Positions 1 through 29,365 of a stretch of DNA of 29,365 nt are shown here, in pieces. Positions within the stretch are counted from its first letter, which is position 1, and each line of letters opens with the position of its first letter. The position numbers were made by a program, and so were the translations under genes. Location of the stretch: IMG/VR virus record IMGVR_UViG_2693429774_000014; one strand, given 5' to 3'. This stretch comes from a virus. Lineage: Duplodnaviria > Heunggongvirae > Uroviricota > Caudoviricetes. Below the pieces are notes generated by a model. The model was not told the origin of the DNA and did not search any database. It worked only from the letters and a program-made list of their open reading frames with translations.

Positions 1-1026
1 TTACTTGGAATATTTTCTTGGAATATTTTCAGGTAACGGGACATCAAGTGTCGGTGAAACTTTAACCTTCCTGTCATAGATTAGCACTTGCCCCTCGGTT
101 TTGTGACCAGAGAAAAGTTGCTTATCCCGACTGCTTCCTTCATAGTCTGAAATTCCTTTCGCCTTCAGATCATGAAAGGTGAAGTCGGTTAAAATACCTG
201 AAATTTTGCCTGCGCGATTTCTTGCTTCTACCCACATTTCGTTAAAGCCTTTGTACATATATCGGTTGCCGTATTGATTGCTGATTACATAGGCGGATGT
301 TGGTAACTGTTTTGCTTTTTCGATCGCCGCCTGTAATCGTGGACTCCATGCTTTTATCTGTTTTTTTCCTGTTTTCCCTTGCTGGATAAAGATCCCGTCG
401 TTTCCAATCTGCTCCCATTTCAGCGATAACACATCGGAAACCCTCGCTGCACACAGATAGGCAATTTCCATTGCGATAAAAACAGGAAGAGGTGCAACGC
501 TTAATACTGCCTGGTATTCTTTGTCGGTTACATATCGTTCGCGGTTTTTGGCCTTGAATTTACTTACACCTGCACATGGGTTACCCTTCACGTACCCTCG
601 CTCATACCCCCAACTGTAAACGCGGGACATACTGCTTTTTTCATGGTTGGCTTGCGTTTTACTCTGCTCCCCTCTCTTGTCCATGTATCGACGGATGTGT
701 TCTGGTTTTATGGAATCTGCCGGCACCTTACCGAATACGGCAAGCAACTTTTTTTGATGTTGCAGATAATCTTTTTGTGTTCTTGGACTGAGGTCACTGT
801 AATAGGCGCTGGCGAGGAATTTTTCCCACAAGCGACCGAATGTCATTGCACGATCGCGATTATTTACAGTTTCCTCATACTTTTTCCATAAAGCAGCTAA
901 ACCATCCTTGATGGCGGTTAGTGTTACAGATTCTCTGGATGTTGGTTTCCATACATAACTATATTTATTTGGGTATACATTTGGAGGTAATTTTTCGTGT
1001 TCAGGATTTTTCCTTCGTCTTCCCAT
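1..1026 (-). CDS. int: Tyrosine recombinase, lambda-family phage integrase (341 aa); its stop codon is nt 1-3 of the window, so attL lies off-window
   Basis: N-terminus MGRRRKNPEHEKLPPNVY resembles lambda Int MGRRRSHERRDLPPNLY as I recall it; C-terminal region has HDLKAKG and GHKTEGQVLIYDR (His and catalytic Tyr context). Position at prophage end next to an xis-like gene. Confidence 0.9.
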   Translation of the reverse strand: MGRRRKNPEHEKLPPNVYPNKYSYVWKPTSRESVTLTAIKDGLAALWKKYEETVNNRDRAMTFGRLWEKFLASAYYSDLSPRTQKDYLQHQKKLLAVFGKVPADSIKPEHIRRYMDKRGEQSKTQANHEKSSMSRVYSWGYERGYVKGNPCAGVSKFKAKNRERYVTDKEYQAVLSVAPLPVFIAMEIAYLCAARVSDVLSLKWEQIGNDGIFIQQGKTGKKQIKAWSPRLQAAIEKAKQLPTSAYVISNQYGNRYMYKGFNEMWVEARNRAGKISGILTDFTFHDLKAKGISDYEGSSRDKQLFSGHKTEGQVLIYDRKVKVSPTLDVPLPENIPRKYSK

Positions 1027-1229
1027 CAGATCGCACCAAAATTCGGCTCTACCTCGCGTGGTGGTAAAGTTTTATTGCAGGTAAATAGCTCCCGGCTGAC
1101 AATCGGTTTGCCACTACGATTGGTATAGAACGGAAGCCCGTTTTCCATTAACCATTTTCGCTGGTGGCTTGCATATTTGCAGCCCGTTAATATTAGCAAT
1201 TCATCTTCGGTTAAAAATAAGCTGCTCAT
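1026..1229 (-). CDS. Excisionase-like small DNA-binding protein (67 aa), immediately upstream of int
   Basis: 67-aa ORF whose stop overlaps the int start by 1 nt. Small basic protein in the canonical xis position. Sequence is not lambda Xis-like, so the family call is by position and size. Confidence 0.55.
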   Translation of the reverse strand: MSSLFLTEDELLILTGCKYASHQRKWLMENGLPFYTNRSGKPIVSRELFTCNKTLPPREVEPNFGAI

Positions 1230-1287
1230 AGCTATATCTCATAACCGCCGCTAACTATATACGGTTAGCGGCAATTAGGGTTGAACA

Positions 1288-3759
1288 TTAAAAATCAGCC
1301 TGACTCGGGATCAGTTTTTGCCAGATAGCTGAAACGTATTTTGCCTGGTAACGGGCGTCATCAAGTGCATTATGGCGCTCACCTTCGAATGGAATAGCCG
1401 TTCTGGCATCGAAGTCTATGGCTTTCCCCAGCTCAACGATTGTGCGTACATCGCGATCGTTGTAGTAACGCCACGGGCAGGGGATCCCCTGCCGTTCGTA
1501 TGAACGGCGCAAAATCGTGTTGTCGAAGTTGGCTCCATTTCCCCAGACATGAACAAAAAATTCACCGGAGTTTTCGTCGATAAATTCCCGCAATTGTAAC
1601 AGTGCATCATCTAACGGGATTTCATCGGCCATAATGGCAGATTGCGCTTCGCGTGATTGTTTAAGCCACCATTTAATGGTGTCCCGATCAATGACTCCGC
1701 CAGCAGTTTCCAGATCGATAGTCTTACTAAATTCCGGTCCCATATCTCCGGTTTGCGGATCGAAAAATATTGCACCTATTGAGATAATCGGGGCATCGGG
1801 ATTTTTTCCCATGGTTTCAAGGTCGATCATCAGATGAATCCCCGCTCTGCTGGTGGATGTGAGATTATGATGACCGTTCGCCTTAATTAAGGGATCTGAC
1901 GCCTCGCCAGTTTCACTATCGCTGGCATGATGCTGATTGCCGCCAGTGTTCTCCTTGTGCTGATGCGCAGTGCCTTCCATTTCCTCCGGATCATTTTCCT
2001 GAACTTCAGGCTGATTCTCTCCATCGAATATTTCCTGGTATGTTGCGTCACCCATCACCGCACCACAATCAGGGCAGTTGCCGCCACCGCTCTGACCGCA
2101 GGCGGTGCAGATCTTTTCCGGTTCCTGTTGCACTACTGGTTCAGGTTGTTTCGTTTCTGGCTCGTTTTGTAACGCATTTGGGCTGTTTTGTTCCGCTTTT
2201 TGGTAGTTCCGTTCCGATTCATGCTGGTTCTGGTTCACAGAATCGCGAGTCTGGATCCCCTTGACCCATTTCGGATCATTAGGGGCGCTAATCCCCTCAA
2301 CAAATTCACCACGCGATACAGCAAGTAACTTATCGGCGTCAGGCTGGCTGATATTGGCTGCCTGCATAATTTTGTTTACTTCGTCAGCGGTAACTTTTAC
2401 CGGCCCTGGTTGTGCGGTCGTGTCAGATGCACCAGTATTTTGTTGTGAACCTGAGTATGTACCGTTTTTGCGGGCGAAATATTCTTCTTTCGTGATTTCA
2501 GTAGCCCCAGCAGACAGCGCCTTATCCAGACCAGAAAGTTTGTTTGCGCGACCGTATTTTTCGCCATCCTTGTCGGTGAAGAGGAAGTAGAACGGCCCCT
2601 CACGCTCTACAGATGGTTCAGCTTCCGGCGCGGTTTCATTTTTTGGGATATCAGATACCTCAGTTTCCACTGCATCAGTTTGTGTTTCTGATGACTGGAG
2701 AACATCAACAGTGCCCAGGTCTGTTTCTTCATTCTCAAACACGCCCTTTGTCGTCAGGTATTCGCAGATATATTTGTTCAGTGCTACGGGATCTTTGTGA
2801 ATGTCGATCGGACGTTCACGGACAAGGCCAAAAATAGTCTGGCGGTCGTAGCGAAGGGCATCAGGCTGTTTGCGCATTGATGCCGAGATACGCTTCCAGT
2901 CTTCGCGGCCGTTGTCGATAACTTCATTTTTTGCCCAGCGATGGATGCTGCCGTCAATGTTTCCGGCATCCACATCACCAGGCCAGAGAGCGTAGGCCAG
3001 TTCGTCATCCAGTGTTTTCCATGTCTGCTTGTATTCGCGATGAATGGCAGCAATGACCGGGCTGATTTTTCCTGTTGAATTTTCAGTGTACTGTTGATTG
3101 GCTCTGGCGCGGGCGAGATCAACAACAGACGTGTATTTTCCGGTTTCCTTGCGTTCACCTTCGCGACGTTTTTTCCAGATGCGCATCTCTGCCTGAATTT
3201 CGGGCCATTTAGCACCAGGAATACATTTATGCTTAACCCACCCAATGGCGTGCAACTTAAGCTCCGGATACATGGCGTTAACTTCTGGCATTTTCATCAA
3301 CGCTTCAACGATATGTCCGTCGAATGTTGCCATGTCTTCCTGCAACAATTCCTGTGCGCTAATAACCATATCAACGGTGATGTTTTCACATGTGTCGAAC
3401 TTAACCATGACAGCGTTCTGTACTTCAGGGGCCAGCTTGTCAAAAGTGACGTTCATCGGATCGGATTCAGTCTCAACCGGGACAAAAGAAGCAGACTCCT
3501 CATCCCAGCGGTTTTCCTGCATATATTCAGCATCCCATGAATCGAGGGCAGGGCGGGGTATGCCAGGTTTATCCTCGCAGACAATAAATTTATAAGCGCA
3601 GTCCTGAGCAGCCGGATAATGTTCCAGGAATTGCCAGTGAAATTTTGCGCGGGCGCGACATTCATCACCGGCTTCAATGGCAGTGGCTACAGCGACTGCA
3701 CCTTCTTCCTTTATTGCCTGTTCGTCCGGAATGGCGGCGCAAATAAAGACTTTACTCAT
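1288..3759 (-). CDS. Large prophage exonuclease (823 aa): RecE-like (exodeoxyribonuclease VIII-like) N-terminal and middle region, C-terminal DnaQ-like DEDDh 3'-5' exonuclease domain; intact counterpart of K-12 Qin ydfE
   Basis: Segment DADKLLAVSRGEFVEGISAPNDPKWVKGIQTRD matches the Rac RecE segment I recall. C-terminal 180 aa carries DEDDh motifs (MIDLETMG; HNALDDARYQAKY). GAGGT ribosome-binding site 9 nt upstream of ATG. Confidence 0.85.
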   Translation of the reverse strand: MSKVFICAAIPDEQAIKEEGAVAVATAIEAGDECRARAKFHWQFLEHYPAAQDCAYKFIVCEDKPGIPRPALDSWDAEYMQENRWDEESASFVPVETESDPMNVTFDKLAPEVQNAVMVKFDTCENITVDMVISAQELLQEDMATFDGHIVEALMKMPEVNAMYPELKLHAIGWVKHKCIPGAKWPEIQAEMRIWKKRREGERKETGKYTSVVDLARARANQQYTENSTGKISPVIAAIHREYKQTWKTLDDELAYALWPGDVDAGNIDGSIHRWAKNEVIDNGREDWKRISASMRKQPDALRYDRQTIFGLVRERPIDIHKDPVALNKYICEYLTTKGVFENEETDLGTVDVLQSSETQTDAVETEVSDIPKNETAPEAEPSVEREGPFYFLFTDKDGEKYGRANKLSGLDKALSAGATEITKEEYFARKNGTYSGSQQNTGASDTTAQPGPVKVTADEVNKIMQAANISQPDADKLLAVSRGEFVEGISAPNDPKWVKGIQTRDSVNQNQHESERNYQKAEQNSPNALQNEPETKQPEPVVQQEPEKICTACGQSGGGNCPDCGAVMGDATYQEIFDGENQPEVQENDPEEMEGTAHQHKENTGGNQHHASDSETGEASDPLIKANGHHNLTSTSRAGIHLMIDLETMGKNPDAPIISIGAIFFDPQTGDMGPEFSKTIDLETAGGVIDRDTIKWWLKQSREAQSAIMADEIPLDDALLQLREFIDENSGEFFVHVWGNGANFDNTILRRSYERQGIPCPWRYYNDRDVRTIVELGKAIDFDARTAIPFEGERHNALDDARYQAKYVSAIWQKLIPSQADF

Positions 3760-3851
3760 TTTGTTTTACCTCATTACAGATTTAAGGGTGAACAAATCCC
3801 TGCCATTGCTGGCATATAAGAATGAAACCGGATATTTATTACGGAACTGTT

Positions 3852-4043
3852 TTAAAGACCTGCCGGGATTTCGTTATTATCCTGGTGAATAACTTTATCG
3901 ACCGGGTAACAGTTACCGGGAATTTTCTGTTCGGTTGCTGCAGTCACACACTCCTGCATTGTCCTGTGAACACTGACTGCAATATCAACTGGCTCTCCGG
4001 AAACAAGAAAAACTGTCAGAACAAGTGCAAATGCTGTATTCAT
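3852..4043 (-). CDS. ydfD: YdfD-like small membrane lysis protein (63 aa); ORF could extend to an upstream ATG at 4097 (81 aa)
   Basis: MNTAFALVLTVFLVSGEPVD... has an N-terminal hydrophobic segment. ATGA start/stop overlap with dicB. Same size and position as K-12 Qin ydfD. Confidence 0.6.
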   Translation of the reverse strand: MNTAFALVLTVFLVSGEPVDIAVSVHRTMQECVTAATEQKIPGNCYPVDKVIHQDNNEIPAGL

Positions 4044-4228
4044 TGCCAGCATCCTTTTTGTATCGGACGTAAACGGGCCAGCATTGAAAGAATGCATATT
4101 TTATTTAATAACTCCCGTTCGTGTTTTCTCTTGTTAATGGCATCTTCAGTAAATACAGGGTTACTGATAGTGACACCAATTTCAAAACAACCTTCAGACG
4201 TATTAACGTTTGGTAATAACGTTTCCAT
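4040..4228 (-). CDS. dicB: Cell division inhibitor DicB (62 aa)
   Basis: METLLPNVNTSEGCFEIGVTISNPVFTEDAINKRKHERELLNKICILSMLARLRPIQKGCWQ is 62 aa, matching my recollection of K-12 DicB. GAGGA ribosome-binding site upstream. Immediately downstream of the DicF sRNA, as in Qin. Confidence 0.8.
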   Translation of the reverse strand: METLLPNVNTSEGCFEIGVTISNPVFTEDAINKRKHERELLNKICILSMLARLRPIQKGCWQ

Positions 4229-4402
4229 TATCGCGTCCTCAACAATGAATTTTGTGATGCGATGCCTGGTGCCTCCAGGTGACGTTAACCAGTTAACAAT
4301 TAACGCCGGATACAGAGAATCCACCCATAACACTGTTTTTGGTTTTAACTGTTCCGCGTGCGCTCAGCCGCATTCACCACATCACAAAATTCACTTTAAA
4401 AA

Positions 4403-4455
4403 GGGCGGCAGAGCAGTCACGGAGTAAAACTGATACCGCCAAACGTCACCAGAAA
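4403..4455 (-). ncRNA. dicF: DicF small regulatory RNA (53 nt processed form; intrinsic-terminator U-tract extends to about 4398)
   Basis: Minus-strand sequence UUUCUGGUGACGUUUGGCGGUAUCAGUUUUACUCCGUGACUGCUCUGCCGCCC followed by UUUUU matches DicF as I recall it. Lies between ydfC and dicB as in the K-12 dicB operon. Confidence 0.7.
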
Positions 4456-4796
4456 ATTGATAACAGAGGGCGTTGCAGCGGGGTTGTCACTTAAGCGTAT
4501 GGTCAACCTGACAACCCGGTGTCCTCAACGGGGGAAGGAATAACCCCGCCATACTTACCGCCGCGCCATTTCGCGGATTGCCACAACCGGAAGCGCACGG
4601 TCGACGAAAATTTAACGACAGGCTATCTATGAACCAGCTACCTCGCCGTGCGCTTTCGCGTTATGGTCTGACTTTTCAGGGAAATATCCTTTCAGTAAAC
4701 TGTCAATGCCGGATGCTCACCCGTGTCCGGCGCACGCACTCCACCTCACCCGTGGAGAACTCCTTAATTACTAACCTTAGCTTTGTTGATTAGCTA

Positions 4797-5015
4797 CTAA
4801 CGCGGGTATGTAATCATTCTGGCAATGCTTAATGCCGCTGCTTTTTCCAGATTGGTGATATCCTGCTCCAGAGCGGACAGATTTTCAGCCTGCTTAGCTC
4901 TGGCTTCATTGGCCCATTTCAGATCCTGCGCTGCATTAATTTTCTGGTGCATCCACTCATAAAGTTCATCATCGGTATAGTCTGGCGCGATGATGACGGG
5001 TTCTCGTTTCTGCAT
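4797..5015 (-). CDS. ydfC: YdfC-like protein of the dicB operon (72 aa)
   Basis: 72-aa ORF with GAGGAA ribosome-binding site 6 nt upstream. Correct position and size relative to ydfA/ydfB/dicF. Confidence 0.6.
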   Translation of the reverse strand: MQKREPVIIAPDYTDDELYEWMHQKINAAQDLKWANEARAKQAENLSALEQDITNLEKAAALSIARMITYPR

Positions 5016-5041
5016 ACTGATTCCTCGCGGTGCTGTTTCGC

Positions 5042-5173
5042 TTATCAGCCGTTAGATTTTGCCGAACTGGAAAGCGCCTGTTTAAATTCGTTGAAGCTGA
5101 GAGCTTCTTCGCCTTCGGCAAGACCTTCGAAGTATTCTTCGTAAGCCTTTTCCATGATTGTGTCGAAATCCAT
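5042..5173 (-). CDS. ydfB: YdfB-like small acidic protein (43 aa; not in the supplied ORF track because it is under 60 aa)
   Basis: ORF MDFDTIMEKAYEEYFEGLAEGEEALSFNEFKQALSSSAKSNG found by reading the minus strand. AGGTGA ribosome-binding site; start is 2 nt from the ydfA stop. K-12 ydfB is about 42 aa. Confidence 0.45.
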
Positions 5174-5174
5174 A

Positions 5175-5330
5175 TCACTCACCTGAGTTTCTTTCCAGCC
5201 AGCGACGGGCACCATTTTCGGTTTTAAACGTTTTGCTTTTGGTATACGTCATCGCGGTGAACGTACCGTCCTGGTTGGGAAACACGCCGTACACCAGAGA
5301 TTCGTTGTTGCCAAGATCGATAGTATCCAT
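5175..5330 (-). CDS. ydfA: YdfA-like protein (51 aa), first gene of the dicB operon
   Basis: MDTIDLGNNESLVYGVFPNQDGTFTAMTYTKSKTFKTENGARRWLERNSGE. GAGG ribosome-binding site upstream of the internal ATG at 5328-5330. The track's longer 69-aa form lacks a ribosome-binding site. Confidence 0.5.
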   Translation of the reverse strand: MDTIDLGNNESLVYGVFPNQDGTFTAMTYTKSKTFKTENGARRWLERNSGE

Positions 5331-5410
5331 GCTGACCTCATTTCCCCTTAACGCTGGGGTAGCGGAACTGTTTGCTGAGAACACCGTGCGGTGTGTTGAT
5401 GCAAATAAGA

Positions 5411-5424
5411 TTAGCCATGGCTAA
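5411..5424. promoter_or_regulatory. Palindromic operator TTAGCCATGGCTAA in the dicB-operon promoter region; related half-site copy TGTTATGGCTAACA at about 5448-5461
   Basis: Perfect 14-bp palindrome read directly. Shares the half-site TTAG..CTAA with the dicA-dicC intergenic palindrome. Located upstream of ydfA between the divergent dicA and dicB-operon genes. Confidence 0.55.
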
Positions 5425-5496
5425 CATATAGGTCAAGTGATTTTGTATGTTATGGCTAACATGATTGATGTGGTAAAAGATAACTCATTGATGATG

Positions 5497-5904
5497 TTAT
5501 CTTTTATTTGTCCGCTGACGGGCTTTTAGTAATTCTTCAAAGAGTTTATTGAAGTTTTTTACTCGAGCTCGCATTTCGGCGAGCTGGGTATCCTGTTCTG
5601 ATTCTGGCAGTGCATTAAACAGCTCAAGGAGCTCTAGTTCTTTGGGGGATAAGGCAACTGGCTTCTCAACAGGTGGTGTTGGTTGCTTGTCTTCATCGCC
5701 AAATAGAATCCATGTTGGTGAGCATTGCAATACTTTGCTGAGGGCAAAAAGGTTCTTCCCTGTAGGTTCACTATCATCCCGTTCCCATTGTGATACAGAC
5801 ACATGGGAGATTTTCAGGGCTTTAGCAAGAGACCTTTGGGTGTGTTTGAGGTTTTTCCGACGATACCTAATGCGTTCGCCGATAGTTAAATTTTTTGTTT
5901 CCAT
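5497..5904 (-). CDS. dicA: DicA, HTH (XRE-family) repressor of the dicB operon (135 aa)
   Basis: METKNLTIGERIRYRRKNLKHTQRSLAKALKISHVSVSQWERDDSEPTGKNL... has an N-terminal HTH. 135 aa as in K-12 DicA. Divergent from dicC. Confidence 0.9.
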   Translation of the reverse strand: METKNLTIGERIRYRRKNLKHTQRSLAKALKISHVSVSQWERDDSEPTGKNLFALSKVLQCSPTWILFGDEDKQPTPPVEKPVALSPKELELLELFNALPESEQDTQLAEMRARVKNFNKLFEELLKARQRTNKR

Positions 5905-5953
5905 AGTTAGCTAATGCTAAATCGTATTGACTATGTTTTTGTTAACATCTATT

Positions 5954-5973
5954 TTGTTAGTCATGACTAACAA
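5954..5973. promoter_or_regulatory. 20-bp perfect palindrome TTGTTAGTCATGACTAACAA in the dicA-dicC intergenic region (operator)
   Basis: Self-complementary sequence read directly; sits between the divergent dicA and dicC starts. Confidence 0.6.
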
Positions 5974-5987
5974 TAAAGGTGTTTTAA

Positions 5988-6218
5988 ATGCTTAAAACTG
6001 ACGCTCTTTTGTATTTCGGTTCAAAAACAAAACTTGCACAAGCAGCAGGTATTCGTTTGGCTTCGCTTTATAGCTGGAAAGGGGATTTAGTTCCCGAAGG
6101 TCGCGCGATGCGTCTACAGGAGGCATCTGGCGGGGAGCTTCAGTATGATCCCAAAGTTTATGATGAATATCGTAAGACGAAGCGGGCGGGGCGGTTGAAC
6201 AATGAAAATCACTCCTGA
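5988..6218 (+). CDS. dicC: DicC, Cro-like regulator (76 aa)
   Basis: 76-aa ORF divergent from dicA with AAAGGTG ribosome-binding site. Sequence MLKTDALLYFGSKTKLAQAAGIRLASLYSWKGD... matches my recollection of DicC. Confidence 0.85.
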   Translation: MLKTDALLYFGSKTKLAQAAGIRLASLYSWKGDLVPEGRAMRLQEASGGELQYDPKVYDEYRKTKRAGRLNNENHS

Positions 6219-6723
6219 ACAGGCTCGTGAGGCTCTGGATGCCTGGATATGTCGACCAGGAATGACACAGGAGCAGGCGACGATATTAATCACTGAAGCA
6301 TTCTGGGCTTTGAAAGAGCGCCCGAACATCGATGTTCAGCGTGTCACAGATGAAGGTGGCGCGGTTGATCAGCGAGCGCTTGGCGTTAATCGAGTGAAGA
6401 TATTCGAACGCTGGAAGGCTATCGACACCAGGGATAAGCGTGAAAAGTTCACGGCGCTAGTGCCTGCGATTATGGAGGCTATCCGGATTAGTGATTTCAG
6501 GTTGTATCGTGAGATCAGTGATGGAAAAAGTATTACGTACATGATCGCCGGGTTAAATAAAGAATATGGCGATGTGGTGGAATCCGGACTGCTTTTTGCA
6601 GATCCTGCCGTTGTAGATCGTGAAACTGACGAACTTATAGAAAAAGCAATTGCTTTCAAGCTTGCGCATCGACAGCAATACCAACAAAAAGCTGGATGGA
6701 ATTATGAGTCTTCTTTTTGCTGA
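6202..6723 (+). CDS. Hypothetical early-region protein (173 aa), in the cII/YdaT position between the cro-like gene and the replication gene
   Basis: ORF overlaps the dicC stop and the downstream replication gene start (operon coupling). No motif I can assign. Confidence 0.55.
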   Translation: MKITPEQAREALDAWICRPGMTQEQATILITEAFWALKERPNIDVQRVTDEGGAVDQRALGVNRVKIFERWKAIDTRDKREKFTALVPAIMEAIRISDFRLYREISDGKSITYMIAGLNKEYGDVVESGLLFADPAVVDRETDELIEKAIAFKLAHRQQYQQKAGWNYESSFC

Positions 6724-7669
6724 ACGCCCACTGGTTATAAACACGCAGCTGGCAATGAAAATTGGCTTAAACGAAGCCATTGTTTTGCAACAACTGCACT
6801 ACTGGTTGAGAGATACCAACTCCGGCATGGAATGTGATGGTGTTCGCTGGATTTATAACACAACGGAACAATGGCTGGAACAGTTCCCATTCTGGTCAGA
6901 GTCAACGTTAAAGCGCGCGTTTGCAAGTCTGAAAACGCTGGGGCTTTTGCGTTGTGAAAAGCTCAATAAATCAAAGCGCGATATGACCAATTTCTACACG
7001 ATCAACTACGGGAGCGAGCTTTTAGATGGTGGCAAATTGAGCGAATCCATCGGTTTAAAATGCGCCGCTCCATCAGGTCAAAATGACACGATGGAAGAGG
7101 TCAAAATGAAACGCTCCATTGGTTCAAAACGACTCAATGTCATCGGGTCAAAATGGCCTGATGATCTTACAGAGAATACAACAGAGATTACTACAGAGAA
7201 TAAAAAGACTTCTCGTCCGGAAGCTTCGCAACCGGACCCGCAGACGGTTGAACAGGATTTTTTAACCCGACACCCTGACGCGGTTGTGTTCAGTGCGAAA
7301 AAACGCCAGTGGGGCAGCCAGGAAGATTTGGCGTGTGCGCAGTGGATCTGGGGGCGAATCGTGAGTCTTTACGAGCAGGCCGCCAGCGATGATGGCGAGA
7401 TTTCGCGACCGAAAGAACCCAACTGGACCGCATGGGCCAACGACGTGCGCACAATGCGGATGCTGGATGGCAGAACTCACAGACAAATTTGTGAAATGTT
7501 TGGTCGGGTGCAGCGGGATCCATTCTGGGTAAAAAATATCATGAGTCCGTCAAAGCTTCGCGAAAAATGGGATGAACTGGTTATCCGCCTGGGGCGTTCG
7601 TCTGTACAGCGTTGTGTGAATCATATTTCTGAGCCGGATACCGAAATTCCGCCGGGCTTCAGGGGGTAA
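6704..7669 (+). CDS. Phage replication protein with DnaT-like (primosomal protein I) C-terminal domain; start taken at the internal ATG (MSLLFAERP), ORF could begin at 6650
   Basis: C-terminus ...VNHISEPDTEIPPGFRG closely matches the E. coli DnaT C-terminus (...SEPDSQIPPGFRG) as I recall it. The N-terminal half is of a type I associate with phage replication organisers. Confidence 0.8.
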   Translation: MSLLFAERPLVINTQLAMKIGLNEAIVLQQLHYWLRDTNSGMECDGVRWIYNTTEQWLEQFPFWSESTLKRAFASLKTLGLLRCEKLNKSKRDMTNFYTINYGSELLDGGKLSESIGLKCAAPSGQNDTMEEVKMKRSIGSKRLNVIGSKWPDDLTENTTEITTENKKTSRPEASQPDPQTVEQDFLTRHPDAVVFSAKKRQWGSQEDLACAQWIWGRIVSLYEQAASDDGEISRPKEPNWTAWANDVRTMRMLDGRTHRQICEMFGRVQRDPFWVKNIMSPSKLREKWDELVIRLGRSSVQRCVNHISEPDTEIPPGFRG

Positions 7670-7709
7670 GTGTTAATTTCTGGTCATGAGGTAATTTTCA
7701 GGAGGGCTT

Positions 7710-8132
7710 GTGGCAAAAGTTTTTACACAAGAAGAGCGGGAAAAAATTAAAGGGCAGGTTGTTGAACTCGTACGCCGGAGTGGGCGTGAGACGTTACGGC
7801 AACTGGAAGTCAAGACAGGTGCGACAAGATATCTGATGAGCGTTCTCGCAAGAGAGCTGGTTGCCAGCGGCGATGTATACAACTCTGGTTACGGGTTATT
7901 CCCGTCTGAACAGGCGCGTAAGGACTGGCAAAATGCCCGTAAAAAGCTCTCAAGGGCAAAGCTGAAGGAACCATCTGCGGTTGATCCGGACCTTATCTGG
8001 TCATTACCTGACGGAGAAATACGTCGCTACGACAGGCGTCAGAACATAATCTGTCGCGAGTGCCGGAAGAGTGAAGTTATGCAGCGCATACTAGCATTCT
8101 ATCAGGGAAATGCTCGATATTTATTGAAGTGA
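7710..8132 (+). CDS. Hypothetical phage protein (140 aa, GTG start), basic
   Basis: Strong AGGAGGG ribosome-binding site 7 nt upstream of GTG; basic, Cys-containing C-terminal half (RECRKSEVMQR). No confident family assignment. Confidence 0.6.
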   Translation: MAKVFTQEEREKIKGQVVELVRRSGRETLRQLEVKTGATRYLMSVLARELVASGDVYNSGYGLFPSEQARKDWQNARKKLSRAKLKEPSAVDPDLIWSLPDGEIRRYDRRQNIICRECRKSEVMQRILAFYQGNARYLLK

Positions 8133-8384
8133 TGAGATTAAAGTTTATTAGTTCAGATATTGATTGGCTCTTTTGTGGAGTAGGGTAGAGTTAGTGTGTT
8201 TGTCTGCTTGGTGCCAGCAGCGGATATGTTTAACAACAGAAAGCATTCAGCATGGTTAGTGGATTTGCAAAGTGGATTAGGATTTGAGAAACTTTGATGA
8301 AGTTGTAAAGCTTGTTTCTATAAAAATAGAAATTTAACTAATAGTTAAACACACCTCCAGCTTCATTGAAAAGGATTATTAGCT

Positions 8385-16333: not shown

Positions 16334-18184
16334 ATGTCGATTAAACATTATGATGTTGTCAGGGCGGCGTCGCCGTCAGACCTTGCGGAAAAGCTGACAC
16401 ACAAACTGAAAGAGGGCTGGCAGCCATACGGCGGACCGGTTGCCATTACGCCGTACACACTGATGCAGGCGGTGGCTATTGAAGGAGAGCCACAGGTCGG
16501 CCCTTCATCTGAGCCGGATTGGTACTACGTCATCGTACTGGCCGGGCAGTCCAATGCCATGGCTTACGGTGAAGGGCTTCCGCTGCCGGATTCATACGAT
16601 GCTCCGGATCCGCGCATTAAACAGCTGGCGCGCCGCAGTACAGTGACGCCGGGCGGGGCTGCCTGCAGATATAACGATATTATTCCGGCTGACCACTGTC
16701 TGCATGATGTGCAGGATATGAGTACGCTGAATCATCCGAGGGCTGACCTGAGCAAAGGGCAGTACGGCTGTGTCGGCCAGGGTTTACATATTGCCAAAAA
16801 ACTGCTCCCGTATATCCCGAATAACGCGGGGATCCTGCTGGTACCATGCTGTCGTGGTGGTTCGGCATTTACCCAGGGCGCGGAGGGGACATTCAGCGAG
16901 TCCACGGGGGCCAGTCAGGATTCGGCACGCTGGGGGGTGGGCAAGCCGTTATATCAGGATCTGATTTCCCGCACAAAAGCGGCATTGCAGAAAAATCCCA
17001 AAAACGTTCTGCTGGCCGTCTGCTGGATGCAGGGTGAGTTTGACATGAGCGCCGCCACCCACGCACAGCAACCTGCGCTGTTTACAGCCATGCTGACACA
17101 GTTTCGTGCTGACCTCTCCGTGTTTAACGCGCAGTGCCATGGTGGCAGCGCTGCAGATGTGCCGTGGATTTGTGGTGACACGACGTATTACTGGAAAAAT
17201 ACATACGCTACCCAATACGACACCGTGTACGGCGGGTATAAAAACAGGGAGAGTGAGGGCGTTTATTTTGTGCCCTTCATGACAGACGGTAACGGCGTCA
17301 ATACCGCCACTAACGCGCCGGCAGAAGATCCGGATATTCCGGCATCAGGATATTACGGTGCGGCATCGAGAACGAATGGAAACCAGGTATCATCAAACCG
17401 CCCGACACATTTCAGTTCATGGGCGCGCAGGAGCATTATTCCGGATCGTCTGGCAACCGCTATTCTGAACGCAGCCGGGCGCACCTCAGCCTTCATCAGT
17501 GGTAAGGCACCGGAAATCAAACCCTCGCCCGGCGGCAACACGCCATCGGGTCCGTCTGCAGATACGTCCGTTCGCACAATCTCCCTGCTGCCGGCAGCCG
17601 GAGAGGCTGCTGCGCAGGGCTGGAGCATTAAGGATGGCGGAATTCAGTTGTCAGATGGTGTATTTAAGATCACCAAGCAGAGCAATAAAACCTGGTCCCT
17701 GACGCATCCGGTGGATGACGCAATTACCCTGCTGACACAGGGCGGCAGACTGACCTGTAAGTTCCGCCTGTCAGGCGCACTGACCAACAATCAGTTCGGG
17801 CTGGGGATTTATCTGTATACGGATGCTCCCGTTCCTGATGGTGTGGCGATGACGGGTACCGGTAATCCGTTCCTGATGTCGTACTTCACTCAGACCACTG
17901 ACGGCAGAGTGAATCTGATGCATCACAGGAAAGCCGGAAACACGAAGCTGGGGGAGTTCGGCGGTTACGGTAACGACTGGCAGACGCTGGAGCTGGTGTT
18001 CACCGCCGGCAGTGCCACGGTTACTCCGAAACTGAATGGAGTGGCTGGCCCGGCATTCCAGGTTATAAAAGACGGTCTGACACTGGGACTGAATGCGCTG
18101 ACGCTGACGGATGTTACAAAAAATGCAGCGTATGGCGTTGAGATAGAAAGTCTGGTGCTGGAGATAAATGCACCGGCAGCATAA
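16334..18184 (+). CDS. nanS: Prophage NanS-p-like sialate O-acetylesterase (616 aa; SGNH/SASA esterase core with extra N- and C-terminal domains)
   Basis: Block VIVLAGQSNAMAYGEG (GQSN-type esterase motif). Size and position (between the Q/tRNA region and the holin) match the NanS-p genes of Stx-type lambdoid phages. GGGAGA ribosome-binding site. Confidence 0.8.
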   Translation: MSIKHYDVVRAASPSDLAEKLTHKLKEGWQPYGGPVAITPYTLMQAVAIEGEPQVGPSSEPDWYYVIVLAGQSNAMAYGEGLPLPDSYDAPDPRIKQLARRSTVTPGGAACRYNDIIPADHCLHDVQDMSTLNHPRADLSKGQYGCVGQGLHIAKKLLPYIPNNAGILLVPCCRGGSAFTQGAEGTFSESTGASQDSARWGVGKPLYQDLISRTKAALQKNPKNVLLAVCWMQGEFDMSAATHAQQPALFTAMLTQFRADLSVFNAQCHGGSAADVPWICGDTTYYWKNTYATQYDTVYGGYKNRESEGVYFVPFMTDGNGVNTATNAPAEDPDIPASGYYGAASRTNGNQVSSNRPTHFSSWARRSIIPDRLATAILNAAGRTSAFISGKAPEIKPSPGGNTPSGPSADTSVRTISLLPAAGEAAAQGWSIKDGGIQLSDGVFKITKQSNKTWSLTHPVDDAITLLTQGGRLTCKFRLSGALTNNQFGLGIYLYTDAPVPDGVAMTGTGNPFLMSYFTQTTDGRVNLMHHRKAGNTKLGEFGGYGNDWQTLELVFTAGSATVTPKLNGVAGPAFQVIKDGLTLGLNALTLTDVTKNAAYGVEIESLVLEINAPAA

Positions 18185-18185
18185 T

Positions 18186-18470
18186 AAAAAAAGAGCCAGC
18201 GACTGACCTGAAAGAAGACGCTGGCTAAAAGGCCTTATATGTTTGTAGAGACTTATTTTTCACAGACAGCAATGATGCCTGTCAATATATTATCAATATG
18301 CGGATTGTTTCAGTTACAGATGCTTTATTAAGGAAAAAAACAGCCAGCACTGACTTTCGGTGGAGAGGTGCTGGCTCAGAAGGATAGTTGGATTTCACAT
18401 GATACTTATGCCTGGCGGTATATTTTCTGACAGACAGTGACGGGTGTTGTCAAGATATTGTGTCATTTAT
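18186..18470. repeat. Imperfect tandem direct repeat (two units of about 115-135 bp, each with a GCCAGC...GCTGGC inverted repeat) in the nanS-to-holin intergenic region
   Basis: Unit 1 (about 18186-18300) and unit 2 (about 18334-18470) align by eye: AAAAAAAGAGCCAGCGACTGAC...GCTGGCT...CAGACAGCAATGATGCCTGTCAATATATT versus AAAAAAACAGCCAGCACTGACT...GCTGGCT...CAGACAGTGACGGGTGTTGTCAAGATATT. Confidence 0.6.
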
Positions 18471-18551
18471 AACCTGAATCAGGGGAGGCCGGAATGTTAT
18501 CTGGCATTTTTAGCAGAGCCTGAATGCCATAATCACGGCTCCCGGAGTTGG

Positions 18552-18590
18552 CCGTCAGTGGGTGACACTGGCGGTTTTTTTGTTTTTCTT
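18552..18590 (+). terminator. Strong rho-independent terminator about 40 bp upstream of the holin gene
   Basis: 9-bp stem CCGTCAGTG/CACTGGCGG (one G-U pair), loop GGTGA, then TTTTTTTTGTTTTT. Confidence 0.65.
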
Positions 18591-18631
18591 TACTTTCATT
18601 TTCTGTCGGCGGTGACGGAGACATACATCAG

Positions 18632-18838
18632 ATGGAAAAAATCACAACGGGTGTGTCATACACCACGTCAGCGGTGGGGACGGGATACTGGTTACTGCAG
18701 CTGCTGGACAAAGTCTCTCCGTCCCAGTGGGTGGCAATCGGTGTGCTGGGGAGTCTGCTGTTTGGCCTGCTGACGTATCTGACTAACCTTTATTTCAAGA
18801 TTAAAGAAGATAAGCGTAAGGTGGCGCGGGGAGAGTAG
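18632..18838 (+). CDS. S: Phage-21-type holin (class II holin/pinholin family, 68 aa)
   Basis: [68 protein letters not shown] closely resembles S21 as I recall it; two TM segments and a basic C-terminus. Confidence 0.85.
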
Positions 18839-19093
18839 TCGATGAATAAACAATACGAACTGGTTGTAAAATGAATATTTCTAACTGAAAAAACGTTCCA
18901 TGAGGTAAGAAAAGGTCACAGGCAATCAATAACAGGACGTGATGAAAGACCCTTGCATTTGTGCGCTTTCTCTTTAGATAGCAGCAGATACTGAAAATCT
19001 GAGTTGTCGGGGAGTCAGGGATACAGCTGTGCAAGAGTTGGTCATTGTGATTCCATTGAAATCCTGTATGCCATGAAGGGCAGGATTTTATGG

Positions 19094-19408
19094 CTACCTG
19101 AGCTTTGGTGATAGTAAGTTGAAAATTCGCATTTTTTGCTGACATGCGTAACGAGAATCCCATAAGCAGGGAGGACTTAATTCTTCATTAACCCATGCGT
19201 TGATATTATGTTTCAGCCGTTGAAGCATCAGCGGTGTTAATGTTGTGGTAATAATATCCAGCGTTTTATGTGAGATCTTACCGTAAGGGTCTGCAAGAAT
19301 GCTGCTTGTTGCTTCGTTATTATCTGCCATCAGAAGAAGTAACTCTGATTTAACGTTTTCTGTCATTAGTTGTAAAAATCTTCTGCGCAAACTTTCTTTA
19401 CTGTTCAT
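19094..19408 (-). CDS. YdfR-like hypothetical protein (104 aa) encoded antisense within an AT-rich insert between holin and endolysin
   Basis: ORF on the opposite strand in an AT-rich segment (about 18840-19500). K-12 Qin has a roughly 103-aa ydfR between essQ and rrrQ. Ribosome-binding site is weak. Confidence 0.45.
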   Translation of the reverse strand: MNSKESLRRRFLQLMTENVKSELLLLMADNNEATSSILADPYGKISHKTLDIITTTLTPLMLQRLKHNINAWVNEELSPPCLWDSRYACQQKMRIFNLLSPKLR

Positions 19409-19525
19409 TTATATGGCTTCATTTGTTGTAATCTGCTGCGTCTCAAGGGATATGTTTATGAGAGCGACCATGAGTGTTGGATTATATACCTAACATATCA
19501 AGGGATTAGAAATCGATAAATCCCC

Positions 19526-20059
19526 ATGAACGAAAAAATAAAATACGGCCTGTCGGCTGCCGTTCTGGCGCTGATTGGTGCAGGTGCTTCTGCGCCTGAA
19601 ATCCTCGACCAGTTTCTGGATGAAAAGGAAGGTAACCACACCACGGCATACCGTGATGGTGCGGGGATCTGGACCATCTGCCGTGGTGCCATTCTGGTGG
19701 ATGGTAAGCCTGTTATTCCTGGCATGAAGCTGTCAAAGGAAAAATGCGACCGGGTTAATGCCATCGAACGTGACAAGGCGCTGGCATGGGTGGAGAAAAA
19801 CATCCGGGTGCCGCTGACCGAACCCCAGAAAGCGGGGATCGCGTCATTCTGTCCGTACAACATTGGCCCCGGTAAGTGCTTCCCGTCGACGTTTTATAAA
19901 CGAATTAATGCAGGCGATCGAAAAGGTGCCTGTGAGGCGATTCGCTGGTGGATTAAGGACGGTGGCAGAGACTGCCGTATCCGTTCAAATAATTGCTACG
20001 GTCAGGTCTCACGGCGTGACCAGGAGAGCGCGCTGGCGTGCTGGGACATCGACAGATAG
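19526..20059 (+). CDS. R: Endolysin, T4-lysozyme-family (GH24) with N-terminal signal-anchor (SAR-type, as in phage 21 R)
   Basis: N-terminal hydrophobic YGLSAAVLALIGAGASAP, then catalytic-triad spacing E-x8-D-x5-T (LDEKEGNHTTAYRDGAGIWT). Pairs with a pinholin-type holin. Confidence 0.85.
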   Translation: MNEKIKYGLSAAVLALIGAGASAPEILDQFLDEKEGNHTTAYRDGAGIWTICRGAILVDGKPVIPGMKLSKEKCDRVNAIERDKALAWVEKNIRVPLTEPQKAGIASFCPYNIGPGKCFPSTFYKRINAGDRKGACEAIRWWIKDGGRDCRIRSNNCYGQVSRRDQESALACWDIDR

Positions 20060-20279
20060 CAGAATATTTTCCTGAAAAATGACGTTGGCCAACGCGGGTG
20101 GATAACACGAAATCCTGAAAACTGGTAAAACCTAAGTGAATAAAAGTAAAAACCCCGTTTGTTGGCAGCAAGCGGGGTTTTGTGTTTTCTGACCTTGAGT
20201 AAGGCAAGGGAGAAATTATGGGTAGGGAGGTACTTTCCCTGTGAGGAAGTATAAAAGATTCTTTCTGAGGTTGTCCATT

Positions 20280-20393
20280 ATGAAAGGCATTGAAGTGGAG
20301 ACGCCAGCCAGTCTGGATTTAACAAGAGCGGCAGCTTTTGCCATTCGTATTGTGGCCATTGCTGTTCTGGTCTGGGCAATCCGTTGGTGGTGA
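20280..20393 (+). CDS. Possible small hydrophobic protein (37 aa) between endolysin and Rz
   Basis: MKGIEVETPASLDLTRAAAFAIRIVAIAVLVWAIRWW. GAGG about 9 nt upstream of ATG; stop is 1 nt before the Rz ATG. Not in the track (under 60 aa). Confidence 0.3.
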   Translation: MKGIEVETPASLDLTRAAAFAIRIVAIAVLVWAIRWW

Positions 20394-20394
20394 T

Positions 20395-20862
20395 ATGAAC
20401 CGTGTTCTGTGCGTGGTTATCATTGTCCTGCTGGTGGCCTGTGGTGCGCTTAGTCTGGGGCTGAATCATTACCGTGATCACGCCATCATCTACAAAGAGC
20501 AGCGCGATAAAAAAGCCAGTGAGCTGGAGCTGGCGAACGCGACAATTACTGATATGCAGATACGCCAGCGTGATGTCGCTGCACTTGATGCCAGATACTC
20601 GAGGGAATTAGCCGATGCGAGAGCTGAAAATGAAACTCTGCGTGCTGATGTTGCCGCTGGTCGTAAGCGCCTGCGGATCAACGCCACCTGCTCCGGTACC
20701 GTGCGTGAAGCCACCGGCACCTCCGGCGTGGATAATGCAACCGGCCCCCGACTGGCAGACACCGCTGAACGGGATTATTTCATCCTCAGAGAACGGCTGA
20801 TGGCAATGCAGAAGCAACTGGAAGGAGCACAGGAATATATCCGTACCCAGTGTATACCGTGA
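20395..20862 (+). CDS. Rz: Rz-like i-spanin (155 aa from MNRVL; track ORF starts at 20338)
   Basis: N-terminal TM (VLCVVIIVLLVACGALSL) then a charged coiled-coil-like periplasmic domain. Contains an embedded +1-frame lipoprotein ORF (Rz1). Confidence 0.7.
   Translation: MNRVLCVVIIVLLVACGALSLGLNHYRDHAIIYKEQRDKKASELELANATITDMQIRQRDVAALDARYSRELADARAENETLRADVAAGRKRLRINATCSGTVREATGTSGVDNATGPRLADTAERDYFILRERLMAMQKQLEGAQEYIRTQCIP
20630..20800 (+). CDS. Rz1: Rz1-like o-spanin lipoprotein (56 aa) embedded in Rz in the +1 frame
   Basis: MKLCVLMLPLVVSACGSTPPAPVPCVKPPAPPAW...: lipobox-like VSAC and a proline-rich mature region. GAGAG ribosome-binding site. Confidence 0.7.
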   Translation: MKLCVLMLPLVVSACGSTPPAPVPCVKPPAPPAWIMQPAPDWQTPLNGIISSSENG

Positions 20863-21327
20863 TGTTTTGTTATGAAGGTGTTACTGGTAACGTTAAGGTA
20901 ATTTAACAAAGAGTCAGTTCCGGACTTTATAGTGTGCTCAGTTCATGGCCAAAAACGATTTCTGTGATAAATATTTTGAATATTATTTACAGGTAAATGG
21001 AGTGGGGCGCATGGATAGAAATATTACAATAGAGTATGAAGTATATGCCCGTATTGTATGGGCAGAGAAGGCAAAAACACGGTAATTCCGTGTGTTGCCA
21101 TGATACCTGATTGGCAGAATAGTTGTTTGGTTTTGAGTATATAGTCAGCGTTTTTTGTTCAGTAATTGCCCCCTCAAAAAATAATAAAATAAGGTGATTA
21201 TTTTTGTTTATTATTTAGTTTTTTTTGTGTGTTATTTTATTGTTTTTGCGTGGTTTGTTTTTTATTGTTATTTCATTAAGGGAAGGTAAATTCAGGATGG
21301 CAGTCTGTAGATAATCGGAGGTCACTT

Positions 21328-21642
21328 ATGCTACATGATCACGTGGCAGAATGTCTGGAGAAAAAAGGACTGTACCGGAGAGCAGCTGAACGATGGGCAA
21401 AAGTGATGGTACAGCTAAGTGATGACCAGAAAAGAAAAGTGGCGGCACAGAAACGAGCAGAGTGTTTGCGTAAGGCGCGCCGGACTCCGGTTTCACCGGT
21501 GAACCTGACCGAAATAAAACAAGCGGTCAACAGACTACATTCTGAGTTGGGAATGGGATTTGAAGAGCGGCGGGTATTCCGACGATATAAAGGGACAGGA
21601 GAACAGAATACGTCCGGAAACGCGCGGTCAAAAAAATGCTAA
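21328..21642 (+). CDS. PerC-family (Pch-like) transcriptional regulator candidate (104 aa) behind a long AT-rich leader
   Basis: N-terminal LEKKGLYRRAAERW resembles the PerC-family signature I recall (G-aromatic-RRA..RW). Perfect GGAGG ribosome-binding site. About 460 bp of AT-rich, T-tract-rich upstream DNA. Confidence 0.55.
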   Translation: MLHDHVAECLEKKGLYRRAAERWAKVMVQLSDDQKRKVAAQKRAECLRKARRTPVSPVNLTEIKQAVNRLHSELGMGFEERRVFRRYKGTGEQNTSGNARSKKC

Positions 21643-21723
21643 AAAATATCTGAGAGAGTTATTGCCTGTTACCATAAGAAAAAGCGACTTTAGTGGTCGC
21701 TTTTTGTGTCATATATAAGTCGT

Positions 21724-21948
21724 TTAAGTAAACCTGTCTGAACAGGTGCTCTGGTCGTGTTTGTCTTTGTTGGGTACAAATTGAGAATATTTTTCATTAA
21801 TTAATCTTCTTCTGCAGGCTTCAATAACCCACGCTGAAAAATTACCTGAACCTTTCAGGTCAAGAGCGATGTTAATTTGTTCAATTATCTGGTTTGGAAA
21901 TCGGATGTTGCGGGTTGTTGTTCTGCGGGTTCTGTTCTTTGATGACAT
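21724..21948 (-). CDS. Small lambda right-end ORF homolog (YlcI/DUF3950-like, 74 aa)
   Basis: MSSKNRTRRTTTRNIRFPNQIIEQINIALDLKGSGNFSAWVIEACRRRL resembles the small ORF near the right end of lambda as I recall it; lies just cos-proximal, as in lambda. Confidence 0.5.
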   Translation of the reverse strand: MSSKNRTRRTTTRNIRFPNQIIEQINIALDLKGSGNFSAWVIEACRRRLINEKYSQFVPNKDKHDQSTCSDRFT

Positions 21949-22155
21949 AATGTTGCCCCGTATTCAGTGTTGCTGATTTGTATTATCTGAAGTTGCTTTT
22001 ACGCTAATTTGATGCATATCAATTAATACGATACCTGCGTAATAATTGATTATTTCTCGTGGTTTGATGGCGTACACACATGTCGTGATAAACCTCATGT
22101 AGATGATAATTATTATCATTTTCGTGGGTCCTTTCCGGCGATCCGACAGGTTACG

Positions 22156-22167
22156 GGGCGGCGACCT
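22156..22167 (+). other. cosN cohesive-end sequence GGGCGGCGACCT (lambda-type cos), with flanking sequence resembling the lambda genome ends
   Basis: GGGCGGCGACCTCGCGGGTTTTCGCTATTTATGAAAATTTTCCGG matches the first about 45 nt of the lambda genome as I recall it, and the upstream ...CGATCCGACAGGTTACG resembles the lambda right end. Homology to lambda stops after TTTTCCGG. Confidence 0.75.
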
Positions 22168-22350
22168 CGCGGGTTTTCGCTATTTATGAAAATTTTCCGG
22201 GATCCATGTCCGGTTTCTCTTCAAGTTAACTATATGAAAAATATAAAAACAGGTCTTCTGTGAACCGGACATGAACAAAAAACAGACATGTAAACCGGAC
22301 ATGACCGGTTTTGTTGTGATTGTGAGGTGAGAGTTTTTGCGAGGTGAGGA

Positions 22351-23808
22351 GTGGCTACGCAGCCCGCCTATGCGCGGGTTTTCTTTTGCGCGCTCGGGCG
22401 CGAGATGGGGGCAGCAAGTCTTTCGGTACCACAACAGCAGGTACAGTTTGATGCTCCCGGAATGCTGGCTGAAACGGACGAGTACATGGCCGGAGGTAAA
22501 CGACCGGCCCGTGTTTACAGGGTGGTGAACGGTATTGCTGTACTGCCGGTGACCGGCACGCTGGTGCACCGGCTGGGTGGTATGCGGCCATTTTCCGGAA
22601 TGACAGGCTATGACGGTATTGTCGCCTGTCTTCGGCAGGCAATGGCGGATAGCCAGGTGCGGGGCGTACTGCTGGACATTGACAGTCCGGGCGGGCAGGC
22701 CGCCGGCGCGTTTGACTGCGCTGACATGATTTACCGCCTCCGTCAGCAGAAGCCGGTCTGGGCACTGTGCAATGACACGGCCTGTTCTGCAGCCATGCTG
22801 CTGGCGTCGGCCTGCTCCCGACGGCTGGTTACCCAGACATCCCGTATCGGCTCCATTGGCGTGATGATGAGCCATGTCAGCTATGCCGGTCATCTGGCGC
22901 AGGCCGGTGTGGATATCACGCTGATTTACTCAGGGACGCACAAGGTGGATGGCAATCAGTTTGAAGCCTTACCGGCAGAGGTTCGCCAGGACATGCAGCA
23001 GCGCATTGATGCGGCGCGCCGGATGTTTGCCGAAAAAGTGGCGATGTTTACCGGTCTGTCTGTTGATGCCGTCACGGGAACAGAGGCCGCCGTTTTTGAA
23101 GGTCAGTACGGCATTGATGCCGGGCTGGCGGATGAATTAGTCAATGCGTCGGATGCCATCAGTGTGATGGCCACGGCGCTGAACAGTAATGTCAGAGGAG
23201 GCACTATGCCGCAATTAACTGCAACGGAAGCCGCCGCGCAGGAGAACCAGCGAGTGATGGGGATCCTGACATGCCAGGAAGCGAAAGGACGTGAACAGCT
23301 TGCCACGATGCTGGCAGGACAACAGGGCATGAGCGTTGAACAGGCCCGGGCGATTCTGGCCGCGGCGGCACCGCAGCAGCCGGTGGCATCCACGCAGAGT
23401 GAAGCCGATCGCATTATGGCGTGTGAAGAAGCGAACGGTCGTGAACAACTGGCGGCAACGCTGGCGGCGATGCCGGAGATGACGGTGGAAAAAGCCCGCC
23501 CGATCCTGGCTGCTTCACCGCAGGCGGATGCCGGACCCTCACTCCGTGATCAGATCATGGCACTGGATGAGGCAAAAGGGGCTGAGGCGCAGGCTGAACA
23601 GCTGGCTGCCTGCCCGGGAATGACTGTGGAGAGCGCCCGGGCTGTGCTGGCTGCGGGATCAGGTAAGGCAGAACCGGTCTCTGCATCCACAACCGCCCTG
23701 TTTGAACGCATCATGGCGAACCATTCACCGGCTGCGGTACAGGGTGGCGTGCCACAGACGTCAGCAGACGGTGATGCGGACGTGAAAATGCTCATGGCCA
23801 TGCCATGA
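22351..23808 (+). CDS. C: Lambda gpC-like head maturation protease/scaffold (S49 family), N-terminally remodelled (GTG start, 485 aa)
   Basis: QPAYARVFFCALG...GIAVLPVTGTL...LLDIDSPGG...KPVWALCND...RRLVTQTSRIGSIGVMM...ITLIYSGTHKVDGN is strongly similar to lambda gpC as I recall it. GAGGTGAGGAG ribosome-binding site precedes the GTG. The first roughly 25 residues of lambda C have no counterpart. Confidence 0.85.
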   Translation: MATQPAYARVFFCALGREMGAASLSVPQQQVQFDAPGMLAETDEYMAGGKRPARVYRVVNGIAVLPVTGTLVHRLGGMRPFSGMTGYDGIVACLRQAMADSQVRGVLLDIDSPGGQAAGAFDCADMIYRLRQQKPVWALCNDTACSAAMLLASACSRRLVTQTSRIGSIGVMMSHVSYAGHLAQAGVDITLIYSGTHKVDGNQFEALPAEVRQDMQQRIDAARRMFAEKVAMFTGLSVDAVTGTEAAVFEGQYGIDAGLADELVNASDAISVMATALNSNVRGGTMPQLTATEAAAQENQRVMGILTCQEAKGREQLATMLAGQQGMSVEQARAILAAAAPQQPVASTQSEADRIMACEEANGREQLAATLAAMPEMTVEKARPILAASPQADAGPSLRDQIMALDEAKGAEAQAEQLAACPGMTVESARAVLAAGSGKAEPVSASTTALFERIMANHSPAAVQGGVPQTSADGDADVKMLMAMP

Positions 23809-23844
23809 AGTCAGTGCTGACCATCAACAGGAGGTTTTTACAAT

Positions 23845-24192
23845 ATGGTAACGAAAAACATCACTGAACAGCGTGCGGAAGTACGTATTTTTGCCGGTAA
23901 TGATCCGGCTCATACCGCCACAGGCAGCAGCGGGATTTCCTCGGCAACACCGGCACTGACGCCCCTGATGCTGGATGAAGCCAGCGGGAAACTGGTGGTC
24001 TGGGACGGACAGAAAGCCGGTAGTGCAGTTGGCATACTGGTACTGCCGCTTGAAGGCACAGAGACGGTACTGACCTATTACAAGTCGGGGACCTTTGCGA
24101 CGGAGGCAATCCGCTGGCCTGAAAGTGTGGATGAACACAAAAAGGCAAATGCCTTTGCCGGCAGTGCCCTGAGTCACGCGGCGCTGCCGTAA
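23845..24192 (+). CDS. D: Lambda gpD-like head decoration protein (115 aa)
   Basis: GNDPAHTATG...TPLMLDEASGKLVVWDG...VGILVLPL...YYKSGTF...WPE...AFAG resembles lambda gpD. AGGAGG ribosome-binding site. Confidence 0.85.
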   Translation: MVTKNITEQRAEVRIFAGNDPAHTATGSSGISSATPALTPLMLDEASGKLVVWDGQKAGSAVGILVLPLEGTETVLTYYKSGTFATEAIRWPESVDEHKKANAFAGSALSHAALP

Positions 24193-24249
24193 CACGTTAT
24201 CAGGCCACCGCGGTGGCCTGACTGATTTCTGAATGAAAGGAACTGATTT

Positions 24250-29365: not shown

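What the first reader, a model, noticed from the sequence alone, without database searches (positions are those of the whole stretch)
1288..3759. 823-aa exonuclease combining a RecE-like N-terminal/middle region with a DnaQ-like DEDDh 3'-5' exonuclease C-terminus, with no adjacent annealase
Rac RecE, as I understand it, carries a C-terminal 5'-3' nuclease domain and is partnered by RecT. Here the C-terminal 180 aa instead show DEDDh motifs (DLETMG; HNALDDA), and no recT/bet-like gene lies between int and the dicB operon. That suggests a recombination or DNA-processing function different from classical RecET or Red. This appears to be the intact form of the gene that is a truncated pseudogene (ydfE) in K-12 Qin.
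Basis: partly seen in the sequence, partly recalled or inferred. Interest (0 to 1): 0.5.

Follow-up and report, generated by a model that had tools for sequence, protein, structure and literature searches.

The report
Prophage YdfE-type 3'-5' exonuclease, intact
This is the intact form of the E. coli prophage gene ydfE. It carries a DNA-trimming (3'-to-5') exonuclease on a scaffold partly shared with the recombination enzyme RecE. The gene is very common and already annotated, but nobody has tested what it does.

Summary
Window 1288-3759 (minus strand) encodes an 823-aa protein.

- **C-terminus:** residues 642-813 are a DexA/Rv2179c-type DEDDh exonuclease domain (Pfam E 1.5e-66). All five catalytic residues are present, and the best structural match is T4 DexA.
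- **RecE likeness:** only residues ~246-626 resemble RecE. Residues 1-225 are the YdfE_N domain, not RecE's N-terminal domain. RecE's PD-(D/E)XK nuclease domain is absent.
- **ydfE:** K-12 ydfE is the first 256 aa of this protein (98% identical), cut by IS2E.
- **Annealase:** none lies next to the gene, and none was detected elsewhere in the window.

The protein is not new. An identical RefSeq protein exists, 4780 of 5426 complete E. coli genomes carry a match, and Zheng et al. 2025 noted DnaQ-type nuclease genes near int in lambdoid phages.

Three results were derived here:
- The family is modular, with two alternative heads and three alternative tails.
- PD-(D/E)XK tails are followed by RecT, a third tail type by Gp157, and DEDDh tails by no partner gene.
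- The window has 10 Chi sites against 0.8 expected, so it fits the recombinase-less, RecBCD-dependent phage class.

Most likely the protein is a 3'-5' DNA exonuclease made in the lytic phase that works without an annealase. Its biological role is untested.

The parts
1288..3759 (-). Whole gene: 823-aa YdfE-family exonuclease (identical to RefSeq WP_000048392.1, named 'exonuclease')
   Evidence: PHROG 2082 matches the full length
3085..3759 (-). Head module N1, residues 1-225: YdfE_N (PF27430). An alpha/beta subdomain (residues 1-100) is followed by a helical subdomain.
2725..3084 (-). Module N2, residues 226-345: YdfE_C (PF27432), helical. It is shared with RecE (about residues 278-345) and with every architecture of the family.
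1840..2724 (-). Linker, residues 346-640: mostly predicted disordered and rich in E/Q/P/N/T, with small weakly ordered elements
   Evidence: pLDDT is below 50 over most of it; composition; dN/dS 0.29-0.44, the least constrained module in one of the two comparisons
1886..2335 (-). Stretch with 76% nucleotide identity to Rac recE (aa 475-624, matching RecE 455-590). It ends at the junction with the catalytic domain.
2065..2109 (-). Four-cysteine zinc-ribbon motif CxxC-x7-CxxC (C551, C554, C562, C565), conserved in RecE
   Evidence: weak Pfam DZR hit; pLDDT about 65-68
1291..1839 (-). Tail module, residues 641-823: DexA/Rv2179c-type DEDDh 3'-5' exonuclease domain with catalytic residues D646, E648, D746, H796 and D801
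1026..1229 (-). DUF4224 excisionase-like gene, directly downstream of the exonuclease gene
1..1026 (-). Tyrosine integrase. This is the left end of the prophage; in an identical locus it lies next to tRNA-Ser.
3852..4043 (-). ydfD (DUF1482), directly upstream in the same operon
4040..4228 (-). dicB, cell-division inhibitor, same operon
4403..4454 (-). DicF small RNA, same operon
   Evidence: Rfam 76.7 bits
1849..1856 (+). One of 10 Chi sites (GCTGGTGG) in the window. This one lies inside the gene, on the opposite strand. The others are at 1160, 11265, 12727, 12784, 14917, 19944 and 20430 (+) and at 13317 and 13369 (-).
   Evidence: 10 found, 0.80 expected, maximum 3 in 100 shuffles

Best explanation
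The gene encodes the intact YdfE-family protein of lambdoid phages. It has four parts:
- a folded head (YdfE_N plus YdfE_C);
- a linker of about 300 residues, mostly disordered, that carries a four-cysteine zinc ribbon;
- a C-terminal DEDDh exonuclease domain of the T4 DexA family.

Shown here:
- The catalytic domain is intact and the gene is under purifying selection.
- It is the last large gene of the leftward early operon (ydfA/B/C, dicF, dicB, ydfD, exo, xis, int).
- It has no annealase or Gam-like partner gene.
- The head, the YdfE_C module and the linker are shared with RecE-type proteins that carry other tail domains.

Inferred:
- After prophage derepression the protein is made together with DicB.
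- It acts as a metal-dependent 3'-to-5' exonuclease on DNA 3' ends, with the head and linker serving as a tether or targeting platform.
- It works alone, trimming or degrading 3' ends. It is not the resection half of an exonuclease-annealase pair.
- The host phage has no strand-annealing protein and no detected RecBCD inhibitor, and it is rich in Chi sites. It therefore probably relies on host RecBCD and RecA for recombination-dependent growth.
For: Catalytic domain:
- Pfam E 1.5e-66.
- The five catalytic residues align to T4 DexA.
- The sequence hits the solved DexA structure, and DexA is the top fold match.
- DexA is a DNA 3'-5' exonuclease with roles in host-DNA scavenging and in double-strand-break repair during intron homing (PMC12153337).

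Selection and intactness:
- dN/dS is 0.25 and 0.31 against two phage alleles.
- The gene is intact in the sequenced phage genomes mEp460, HannyBb, Tritos, Evi and PhiR42_1.
- 3537 genomes hold a copy covering at least 80% of the gene.

Operon:
- No sigma-70-like promoter lies on the minus strand between ydfD and the gene.
- In K-12 the dicB promoter reads through ydfD and ydfE, and the operon is repressed by DicA (PMC11430063).

Modularity and partner genes:
- Module map of the family.
- PD-(D/E)XK tails are followed by RecT.
- The ZF40-type tail is followed by Sipho_Gp157.
- DEDDh tails have no partner gene.

Phage class:
- 10 Chi sites against 0.8 expected.
- No annealase, Gam-like or Gp157-like hit in six frames.
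Against: - No biochemical or genetic test exists for this protein or for any full-length relative.
- The Pfam family is named for an RNase (Rv2179c), so an RNA substrate is not excluded.
- According to Zheng et al., 3'-5' DNA exonucleases usually inhibit RecA-dependent recombination, so a helper role in a RecBCD-dependent phage is not obvious.
- The one tested E. coli homologue, EcD, was reported as a defence enzyme.
- The head has no recognisable fold relatives, so 'targeting platform' is a guess.
- The partner-gene pattern rests on about 18 loci. The Chi comparison between tail classes is small and the hosts of some contigs are unknown.
Confidence: 0.5

Rival explanations
1. Prophage-encoded defence nuclease of the HREX/EcD type. 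It would degrade the DNA of superinfecting phages, for example T-even phages with 5hmC DNA, and so protect the lysogen.
For: - EcD is an E. coli DexA homologue reported to cut 5hmC DNA only and to protect against T4 (PMC12153337).
- I located the EcD type as a standalone 193-aa gene in a P2-like prophage. It is 38% identical to this C-terminal domain, E 2e-39.
- Genes next to int are a usual place for accessory genes (Zheng et al.).
- DEDDh exonucleases in prophages can protect against RNA phages (PMC13344964).
Against: - The residues the HREX paper ties to its mechanism are not kept. DexA D90 (tetramer contact, lost in EcD) is D718 here. W152 is Y766. D169 aligns to A780, in a poorly aligned region.
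- The gene has no promoter of its own and sits in an operon that DicA represses in lysogens.
- PADLOC gives only a generic DEDDh hit, E 1.2e-5.
- The 640-residue RecE-related head and linker have no place in the EcD model.
Confidence: 0.15
2. A recombination exonuclease after all. Resection in the 3'-5' direction at two homologous ends exposes complementary 5' tails, which anneal spontaneously or with host factors. This would give annealase-independent end joining or concatemer formation.
For: - The gene sits in the leftward early operon, at the place where Rac carries recE-recT.
- It shares the YdfE_C module, linker and zinc ribbon with RecE. Full-length RecE, with its N-terminal region, enhances linear-linear recombination (PMC11611040).
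- DexA contributes to break repair in T4 intron homing.
- From general knowledge, not checked here: E. coli ExoIII-dependent in vivo cloning works through 3'-5' resection.
Against: - No annealase was detected anywhere in the window.
- The gene lies at the int-proximal end of the operon, not at the canonical Rec module position (Zheng et al.).
- The Chi richness suggests that recombination is delegated to RecBCD.
Confidence: 0.15
3. A 3'-5' exoribonuclease like Rv2179c (RNase AS). It would act on RNA 3' ends, for example on host or phage transcripts or on the operon's own DicF-containing RNA.
For: - The Pfam family is named for the Rv2179c exoribonuclease.
- Fold neighbours include RNase T, oligoribonuclease and REXO2.
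- PGAP names some copies "3'-5' exoribonuclease domain-containing protein".
Against: - The closest solved relative by both sequence and fold is the DNase DexA.
- The tested E. coli homologue EcD acts on DNA.
- The scaffold is shared with DNA enzymes of the RecE type.
Confidence: 0.1
4. A decaying mosaic remnant with no present function, carried along in defective prophages.
For: - The gene is often disrupted: truncated by IS2E in K-12, interrupted by an IS4-family element (IS421) in one genome, and frameshifted in PPompW phages.
- The DNA mosaic junction with recE shows frequent recombination.
Against: - dN/dS is 0.25-0.31, and 0.08-0.12 in the head.
- All five catalytic residues are kept across relatives that are 38-60% identical.
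- The gene is intact in phages deposited as complete genomes.
- Full-length copies occur in 3537 genomes.
Confidence: 0.05

Closest known systems
E. coli K-12 YdfE (b1577, Qin prophage pseudogene); Pfam YdfE_N (PF27430) and YdfE_C (PF27432)
   Same: Residues 1-256 are 98% identical. The operon context is the same: dicB, ydfD, ydfE, then int.
   Different: K-12 holds only the head, cut by IS2E. The window copy is complete, with linker and exonuclease domain.
Phage T4 DexA (exonuclease A; PDB 8KEL/8KEN)
   Same: Same DEDDh family. The five catalytic residues align, and DexA is the best hit by sequence and by fold.
   Different: - DexA is a standalone 227-aa protein of a virulent phage, about 27% identical.
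- It has extra loops.
- Its proposed 5hmC-recognition residues W152 and D169 are Y766 and A780 here.
EcD / 'HREX' defence exonuclease (Kang et al. 2025, PMC12153337)
   Same: An E. coli prophage-borne DexA homologue, 38% identical to residues 642-816.
   Different: - EcD is a standalone 193-aa gene in a P2-like prophage.
- It lacks the aspartate equivalent to DexA D90, which this protein keeps (D718).
- It has no YdfE/RecE scaffold.
Rac RecE (exonuclease VIII) with RecT
   Same: - Shared YdfE_C-like module, linker and zinc ribbon (residues 262-625 against RecE 278-591). The last 150 aa of that stretch are 76% identical at the DNA level.
- Both genes lie in the leftward early operon between the kil/dicB-type genes and xis-int.
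   Different: - No PF06630 head and no PF12684 PD-(D/E)XK nuclease domain.
- Opposite expected polarity.
- No RecT next door.
- The NCBIfam equivalog score is 273 against a cut-off of 1269.
DnaQ-type nuclease genes of lambdoid phages and the 'no Rec module, high Chi' class (Zheng, Casjens, Davidson, Amundsen, Smith 2025, PMC12315714)
   Same: [quoted passage not shown]
- A phage without a strand-annealing protein or a RecBCD inhibitor, and with many Chi sites.
- Apparently a single O-like replication gene, with no recognisable helicase loader among the ORFs scanned, as in phage LLS.
   Different: - That paper, in the text I read, does not describe the fusion to a YdfE/RecE scaffold and assigns no function.
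- Its supplementary tables were not available, so I could not see how mEp460-type phages were scored.
M. tuberculosis Rv2179c (RNase AS), name-giver of PF16473
   Same: Same Pfam family.
   Different: It is a standalone bacterial exoribonuclease. It was not among the phmmer PDB hits at E<=0.01.

Membership tests
RecE / exodeoxyribonuclease VIII (NCBIfam NF007259, equivalog) | Whole-protein score above the curated cut-off | tested here: not met
   273.3 bits against a cut-off of 1269. Only model positions 271-603 of 877 are matched.
RecE / exodeoxyribonuclease VIII | C-terminal PD-(D/E)XK 5'-3' nuclease domain (PF12684) | tested here: not met
   No hit in this protein. K-12 RecE hits PF12684 at residues 615-850. 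BLASTP finds no alignment to RecE residues 600-866.
RecE / exodeoxyribonuclease VIII | N-terminal Exonuc_VIII domain (PF06630) | tested here: not met
   No hit. The head is YdfE_N instead.
RecE / exodeoxyribonuclease VIII | Adjacent RecT-type annealase gene | tested here: not met
   The next genes downstream are the excisionase-like gene and int. No RecT-like hit in six frames.
DEDDh (DnaQ-like) 3'-5' exonucleases, DexA/Rv2179c subfamily (PF16473) | Domain match above Pfam's gathering score | tested here: met
   223.9 bits against 27, E 1.5e-66, profile positions 2-177 of 177.
DEDDh (DnaQ-like) 3'-5' exonucleases, DexA/Rv2179c subfamily | Catalytic D, E, D, D and H residues present | tested here: met
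   D646, E648, D746, H796 and D801 align to DexA D7, E9, D119, H186 and D191, and are invariant in the alignment of four sequences.
DEDDh (DnaQ-like) 3'-5' exonucleases, DexA/Rv2179c subfamily | RNase H-like DnaQ fold | tested here: met
   The AlphaFold domain has pLDDT 71-91. The top 50 Foldseek PDB hits are all DEDDh enzymes; the best is 8KEL, probability 1.0.
DEDDh (DnaQ-like) 3'-5' exonucleases, DexA/Rv2179c subfamily | Metal-dependent 3'-5' exonuclease activity, and the substrate (DNA or RNA) | not testable with these tools
   Needs purified protein.
HREX (EcD-type 5hmC-specific defence exonuclease) | Loss of the DexA D90 tetramer contact (alanine in EcD) | tested here: not met
   The aligned residue is D718.
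HREX (EcD-type 5hmC-specific defence exonuclease) | 5hmC-recognition residues equivalent to DexA W152 and D169 | tested here: not met
   They are Y766 and A780 in alignment A1. The D169 region is poorly aligned, so that second residue is uncertain.
HREX (EcD-type 5hmC-specific defence exonuclease) | Protection of the cell against T4-like phages; selectivity for modified DNA | not testable with these tools
   Needs plating assays and nuclease assays.
YdfE family (Pfam YdfE_N + YdfE_C) | Both domains present at the N-terminus | tested here: met
   Precomputed PF27430 and PF27432 on homologues up to 100% identical over the 345-aa query (names). 98% identity to K-12 ydfE. The local Pfam copy lacks these two models.
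Lambdoid 'no Rec module, high Chi' class (Zheng et al. 2025) | No strand-annealing protein and no RecBCD inhibitor encoded | tested here: met
   None among the ORFs scanned with Pfam and PHROGs, and none in the six-frame search. Small ORFs were not all scanned, and the window ends within the head genes.
Lambdoid 'no Rec module, high Chi' class (Zheng et al. 2025) | Chi sites far above expectation, with an orientation bias | tested here: met
   10 sites against 0.80 expected; 0 of 100 shuffles reach 10; 8 of 10 lie on the + strand.

The most novel reading that the evidence does not exclude
The YdfE/RecE head and linker may be a general DNA-end platform onto which lambdoid phages plug interchangeable nuclease tails. 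Each tail type would come with its own partner gene, or with none.

On this reading the DEDDh version is a phage-made helper for the host RecBCD-Chi pathway. It would trim 3' single-stranded tails so that phage DNA ends become blunt enough for RecBCD to load. Chi-rich phages that lack a recombinase could then form the concatemers they need for packaging.
Probability: 0.12. Interest if true: 0.6.

Novelty: already known. Interest (0 to 1): 0.3.

Why it matters
The gene is one of the commonest prophage genes in E. coli. It is found in 88% of complete genomes, with a median of two places per genome that has any match, yet it has no tested function.

About a fifth of lambdoid phages carry no recombinase. 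Recent work suggests they rely on host RecBCD and Chi sites. If this exonuclease takes part in that strategy, or if it guards lysogens against other phages, that would explain why it is so widespread.

The pattern of two heads, three tails and matching partner genes gives a concrete way to ask what the poorly understood N-terminal two-thirds of RecE does. Recombineering laboratories already exploit that region without understanding it.

Tried and rejected
- **Word-indexed homologue search with residues 1-345:** returned almost only near-identical E. coli fragments, so it was useless for diversity. The exhaustive representative search was used instead.
- **Literature searches:** 'Rv2179c + prophage' and 'ydfE + exonuclease + Qin' found nothing; 'Rv2179c-like / PF16473 / DUF5051' found one unrelated phage genome paper. 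No functional study of the full-length protein turned up.
- **PADLOC:** only a generic DEDDh hit, so no known defence system.
- **Third tail type (ZF40-type):** PDB sequence search and Pfam gave nothing. It remains unidentified.
- **afdb50 fold library:** not available.
- **First submission of the second structure job:** It was rerun without them, which left a shallow alignment and low confidence in the linker.
- **Iyer, Koonin and Aravind 2002,** on nucleases associated with annealing proteins: could not be fetched.
- **Supplementary tables of Zheng et al.:** not held.
- **EcD as a fragment of this protein:** rejected. Its cloning primers match a standalone P2-like prophage gene.
Full report
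**1. What is there**

The ORF at 1288..3759 lies on the minus strand and encodes 823 aa. It is identical to RefSeq WP_000048392.1, which PGAP names 'exonuclease' or '3'-5' exonuclease'. PHROG 2082 ('exonuclease') matches it end to end.

A megablast of the gene finds matches in 4780 of 5426 complete E. coli genomes. The median is two places per genome that has any match. In 3537 genomes one place covers at least 80% of the gene.

The locus is the left end of a lambdoid prophage that sits next to a tRNA-Ser gene in an identical genome. The gene order, all leftward, is int, a DUF4224 excisionase-like gene, this gene, ydfD, dicB, DicF, ydfC, ydfB and a DUF1391 gene. Then come dicA and, rightward, dicC, a YdaT-like gene and an O-like replication gene.

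**2. Domain anatomy**

*C-terminal domain.*
- Residues 642-813 match Pfam PF16473 (Rv2179c-like 3'-5' exoribonuclease domain) over the whole profile, E 1.5e-66.
- The only solved structures found by sequence are 8KEL and 8KEN, which are T4 DexA.
- In an alignment with DexA and two standalone phage homologues, D646, E648, D746, H796 and D801 line up with DexA D7, E9, D119, H186 and D191.
- An AlphaFold model of residues 346-823 gives the domain pLDDT 71-91.
- Foldseek against the PDB puts DexA first (E 7e-9, probability 1.0). A Cas2-fused DnaQ domain, RNase T, oligoribonuclease/REXO2 and Cap18 follow.
- The refutation test 'the C-terminus is not a DEDDh fold' therefore fails.

*Relation to RecE.*
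- Likeness to RecE is confined to the middle. The NCBIfam exonuclease VIII model matches only residues 246-626 (model positions 271-603 of 877), at 273 bits against a cut-off of 1269.
- BLASTP aligns residues 262-625 to RecE 278-591 at 38% identity, and nothing else.
- At the DNA level only aa 475-624 match Rac recE (76% identity). The match stops at the border of the catalytic domains. That is the mark of a mosaic junction.
- K-12 RecE has PF06630 at residues 1-178 and the PD-(D/E)XK domain PF12684 at 615-850. This protein has neither.

*Head and linker.*
- Residues 1-345 carry two recent Pfam families, YdfE_N (PF27430) and YdfE_C (PF27432). They are recorded on homologues up to 100% identical over that stretch.
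- A model of residues 1-345, built from 28 diverse sequences, is confident (pLDDT 91.6). It shows an alpha/beta unit (1-100), a helical unit (105-228), a floppy connector and a second helical unit (247-338).
- Residues 346-640 are mostly predicted disordered. They contain a CxxC-x7-CxxC zinc ribbon (C551-C565) that RecE also has.

**3. The ydfE claim**

K-12 ydfE (b1577) translates to a sequence 98% identical to residues 1-256. It then runs into IS2E. The claim is correct.

**4. The annealase claim**

- Between int and dicB there are only the excisionase-like gene, this gene and ydfD.
- Pfam and PHROG scans of the larger early-region ORFs found replication, RusA, DUF968, Q-like, SMEK and methyltransferase proteins, but no RecT, Bet, Erf, Sak or Gam family.
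- A six-frame phmmer search with four RecT-like, three Gp157 and one Gam-like query found nothing even at E<=10. A control recovered Rac RecT. Single-sequence searches have limited reach.

**5. A modular family**

An exhaustive search with residues 1-345 found only 168 cluster representatives among 1.84 billion proteins. I mapped modules on them with phmmer. This shows:
- two alternative heads: YdfE_N or RecE's PF06630;
- a shared YdfE_C module and a variable linker;
- three alternative tails: DEDDh, RecE-type PD-(D/E)XK, or a module of about 300 aa typified by Pectobacterium phage ZF40 gp07. This third tail has no Pfam or PDB match.

All six head-tail combinations occur. The downstream gene varies with the tail:

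| Tail type | Gene that follows | Loci seen |
|---|---|---|
| PD-(D/E)XK | RecT-like gene | Rac, L011, L014, L023 |
| ZF40-type | Sipho_Gp157 ('Mu Gam-like') gene | ZF40, BUCT708, L015, L024/L025 |
| DEDDh | excisionase/integrase directly, no partner | window, PhiR42_1, mEp460, PPompW, L012, L013, L019, L020/L021, L022 |

Standalone 190-aa versions of the DEDDh domain (60% and 53% identical) sit at the same spot, just upstream of xis-int, in E. coli phage vB_EcoM-720R4 and Serratia phage OS31. The domain is common in phages: tblastn finds it in 1635 of 50,697 records.

**6. Selection and expression**

- Against the alleles of PhiR42_1 and mEp460, dN/dS is 0.25 and 0.31 overall. It is 0.08 and 0.12 in YdfE_N, and 0.29 and 0.44 in the linker. 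The substitution counts are small.
- No sigma-70-like promoter lies on the coding strand between ydfD and the gene.
- In K-12 the dicB promoter is reported to read through ydfD and ydfE, and DicA represses it (PMC11430063).
- The gene is therefore probably silent in a stable lysogen and made after derepression. This is inferred, not shown.

**7. What the literature says**

- *Kang et al. [quoted passage not shown] They report an E. coli homologue, EcD, that cuts only 5hmC DNA and protects against T4 ('HREX').
- *Where EcD comes from.* Using their cloning primers I located the EcD type. It is a standalone 193-aa gene in a P2-like prophage next to nadA, and the clone starts at an internal Met5. 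It is 38% identical to the C-terminal domain here.
- *HREX residues.* The residues that paper links to its mechanism differ in this protein. The D90 equivalent is kept (D718). W152 is Y766. D169 aligns to A780.
- *Zheng et al. 2025 (PMC12315714).* They report that lambdoid recombination modules can include DnaQ-like 3'-5' nucleases. They also note that sporadic DnaQ-type nuclease genes lie very near int, outside the module, with unknown roles. 22% of their lambdoid panel has no recombination module. Those phages are Chi-rich, and the growth of one (LLS) is aided by RecBCD.

**8. A prediction tested**

If this prophage belongs to that class it should be rich in Chi sites. It is. There are 10 GCTGGTGG sites in 29.4 kb against 0.80 expected, and the maximum in 100 shuffles was 3. 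Eight of the ten are on the + strand.

Across the loci in hand, those with DEDDh tails have 2.9 Chi per 10 kb, and 24 of 27 sites lie on the strand opposite the gene. The figure is 1.8 for PD-(D/E)XK plus RecT loci and 0.7 for ZF40-type loci. The sample is small and some hosts are unknown, so this is only a trend.

**9. Verdict**

The inference that this is not a RecET/Red-type system is supported. Whether it serves recombination, end processing, defence or RNA turnover cannot be settled without experiments.

I favour a DNA 3'-5' exonuclease made in the lytic phase that works alone, in a phage that leaves strand exchange to the host (confidence 0.5). Catalytic competence itself I hold at about 0.85.

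The protein family is already annotated and the general phenomenon has been noted in print, so novelty is low. The pattern of heads, tails and partner genes, and the link to Chi-rich phages, are the parts worth following up.

Noticed in passing
window 1160-20437 (ten sites; see parts): Chi sites (GCTGGTGG) are about 12 times more frequent than expected: 10 against 0.8. Eight of the ten are on the + strand. This fits the 'no Rec module, high Chi' lambdoid class of Zheng et al. 2025.
   Followed up: partly
L009 6111-7139 (ZF40 gp07 C-terminus); L008, L015, L024: A third tail module of about 300 aa can replace the nuclease domain on the same YdfE/RecE scaffold. It has no Pfam or PDB match. It was followed by a Sipho_Gp157 ('Mu Gam-like') gene in all five loci seen. 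It may correspond to the 'RecE-2' proteins that Zheng et al. describe as lacking a nuclease domain.
   Followed up: partly
L018 4989-5570 (E. coli S19-651, P2-like prophage next to nadA): The published defence nuclease EcD appears to be this standalone 193-aa gene type. The cloning primer starts at an internal Met, four codons after the annotated start, only two residues before the catalytic Asp.
   Followed up: partly
window 8385-10972: Three genes sit between the replication genes and the hok/sok locus and look like an inserted accessory island: a SMEK-domain protein (8385-9284, +), a SAM-dependent methyltransferase (9599-10258, -) and a 235-aa ORF with no family hit (10265-10972, -). In strain SLK172 the SMEK gene is split.
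   Followed up: no
window 6202-8132: The replication region seems to hold only an O-like initiator (6650-7669), flanked by a YdaT-like gene and a DUF977 gene. No recognisable helicase loader was found. Zheng et al. describe the same oddity for phage LLS.
   Followed up: no
window 11534-11708, 15004-15250, 16024-16196: Rfam finds a sok antitoxin RNA (a hok/sok locus), three tRNA genes in a row downstream of the Q-like gene, and the sRNA STnc100.
   Followed up: no
window 3822-4427 (+): A 201-aa ORF runs antisense to ydfD and dicB. It has no family hit and is probably not a gene.
   Followed up: partly
L022 3242-5695: In one metagenome contig the RecE_N-headed DEDDh protein is split into two adjacent genes of 230 aa and 564 aa. 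This may be a frameshift or a natural split.
   Followed up: no

Follow-up and report, generated by a model that had tools for sequence, protein, structure and literature searches.

The DNA analyzed here, a stretch of 29,365 nucleotides from a Caudoviricetes virus (the window), carries on its minus strand, at 3852-5973, an ordinary and previously annotated copy of the dicBF operon of Escherichia coli prophages. A preliminary description had read this segment as a ydfA-ydfB-ydfC-DicF-dicB-ydfD set, and the observation is real: every part lies at the place that had been given for it, with dicA upstream of the operon and dicC divergent from it. The region is very probably the leftward early (PL-type) operon, together with the immunity switch, of a Qin-like lambdoid prophage.

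Identity and parts of the operon

The cryptic prophage Qin of E. coli K-12 MG1655, in which the dicA-dicC/dicBF region is b1569-b1576, aligns with window positions 2993-6481 at 97.9% DNA identity, without gaps, collinearly and with no rearrangement. Both this alignment and a gene-by-gene comparison recover the order ydfA-ydfB-ydfC-dicF-dicB-ydfD on a single strand. All seven proteins of the operon and the switch retain their K-12 lengths, with 0-7 substitutions each, and the small ORFs, as had been proposed, are collinear with K-12 ydfABC, dicB and ydfD and nearly identical to them. The same genes are annotated by PGAP on chromosomes that are 100% identical to this sequence. As in Qin, hokD and a Rem homologue lie further to the right.

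The operon begins with ydfA (5175-5330, minus strand), which encodes a DUF1391 protein of 51 aa identical to that of K-12 (Pfam PF07151, 98.5 bits). It is followed on the same strand by ydfB (5045-5173; 42 aa, phrog_2061) and ydfC (4797-5015; 72 aa, phrog_1744), each with one substitution relative to K-12. Next is the DicF sRNA with its intrinsic terminator stem and U-tract: the 53-nt K-12 dicF maps to 4403-4455 on the minus strand with identity at 53/53 positions. The covariance-model search that had been suggested as a check on DicF returns an RF00039 match at 4403-4454 on the minus strand, which spans the full model (1-52) and scores 76.7 bits against a gathering score of 48 (E=1.7e-15). 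The cell-division inhibitor gene dicB (4040-4228, minus strand; 62 aa) is recognized by NF049927 (132.7 bits against a threshold of 100) and PF05358 (127.4 against 27). Its product differs from K-12 DicB by 7 substitutions in 62 residues, mostly C-terminal. Given these differences, and the D43 allele of DicA at a position that is G43 in K-12 and adjoins the recognition helix, equivalence with the K-12 proteins is assumed in what follows. The last gene, ydfD (3852-4043, minus strand), encodes a 63-aa DUF1482 lysis protein with 4 substitutions relative to K-12 (PF07358, 88 bits); the K-12 record names its product 'lysis protein'.

[quoted passage not shown] A sequence scan finds a weak terminator-like hairpin 3' of ydfD (3801-3814, minus strand), which would match the expected 3' end of such a transcript if transcription starts near 5400.

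Flanking recombination genes and the relationship to Qin

Downstream of the operon, on the same strand, lie an exonuclease, an excisionase and an integrase gene. The exonuclease (1288-3759; 823 aa) matches phrog_2082 over its full length and has a C-terminal Rv2179c-like 3'-5' exonuclease domain (223.9 bits); the excisionase (1026-1229; 67 aa) is a DUF4224 protein (PF13986, 57.1 bits; phrog_1266 'excisionase', E=4e-21); and the tyrosine integrase (1-1026; 341 aa) is of the ST64B/mEp390/ZF40 type (PF00589, 43.8 bits against 27.1). The preliminary description had called int and the ydfE counterpart intact here and degraded in K-12. Int, xis and the exonuclease gene are indeed uninterrupted ORFs, and ydfE and intQ are both pseudogenes in K-12. 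The K-12 alignment ends at window position 2993, which is the IS2E boundary, so that ydfE corresponds to an N-terminal remnant of the 823-aa exonuclease, which is whole in the window and cut by IS2E in Qin. Similarly, a YdaT-family gene that is whole in the window is represented in K-12 by the ydfX fragment.

The case of the integrase is different. In the K-12 intQ region, tblastn finds at best 22% identity over 208 aa (E=1e-4), and the DNA does not match; by this comparison the integrase is neither an orthologue of intQ nor an intact version of it. It aligns with lambda Int over the full catalytic domain, with Arg I, Lys, His, His and Tyr in register and a Lys in place of Arg II (FHDLKAKG). 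A catalytically dead enzyme, in which this Lys would be the lesion, was considered and rejected: the integrases of ST64B, mEp390 and ZF40 all have this Lys, which is hence a trait of the family. In the nearest genome, MEI003, PGAP labels an integrase allele of the same length 'frameshifted', at the very 3' end. Truncation was likewise rejected, as 341 aa is the commonest length in the cluster and homologues end earlier; the length of the C-terminal tail varies (341/345/346/349 aa) via 13-bp repeats at 5-30. The exact integrase protein is found on 820 public contigs.

These data bear on the earlier suggestion that the window may be a less decayed relative of Qin. Taken literally, as Qin itself in its K-12 location and less eroded, this is a reading to which we give almost no credence. 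It could appeal to the 3.5-kb block with 97.9% identity to Qin and to other Qin-like segments of 77-89% identity, namely hokD-rem-ydfU, the lysis genes and one more short segment. Against it stand the integrase of another family, the patchy and lower similarity to Qin beyond the immunity and early-left block, and the recurrence of the same operon within single genomes (median 2 places, maximum 10). Furthermore, the 99.96%-identical prophage of MEI003 is inserted at a tRNA-Ser beside mtfA and not at the Qin site between ydfJ and rspB; the window itself begins at the int stop codon and has no attachment junction within it. The reading as K-12 Qin itself is thereby already contradicted. What stands of the suggestion is that ydfE and intQ are degraded in K-12 and that the exonuclease is whole here; what does not is kinship of the integrase with intQ, and the window's own prophage is itself defective.

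Loss of packaging and tail genes

The opposite extreme, a complete inducible temperate phage or 'undecayed Qin' that could excise and produce virions, is scarcely more probable than identity with Qin. Int, xis, the exonuclease gene, the repressor switch, genes for an O-like replication protein and Q, the lysis genes and a number of head and tail genes have open frames, and the records of sequenced phages include left arms that are nearly identical. Relative to MEI003, however, three blocks are missing from the window. One of ~4.2 kb (L004 25520-29743) comprises all but the first 12 nt of the terminase small-subunit gene, the genes for the large subunit, the head-tail joining protein and the portal, and the beginning of the protease gene. 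A second, of ~6.9 kb (L004 15801-22716), runs from where the capsid gene ends to minor tail protein L, and the third takes in most of gene J. The junctions left by these losses are at about 22361, 25162 and 26583 in the window. The ORFs that remain around them are truncated or fused: the protease lacks what corresponds to the first ~20 positions of its profile, the major head protein matches its profile no further than 302, and there is an I-J tail fusion. Terminase large subunit, portal, tail tube and tape measure are thereby all absent, and the lack of terminase, portal and most tail genes makes the window's prophage defective. Its contiguous arrangement, with these morphogenesis deletions, is found in 0/5426 complete genomes.

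Distribution of the operon and its relatives

We found a match to the operon in 4759/5426 complete E. coli genomes. Exact copies were present in public collections for 6/6 of the proteins looked up, with the exact DicB and DicA proteins each on at least 1000 contigs. That pathogenic strains have multiple dicBF copies was reported in 2016 (PMC5069750). The dicBF operon, the DicA/DicC switch, the operator Oc, DicF processing and the spread of the operon through E. coli prophages have all been published, and the exact operon sequence of the window is annotated in public genomes.

The whole operon also occurs, at 96-98% identity, in the Escherichia phages PhiR42_1, Tritos, mEp460_ev081 and vB_EcoS-689R5, and in the CP-933/Sp prophages of O157:H7; the Tritos record annotates DicF, DicB and YdfD by name. 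The prophage of the window differs from these dicBF phages and prophages in having lost the genes for packaging and the tail. The int, xis and exonuclease of the window recur in vB_EcoS-689R5, but in 689R5, 606R7, Tritos, 640R1 and 813R8 the same dicBF block stands beside another immunity, with either a cI-type repressor or an ImmA/IrrE peptidase. A similar layout is seen in the Rac-type early-left module, in which a DicF-like RNA, an STnc100-like spacer and a small division-inhibitor gene are followed by an exonuclease gene. Its DicF-like RNA matches RF00039 below threshold (34-41 bits), being too diverged for the Rfam cut-off, and its toxin is Kil/KilR, which is told apart from DicB by name.

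The DicA-DicC switch, Oc and the predicted operators

The switch comprises dicA (5497-5904, minus strand), encoding a CI-like repressor of 135 aa (NCBIfam NF007257, 235.6 bits against 101), and dicC (5988-6218, plus strand), encoding a Cro-like regulator of 76 aa that is identical to its K-12 counterpart (NCBIfam NF007282, 159.5 bits against 130). The sole difference between the DicA of the window and that of K-12 is G43D. Between the two genes, a promoter scan detects a candidate dicC promoter (5927-5955, plus strand; TTGACT, 17 nt, TATTTT), whose -10 element and start region are overlapped by the operator Oc (5954-5973). Oc, TTGTTAGTCATGACTAACAA, is a perfect 20-bp palindrome and shares 19/20 bases with the K-12 operator TTGTTAGTCATAACTAACAA, to which DicA binds in vivo, an A-to-C change in the half-site being enough to abolish binding (PMC3441716); the single difference from the published site is at a central base. 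D43 is also present in the other DicA-type sequences inspected, and such comparisons indicate that the unusual alleles are those of K-12, namely DicA G43 and the imperfect Oc.

The organization recalls that of lambda CI/Cro with the PL-encoded Kil: in both there is a divergent repressor/Cro pair, with operators over both early promoters and an inhibitor of host division encoded leftward (PMC10448788). It differs from lambda in that DicA, at 135 aa, is without a RecA-cleavable domain and is controlled by an antirepressor (PMC10448788), and in that the first gene past the leftward promoter is ydfA and not N. In Qin this antirepressor is Rem (PMC10448788), and tblastn with K-12 Rem detects a homologue at 12076-12339 on the plus strand of the window (72.7% identity, full length, E=2.5e-36). 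A search for SOS control of the Rem homologue, like that of the Gifsy antirepressors, gave 0 matches to the LexA box CTGT-N8-ACAG anywhere in the window.

The dicB promoter is less conspicuous. We read a putative -35 element TTGACC (5431-5436), a 17-nt spacer and a -10 element TAATCT (5408-5413) on the minus strand (5408-5436). A generic sigma-70 scanner did not call this promoter, because the weak -10 matches at 3/6 bases; we nevertheless retain it on comparative and transcript-length grounds. The -35 hexamer and the spacing are conserved in four heteroimmune relatives, and a start near 5400 would place the RNase III site at +814 and give a transcript of 1,608 nt, both as published (PMC10448788).

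Besides Oc, two further motifs had been listed as related palindromes. All three are present (5954-5973, 5411-5424 and 5448-5461), but the third, TGTTATGGCTAACA, is not its own reverse complement. The half-site TTAG..CTAA proposed for them is indeed common to the sites, although it is better described as TGTTAG...CTAACA, in an 18-bp frame TGTTAG-N6-CTAACA. In this frame the operator-like sites at the dicB promoter, given on the operon strand, are TGTTAGCCATGGCTAATC in the spacer/-10 (5409-5426) and TGTTAGCCATAACATACA just upstream of the -35 (5444-5461), each with 2 mismatches.

Are the two motifs near the dicB promoter merely chance palindromes, with Oc the sole functional operator? We regard this as unlikely, though it has arguments in its favor. 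Perfect palindromes of at least 14 bp turned up in 253/300 simulated windows and are hence unremarkable in 29 kb; a perfect one of 20 bp, as in Oc, is rare by chance (10/300). The third motif, moreover, is not a palindrome. The DicA site at the dicB promoter is unmapped, its location being stated as unknown in the Reg-Seq paper (PMC7567609), and Om and Oa, two sites likewise predicted from sequence, failed to bind DicA (Yun et al., PMC3441716), from which it follows that such predictions can fail. On the other side, both sites at the dicB promoter have the TGTTAG half-site and the 18-bp frame of Oc. With up to 2 mismatches allowed, TGTTAG-N6-CTAACA occurs at 4 sites in the window against 0.9 expected, and 3 of the 4 best sites fall in the two intergenic regions that flank dicA. 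The same two positions relative to the -35 and -10 are occupied in K-12 and in the relatives L005 and L006. A matching site is found in all three at the position of 5409-5426; at that of 5444-5461, L005 has TGTTAGTCATGGCAAACA and L006 TGTTAGACTAATCTAACA, and the alignment of these with the window's site favors the 18-bp frame over the 14-bp 'palindrome' first described. Finally, in the heteroimmune relative L007, where the repressor's recognition helix is another one, the same three positions carry another palindrome, TGAG-N4-CT(A/C)A at that of 5409-5426, and the transcribed leader is invariant. The operator-like sites thus covary with the type of repressor. Together these observations point to DicA operators at both places, and DicA would be expected to bind two sites that flank and fill the dicB promoter.

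A structured RNA between DicF and dicB

The segment between the DicF terminator and dicB (4229-4402, minus strand) is a structured RNA spacer with an STnc100-like fold, made up of at least three hairpins inside a long closing helix. Its minimum free energy is -67.3 kcal/mol (z=-5.3). The closing helix begins at the U-tract of DicF and stops ~20 nt before the dicB ribosome-binding site. An alignment of 8 sequences supports 40 consensus pairs with 97.1% of cells paired; in 16/40 of the pairs compensatory changes have occurred on both sides, against 4.2+-1.7 in shuffled alignments (0/500 reach 16) and 1-3 in slid controls. The match to the STnc100 model RF02076 (34.6 bits) falls under the gathering score of 47, as it does for the same spacer in K-12 (34.4) and in relatives (30.8-43.8 bits). 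A permissive Rfam search of 3700-6300 returned DicF and the sub-threshold STnc100 only, with no put-, nut- or C4-type matches.

The window also has a canonical STnc100 copy at 16024-16196; the closing helix and three inner hairpins are common to this copy and the spacer, and compensatory changes occur in each of the four helices. STnc100 and PasD have been described in the late region, beside Q and an esterase (bioRxiv 10.64898/2026.05.13.724894). The spacer differs from them in that it belongs to the early-left operon, with a toxin gene just after it, has no terminator of its own and runs into the dicB ribosome-binding site. In other phages the same element precedes kil/kilR and tciA/tciB.

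Tentatively, and with less than even confidence, we propose that this spacer of ~165 nt is a conserved, covarying RNA of the STnc100/PasD fold, that in lambdoid phages it moves in one cassette with a DicF-like RNA, and that, whether or not this RNA accompanies it, it lies immediately before small toxic genes of host takeover that go by different names: dicB, kil/kilR and, in P1-like phages, tciA/tciB. It might act as an RNase III gate that parts the sRNA from the toxin mRNA and sets the amount of toxin, or else yield a second sRNA.

Proposed mechanism and implications

Combining these features with published work on K-12, we envisage the following course of events. DicA, a short CI-like repressor without a RecA-cleavable domain, would bind 18-20-bp operators of the form TGTTAG-N6-CTAACA: Oc, which overlaps the dicC promoter, and the two predicted sites that bracket the -35 and fill the spacer/-10 of the dicB promoter. 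Together these would silence ydfA-ydfB-ydfC-dicF-dicB-ydfD, with DicC in the role of Cro. By analogy with K-12 Rem, the prophage's Rem homologue could serve as the antirepressor. Once repression is lifted, a single transcript would probably start from near 5400, from which RNase III and RNase E, as in K-12, would excise the 53-nt DicF, its 3' end being set by its own terminator. DicF would then pair with ftsZ and other mRNAs, the targets reported in K-12. Transcripts that read through the terminator would carry the folded spacer followed by dicB and ydfD; if the products act as their K-12 counterparts do, DicB would stop division via MinC and YdfD would cause lysis.

The finding as such adds nothing to existing knowledge of the operon, but two small points may help those who work on dicBF. 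First, comparison with heteroimmune relatives predicts where DicA would bind at the dicB promoter: immediately 5' of the -35, and across the spacer/-10. Second, the spacer between DicF and dicB is a strongly structured, STnc100-related RNA that recurs before other phage division inhibitors; being present in K-12 too, it offers a concrete candidate location at which RNase III would uncouple DicF from dicB.

The dicB operon and its counterpart in K-12 Qin

The operon is complete at the place claimed for it in the preliminary description, with all its parts on the minus strand: ydfA (5175-5330), ydfB (5045-5173), ydfC (4797-5015), a 341-nt untranslated stretch leading from ydfC to DicF (4403-4455), a 174-nt DicF-dicB spacer (4229-4402), dicB (4040-4228) and ydfD (3852-4043). 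A 166-bp intergenic region separates ydfA from dicA (5497-5904, minus strand), from which dicC (5988-6218) diverges. Beyond ydfD, the same strand codes for an 823-aa exonuclease (1288-3759), a 67-aa excisionase (xis, 1026-1229) and a 341-aa integrase (1-1026). DicA, DicC, DicB, YdfA (DUF1391) and YdfD (DUF1482) clear the family cut-offs of NCBIfam and Pfam; YdfB and YdfC, without a family in either, are identified by PHROG families and K-12 matches. The Rfam covariance model likewise calls DicF, at 4403-4454 with 76.7 bits against a gathering score of 48.

Qin, the cryptic prophage of K-12 MG1655, aligns with window 2993-6481 over 3489 columns with a single gap opening and 97.9% identity, and the small open reading frames (ORFs) are conserved as ydfABC, dicB and ydfD. 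DicF is identical to that of K-12 at 53/53 positions, as are YdfA and DicC throughout; single changes distinguish DicA (G43D), YdfB (S28N) and YdfC (R23H), and YdfD differs by four residues and DicB by seven, mostly at the C-terminus. The left end of the alignment is exactly the IS2E insertion of K-12: hence, the K-12 ydfE pseudogene is the N-terminal stump of the exonuclease, which is whole and open in the window, in keeping with the earlier reading of ydfE as broken in K-12 and intact here. The right end falls inside a YdaT-family gene, of which K-12 ydfX is a fragment.

This operon is a known and annotated object. A 2.45-kb region is 100% identical to chromosomes in which PGAP names dicA, dicC, ydfC, dicB and ydfD, and matches occur in 4759/5426 complete E. 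coli genomes, at a median of two and a maximum of 10 places per genome. All six proteins looked up (integrase, excisionase, exonuclease, DicA, DicB and YdfD) have exact copies in public collections, each on 401 to >1000 contigs. The operon also occurs in phage records at 96-98% identity, and the Tritos phage record names DicF, DicB and YdfD. A 2016 paper described the spread of dicBF among Qin-like and CP-933 prophages (PMC5069750), and a 2023 paper how DicA, the Rem antirepressor, RNase III and RNase E regulate it (PMC10448788). The initial interpretation is supported, with the corrections that follow.

Integrase, excisionase and the state of the prophage

The int and xis ORFs are open, as had been proposed, and xis matches excisionase PHROGs; the integrase, however, is not an intact intQ, sharing 22% identity with the intQ region and grouping instead with the ST64B, mEp390 and ZF40 integrases (48-58% identity). 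Its second catalytic Arg, in the HxxR box, is replaced by Lys (FHDLKAKG; Int residue ~288, window ~160-170, minus strand), which is unusual among tyrosine recombinases. We rejected this Lys as a lesion: it is invariant in the phages ST64B, mEp390 and ZF40 and is therefore a family trait. The same-length allele of MEI003, the strain with the nearest prophage, is flagged 'frameshifted' by PGAP because the tail varies through 13-bp repeats (TTGGAATATTTTC) at 5-30. Public sequences have tails giving 341, 345, 346 or 349 aa, the first being commonest, and homologues end earlier. Two tandem copies of the repeat are found in the window and a third, partial one lies just outside it in MEI003; adjoining the tRNA-Ser attachment region, they could be recombinase-binding sites.

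Window 1-14230 is 99.96% identical to the MEI003 prophage, a full element of ~48 kb at tRNA-Ser beside mtfA with the cargo nleB2/nleC/nleH/nleF. Relative to it, the window lacks ~4.2 kb covering the terminase small subunit (first 12 nt remaining), large subunit, portal and protease start; ~6.9 kb from the capsid gene end to minor tail protein L, including head completion and the tail tape measure; and most of J. At the junctions (22361, 25162 and 26583-27316) the surviving ORFs are truncated or fused, namely an in-frame terS-start/protease fusion, a truncated capsid gene and an I-J fusion. This arrangement is present in 0/5426 complete E. coli genomes; the element may be a genuine defective derivative, or the assembly may be at fault. 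The suggestion of a less decayed Qin therefore holds for the better-kept left arm; with its packaging and tail blocks gone, the element is itself a defective prophage.

Other loci in the window

Between the replication genes and hokD, a block absent from K-12 Qin (8385-10972) contains genes for a SMEK-domain protein (8385-9284, plus strand) and for a SAM-dependent methyltransferase and a hypothetical protein (9599-10972, minus strand); these genes may be cargo with accessory or defence roles. Next come a hok/sok locus (11534-11858; sok 114 bits, HokD 98% identical to K-12) and a homologue of the DicA antirepressor Rem (12076-12339, 73% identity). No LexA box was matched across the whole window. 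Three tRNA genes after Q (15004-15250; Ile, Arg, Arg in the MEI003 annotation) precede a TerB-family pseudogene, a DUF3927 gene, a canonical STnc100 RNA (100.8 bits) and a 616-aa SASA/NanS-type esterase (16334-18184). Stx phages are laid out in this way, but the annotation of the matching MEI003 prophage shows no stx genes at this place. A 104-aa ORF (21328-21642, plus strand), with lysis genes on one side and packaging genes on the other, corresponds in position to a PerC-family (Pch-like) transcriptional regulator annotated in MEI003; such regulators control LEE in attaching-effacing strains. The longest perfect palindrome of the window (22 bp, TCAGGCCACCGCGGTGGCCTGA, 24200-24221) falls between the genes for head decoration and the major capsid protein and probably represents a hairpin or terminator in that intergenic space.

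A structured RNA between DicF and dicB

The DicF-dicB spacer, overlooked in the preliminary description, has a strong fold (z=-5.3) and, like its K-12 counterpart, a sub-threshold match to the prophage sRNA family STnc100 (34.6 bits against 47). Homologous spacers have kil/kilR directly 3' in Rac-SA53, vB_EcoS-683R6 and the Stx phages 75/02 and phiSTEC1589, all but 75/02 with a DicF-like sub-threshold match 5' (3/4), and precede terB(tciA)-tciB in P7 and D6, which are P1-like phages. Across the further loci collected, the element occupies L002 19433-19642, L008 1501-1616, L009 1498-1696, L010 1477-1685, L011 1189-1378, L012 1202-1388, L013 1201-1321 and L014 1189-1396. Aeromonas phage AP1 (MT713136.1, 254 kb) carries 247 bp (249906-250152) that match the DicF-spacer region of E. 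coli at 97.6% identity, and this looks like contamination or chimeric assembly of that record.

An alignment of seven spacers with the canonical STnc100 copy (16024-16196) has 40 pairs in four helices, with 97.1% of cells paired. Compensatory changes affect 16/40 pairs, against 4.2±1.7 in shuffles and 1-3 in slid controls, and this covariation supports all four predicted helices. The closing helix starts at the DicF U-tract and stops ~20 nt short of the dicB Shine-Dalgarno sequence. The survey linking STnc100 and PasD (bioRxiv 10.64898/2026.05.13.724894) does not mention DicF, dicB or kil.

A putative transcript start at ~5400 fits the published RNase III site at +813/814, giving a DicF precursor of ~185 nt, and the 1,608-nt ydfA-ydfD transcript, which would end at a weak terminator-like hairpin (3801-3814). 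From the same start, the published 1,146-nt 'ydfABC-dicF' transcript would end inside the 3' arm of the closing helix; RNase III cleavage of that arm would fit this end.

Oc, further proposed DicA operators and a putative dicB promoter

Three palindromes with a half-site TTAG..CTAA had been proposed as DicA operators. All three motifs are in place. The 20-bp site TTGTTAGTCATGACTAACAA (5954-5973) is the published operator Oc, whose K-12 form, TTGTTAGTCATAACTAACAA, is bound by DicA in vivo, an interaction that one A-to-C change abolishes (PMC3441716). One central base differs from K-12 and makes Oc a perfect palindrome here; the operator shares bases with the -10 of a good candidate for the dicC promoter (TTGACT, 17 nt, TATTTT). 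The remaining two motifs are both in the dicA-ydfA intergenic region: the perfect 14-bp palindrome does not reach significance alone, and the third motif failed the palindrome test. The half-site is better written as part of an 18-bp frame, TGTTAG-N6-CTAACA, which these two motifs share with Oc. The window has four such sites with at most two mismatches against 0.9 expected, and three of the four flank dicA.

The odd alleles belong to K-12: the window has D43 (dicA codon 43, 5776-5778), as do the remaining DicA-type sequences that we inspected, and the G that perfects Oc (5964) is common to the window and L005, a relative of the immunity region. The temperature-sensitive binding of K-12 DicA to Oc that has been reported (PMC3441716) may be related to these two K-12 alleles, G43 and the imperfect Oc.

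On the operon strand, the upstream operator-like site TGTTAGCCATAACATACA (5461-5444) is followed by a putative dicB promoter -35, TTGACC (5436-5431), and a second site, TGTTAGCCATGGCTAATC (5426-5409), whose right half forms the putative -10, TAATCT (5413-5408). We compared the window with four relatives of the immunity region (K-12, L005, L006 and L007). L005 and K-12, with the repressor type of the window, keep sites at the same three positions, and the L005 upstream site, TGTTAGTCATGGCAAACA, supports the 18-bp frame. L006, with a diverged repressor, retains the TGTTAG/CTAACA half-sites with different spacers. L007, whose recognition helix reads SSISLWESDHT against VSVSQWERDDS, has TGAG-N4-CTCA-type palindromes at these positions.

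The transcribed leader 3' of the -10 (5331-5400, minus strand; ~70 nt, reaching ydfA) is invariant in 5/5 sequences while the operator region is replaced. It has two small hairpins, CACC-GCAC-GGTG and CCCC-N8-GGGG, the second overlapping the ydfA ribosome-binding site.

Reg-Seq gave the location of the DicA site at the dicB promoter as unknown (PMC7567609); the comparison supports the proposed DicA binding there. As the sites switch with the repressor over an invariant leader, we infer that operators and repressor change together and that the immunity module ends at the promoter.

Follow-up and report, generated by a model that had tools for sequence, protein, structure and literature searches.

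The 447-bp spacer between the sialate esterase and holin genes (18185-18631; esterase stop at 18184, holin ATG at 18632) very probably consists of two tandem minus-strand genes for small RNAs (sRNAs) of the PasA/PasC family and of a separate plus-strand terminator placed before the lysis genes, i.e. of three stop signals serving two opposed sets of transcripts. The window, by which is meant the whole stretch of 29,365 nucleotides analysed, is, as read from its sequence, the late region of a lambdoid prophage, in which this segment separates esterase from holin. PasA, the pathogenicity-associated sRNA A, was described in prophage PP2 of EPEC E2348/69 (Pearl Mizrahi et al. 2021, PMC8550237), and its homologues EcOnc51 and EcOnc52 in EHEC were noted by the Pas authors. 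What looks like a leader of the lysis genes would be a published virulence-associated sRNA locus on the opposite strand, which amounts to a correction. Everything of substance in the locus is already published or annotated. The segment had been regarded in an earlier note as unexplained by known features; this view has to be abandoned, since the esterase-PasA-holin arrangement is published and the phage 434 record annotates all three terminators. The one thing apparently new here, and a modest one, is that the PasA locus commonly occurs as a tandem pair, a form that is polymorphic with loci of a single unit.

Gene context of the spacer

The features of the spacer and of its surroundings are the following (arrows give the direction of minus-strand features).

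14104-14793: Q antiterminator gene, upstream of the spacer (Pfam PF06323)
15004-15250, plus: three tRNA genes downstream of Q (Rfam)
16024-16196, plus: STnc100 RNA, just 5' of the esterase gene (Rfam, 100.8 bits)
16334-18184, plus: NanS-p-type sialate O-acetylesterase, 616 amino acids (Pfam DUF1737, SASA and DUF6645; RefSeq annotation of near-identical prophages)
18186..18277, minus: unit 1, probable diverged PasA/PasC-like paralogue of EcOnc52 type, 5' end uncertain, ~18248-18277
18226->18186, minus: Rho-independent terminator of unit 1, abutting the esterase stop codon (scan hit; -16.0 kcal/mol)
18285->18255, minus: promoter-like site of unit 1, TTGACA, 19-nt spacer, AAAAAT (hexamer scan 10/12; predicted start ~18248)
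18313->18284, minus: alternative site for unit 1, CTGAAA-18-TATATT (tool scan; start ~18277)
18418->18334, minus: PasA sRNA gene, 85 nt, Sakai Sp12 variant = EcOnc51 (coordinate transfer, probe, covariance model)
18374->18334, minus: Rho-independent terminator of PasA, conserved 9-bp stem then GU7 (-16.3 kcal/mol)
18453->18422, minus: candidate promoter-like block before PasA, TTGACA (18453->18448), 20-nt spacer, GAAAAT (18427->18422)
18550-18590, plus: intrinsic terminator in late-operon orientation (scan, folding, conservation, phage 434 annotation)
18617-18620, plus: holin Shine-Dalgarno sequence GGAG (read from the sequence)
18632-18838, plus: class II (phage-21-type) holin S (Pfam PF04971, E 1.9e-32)
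19526-20059: lysozyme (Pfam)
Rz protein (Pfam-confirmed)

The same gene order is annotated in the near-identical prophages of E. coli MEI003 and E2348/69. The FORC 064 record matches the spacer at 100% but is not colinear with the window upstream of it, and MEI003 was used as the context reference instead. A near-full spacer is present in 671 of 5426 complete E. coli genomes, and as Rfam 15 holds no PasA/PasC model, automated annotation leaves it blank in hundreds of them. Upstream, STnc100 is related to PasD (Zhu, Shabalina and Storz 2026 preprint), and the position of the window STnc100 is that of PasD2 in E2348/69; with PasA downstream, the esterase gene therefore has sRNA genes on both flanks. 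Elsewhere in the window, Rfam identifies a DicF RNA at 4403-4454 (minus) and a sok antitoxin RNA beside a hok-type locus at 11534-11708 (plus), both ordinary for such prophages.

To note, a 690-bp insert (18839-19525) lies between the holin and endolysin genes, which abut in E2348/69 PP2 and in phage 434. It carries a minus-strand ORF (19094-19408, 90-104 amino acids), which occurs as hypothetical protein WP_000138558.1 in related prophages and has no Pfam match, and an intrinsic-terminator-like site at 19216-19235 (plus). Two ORFs that overlap the spacer were weighed, one of 53 amino acids on the minus strand (18463-18624) and a GTG-started one of 109 amino acids on the plus strand (18444-18773). 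The former was rejected: it has no ribosome-binding site, and the length of an internal G-run differs among related loci by non-multiples of three. This G-run, equivalent to 18483-18489 (plus) and located between the region upstream of PasA and the plus-strand terminator, varies in loci L008-L122 (GGGGAGG, GGGGTTGG, up to G9AG) and has a slippage-prone look.

Two hairpins and a weak direct repeat

The spacer contains a hairpin formed by AGCCAGCGACT/AGACGCTGGCT at 18194-18226 and another formed by GCCAGCAC...GTGCTGGC at 18342-18374, bearing out the GCCAGC...GCTGGC inverted repeat that the earlier note had described in each unit. The isolated stems fold far better than their shuffled counterparts (z of -5.0 and -4.6, respectively, with none of 200 shuffles equal). 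Of the two tandem repeat units of 115-135 bp that had been proposed, the repetition stands and the size does not: the start-to-start period is 148 bp, with unit 1 at 18186-18333 and unit 2 at 18334-18481. Local alignment of the units yields ~62% identity with several indels and a score of 64, against 24.4 ± 4.7 for dinucleotide shuffles, none of 1000 reaching it (z ~8). Without the hairpins, the similarity of the unit bodies is marginal, 16 of 1000 shuffles being as good, and Tandem Repeats Finder at a minimum score of 30 returned no row for these two copies of ~62% identity. At the level of alignment, the direct repeat is real but weak, and the homology of its units is supported by PasC intermediates and by the covariance model described below.

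The strand on which the hairpins act as stop signals can be read from their flanks. An A7 run lies directly 5' of each hairpin on the plus strand and nothing T-rich lies 3'; the minus strand thus carries U7 after each hairpin, which makes each an intrinsic terminator pointing leftwards. Neither of these minus-strand terminators is bidirectional, and the plus-strand terminator before the holin is likewise unidirectional. The proposal that the duplicated hairpins serve as plus-strand RNA-processing or regulatory sites runs against these U-tracts, and the hairpins coincide base for base with published 3' ends of minus-strand sRNAs. A regulatory family, for which an Rfam search had been suggested, did not appear either: searched with the gathering cutoff and again with E allowed up to 10, the segment 18100-18700 gave no cis-regulatory match and no credible family, only chance matches of snoRNA type.

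Unit 2 is a PasA gene

In E2348/69, PasA is located on the minus strand at NC_011601 743499->743415 as a major form of 85 nt, with a minor form of 236 nt ending at 743264 (PMC8550237 Table S6). The fetched E2348/69 spacer aligns to the window with 97% identity, and its coordinates transfer to 18418->18334 for PasA and to 18183, the end of the unit 1 U-tract, for the end of the minor form. The northern probe, GCCAGCACTGACTTTCGGTGGAGAG (PMC8550237), matches the window plus strand at 18343-18367 over 25 of 25 nt. EcOnc51 of Sakai prophage Sp12, mapped here with the Sakai genome and the coordinates of PMC4104026, covers 18314-18390. Unit 2 lies between the sialate esterase and holin genes, antisense to both, and all the sequence-level criteria tested place it in the PasA family.

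The window copy is identical to that of E2348/69 at 74 of 85 nt: the 3' 45 nt are identical, and the 11 differences all fall in the first 40 nt. Such a distribution fits the published PasA variants, which share a common 3' end and diverge in their 5' part (Zhu, Shabalina and Storz 2026 preprint); the window PasA is probably the variant called PasA-2 in that preprint. The seed GCCAGCACCU, taken from Fig. S5 of PMC8550237, is found at 18373->18364, inside the 5' arm of the terminator.

Expression, Hfq dependence and RNA ends are taken from the literature on near-identical copies (97-99%) in E2348/69 and Sakai. The E2348/69 PasA was detected by northern blot and has a log2 fold change of -2.8 in an hfq mutant (PMC8550237), and Hfq CRAC in Sakai covers EcOnc51 (PMC4104026).

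The PP2 and PP5 esterase genes are among the PasA partners (PMC8550237 Table S7), and the sequence CTGGTGCTGGAG at 18152-18163 (plus), which falls in the final 33 nt of the esterase ORF, matches the PasA RIL-seq target motif CUG[A/G]UGCUGGA. Duplex folding of the esterase 3' end with PasA or unit 1 gave pairing not better than shuffles (38 of 500), and reliance is placed here on the published motif only.

Family relationships and unit polymorphism

The covariance model R1 was built from PasA and PasC variants only, unit 1 and the window PasA being left out. Its top two matches in the 29-kb window are unit 2 (108 bits, E 7e-20) and unit 1 (24.5 bits, E 0.003 by a rough calibration), both full length and on the minus strand. 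The third-best match, at 26700-26775 (plus; 18.8 bits, E 0.04), covers the last part of an ORF and, after it, the terminator GGCGCCAGAAATGGCGCC-T6; it resembles the 5' part of PasA (ACCGCAGGCATCAGTATCAGCTGAA) at ~22 of 27 nt, probably by chance.

The two units are bridged by PasC of E2348/69 prophage PP5. This single unit, directly after the esterase stop codon, has a terminator stem like that of unit 1 and a body like that of PasA. In a set of 14 distinct units, pairing in the 9-bp terminator stem reaches 96.8%, and three of the nine pairs show compensatory double changes; the U-G wobbles of the PasC type become A-C mismatches on the plus strand.

For the survey of related loci, 120 viral or prophage contigs sharing the esterase 3' end were fetched and joined to reference loci, giving 128 loci, of which 108 have a measurable spacer. 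Two-unit spacers (442-448 bp) account for 74 of these 108 loci and one-unit spacers (290-302 bp) for the other 34, the latter being either of the PasC type or of a PasA type with GCCAGTAC...GTACTGGC, a double compensatory change. In the two-unit class, variation is concentrated in the 5' half of PasA (18386-18425), outside which the spacer is almost invariant. To note, locus L002 (Sakai Sp4) carries an IS629 insertion at the equivalent of 18307/18308; PasA, the plus-strand terminator and the holin gene are gone, and unit 1 is left beside the esterase gene. In a published survey, each prophage has Pas genes as single copies, and pasA genes lie at least 22.5 kb apart. Since they are treated there as single copies, the tandem paralogy has apparently not been noted before; together with the unit polymorphism, it makes a small addition to how Pas sRNA genes diversify.

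Unit 1 and the minus-strand promoters

The promoters of both units are inferred by us from sequence motifs. A block TTGACA...CTGTCTGT..(A/G)AAAAT with a 19-20-nt spacer is common to both units and PasC. It would put starts near the reported 5' end of PasA (18418) and near the 5' edge of EcOnc52 (~18250). Its 19-20-nt spacing is long for sigma-70, and promoter and hexamer scans found no sigma-70 promoter with standard spacing before PasA. The mature 5' end of PasA is reported to be made by cleavage (Zhu, Shabalina and Storz 2026 preprint).

By the mapped coordinates, unit 2 corresponds to EcOnc51 and unit 1 to EcOnc52: the EcOnc52 (Sp4) Hfq-CRAC cluster maps to 18174-18251, with its 5' edge at ~18251 (PMC4104026 coordinates). 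The reads assigned to EcOnc52 may derive from identical copies elsewhere or from PasA read-through. Unit 1 is also the 3' part of the 236-nt PasA read-through RNA (18418->18183), and its terminator backs up that of PasA. The most fitting description of unit 1 is that of a diverged paralogue, already encountered both under the name EcOnc52 and as the distal part of the 236-nt PasA. The chances that it has a promoter of its own as well are about even.

Two other accounts of unit 1 differ in how much function they grant it. It could be a decaying duplicate rather than a gene of its own, its sole remaining role being that of a back-up PasA terminator shielding the esterase gene from antisense transcription. 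It is indeed at the unit 1 terminator that the published 236-nt minor form of PasA stops, the body of unit 1 gives only a weak alignment with PasA and PasC and lacks a 15-nt stretch found in PasA, and the authors of both Pas papers count unit 1 within PasA. Yet unit 1 is nearly invariant (minor-allele fraction 0.001-0.08 among 37 distinct two-unit spacers) and retains the TTGACA...AAAAAT block common to PasA and PasC, from which a start would fit the 5' edge of the EcOnc52 cluster, while its terminator region has a RIL-seq partner of its own, escD, whose chimeras map to the equivalent of 18186-18213. We regard the decaying duplicate as possible, though somewhat doubtful. According to the other account, which seems unlikely, the PasA locus would be a two-gene tandem in which unit 1, transcribed separately, adds a third member to the PasA/PasC group, with its own seed GCCAGCGUCU and its own targets, e.g. 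escD, both RNAs being also cis-acting. As both sRNAs are perfectly complementary to any plus-strand transcript across the spacer, they would act in cis too; if so, pairing with an esterase 3' extension or with the late transcript would affect the stability of the esterase mRNA or read-through to the holin gene, and would couple sRNA expression to the timing of lysis.

The plus-strand terminator before the holin

The earlier note had placed a strong plus-strand intrinsic terminator just before the holin gene, and this holds. Its stem (18550-18576) has 11 pairs, six of them G-C, a 5-nt loop and then T7GT5 to ~18590, with an energy of -18 to -19.8 kcal/mol (z -3.3), and it ends 42-55 nt before the holin ATG. 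In the loci compared here, the stem is nearly invariant (39 of 39 distinct holin-proximal sequences, representing ~107 loci), and changes are found only in the loop, in the closing pair (G-U here, G-C in most) and in the length of the U-tract. As it hardly varies, the stem displays no covariation.

In uninduced EPEC, RIL-seq found plus-strand spacer RNA on Hfq, at the equivalent of 18413-18431, where it behaves like a target (PMC8550237). Non-induced, non-Q transcription thus reaches the spacer. By analogy with terminators of other lambdoid phages, we infer that this terminator probably insulates the lysis genes from non-Q transcription, and since the Q gene lies upstream, Q-dependent read-through would be expected. 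A literature search returned nothing specific on a terminator between nanS-p and S.

Two readings would instead assign a plus-strand RNA function to parts of the spacer. The terminator could be the 3' end of a discrete plus-strand sRNA of ~110 nt (~18480-18590), or that of an sRNA made from the esterase 3' UTR, rather than mainly an insulator. The fold of 18480-18592 is indeed compact, with two domains and the terminator at its end (-42 kcal/mol, z -3.1), no variation among loci is seen in 18446-18545, and the plus-strand spacer RNA on Hfq would suit an sRNA. That RNA, however, is target-like, as it takes the first position in chimeras and only in 0-3% the second; for Sp12, the list of Tree et al. 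contains no Hfq-bound RNA from the plus strand; no acceptable plus-strand promoter is found upstream; and the variable-length G-run lies in the 5' arm of the predicted long helix, while the partner of that arm never changes. A discrete plus-strand sRNA is therefore decidedly unlikely. Still more improbable is a plus-strand role of the two hairpins, in which they would serve the processing, stability or regulation of the late or esterase mRNA and would form with the terminator one cis-regulatory leader for the lysis genes. Inverted repeats fold on either strand, those of the plus strand being stable (-15.6 and -20.8 kcal/mol), they would be part of any late or esterase transcript that crosses the spacer, and 18480-18592 is unusually structured on that strand. 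Against such a leader, the U-tracts are on the minus strand only, as are the published 3' ends and Hfq clusters, the wobbles of the PasC type would be mismatches in a plus-strand stem, Rfam offers no cis-regulatory match, and one-unit loci work with half the supposed leader. HnrS (EcOnc10-12), a 66-nt prophage sRNA, was also considered as a plus-strand RNA and was discarded, the Sp12 HnrS region having no match anywhere in the window.

Proposed organization of the locus

In the organization proposed here, with two minus-strand sRNA genes and an opposed terminator, PasA (18418->18334) and unit 1 (ending at 18186) would each possess their own hairpin-plus-U7 terminator, unit 1 being the older or the faster-diverged copy. 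Most PasA transcripts would end at the first terminator, yielding the 85-nt form, and a minority would run to the second, yielding the 236-nt form; the second terminator would also keep antisense transcription out of the esterase gene. The sRNAs would act in trans on host and virulence mRNAs via Hfq, with the PasA seed overlapping the 5' arm of the terminator and the 5' half forming the variable, presumably target-diversifying part. An extension of the esterase mRNA to 18590, if any, would be antisense to both sRNA genes. On the opposite strand, the terminator before the holin would stop RNA polymerase unmodified by Q, including read-through from the esterase moron in the lysogen, and holin, endolysin and spanin would therefore be expressed only from Q-antiterminated late transcription. 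By analogy, it could plausibly protect lysogens in which the esterase is expressed from making holin by accident.

Comparison with known systems

The closest relative is PasA of PP2, with which the window shares the locus, the strand relative to the late operon, the terminator, the seed and the 3' 45 nt, and from which it differs by the 11 substitutions in the first 40 nt. PasC of PP5 belongs to the same family and occupies the same site after the esterase stop codon, and its stem GCCAGCG...CGCTGGC resembles that of unit 1; PasC loci, however, have a single unit in a spacer of ~292 bp, as compared to the two units of the window. The esterase-PasA-holin-lysozyme synteny and the common ancestry of PasA and PasC have been described (Zhu, Shabalina and Storz 2026 preprint). 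In Sakai, the source of EcOnc51 and EcOnc52 (Tree et al. 2014, PMC4104026), the Sp12 spacer is ~99% identical to that of the window; both RNAs are listed there as candidate sRNAs only and are uncharacterised.

The record of phage 434 (OL657226.1) annotates minus-strand terminators after the esterase, equivalent to 18183-18205 and 18334-18352, and a plus-strand terminator before the class II holin, equivalent to 18551-18587; it annotates the terminators and no sRNA genes. The anti-sRNAs AgvB and AsxR (RF02702, RF02703) are likewise short Hfq-binding prophage sRNAs from the moron area of the late region; they too run antisense to the late operon and combine a variable 5' part with a conserved 3' part. 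They differ in sequence and in their site, between the stx/moron position and the esterase, and neither family matches in the whole window at the gathering score or in 18100-18700 at E up to 10.

Q-modified RNA polymerase reads through the lambda tR' and moron terminators. The plus-strand terminator of the window is likewise intrinsic, points in the late direction and lies between Q and the lysis genes. It differs from tR' in not being promoter-proximal: it is located ~3.8 kb downstream of Q, beyond the tRNA genes and the esterase gene, where override by Q would be expected by analogy.

Follow-up and report, generated by a model that had tools for sequence, protein, structure and literature searches.

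What lies between the endolysin gene (R) and the spanin gene Rz of this E. coli prophage: a gene, a regulatory RNA, or a bridge that keeps Rz translated? In the K-12 Qin prophage the corresponding genes, rrrQ and rzpQ, share 4 nt and leave no spacer, whereas in the 29,365-nt stretch of DNA analyzed here (the window) they are held apart by ~335 nt (20060-20395). The extent given for this spacer in the initial annotation was confirmed, the endolysin gene ending at 20059 and the ATG of Rz lying at 20396. The upstream gene (19526..20059, + strand; ORF list) encodes an endolysin of 177 aa, annotated as lysozyme or phage endolysin in matching genomes; its N-terminus is hydrophobic (GLSAAVLALIGAGA), and it is putatively of the SAR type by analogy to R21 (PMC8136144). 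Rz, the i-spanin gene (20396..20862, + strand; ORF list), contains the embedded o-spanin gene Rz1 (20615-20800), and matching genomes list it as lysis protein or endopeptidase; PF03245 (Phage_lysis) is recorded for the Rz of the Salmonella loci discussed below. The content of the R-Rz gap differs among sister prophages, many phages with the same holin and endolysin having other small ORFs or an ant gene there, and PHROG families 6632 and 4906 are alternative small ORFs of this kind. No relevant literature was found on an element between R and Rz. The explanation considered probable here is that the spacer holds one example of a late-operon cassette found repeatedly, abutting Rz on its 5' side and composed of a hairpin and a small membrane gene.

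The small ORF is best considered first. The 37-codon frame that it had described at 20281-20394, with a TGA (20392-20394) 1 nt ahead of the Rz ATG, is present, and its ATG at 20281 is conserved, with a GAGG 9 nt upstream. However, the reading frame is open from GTG 20241, and the 50-aa product of this longer frame (MRKYKRFFLRLSIMKGIEVETPASLDLTRAAAFAIRIVAIAVLVWAIRWW; 20241..20394, + strand) fits the family profile better, matching phrog_4493 with E=1.4e-24 over profile positions 1-54 of 56, compared with E=5.5e-16 over positions 14-54 for the 37-aa form. The 50-aa form also matches phrog_1115 (E=2.1e-11); with its full-length HMM match and the family motifs, the ORF of the window is a full-length member of PHROG 4493/1115. 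The amino acids of the N-terminal extension are conserved too, with K/R exchanges and synonymous substitutions among copies. Judged from these comparisons, GTG 20241 is most likely the true start, in place of the ATG at 20281 assigned earlier, which would then be a conserved internal start. Nor is the gene unannotated, as had been supposed: PGAP lists a hypothetical protein, WP_000675931.1, and the locus is ECs_1094 in strain Sakai. A transmembrane helix is encoded at ~20325-20381, and AlphaFold predicts two helices, residues 3-18 and residues 22-49, the block-mean pLDDT being 92-95 over residues 31-50. No family match for the small protein was obtained in Pfam, NCBIfam or PADLOC. A search of species-representative genomes yielded no hit confirmed by tblastn, for which the protein is too short, and ECs1094 is absent from the searchable papers and from the Sakai ribosome-profiling supplements, where its expression was sought. 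A validated homologue had been hoped for in K-12 Qin, which has no R-Rz spacer.

Selection on the peptide can be read from its variants. In the core of the copies ending in IRWW, pN/pS is 0.22 in frame versus 1.06 and 2.09 in the shifted sense frames; in the paralogue the values are 0.17 versus 2.1 and 3.1, and there the sense frame is the only one without internal stops. Variable sites are distributed 9/2/13 over the three codon positions, and the changes to the peptide are conservative (I/V/L and R/K). By these measures of sequence divergence, the small ORF is shown here to be a genuine conserved gene under purifying selection. The amino-acid conservation in relatives for which the initial annotation had asked was accordingly found, in the PHROG matches, in the signature of purifying selection and in homologues from Salmonella and metagenomic phages. 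Some copies are frameshifted or contain in-frame stops, so the gene is dispensable, at least in cryptic prophages. An antisense ORF (20216-20359) was also considered as a coding sequence and rejected: its third-codon positions are shared with the sense frame, its pN/pS in the paralogue is 0.28 against 0.17 for the sense frame, and one of eight sequences has an internal stop.

Upstream of this gene, the hairpin with a T-run at 20149-20191 that had been noticed earlier is present and is the top terminator-like site of our scan. It has the form of an intrinsic terminator on the + strand, namely a 13-15 bp G+C-rich stem followed by a tail with 6 U in 10 nt; the stem occupies 20149-20181 (13 bp, AAAACCCCGTTTG/CAAGCGGGGTTTT), the T-rich tail is GTGTTTTCTG, and an A-tract lies upstream of the stem. 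The loop had been given as 15 nt, but the stem continues through it (G-C, U.G, U-A, U-A, G-C) to reach 13 pairs and leaves a loop of ~7 nt. The predicted energy, about -21 kcal/mol, was reached by none of 100 shuffles of the intergenic region. Published data on termination at this hairpin were not found. Across 10 variants, 94.6% of cells are paired, and there are two compensatory pairs, both in the Salmonella copy. The G.U pairs of the stem are compatible with RNA of the + strand only; variants from Stx phages have up to three G.U in a row, which become A.C mismatches in the antisense.

The position after R, described in the initial annotation as unusual for a terminator, is instead the rule in this phage group, the same hairpin segment following R in ~320 phage records and occurring in 2004 of 5426 complete E. 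coli genomes (37%); the full ORF segment is found in 670. Prophages with an ant gene have a different hairpin at the same spot in the gap, and nine other instances of the cassette have non-homologous strong hairpins at the equivalent position. The energy was unmatched by any of 100 shuffles in 8 of 10 cassette instances, a strong hairpin precedes the family gene in 9 of the 11 copies examined, and A- and T-tracts flank the hairpin on both sides in all cassettes. These sequence comparisons show the hairpin to be conserved and, it appears, functionally replaced in other lineages.

Between the endolysin stop and the hairpin lies a conserved segment of ~86-90 nt (20060..20148, + strand) with an inverted repeat, GGAT (20100-20103)/ATCC (20112-20115), around a conserved loop, AACACGAA. 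This segment is kept in every spacer class, including the ant type in which the following hairpin is swapped, and the part from GGCGGATAACAC onwards is also found in a Salmonella prophage with another lysis cassette and an endolysin of different length. The sequence scan detected no promoter-like site on the + strand between 20060 and 20281, and Rfam searches at gathering and permissive thresholds gave nothing credible in the spacer, ohsC scoring 20 bits (E=1.5).

The first start codon comes only 36 nt after the hairpin and belongs to a putative 8-codon mini-ORF, MGREVLSL* (20218..20244, + strand), evident in the sequence itself. The mini-ORF ends in a TGA (20242-20244) that overlaps the GTG of the main ORF (20241-20243), and it holds a hairpin, AGGGA (20224-20228)/TCCCT (20236-20240), around an internal GGAGG. 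The Salmonella locus has MCREVYSL* with the same GTGA overlap; the mini-ORF is absent in variants v10 and v22, in which the family ORF opens directly with ATG GAA AAG TAT AAA. The minimum-energy fold also contains a small + strand hairpin, CCTTG-N7-CAAGG (20193..20209), whose 3' arm overlaps the Shine-Dalgarno (SD) sequence AAGGGAG (20206-20212), and similar hairpins of 5 bp with a 7-nt loop occur in the Salmonella locus L128 and in L134, L134b and L135b. Such SD-sequestering hairpins were discarded as evidence, their energies being no better than those of shuffles (mean z -0.74), and the element at 20193..20209 is only suggestive. On the - strand, a promoter-like site (TGGACA, 18 nt, TATACT; 20248..20277) agrees with the consensus at 10 of 12 positions and faces the hairpin. 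Promoter-like sites number 3 in the region versus 5.6 expected, and both - strand hexamers lie within codons whose amino acids are conserved (L-S-I and K-Y-K).

At its 3' end the small gene is joined closely to Rz. The junction, TGGTGGTGA, reads TGG TGG TGA T ATG at 20386-20398, and the final codons of the gene, CGT TGG TGG TGA, also serve as the ribosome-binding site of Rz: TGGTGGTGAT is a near-perfect extended SD sequence, and in the transcript the last codons and stop, UGGUGGUGA U AUG, form a strong SD and a stop-start junction directly before Rz. The arrangement is that expected of coupled genes, with an upstream stop a few nt from the Rz start and an SD inside the upstream ORF. The same junction is found in 120 IMG/VR loci, and in a prophage remnant that recurs in >1600 index blocks of the assembly collection the ORF still ends 1 nt ahead of Rz. 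Three ORF types without detectable similarity (that of the window, the phrog_6632 type and one beginning MDNNSEMDK) end in IRWW* at this junction; homology between the peptides of the window type and the phrog_6632 type was looked for with hhalign and not shown (probability 0.4%).

It might be asked whether the ORF is anything more than such a junction, that is, a leader coupling Rz across an inserted non-coding spacer, its peptide having no function of its own. The stop 1 nt before the Rz ATG, the SD-like GGTGGTGAT in the last codons, the IRWW* ending common to three dissimilar ORF types and the coupling of R to Rz through an ATGA overlap in spacer-less phages would all fit this explanation. 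Yet the peptide is under purifying selection with conservative changes, its N-terminal and AFAI[RK] motifs are kept far from the junction, the Salmonella paralogue stops 10 nt ahead of an Rz with an SD of its own (GAAGG), and in the metagenomic arrays L134 and L135 family members are followed by another hairpin and not by a gene start. Because the peptide is under selection, and because the Salmonella paralogue and the metagenomic arrays lack a tight gene junction, the ORF is not a mere coupling leader, and we regard that reading as distinctly unlikely. Of the coupling role proposed for the ORF in the initial annotation, the link to Rz holds in the physical sense, and the notion of a leader alone does not.

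The wider family gives further indications of what the protein may be. Relatives in databases number 62 and 110, an exhaustive profile search gave 32 cluster representatives at 50% identity, and members are known in E. coli, Salmonella and metagenomic phages. They share a plan with a basic N-terminus, the motifs MKxGxE..AP and AFAI[RK], one transmembrane helix and, in many, a C-terminal [RK]WW. PHROG families 4493, 1115 and 3246 (ORF of the window), as well as 6632 and 4906, are all listed as 'unknown function', and in no description found of these families are the hairpin, the dual start or the RWW-stop junction mentioned. Most copies abut the next gene, which is Rz, a lysozyme gene, a likely portal gene or a baseplate gene, the last three being reached at 0-3 nt; relatives also lie after capsid or tail-fibre genes. 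In Salmonella the gene stands between Rz and a holin/lysozyme pair (a different holin family, with a 161-aa lysozyme), and one relative with a strong hairpin is located inside a myovirus baseplate gene cluster. The small membrane protein of the lysis cassette suggested in the initial annotation has a genuine gene, though strictly not a lysis one, its relatives occurring at other late-gene junctions.

This distribution also bears on the idea that the protein is a dedicated lysis regulator, either one of a holin/antiholin-like pair or a releasin-like partner of a pinholin/SAR-endolysin system, made from two starts. In its favor are the location between endolysin and spanin genes in both E. coli and Salmonella, the lysozyme gene that comes next at L142, and the holin-like ORF (phrog_920, E=1.3e-6) that shares the L135 array. 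The internal Met is conserved after a 13-residue N-terminal extension with a charge of +5, and the Arg codon preceding it is always AGG or AGA, giving a GAGG in most members, whose candidate long start is GTG or ATG. Lambda S and S21 are well known for dual starts, and the two in-frame candidate starts here, which differ by this basic extension, recall the dual-start holins (lambda S105/S107, phage 21 S68/S71). Accessory lysis proteins (P1 LydB, P2 LysA, Mu releasin gp25) are also small membrane proteins of lysis cassettes. Unlike holins and these accessory proteins, the protein of the window has a single TM helix and an RWW end in place of a charged tail, shows no similarity to their families (searches of Pfam, NCBIfam and PHROGs matched it to no family of holins, antiholins or lysis proteins) and belongs to a family that extends outside lysis cassettes, to capsid, likely portal, baseplate and tail-fibre junctions. 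Moreover, other small ORFs or ant accompany the same holin and endolysin in many phages. Any lysis-specific role is weakened because the family is found at non-lysis junctions, and dedicated lysis regulation is considered possible, though on balance improbable.

Two explanations place the function in RNA. In one, the hairpin and the 130 conserved nt that follow R would jointly make up a stable regulatory sRNA, either derived from the endolysin 3'UTR or independent, and the ORF would be incidental. The hairpin segment is the most widespread part of the spacer (2004 genomes versus 670 for the full ORF), its terminator has a U-tail with an A-R-N-type run (AAU AAA AGU AAA AAC) just upstream, and several known sRNAs, AgvB, AsxR, PasA, PasD and STnc100, are encoded in this region of lambdoid prophages (PMC4104026; bioRxiv 10.64898/2026.05.13.724894). 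AgvB and AsxR are not this element, being sited beside the PR' moron site, and neither is PasA, sited between esterase and holin genes. Against an sRNA stand the absence of a + strand promoter-like site upstream, a fold of 20060-20195 that is not unusual (z -1.55) and the lack of an Rfam match. None of the 63 Hfq-CRAC candidates from Sakai (EcOnc entries; Tree et al. 2014, Table S2) falls in the R-Rz spacer of Sp4 or Sp10, a weak negative, as the cultures were apparently not induced. An sRNA would, in addition, leave selection on the ORF unexplained, and this explanation is judged very unlikely.

The other invokes a module similar to type I toxin-antitoxin systems, in which the small hydrophobic peptide would be a toxin whose translation passes, in the manner of mok/hok, by way of a coupled leader ORF, and an antisense RNA of ~100 nt, running from the - strand site (20277 to 20248) to the hairpin, would act as repressor. 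Flanked by an A-tract and, across the stem, by a T-tract, as in all cassettes, the hairpin could work both ways. The hydrophobic peptide, the leader-ORF stop overlapping the GTG start and the antisense promoter-like site facing the hairpin, with its 10 of 12 consensus positions, recall hok/mok/sok, and a hok/sok-type locus is present in the same window (Rfam sok, 114 bits). On the other side, the G.U pairs of the stem favor the sense strand and would be A.C mismatches in an antisense RNA, Rfam gives no significant match, and the gene sits inside a late operon with a coupled downstream structural gene. The promoter hexamers coincide with protein-conserved codons and such sites are not enriched, and no Hfq-bound RNA was recorded at this position in Sakai Sp4, which has an identical cassette. 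Of all the explanations weighed, this one appears the most remote.

The late-operon cassette thus remains the preferred explanation. From 5' to 3', it would comprise the conserved segment that follows the endolysin gene, a strong sense-strand hairpin of intrinsic-terminator type, a ribosome-binding region, which in this lineage would contain the 8-codon mini-ORF with its stop overlapping the GTG start, and the gene for a predicted 50-residue single-pass inner-membrane protein ending in Arg-Trp-Trp, whose conserved internal start would yield a 37-residue form. Q-dependent read-through of terminators is established for lambdoid phages. During lytic growth, Q-modified polymerase from PR' would pass the hairpin, the small protein would be made alongside the lysis proteins and inserted N-in/C-out, and ribosomes ending on the small ORF would reinitiate on Rz, in place of the ATGA overlap between R and Rz. 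In a lysogen, the hairpin would stop unmodified polymerase, and neither the small protein nor the spanins would be made. The relative in the baseplate cluster belongs to a myovirus, which we take to lack Q-type antitermination; if so, the hairpin may be a stabiliser of RNA 3' ends or an attenuator and not an insulator of the lysogenic state. Compared with the R-Rz coupling of lambda and K-12 Qin, ribosomes terminating just upstream would similarly feed Rz, with an SD in the upstream coding sequence, but the partner is an inserted small ORF instead of the endolysin gene, and the genes meet as TGA-N-ATG and do not overlap.

As to the protein, our best guess is a putative non-essential accessory membrane factor of moron type, possibly modulating lysis. 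Examples of morons include lambda bor and lom and HK97 gp15, a small membrane protein. Juhala et al. reportedly described them in 2000 from the lambdoid phages HK97 and HK022. Like morons, the gene of the window is an extra small gene wedged between late genes that elsewhere are adjacent or overlapping (as in Qin rrrQ/rzpQ); its product is a predicted small membrane protein, it is part of phage mosaicism and can be exchanged among phages, and it is accompanied by a hairpin of the factor-independent terminator type. It differs in having no detected sigma-70 promoter, in having its hairpin upstream and none downstream, and in being stop-start coupled. Tied in this way to the late gene that follows, it seems to belong to the late transcript and not to be a unit expressed in the lysogen. 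Judged by these sequence features, with a promoter not found and the hairpin upstream of the gene, the cassette is apparently without the classical moron layout.

The cassette is a common feature of Shiga-toxin-type prophages and not a one-off. Of complete E. coli genomes, one in eight or more have the gene and over a third the hairpin segment; many Shiga-toxin phages are among the carriers, as is O157:H7 Sakai. Host lysis, and with it toxin release, is controlled by the very cassette in which this gene, so far labelled only 'hypothetical', is located. Should the protein prove to modulate the timing of lysis or the expression of spanins, it would be an added component of the pinholin/SAR-endolysin pathway of Stx phages. 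If the hairpin-peptide unit is mobile, it would be a compact case of gene insertion into tightly coupled late operons with downstream expression intact. If neither is true, what is gained is a corrected annotation, a 50-aa gene from GTG 20241 behind a terminator-type hairpin.

The broadest version of mobility, that an undescribed and widespread cassette of enterobacterial temperate phages (strong hairpin, dual-start single-pass membrane peptide and RWW-stop) moves between gene junctions (R/Rz, a likely terminase/portal junction, the position behind the capsid gene, baseplate and tail fibre) with downstream translation kept, its peptides forming a new class of late-expressed membrane effectors such as lysis-timing modulators, is rather speculative and we think it unlikely. 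The codons for RWW, CGC TGG TGG, spell Chi (GCTGGTGG), a hotspot of recombination. Selection for Chi in these codons was not apparent, CGC being used for 7 of 11 Arg codons, which is not clearly unlike normal usage. With cos placed by analogy to lambda, this Chi would be oriented so as to act on RecBCD that comes in at the right-hand cos end. Chi could explain how several ORF types, at least two of them without detectable similarity, share a 3' junction, with mosaicism just upstream of it.

The window covers the late region of a lambdoid prophage of E. coli, and its lysis genes comprise a class II holin of 68 aa (18632-18838), which we take to resemble the pinholin of phage 21 (S21), an endolysin (R) of 177 aa with a hydrophobic N-terminus (19526-20059), Rz (20396-20862) and Rz1 embedded in Rz (20615-20800). 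Between holin and endolysin, the minus strand carries a 104-aa ORF (19094-19408) matching phrog_1853 (E=3.5e-47, function unknown), for which RefSeq gives a shorter 273-nt version labelled hypothetical. Downstream of Rz is a plus-strand ORF of the PerC family (21328-21642; 4366-4680 in L126, the retrieved Sakai Sp4 locus). With a 701-nt query (19900-20600), the arrangement was found base-for-base identical in many complete genomes; it is annotated in O55:H7 RM12579, and prophage Sp4 of O157:H7 Sakai has the gene order of the window. The Sp4 lysis genes, including a 37-aa ORF ahead of Rz, are inverted in the chromosome, flanked by IS629 and adjoin pchA, presumably a LEE regulator.

The small ORF in the gap between R and Rz is a real gene, and probably a longer one than was first reported. 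The 37 codons described in the initial annotation were confirmed at 20281-20394, with the TGA one base ahead of the Rz ATG; the ORF had been called unannotated and is in fact already in RefSeq as the hypothetical protein WP_000675931.1 (ECs_1094 in Sakai). The half of the spacer that bears it is complete in 670 complete E. coli genomes. The 37-aa peptide matches three PHROG families of unknown function, phrog_4493 (E=5.5e-16), phrog_1115 and phrog_3246, and no family was found for it in Pfam, NCBIfam or PADLOC. Read from GTG 20241, the frame is uninterrupted, and the 50-aa protein that it specifies aligns with phrog_4493 over the full length (E=1.4e-24). Relatives in E. coli, E. marmotae and Salmonella begin M[RSE]KYKR[IF][LF]LRL[ST]-MK[N]G..., and more distant members, recovered by exhaustive profile search, retain the same plan (e.g. 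MKLYRKFFRMRLSMKDG...AAIRWW). Judged by sequence comparison, the N-terminal extension is coding, and lineages differ in it by synonymous changes and K/R swaps. The internal Met taken as the start codon in the 37-aa form is conserved, and the Arg codon preceding it is always AGG or AGA, creating a GAGG Shine-Dalgarno (SD) sequence, so that both a 50-aa and a 37-aa product are plausible.

The small ORF is a membrane-protein gene under selection. In the IRWW core (12 distinct DNA variants, 22 codons), variable sites number 9, 2 and 13 at the three codon positions, with a pN/pS of 0.22 compared with 1.06 and 2.09 in the shifted frames. A paralogue ending in ...ALKS gives 0.17 compared with 2.1 and 3.1, and contains internal stops in every frame except the sense frame. 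AlphaFold models the 50-aa protein with an N-terminal helix at residues 3-18 (low confidence) and a 28-residue helix at 22-49 (confident), and the positive-inside rule suggests a single-pass inner-membrane protein, N-in/C-out. Some copies of the small ORFs found in this gap carry in-frame stops (MAEKLST-stop-KF...) or frameshifts, in the spacer of L003 (Stx2a phage Stx2_14040) and in IMG/VR spacers of 330-333 nt; in at least some prophages, therefore, these genes have been lost without consequence.

The terminator-like hairpin noted earlier after the endolysin is present, with its stem at 20149-20181 followed by GTGTTTTCTG, and ranked first among terminator-like sites when 3 kb were scanned. 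When the intergenic sequence was shuffled 100 times, no shuffle reached its energy of ~ -21 kcal/mol. The 15-nt loop ascribed to it came from undercounting the stem, in which pairing runs to 13 bp and leaves a loop of ~7 nt. The stem is 94.6% paired over a set of 10 sequence variants; in the Salmonella copy, two double changes are compensatory (U.G to A-U, U-A to C-G), and several Stx-phage variants have G.U in place of Watson-Crick pairs, which is compatible with sense-strand RNA only. The hairpin is conserved, is a sense-strand element and has terminator features. Its location had also been considered unusual for a terminator, which does not hold for this phage group: the first 156 nt of the spacer, hairpin included, match ~320 phage records, mostly Stx-converting phages and H-19B, and a 120-nt piece around the hairpin occurs in 2004 of 5426 complete E. 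coli genomes, at up to 7 copies per genome. Spacers with the antirepressor gene ant, e.g. in Sakai Sp10, share the first ~86 nt after R with the window and carry an unrelated hairpin instead (GGCACC-GTAAT-GGTGCC, then TTTGTCATTT). Taken together, these observations indicate that a hairpin after R is the norm here.

The junction CGYTGGTGGTGAWATGAA retrieved 120 IMG/VR loci, whose R-to-Rz spacers were sorted into discrete classes. Spacers of ~297 nt hold a phrog_6632 ORF ([M]FDFSKLIREIRVMAEKLSTWKF...GQIRWW-stop), those of ~334 nt are of the window type, and those of 437 and 641 nt contain a row of three or four small membrane ORFs that finishes with MSAELIRAMAFAIRIVAIAVLVWAIRWW-stop; larger insertions also occur. 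Every class has IRWW-stop one base before Rz, an ending built into the search pattern, for which this set hence carries no weight; when the ending was left unconstrained in a profile search, many diverged members nonetheless finished in [RK]WW. In Salmonella, a family ORF lies between another holin/lysozyme pair and Rz, and the upstream module is that of the window (GGCGGATAACAC..., hairpin, AAGGGAG, 8-codon mini-ORF, GTGA overlap). The Salmonella prophage locus L128 has a further small membrane ORF in the R-Rz gap, 5' of the conserved hairpin module: 29 hydrophobic codons (2724-2813, MICFVAAFMLACDGRSGWGWFLLVGLIVM) overlapping the lysozyme stop by ATGA. A widespread prophage remnant has kept the family ORF 1 nt ahead of Rz. 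Other members are found 5' of a lysozyme gene, between two baseplate genes of a myovirus, 3' of tail-fibre genes and before what looks, from its N-terminal sequence, like a portal gene. The family also occurs behind a lambda-E-type capsid gene, as an array of three near-identical hairpins with small membrane ORFs after each, one of them holin-like (phrog_920, E=1.3e-6). In 10 examined instances, the ORF is preceded by a strong hairpin flanked 5' by an A-tract and 3' by a T-tract, its energy matched by none of 100 shuffles in 8 of them. Altogether, these contexts and the hairpin survey point to a recurring unit, or cassette, of hairpin, small membrane ORF and tight junction to the next gene. 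Two more hairpins stand in series 3' of the window terminator, at 20193-20209 (CCTTG/CAAGG) and 20224-20240 (AGGGA/TCCCT), each formed by a 5-bp stem around a 7-nt loop and enclosing SD-like purines; such hairpins recur in distant cassettes, yet their energies are no better than those of shuffles.

The proposed coupling of the small ORF to Rz stands in part. The stop-start junction reads UGG UGG UGA U AUG, and its GGUGGUGAU shares 8 of 9 positions with the extended SD GGAGGUGAU, but selection on the peptide, and the existence of family members uncoupled from any downstream gene, contradict the idea of a pure coupling leader. A hok/sok-like toxin-antitoxin module could be read from a promoter-like site on the minus strand (10 of 12 matches), a hairpin that looks two-way and the presence of a leader ORF. 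It is disfavoured, however, by the G.U pairs in the stem, by promoter hexamers coinciding with protein-conserved codons, by the lack of Rfam support and by the absence of Hfq-bound RNA at Sakai Sp4, a weak negative from cultures apparently not induced. A 3'UTR-derived sRNA is suggested by how widely the first 130 nt are conserved and by an A-R-N run ahead of the terminator, although no promoter was found for it, its fold is not unusual (z -1.55) and a published Hfq peak is absent, again a weak negative from apparently uninduced cultures.

For the cassette as a protein-coding unit, a working scheme can be proposed. R and Rz overlap by ATGA where it is absent, as they do in lambda, and a scan of the plus strand within the spacer found no promoter-like site. 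The cassette would be transcribed only within the Q-antiterminated late transcript, which would disregard the hairpin, whereas in a lysogen unmodified polymerase would be halted by it; translation of the small ORF would restore the Rz coupling that the insertion would have broken. In the window lineage, the GTG start of the 50-aa frame overlaps the end of a mini-ORF of 8 codons (20218-20244), which has a strong SD and may pass ribosomes into that frame. Lysis genes adjoin about half of the sampled family contexts, and these together with the dual-start layout make modulation of lysis by the small protein an attractive idea; the non-lysis contexts and free exchange with unrelated small ORFs or the ant gene argue for a dispensable, moron-type accessory. 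The lambdoid moron is the closest concept, but two of its defining features, an own promoter and a terminator downstream of the gene, are missing from the cassette, and the dual-start likeness to holins is architectural only. The family is already known from PHROGs and as RefSeq 'hypothetical', and its abundance is ordinary; a literature search found no paper on it or on the R-Rz spacer, and the recurring architecture appears previously undescribed.

The window contains 10 Chi sites (19944-19951, 20385-20392, 20430-20437 and 7 others), 8 of which are on the plus strand; shuffles predict 0.8, and the observed density is close to that of the E. coli chromosome. CGC-TGG-TGG contains Chi (GCTGGTGG), and the end of the window's small ORF is one mismatch off (CGT, GTTGGTGG). 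One Chi copy is inside the endolysin, where it falls on the I-R-W-W codons of 'EAIRWWIKD'; AIRWW is also the peptide at the end of the small ORF, and sister cassettes have CGC TGG TGG, a perfect Chi. The Arg codon at RWW is CGC in 7 of 11 (hand count), showing no clear bias, so that Chi as the explanation of the shared RWW junction is put forward only as a hypothesis.

Upstream of the lysis genes, Rfam places DicF (4403-4454, minus strand, 77 bits) and, on the plus strand, a sok-type antitoxin RNA (11534-11708, 114 bits), three tRNA genes (15004-15250) and STnc100 (16024-16196, 101 bits), which is related to PasD (Storz-lab preprint). A terminator-like hairpin, GGCCGTCAGTGGGTGACACTGGCGGTT then TTTTTGTTTT, lies between the esterase gene and the holin (18550-18576, plus strand), a position matching that of the PasA/PasC sRNA genes, for which the order esterase-PasA-holin-lysozyme is given (Storz-lab preprint).

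Follow-up and report, generated by a model that had tools for sequence, protein, structure and literature searches.

The 29,365-nt stretch of phage DNA analyzed here, referred to below as the window, contains a short open reading frame behind its lysis genes that is preceded by a long and strongly AT-rich sequence. The sequence-only reading had taken the frame for a PerC/Pch-family regulator carried as a prophage moron, and the sequence before it for a leader with phased T-tracts, suggestive of curved DNA silenced by nucleoid proteins. The locus thus raises the question of which regulator is encoded, and of how the AT-rich sequence might contribute to its control.

The ATG-initiated frame (positions 21328-21642, plus strand) encodes a protein of 104 aa, of which residues 1-89 align with positions 1-89 of the 90 positions of the Pfam PerC profile (PF06069). 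This match is full-length and lies far above the gathering score (E 3.8e-44; 149.3 bits, cut-off 22.6); PHROG families labeled as transcriptional activators are matched as well. For comparison within the family we used the three group-1 pch loci of Escherichia coli O157:H7 Sakai, located in the prophages Sp4 (pchA), Sp11 (pchB), and Sp14 (pchC). The predicted protein is 100% identical to Sakai PchA (ECs_1091), 99% identical to PchB, with V6L as the sole change, and 98% identical to PchC, with the changes V6L and V58M. At the nucleotide level, positions 16, 172, and 183 of the coding sequence are the only sites that separate pchA, pchB, and pchC (PMC5931665), and the window carries the pchA-type bases G, G, and C at these positions. 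The assignment to the PerC/Pch family is thereby borne out. We consider it very likely that the frame is an intact allele of pchA, encoding a small, basic and predicted-helical PerC protein, and that it is a moron carried among the late genes of a lambdoid prophage. The gene and its AT-rich control region are a feature that is already known, and more specific than merely PerC-like.

The motif GLYRRAAERW, from which the family had been recognized without any database search, corresponds to residues 14-23 of the protein. When the window protein is aligned with its relatives from phage Pollock, where it is a PerC-superfamily protein, and from Salmonella phage Fels-1, at an overall identity of 32-41%, the residues L15, R18, A20, R22, and W23 are invariant, and the PerC core motif L-[YW]-x-R-x-A-x-R-W is present in the window protein. 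Judged by this alignment, the motif is a genuine signature of the PerC family, as had been supposed. A sequence search of the PDB with PchA yielded no relative, even at E-values up to 10. Single-sequence AlphaFold2 modeling predicts four helices and a disordered C-terminus; at a pLDDT of 51 and a pTM of 0.33 this model is too poor to be of use for a fold search. Residues 7-47 of PchA also gave a sub-threshold match to ANR_neg_reg (NCBIfam NF033650), the family of Aar-type negative regulators of AraC. With 13.6 bits (E 0.046), short of the 32 bits required, PchA does not qualify as a member; a remote kinship of these small regulators with PerC, though conceivable, is unsupported and is mentioned as a lead only.

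The genes on either side place pchA within the late region. Upstream lie a phage lysozyme gene (19526-20059) and, following it, the Rz lysis gene (20338-20862; Pfam Phage_lysis, E 1.2e-48), such that position 20863 is the first base past the Rz stop codon. Downstream, a gene of the YlcI/YnfO (DUF3950) family is located at 21724-21948 on the minus strand, convergent to pchA (Pfam PF13132, E 1.3e-17; NCBIfam NF041551), and is followed by a cos/terminase remnant. The order Rz, pch, YlcI/YnfO on the minus strand and terminase is common to strain PE164 and the Sakai prophages Sp4, Sp11, and Sp14. Morons of lambdoid prophages typically occupy this very place, behind the lysis genes and ahead of those for packaging. 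A terminator of its own downstream of the gene, a trait of morons, is present as well: at 21679-21706 we found a bidirectional intrinsic terminator that is common to pchA (plus strand) and the YlcI/YnfO gene (minus strand), with the hairpin GCGACU/GGUCGC set between an A-run and a T-run (dG -14.8 on the plus and -12.3 on the minus strand, z -2.9 and -3.0, respectively). That the gene is a prophage-borne regulatory moron, as had been claimed, is supported by where it lies in the prophage and by the published activation of LEE1/ler (PMC4764244).

As pchA lies directly downstream of the lysis genes on the same strand, most of its expression could come from the phage late operon, of which it would form the last part, with Q-antiterminated transcription running from pR' across holin, lysozyme, and Rz, in which case the AT-rich stretch would be an untranslated spacer. 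We did not detect a terminator-like site on the plus strand between the Rz stop codon and the pchA start codon, so that read-through from the late operon is physically possible, and group-1 pch transcripts increase after SOS induction, those of pchC about 8-fold (PMC5931665). In the same study, however, pchA itself was unresponsive (log2 fold change -0.33), and LrhA, NtrC, and butyrate regulate both pchA and pchB in conditions that do not induce the prophage (PMC4456613; PMC13012123; PMC10714755). Moreover, the Sakai copy of pchA is functional even though IS629 and an inversion of the lysis-pch block cut it off from the upstream late-region genes, namely the Q antiterminator, the tRNAs and ECs_1088. 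Expression mainly from the late operon is therefore unlikely in our view. An independent, LrhA-dependent promoter of pchA is implied by the literature, in which LrhA-dependent regulation of pchA and pchB has been described (PMC4456613; PMC13012123). A single weak match to a sigma-70-like promoter (TTGCCA-17-AATAGT, 21095-21123) was identified on the plus strand, and sigma-70-like matches are not enriched in the upstream region (2 seen vs. 3.5 expected by chance).

The prophage that carries pchA in the window is heavily deleted, with the terminase, the portal and many head and tail genes gone. Compared to the intact prophage of PE164, a first deletion of approximately 4.2 kb at 22361/22362 joins the very beginning of the small terminase gene to the S49 prohead protease, and removes the terminase, head-tail joining and portal genes. 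A second deletion, of about 6.9 kb, joins head genes to tail-tip genes at about 25162. The 22361/22362 junction was absent from 5426 complete E. coli genomes and from the GTDB representatives in a scan for exact matches. The window further contains a match to the STnc100 sRNA family just upstream of a 616-aa SASA-esterase-like ORF (16024-16196), the sok RNA of a hok/sok module (11534-11708) and three tRNA genes (15004-15250), all on the plus strand and all typical of the lambdoid prophages of EHEC. In Rfam they score exactly as their counterparts in Sakai Sp14 do, which points to a mosaic prophage with an Sp14-like middle and a pch gene of the pchA type.

The gap between Rz and pchA (20863-21327, plus strand) constitutes the upstream control region of pchA, as promoter and/or 5' leader. 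It spans 465 bp, in keeping with the roughly 460 bp estimated before, and has a GC content of 33.5% and a T content of 38%. Within it, positions 21150-21300 reach 25.2% GC and 51% T, and a GC content this low is found in 0.3% of the 151-bp stretches of the window. The stretch of this length with the lowest GC content in the whole 29 kb starts at 21123 (23.8%, compared to a mean of 48.3%). The AT content is thus far above background, with 24-25% GC against a window mean of 48%. Tracts of at least four bases are frequent: seven T-tracts and two A-tracts are found within 21131-21263.

To evaluate the spacing of these tracts, the Fourier power of the AA/TT and TT indicators was compared to that of 1000 dinucleotide-preserving shuffles. 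At periods of 10-11 bp, the AA/TT power showed no excess over the shuffles (p 0.25-0.98), and it was approximately zero at 10.5 bp. A peak was observed at about 11.5 bp, with a single-period p of about 0.004 and a family-wise p over 9-14 bp of 0.058 for the window and 0.034 for the Sakai pchA sequence, the spectra of which are alike. The upstream region of pchC has the 11.5-bp peak as well, and that of pchB lacks it (p 0.49). The regularity of the T-tracts is marginal, off the helical repeat, and lost in the functional paralog pchB. With the tracts out of register with the helical repeat, planar curvature is not predicted by simple phasing. Of the leader envisaged in the sequence-only reading, the length, the AT-richness, and the T-tracts hold, whereas the phasing does not, and the curvature that was to follow from it fails in the test for helical phasing.

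This result also bears on the proposal that the T-tract DNA upstream of pchA is curved through helically phased tracts and silenced in the manner of H-NS targets, such that pchA itself would be xenogeneically silenced. No general feature predicts H-NS binding better than low GC content. The upstream region of pchA has the lowest GC content in the window, its composition is kept in all three paralogs despite a sequence divergence of up to 29%, and the upstream regions of pchA and pchC share the marginal periodicity of 11.5 bp. Against the proposal stand the lack of excess power at 10-11 bp and the absence of the 11.5-bp signal upstream of pchB, which is functional and regulated by LrhA (PMC13012123). 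In addition, we found no statement on H-NS binding at the pch loci in the accessible text of the H-NS ChIP study (PMC4764244). We lean against this proposal, although it could hold; silencing by H-NS of the region upstream of pchA is plausible from its composition alone.

Another possibility is that the leader encodes a second product, either a protein of 46 aa (20945-21085, plus strand) or a small RNA on the minus strand that would end at a hairpin at 21093-21077. The 46-aa frame has a full-length match to phrog_2157 (E 2.3e-37). The hairpin at 21070-21099 is predicted to be stable (dG -17.4, z -2.8), has a T-tail on the minus strand alone, and is preceded in that direction by a weak promoter-like site (21210-21181). 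The frame, however, lacks a Shine-Dalgarno sequence, the substitutions between its copies at pchA, pchB, and pchC are almost all non-synonymous in the alignment, and in the phage collection it occurs solely beside pch, in one O157-derived fragment. For the small RNA, no Rfam family was found within 20800-21760 at the gathering score or at E-values up to 10, promoter-like matches in the upstream region are below chance expectation, and at pchC the stem of the hairpin is weaker. A second product is therefore very unlikely. With no Shine-Dalgarno sequence and mostly non-synonymous substitutions, the 46-aa frame was rejected as a gene and is probably over-called. The hairpin itself, GGCAA..ACACGG-TAATT-CCGTGT..TTGCC, could end a leftward transcript from the AT-rich region.

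Comparison of the window with the three Sakai loci points to a control region in which composition is more constant than sequence. In the distal part of the upstream region (20863-21165), the window is 99.0, 98.0, and 97.0% identical to Sakai pchA, pchB, and pchC, respectively, and in the coding sequence (21328-21642) these values are 100, 99.7, and 99.0%. The 37 bp adjoining the start codon are 94.6-100% identical to the Sakai paralogs. Between these segments lies a T-rich core block (21166-21290, plus strand; GC 23%, T 52%), in which the identity is 98.4% to pchA, 71.4% to pchB, and 88.9% to pchC. The block thus forms a hot spot of divergence between otherwise near-identical pch copies. Nevertheless, it has a GC content of 21-23% and a T content of 52-56% in all copies. 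Like the coding sequence, the upstream DNA of the window is of the pchA type, being 98-100% identical to that of Sakai pchA.

Since the composition of the block is preserved and its sequence is not, it is compatible with either of two roles: an effect exerted through AT-richness, or a tuning of the paralogs to different settings. The title of Honda et al. (2009), as cited in later work (PMC13012123; PMC4456613), refers to "differential regulation" of pchA and pchB by LrhA, and we infer that the divergence of the T-rich block may accord with this. In such a scheme the block would act by its composition, by binding nucleoid or regulatory proteins or as an element upstream of the promoter, rather than by a fixed sequence or phased curvature.

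Control of pchA is also exerted on its mRNA. In reviews of Melson and Kendall (2019), the pchA mRNA is described as self-inhibited by an anti-Shine-Dalgarno sequence inside the coding region; DicF, an Hfq-dependent sRNA that is stabilized at low oxygen, pairs within the coding sequence and thereby frees the ribosome-binding site (PMC7769764; PMC7873438; PMC9438474; PMC13138055). In the window, the Shine-Dalgarno sequence GGAGG is located at 21317-21321 on the plus strand, 6 nt before the ATG. RNAfold predicts it to be mostly paired in every folding context tried. In short contexts the probability of being unpaired is 0.05-0.28 for four of its five bases; in the full mRNA it is 0.06-0.19 for G21317, G21318, and G21321. 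G21320 is predicted to be largely unpaired, as is A21319 in the long context. The predicted partner shifts with the folding context. In short contexts, both the minimum free energy structure and the pair probabilities indicate a candidate anti-Shine-Dalgarno sequence in codons 8-11 (21351-21358), and in the full mRNA 21317-21328 is predicted to pair with 21416-21427. The z-score of the pchA fold is only -1.2. The candidate long-range partner and an overlapping complement to DicF together occupy 21416-21433.

The gene for DicF is present in the window as well, at 4403-4454 on the minus strand (Rfam RF00039, 76.7 bits; gathering score 48). It is located on the same prophage as pchA, about 17 kb away and on the opposite strand. 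Copies of dicF are also found in Sakai Sp4 (pchA) and Sp11 (pchB) (L002:25733-25784 and L003:46582-46633); in the Sp14 (pchC) locus, where dicB is annotated, no match to DicF was found. Nucleotides 1-8 of DicF have a perfect 8-nt complement at 21425-21432 in pchA, which is not statistically distinctive. The best duplex with a 5' seed has an energy of -15.4 kcal/mol (p about 0.09 against shuffles). Seed-restricted duplexes between DicF and pchA were in general no better than those of shuffles (p 0.09 and 0.45), the best of them lie outside 21425-21432, and the candidate sites disagree. Unrestricted predictions gave unrealistic full-length pairings and were discarded. The published mechanism is consistent with the sequence of the window, and our own folds agree with it only in outline. 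A newer prophage sRNA, HnrS, was rejected as a candidate at the pchA locus, as it has been reported in Sp9, Sp10, and Sp12, which are outside the pch prophages.

We determined how widely the locus occurs. Of 5426 complete E. coli genomes, 673 harbor the 858-bp segment that covers the upstream region, the gene and its terminator (20863-21720), at an identity of 99-100%; the median copy number in these genomes is 3. The segment is annotated as "PerC family transcriptional regulator," and the strains include O157:H7, O55:H7, O145:H28, O26:H11, and O111. The window itself consists entirely of prophage DNA; in the complete genomes, ler, counted separately, is present in 697 of 5426, compared to 673 for group-1 pch, in the same serotypes. 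Group-1 pch is strikingly uniform: 687 of the 692 matching records, from O157, O26, O111, and O145, are at least 99% identical over the coding sequence. Among deposited phage genomes it is nearly absent, with matches in just two unannotated fragments derived from O157. The relatives in Pollock and Fels-1 are distant PerC homologs from the phage collection.

The role of pchA in virulence has been established since 2004. Activation of LEE1/ler has been published for a protein identical to that of the window (PMC4764244; PMC5931665). Pch activates the LEE1 promoter only when this is repressed by H-NS, StpA, Hha, and YdgT; it lowers the occupancy by H-NS, alters the nucleoprotein complex at LEE1 and enhances the Ler-dependent activation of other LEE operons, and was accordingly termed an "anti-silencing regulator" by the authors (PMC4764244). 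Expression of the LEE requires pchA and pchB, which are under positive control of LrhA, with butyrate/Lrp and NtrC/sigma-S as further inputs (PMC4456613; PMC13012123; PMC10714755). As pchA is a master input to the LEE, and with it to type III secretion and adherence of EHEC, its presence marks the prophage remnant in the window as relevant to virulence.

From these data a working scheme can be proposed for the locus. In line with its published function, PchA would bind AT-rich virulence loci, among them the promoter region of LEE1 (ler), where it would relieve silencing by H-NS. The 465-bp AT-rich stretch would serve as the control region of pchA itself, the published transcriptional inputs being LrhA, Lrp/butyrate, and NtrC/sigma-S. 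The transcript would be kept translationally off by pairing of the Shine-Dalgarno sequence to a sequence within the coding region, until DicF, dependent on Hfq and stabilized at low oxygen, pairs in the coding sequence and releases the ribosome-binding site. To what was known of pchA, our analysis makes modest additions: the T-rich hot spot of divergence with its kept composition, the unphased T-tracts, and the presence of dicF on the same heavily deleted prophage. More speculatively, the T-rich block could be a tuner, constrained in composition and free in sequence, that sets the LrhA or nucleoid-protein control of each paralog, and dicF and pchA together could form a self-contained, phage-borne virulence switch that responds to low oxygen. 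This extended proposal is put forward tentatively, and is rather less probable than not to hold as a whole; if true, the switch has been retained despite the loss of packaging and structural genes from the prophage.

Among known systems, PchA of Sakai Sp4 is the closest. The two loci are alike in the protein (100% identity), the diagnostic bases of the coding sequence, the upstream 465 bp (98-100%), the position after Rz, and the downstream terminator. In Sakai Sp4, the block of lysis genes and pchA is inverted next to IS629, whereas in the window it is collinear with the late operon, and the carrier prophage of the window differs from Sp4 in being without terminase, portal, and many head and tail genes.

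PerC of EPEC belongs to the same family (PF06069), and both proteins activate LEE1/ler (PMC4764244; PMC4456613). Their settings differ: perC is the last gene of the perABC operon on the pEAF plasmid and is controlled by PerA, whereas pchA in the window is a prophage moron with an AT-rich control region of its own. LEE expression in EPEC is, moreover, less dependent on PerC (PMC4764244). PchD and PchE of EHEC and YfdN of K-12, which represent groups 2 and 3, are likewise prophage-borne members of the PerC family (PMC6265319; PMC5931665). Unlike PchA, however, they hardly activate ler, and the window protein falls outside these two groups; PchE represses curli and flagella (PMC6265319; PMC5931665). 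PchA and the members of the ANR family have their small size in common, and helices are predicted for PchA, but its match to this family remains below the threshold.

Ler is commonly assigned to the H-NS family. Its mode of action, like that of other counter-silencers of H-NS, is similar to that of PchA, the de-repression of AT-rich virulence promoters bound by H-NS (PMC4764244). PchA itself belongs to the PerC family and has no relative in the PDB by sequence, and its likeness to Ler lies in the mode of action.

What the first reader, a model, noticed from the sequence alone, without database searches (positions are those of the whole stretch)
22140..22355. Lambda-type cosN retained but terminase and portal genes absent; three copies of ACCGGACATG lie between cos and a remodelled C gene
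The cos sequence and both lambda-end-like flanks are present, but lambda-like sequence ends after about 45 nt and the next gene is a gpC-like protease with a new GTG start and strong ribosome-binding site. Nu1, A, W and B are missing, so the prophage cannot package itself. The 150 bp between cos and the GTG contain three copies of ACCGGACATG (one inverted, at about 22205-22213, 22264-22273 and 22294-22303), which could be small-terminase (cosB-like) binding sites of non-lambda specificity or a deletion/recombination junction. A retained cos could allow packaging by a helper phage.
Basis: partly seen in the sequence, partly recalled or inferred. Interest (0 to 1): 0.55.

Follow-up and report, generated by a model that had tools for sequence, protein, structure and literature searches.

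The report
Orphaned cos site of decayed prophage
This is an intact DNA-packaging (cos) site of a common but little-studied lambda-like prophage family, stranded in one E. coli isolate by a 4.2-kb deletion that removed the terminase and portal genes; the three repeats are most likely the normal small-terminase binding sites, so the locus is ordinary prophage decay.

Summary
cosN (GGGCGGCGACCT, 22156-22167) and cosQ (22126-22132) are present. Lambda identity stops at bp 45 of the left end. Three exact ACCGGACATG copies lie at 22205-14(-), 22264-73(+) and 22294-303(+). Nu1/A/W/B are absent.

The interpretation needs correcting in three ways.

- **The GTG at 22351 is not new.** It and its ribosome-binding site are the original terS start. 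A 4226-bp deletion with 2-nt microhomology (junction 22362/22363) fused terS codon 4 in frame to gpC codon 21.
- **The repeats are not a deletion scar.** The same 167 bp precede an intact terS at 1834 places in 1158 of 5426 complete E. coli genomes, and in the deposited PhiR12 phage genomes.
- **The repeats look like cosB R sites.** They sit where lambda and phage 21 have R3, I1, R2 and R1. Their core (CATGTCCGG) resembles phage 21's (CATGTCGG). One base in the site covaries with residue 20 of the small terminase's predicted recognition helix.

The deletion occurs only in this isolate (GCA_001284905.2). Two further deletions truncate the capsid gene and remove most tail genes. This is routine prophage decay, plus a new specificity member of the lambda/21 cos family.

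The parts
22126..22132 (+). cosQ (GGGTCCT), the packaging-termination subsite, 30 bp upstream of cosN
   Evidence: It is invariant in 34 distinct E. coli-group cos sequences. The script used this motif as its anchor and found it upstream of terS in 122 of 128 class-A loci. PMC4669245 describes cosQ as highly conserved.
22156..22167 (+). cosN, the 12-nt cohesive-end sequence GGGCGGCGACCT (bp 1-12 of the left end)
   Evidence: It is identical to phage 21 and to the lambda-type DLP12 cos. Only 1 of 12 columns varies among 34 relatives.
22168..22200 (+). bp 13-45 of the left end, shared with lambda and 21 (CGCGGGTTTTCGCTATTTATGAAAATTTTCCGG). Lambda-like sequence ends here.
   Evidence: Lambda-type phage matches stop at window 22200. 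See also the alignment.
22205..22215 (-). R3-equivalent small-terminase site, CATGTCCGGTT on the top strand (bp 50-60). This is the first ACCGGACATG copy.
   Evidence: It occupies the position of lambda and 21 R3 (bp 50-65; PMC9026076). It is invariant in 34 distinct relatives.
22227..22239 (.). I1-like site (TAACTATATGAAA), a putative IHF bend site between R3 and R2
   Evidence: It aligns with the annotated I1 of phage 21 (bp 74-86). Klebsiella and other E. coli relatives have TAACCAATTGATT here, a perfect IHF consensus by my reading. The window copy has 2 mismatches to that consensus.
22263..22273 (+). R2-equivalent site AACCGGACATG (bp 108-118), inverted relative to R3
   Evidence: An inverted partner lies at bp 106-110 in all the enterobacterial lineages examined. 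It aligns with phage 21 R2.
22293..22310 (.). R1-equivalent composite AACCGGACATGACCGGTT. It holds a third direct copy (22293-22303, +) overlapped by a one-mismatch inverted copy (22300-22310, -).
   Evidence: Position and orientation of the third site vary between lineages (bp 137-152, either strand), and some lineages lack it.
22341..22362 (+). Native terS Shine-Dalgarno sequence (GAGGTGAGGA) and terS codons 1-4 (GTG GCT ACG CAG)
   Evidence: Identical to the start of the annotated terminase small subunit WP_000235436.1 in O103:H2 12009 and MEI003.
22361..22363 (.). Deletion junction D1. 4226 bp are missing (the rest of terS, terL, W, portal and gpC codons 1-20), with 2-nt 'AG' microhomology.
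   Evidence: BLAST breakpoints: window 21801-22362 matches L001 8902-9463, and window 22361-25163 matches L001 13688-16490. The same breakpoints appear against MEI003.
22351..23808 (+). In-frame TerS(4 aa)-gpC(aa 21-501) fusion ORF of 485 aa, an S49 prohead protease/scaffold homologue
   Evidence: The exact protein (CTX16866.1 / WP_053885145.1) is found only in GCA_001284905.2 and the Logan ERR178178 contig.
23845..24192 (+). Head decoration protein (gpD homologue)
   Evidence: Pfam HDPD, E = 4e-24.
24250..25164 (+). Truncated major capsid gene (304 of 342 codons). It ends at deletion junction D2 (25162/25163), which removes FI through L and joins to the K-like gene.
   Evidence: window 22361-25163 matches L004 13519-10717; window 25162-26583 matches L004 3800-2379.
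26055..26729 (+). Tail I N-terminus fused to the gpJ C-terminal domain (deletion D3, junction near 26583)
   Evidence: Pfam Lambda_tail_I plus Ig_GpJ_C in one ORF. Gene call. Break relative to MEI003.

Best explanation
Window 22126-22350 is a complete lambda-type cos site (cosQ, cosN, cosB) of a widespread E. coli lambdoid prophage family. The family's small terminase has a Nu1-like C-terminal part and a diverged N-terminal winged helix-turn-helix domain that begins MATQ.

The three ACCGGACATG copies are that terminase's R3, R2 and R1 binding sites. R3 sits at bp 50-60 from the nick. An IHF-type bend site follows. R2 is inverted at bp 108-118, and R1 is a composite site.

By analogy with lambda and phage 21, a small-terminase dimer would bind R3 and R2 across the bend and position the large terminase to nick cosN.

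In this one isolate an illegitimate 4226-bp deletion joined terS codon 4 to gpC codon 21. It removed terS, terL, W and the portal gene. Two more deletions truncated the capsid gene and removed most tail genes. The cos site is therefore an orphan in a dead prophage and could work only if a co-resident phage of the same specificity supplied terminase.

Shown: the sequence features, the deletion boundaries, the conservation and the covariation. Inferred: protein binding, IHF bending and any packaging activity.
For: **Deletion**
- The window is 99.95% identical to the intact MEI003 prophage apart from three gaps.
- The D1 breakpoints are defined to the base.
- The fusion protein and contig exist in GCA_001284905.2 and in an independent Logan assembly.
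- The junction is absent from 5426 complete E. coli genomes and from GTDB representative genomes.

**cosB reading of the repeats**
- The 167-bp repeat region matches 1834 places in 1158 of 5426 E. coli genomes. Most listed matches lie over an annotated terS start.
- It also occurs in the deposited phage genomes PhiR12_1, _2, _2_star, _4 and _5.
- The R3 copy lies at bp 50-60. Lambda and 21 R3 lie at bp 50-65 (PMC9026076).
- The layout aligns with the annotated R3/I1/R2/R1 of phage 21. The 21 core is CATGTCGG; the core here is CATGTCCGG.
- Klebsiella, Salmonella, Citrobacter, Enterobacter and a second E. coli lineage (five lineages) keep an inverted pair at bp ~50 and ~108 while the spacers diverge.
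- Among 34 distinct E. coli-group sequences, cosQ and R3 are invariant, cosN varies at 1 of 12 columns, and the spacers vary.
- Motif position 4 is G in all 5 TerS variants with Arg20 and T in all 17 variants without it. This includes one distant, independent Arg lineage.
- Lambda (Asn21, T56) and 21 (Arg21, G56) follow the same rule.

**The small terminase**
- The C-terminal part matches Pfam Phage_Nu1.
Against: - No binding, nicking or packaging data exist for this terminase class. I found none in the searchable literature.
- The covariation rests on at least two independent changes, not 22, because many variants are related.
- The window's I1-like site has two mismatches to the IHF consensus.
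- R1 has the opposite orientation to lambda's R1 unless the overlapping one-mismatch copy is the functional one.
- phmmer found no sequence similarity between the N-terminal domain and any solved terminase small-subunit DNA-binding domain.
Confidence: 0.8

Rival explanations
1. The repeats are a by-product of the deletion or recombination that removed the terminase genes. On this reading they are a junction scar or duplicated microhomology with no function.
For: They lie between cos and the fused gene, close to a real deletion. Direct repeats can arise at illegitimate recombination sites.
Against: - The junction is at 22362/22363, 59 nt past the last repeat.
- The identical repeat region precedes intact terS genes in more than a thousand genomes and in deposited phage genomes.
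- The repeats are conserved across genera at a fixed distance from cosN.
Confidence: 0.01
2. The element is a satellite-like hitchhiker, analogous to a PICI. On this reading, loss of its own terminase and portal while keeping cos is adaptive, and a helper prophage of the same specificity packages it and spreads its cargo.
For: - cos is fully intact and 100% identical to functional-looking loci.
- Genomes that carry this cos type have a median of 2 copies and up to 4, so helpers are often co-resident.
- Gram-negative PICIs do use lambda-like cos sites without their own terS (PMC6092414, PMC6739421).
Against: - The deletion is found in a single isolate.
- Two further deletions cut the capsid gene mid-ORF and fuse I to J, which is the pattern of random decay.
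- The element keeps a full lambdoid early, Q and lysis region. No rpp-like gene follows cos.
- I estimate the remnant at about 31 kb, below the lambda-type packaging window. The integrase of the near-identical MEI003 prophage is annotated as frameshifted.
Confidence: 0.05
3. The repeats act at the RNA or transcription level, for example as small hairpin terminators or attenuators ahead of the late head operon, rather than as protein-binding DNA sites.
For: A simple scan flags terminator-like hairpins at 22197-22213 and 22292-22311, built from CCGG...CCGG followed by T runs.
Against: - Folding of 22255-22355 is no better than shuffled sequence (z = 0.11).
- The left arm of the first hairpin (CCGG at bp 42-45) is not conserved in Salmonella, Citrobacter or Enterobacter relatives, whereas the TCCGGTT core is.
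- The covariation is with a protein residue, not between stem arms.
Confidence: 0.04
4. The apparent loss of the terminase and portal genes is an assembly artefact of a draft genome that holds several similar prophages.
For: The source is a short-read draft contig that ends in the tail-fibre repeat. Lambdoid prophages are a classic cause of chimeric contigs.
Against: - Chimeric joins occur at long shared repeats. Here the two sides share only 2 nt.
- The Logan contig of ERR178178, assembled separately, spans all three junctions.
- An independent, similar deletion exists in complete genomes of other strains.
Confidence: 0.03

Closest known systems
Phage 21 cos (cosB-21: R3-I1-R2-R1, bound by the gp1 small terminase)
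   Same: - cosN is identical, and bp 13-41 are nearly identical.
- R3 starts at bp 50, an I1 site lies around bp 72-86, and R2 is inverted around bp 107-122.
- The R core CATGTC is shared: 21 has CATGTCGG, this class has CATGTCCGG.
- G at motif position 4 is paired with Arg in the recognition helix (21 Arg21; this class Arg20).
   Different: - The core has one extra C and an invariant CCGGTT, and it sits 3 bp closer to cosN.
- R1 is a composite with opposite primary orientation.
- The small-terminase N-terminal domain is so diverged that a tblastn search with it does not find phage 21. Pfam Nu1 matches only its C-terminal part.
- Cross-packaging between the two has not been tested.
Phage lambda cos (cosQ-cosN-cosB, gpNu1)
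   Same: - cosQ, cosN and the first 45 bp are the same.
- The three-site plus IHF architecture is shared.
- The small terminase has a winged helix-turn-helix fold and a Nu1-like C-terminal part.
- The gene order is cos, terS, terL, W, portal, C, D, E in intact relatives.
   Different: - The R sites are CGTTTCC(G/T)TTCT in lambda and CATGTCCGGTT here.
- The recognition helix is SIRTIQNWQE in lambda and DRQLRRLQK here.
- In this window only four terS codons remain.
N15 / Monarch cosB (simple versus complex cosB; PMC4669245)
   Same: The same family contains both complex cosBs (R3-I1-R2-R1 in Enterobacteriaceae) and simple cosBs. In the simple form a single R3-position site is followed at once by terS, as in L115-L118 and L155-L163.
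   Different: The N15 R3 sequence (GAGGTTGTTGTT, PMC4669245) and its recognition helix are unrelated to those here.
Gram-negative cos PICIs (EcCICFT073; Rpp redirects helper TerS)
   Different: - There is no rpp gene here and no PICI gene layout.
- The element is a full lambdoid prophage with random-looking deletions.
- The cosB belongs to a bona fide phage small terminase that is intact in relatives.
Cryptic lambdoid prophages with orphan cos (DLP12, Qin of E. coli K-12)
   Same: These are decayed lambdoid prophages that keep the lysis genes and a cos site but have lost most morphogenesis genes.
   Different: DLP12 keeps a lambda-type cosB and a Nu1 homologue, nohD. Here cosB is of the other class and terS is reduced to four codons.

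Membership tests
Lambda-like cos site (cosQ-cosN-cosB) | A 12-nt cohesive-end sequence related to GGGCGGCGACCT, with conserved flanks | tested here: met
   Exact match at 22156-22167. Identical to phage 21 and to the lambda-type DLP12 cos.
Lambda-like cos site (cosQ-cosN-cosB) | A conserved 7-bp cosQ upstream of cosN | tested here: met
   GGGTCCT at 22126-22132. Invariant in relatives. It was the anchor motif found in 122 of 128 class-A loci.
Lambda-like cos site (cosQ-cosN-cosB) | A cosB with an R3 site at about bp 50-65, an IHF site, an inverted R2, and R1 | tested here: met
   Sites lie at bp 50-60, 72-84, 108-118 and 138-155. They align with the annotated phage 21 subsites. R1 orientation differs.
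Lambda-like cos site (cosQ-cosN-cosB) | A small-terminase gene immediately downstream | tested here: not met
   Only terS codons 1-4 remain in the window. The feature is met in relatives.
Lambda-like cos site (cosQ-cosN-cosB) | Terminase binds the R sites and nicks cosN to give 12-nt 5' cohesive ends | not testable with these tools
   There is only indirect support: conservation and covariation between protein and site.
Nu1-family small terminase (judged on intact relatives, WP_000235436.1) | Pfam Phage_Nu1 (PF07471) match | tested here: met
   E = 1e-18, but only residues 49-150 match profile positions 62-163. The N-terminal DNA-binding part does not match.
Nu1-family small terminase (judged on intact relatives, WP_000235436.1) | An N-terminal winged helix-turn-helix DNA-binding domain like that of gpNu1 | tested here: met
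   - AlphaFold pLDDT is 82-86 for residues 1-50, with helices at 4-10, 15-22 and 38-54.
- Foldseek E-values are weak, and phmmer finds no sequence hit.
Phage 21 packaging specificity | gp1-type recognition helix (PRTIERWQS) and R core CATGTCGG | tested here: not met
   The helix here is DRQLRRLQK and the R core is CATGTCCGG. A tblastn search with the N-terminal domain does not hit phage 21.
PICI / cos-type phage satellite | A small island (about 10-15 kb, from my own knowledge) with its own regulation and replication module, an rpp-type redirecting gene after cos, and no phage lysis or structural modules | tested here: not met
   - The window carries DicA/DicC-type immunity, Q, holin, lysozyme and Rz genes, and remnants of head and tail genes.
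- The ORF after cos is a TerS'-gpC fusion, not an Rpp.
Lambda gpC-type prohead protease (S49) | Peptidase_S49 domain, with the gene located between the portal and gpD genes | tested here: met
   Pfam PF01343, E = 1e-34. gpD and gpE homologues follow. The portal gene is deleted and the first 20 codons are replaced.

The most novel reading that the evidence does not exclude
The MATQ-type small terminase and its CATGTCCGGTT sites form a fourth, experimentally uncharacterised packaging specificity of lambda-like phages, present in about a fifth of E. coli genomes.

It obeys a simple recognition rule shared with lambda and 21. Arg at the helix position equivalent to lambda residue 21 reads G at position 4 of the R motif, and Asn, Asp and other residues read T. 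If true, packaging specificity, and therefore which orphan cos sites a resident phage could mobilise, would be predictable from sequence.

Orphan cos sites like this one, next to PerC and effector-type cargo, might then be entry points for helper-driven transfer.
Probability: 0.3. Interest if true: 0.5.

Novelty: new member of a known kind. Interest (0 to 1): 0.3.

Why it matters
For this genome, the locus marks the prophage as dead for self-packaging. It also corrects the annotation of the 485-aa 'S49 peptidase', which is a TerS'-gpC deletion fusion.

More generally, it documents a common E. coli and enterobacterial cos/terminase specificity class. The class occurs in EHEC and EPEC-type prophages, including O157:H7 and O103:H2, and I found no description of it in the searchable literature.

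The link between site base and helix residue, which extends to lambda and phage 21, gives a directly testable handle on how lambda-like phages tell their own DNA from a neighbour's. That matters for predicting cross-packaging among the many co-resident lambdoid prophages of pathogenic E. coli.

Tried and rejected
- **Same deletion elsewhere.** No complete E. coli genome covers the junction in one piece. An exact 43-mer across the junction is absent from GTDB representative genomes. Hits in O157:H7 labelled 'hypothetical protein' turned out to be ISEc8 insertions in terS, not this deletion.
- **Same as phage 21 or DLP12.** DLP12 has a lambda-type cosB. Phage 21 is related in its R core but distinct.
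- **Hairpin or terminator reading of the repeats.** Rejected.
- **More diverse loci.** The genome-contig scan gave few full-length class-A loci. The first viral-contig scan returned only near-identical copies. Diversity came from look-ups of individual homologues and from two further viral scans.
- **Older capsid truncation shared by other isolates.** Most other '304-aa' capsid records are contig-end truncations. One record (L179) has a different downstream partner.
- **Primary literature.** Sippy 2015, Feiss 2015 and Feiss 2010 are not held in the library. The statement that the lambda and 21 recognition helices differ at four of nine residues comes from my memory of the Sippy abstract, and I checked it against the sequences.
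- **Helper prophage in the same strain.** Could not be checked, because only this contig is accessible.
Full report
**What is in the sequence**

The region contains the lambda right-end/left-end join ...CGACAGGTTACG|GGGCGGCGACCT. cosN lies at 22156-22167 and the conserved cosQ heptamer GGGTCCT at 22126-22132.

Lambda-type phages match window 21902-22200 at about 90% and then stop.

ACCGGACATG occurs exactly three times in the 29-kb window, all within 100 bp: 22205-14 (minus strand), 22264-73 and 22294-303 (plus strand). A one-mismatch inverted copy at 22300-09 overlaps the third.

The next ORF, 22351-23808, starts with GTG behind GAGGTGAGGA and is an S49 peptidase of the gpC type. gpD and gpE homologues follow it.

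**Where the window comes from and what is missing**

The window is 100% identical to contig CYDV01000024.1 of the E. coli draft assembly GCA_001284905.2. It is 99.95% identical over 22.4 kb to an intact prophage of E. coli MEI003, which is integrated beside a tRNA-Ser gene and mtfA.

Against MEI003 and O103:H2 strain 12009, the window shows three clean gaps.

- **D1** removes 4226 bp.
  - The left edge falls after terS codon 4 (GTG GCT ACG CAG).
  - The right edge falls at gpC codon 21 (...CTGGAG|CCCGCC...).
  - The two sides share only the dinucleotide AG.
  - The frames of terS and gpC differ by 2, and 4226 mod 3 = 2, so the fusion is in frame: 4 + 481 = 485 aa.
- **D2** (junction 25162/3) cuts the major capsid gene at codon 304 and joins it to the K-like tail gene. 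About 6.9 kb are lost.
- **D3** (near 26583) fuses tail protein I to the last ~50 codons of J.

The 'new GTG start with a strong RBS' is thus the native terS start, and the prophage is morphogenetically dead.

The exact fusion protein is on record only for this isolate and for a separately assembled Logan contig of run ERR178178. That contig spans all three junctions.

The junction is absent from 5426 complete E. coli genomes and from GTDB representative genomes. With only 2 nt of shared sequence at the join, a repeat-driven misassembly is very unlikely.

**What the repeats are**

The 167 bp from 22196 to 22362 match 1834 places in 1158 of 5426 complete E. coli genomes, up to four per genome. 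Most listed matches overlap an annotated terminase small subunit start. The segment also occurs in the deposited phage genomes PhiR12_1, _2, _2_star, _4 and _5. The repeats therefore belong to the normal locus and are not a scar.

*Position.* The positions match the cosB of lambda-like phages.

| Site | This window | Phage 21 (annotated, OL657228.1) |
|---|---|---|
| R3 | bp 50-60 | bp 50-65 |
| I1 | bp 72-84 | bp 74-86 |
| R2 (inverted) | bp 108-118 | bp 107-122 |
| R1 | bp 138-155 | bp 150-166 |

Lambda R3 is also at bp 50-65 (PMC9026076). The phage 21 subsites are, and the window aligns with them collinearly.

*Sequence.* The cores are related. Lambda has CGTTTCC(G/T)TT, phage 21 has C(G/A)TGTCGG, and this class has CATGTCCGGTT.

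*Conservation across genera.* I collected 128 loci that encode this type of small terminase from E. coli, Klebsiella, Salmonella, Citrobacter, Enterobacter and more distant hosts.

- Nearly all lineages have an NNNNTCCGGTT element starting between bp 42 and 59, and most of these start at bp 49-52.
- The enterobacterial lineages have an inverted partner at bp 106-110.
- The third site varies in place and orientation, or is absent.
- The distant lineages have only the R3-position site, directly followed by terS. This is a 'simple' cosB like that of N15 (PMC4669245).

*Conservation within E. coli.* Among 34 distinct E. coli-group sequences, cosQ and R3 are invariant and cosN varies at 1 of 12 columns. 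The cosQ-cosN spacer and the inter-site spacers vary freely.

**The protein partner**

The intact relatives' small terminase (169 aa) matches Pfam Phage_Nu1 only in its C-terminal two-thirds. Its N-terminal 55 residues (MATQTEVARHLSLTDRQLRRLQKLPGAP...) form a separate class from lambda, 21 and a third enterobacterial class.

Neither phmmer against PDB sequences nor a tblastn search of 50,697 phage records links this domain to a characterised small terminase. The tblastn search finds only the PhiR12 phages and distant Aeromonas and Pseudomonas phages.

**Covariation**

Across 22 distinct N-terminal variants, residue 20 in the predicted recognition helix is Arg in five. All five have G at motif position 4 (xxTGTCCGG). 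The other 17 have Asn, Asp, Ser, Thr or Lys, and all have T there (xxTTTCCGG).

Both arms of the inverted pair change together within a phage. One Arg lineage (L114) is nearer to the non-Arg Pseudomonas-type group than to the enterobacterial Arg group. There are therefore at least two independent co-changes.

In the alignment, residue 20 corresponds to lambda residue 21. Lambda has Asn21 with T at bp 56, and phage 21 has Arg21 with G at bp 56. That is the same rule.

This is correlation, not proof of contact. Published genetics assign bp 56 recognition in lambda to Glu24 (PMC4669245).

**Mechanism (inferred)**

By analogy with lambda, a small-terminase dimer docks on R3 and R2 across an IHF-induced bend and anchors the large terminase to nick cosN (PMC9026076, PMC4669245). 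In this window every cis element is intact but the enzyme genes are gone. The site can act only in trans.

Whether the strain has a helper of the same class cannot be checked from one contig. Co-residence is common in other genomes.

I estimate the remnant at about 31 kb. This is roughly 48 kb in MEI003 minus about 4.2 kb (D1), about 6.9 kb (D2) and several kb (D3). That is under the ~38-51 kb packaging window known for lambda, so efficient mobilisation seems unlikely. This is my inference.

**Rivals**

- **Scar hypothesis.** Refuted by conservation in intact loci.
- **Hairpin or terminator reading.** It fails because folding is no better than shuffled sequence and the stems are not conserved.
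- **Adaptive satellite reading.** Disfavoured because the deletion is private to one isolate, the other deletions look random, and the gene layout is that of a full lambdoid prophage.
- **Misassembly.** Disfavoured, as explained above.

**Verdict**

The deletion is ordinary prophage decay. The cos site is a new specificity member of the lambda/21 cos family. It is common and unstudied, and it offers a tidy, testable recognition rule.

Noticed in passing
[not shown]
   Followed up: partly
window 25162-25163 and about 26583: Two further deletions relative to the MEI003 prophage. One truncates the major capsid gene at codon 304 and joins it to the K-like gene (about 6.9 kb lost). The other fuses tail protein I to the C-terminal ~50 codons of J. 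The first junction has a 2-nt overlap.
   Followed up: partly
L103 (IMG/VR UViG_2675903621_000013), upstream of terS: A natural variant lacks 30 bp, so that R2 and R1 are merged (GAACCGGACATGACCGGTT). This is as expected from unequal crossing-over between the repeats, the route proposed in PMC4669245 for simplification of cosB.
   Followed up: no
L005 (O157:H7 strain 7.1_Anguil), 5156-8111: In several O157:H7 genomes the same cos class is followed by a terS that is split by an ISEc8 (IS66-family) insertion, and terL is frameshifted. This is another route to an orphaned cos site.
   Followed up: partly
window 4403-4454 (-), with dicA/dicC-like genes at 5497-6218: A DicF sRNA (Rfam, 76.7 bits) lies in a Qin-type immunity region. 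The near-identical MEI003 prophage is annotated there with dicA, dicC, ydfB, ydfC and dicB.
   Followed up: no
window 11534-11708 (+); 16024-16196 (+): A sok antitoxin RNA of a hok/sok module (114 bits) and the sRNA STnc100 (100.8 bits).
   Followed up: no
window 15004-15253 (+): Three tRNA genes lie downstream of the Q antiterminator gene: anticodons CAT (RefSeq calls the MEI003 copy tRNA-Ile), TCG (Arg) and TCT (Arg).
   Followed up: no
window 21328-21642 (+): A PerC-family transcriptional activator homologue (Pfam E = 4e-44) lies just upstream of cos. The related MEI003 prophage also carries sodC and the effector genes nleB2, nleC, nleH and nleF near its tail-fibre end.
   Followed up: no
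window 8385-10258: A SMEK-domain gene (8385-9284, +) and a class I SAM-dependent methyltransferase (9599-10258, -) lie inside the early region. They may be cargo or defence-related genes.
   Followed up: no
L111/L112 (IMG/VR), about bp 141 after cosN: In this lineage the third R site is in the same orientation as R3 (CATTTCCGGTT), as in lambda. The window's lineage has it mainly in the R2 orientation. R1 orientation is therefore not fixed in this family.
   Followed up: no
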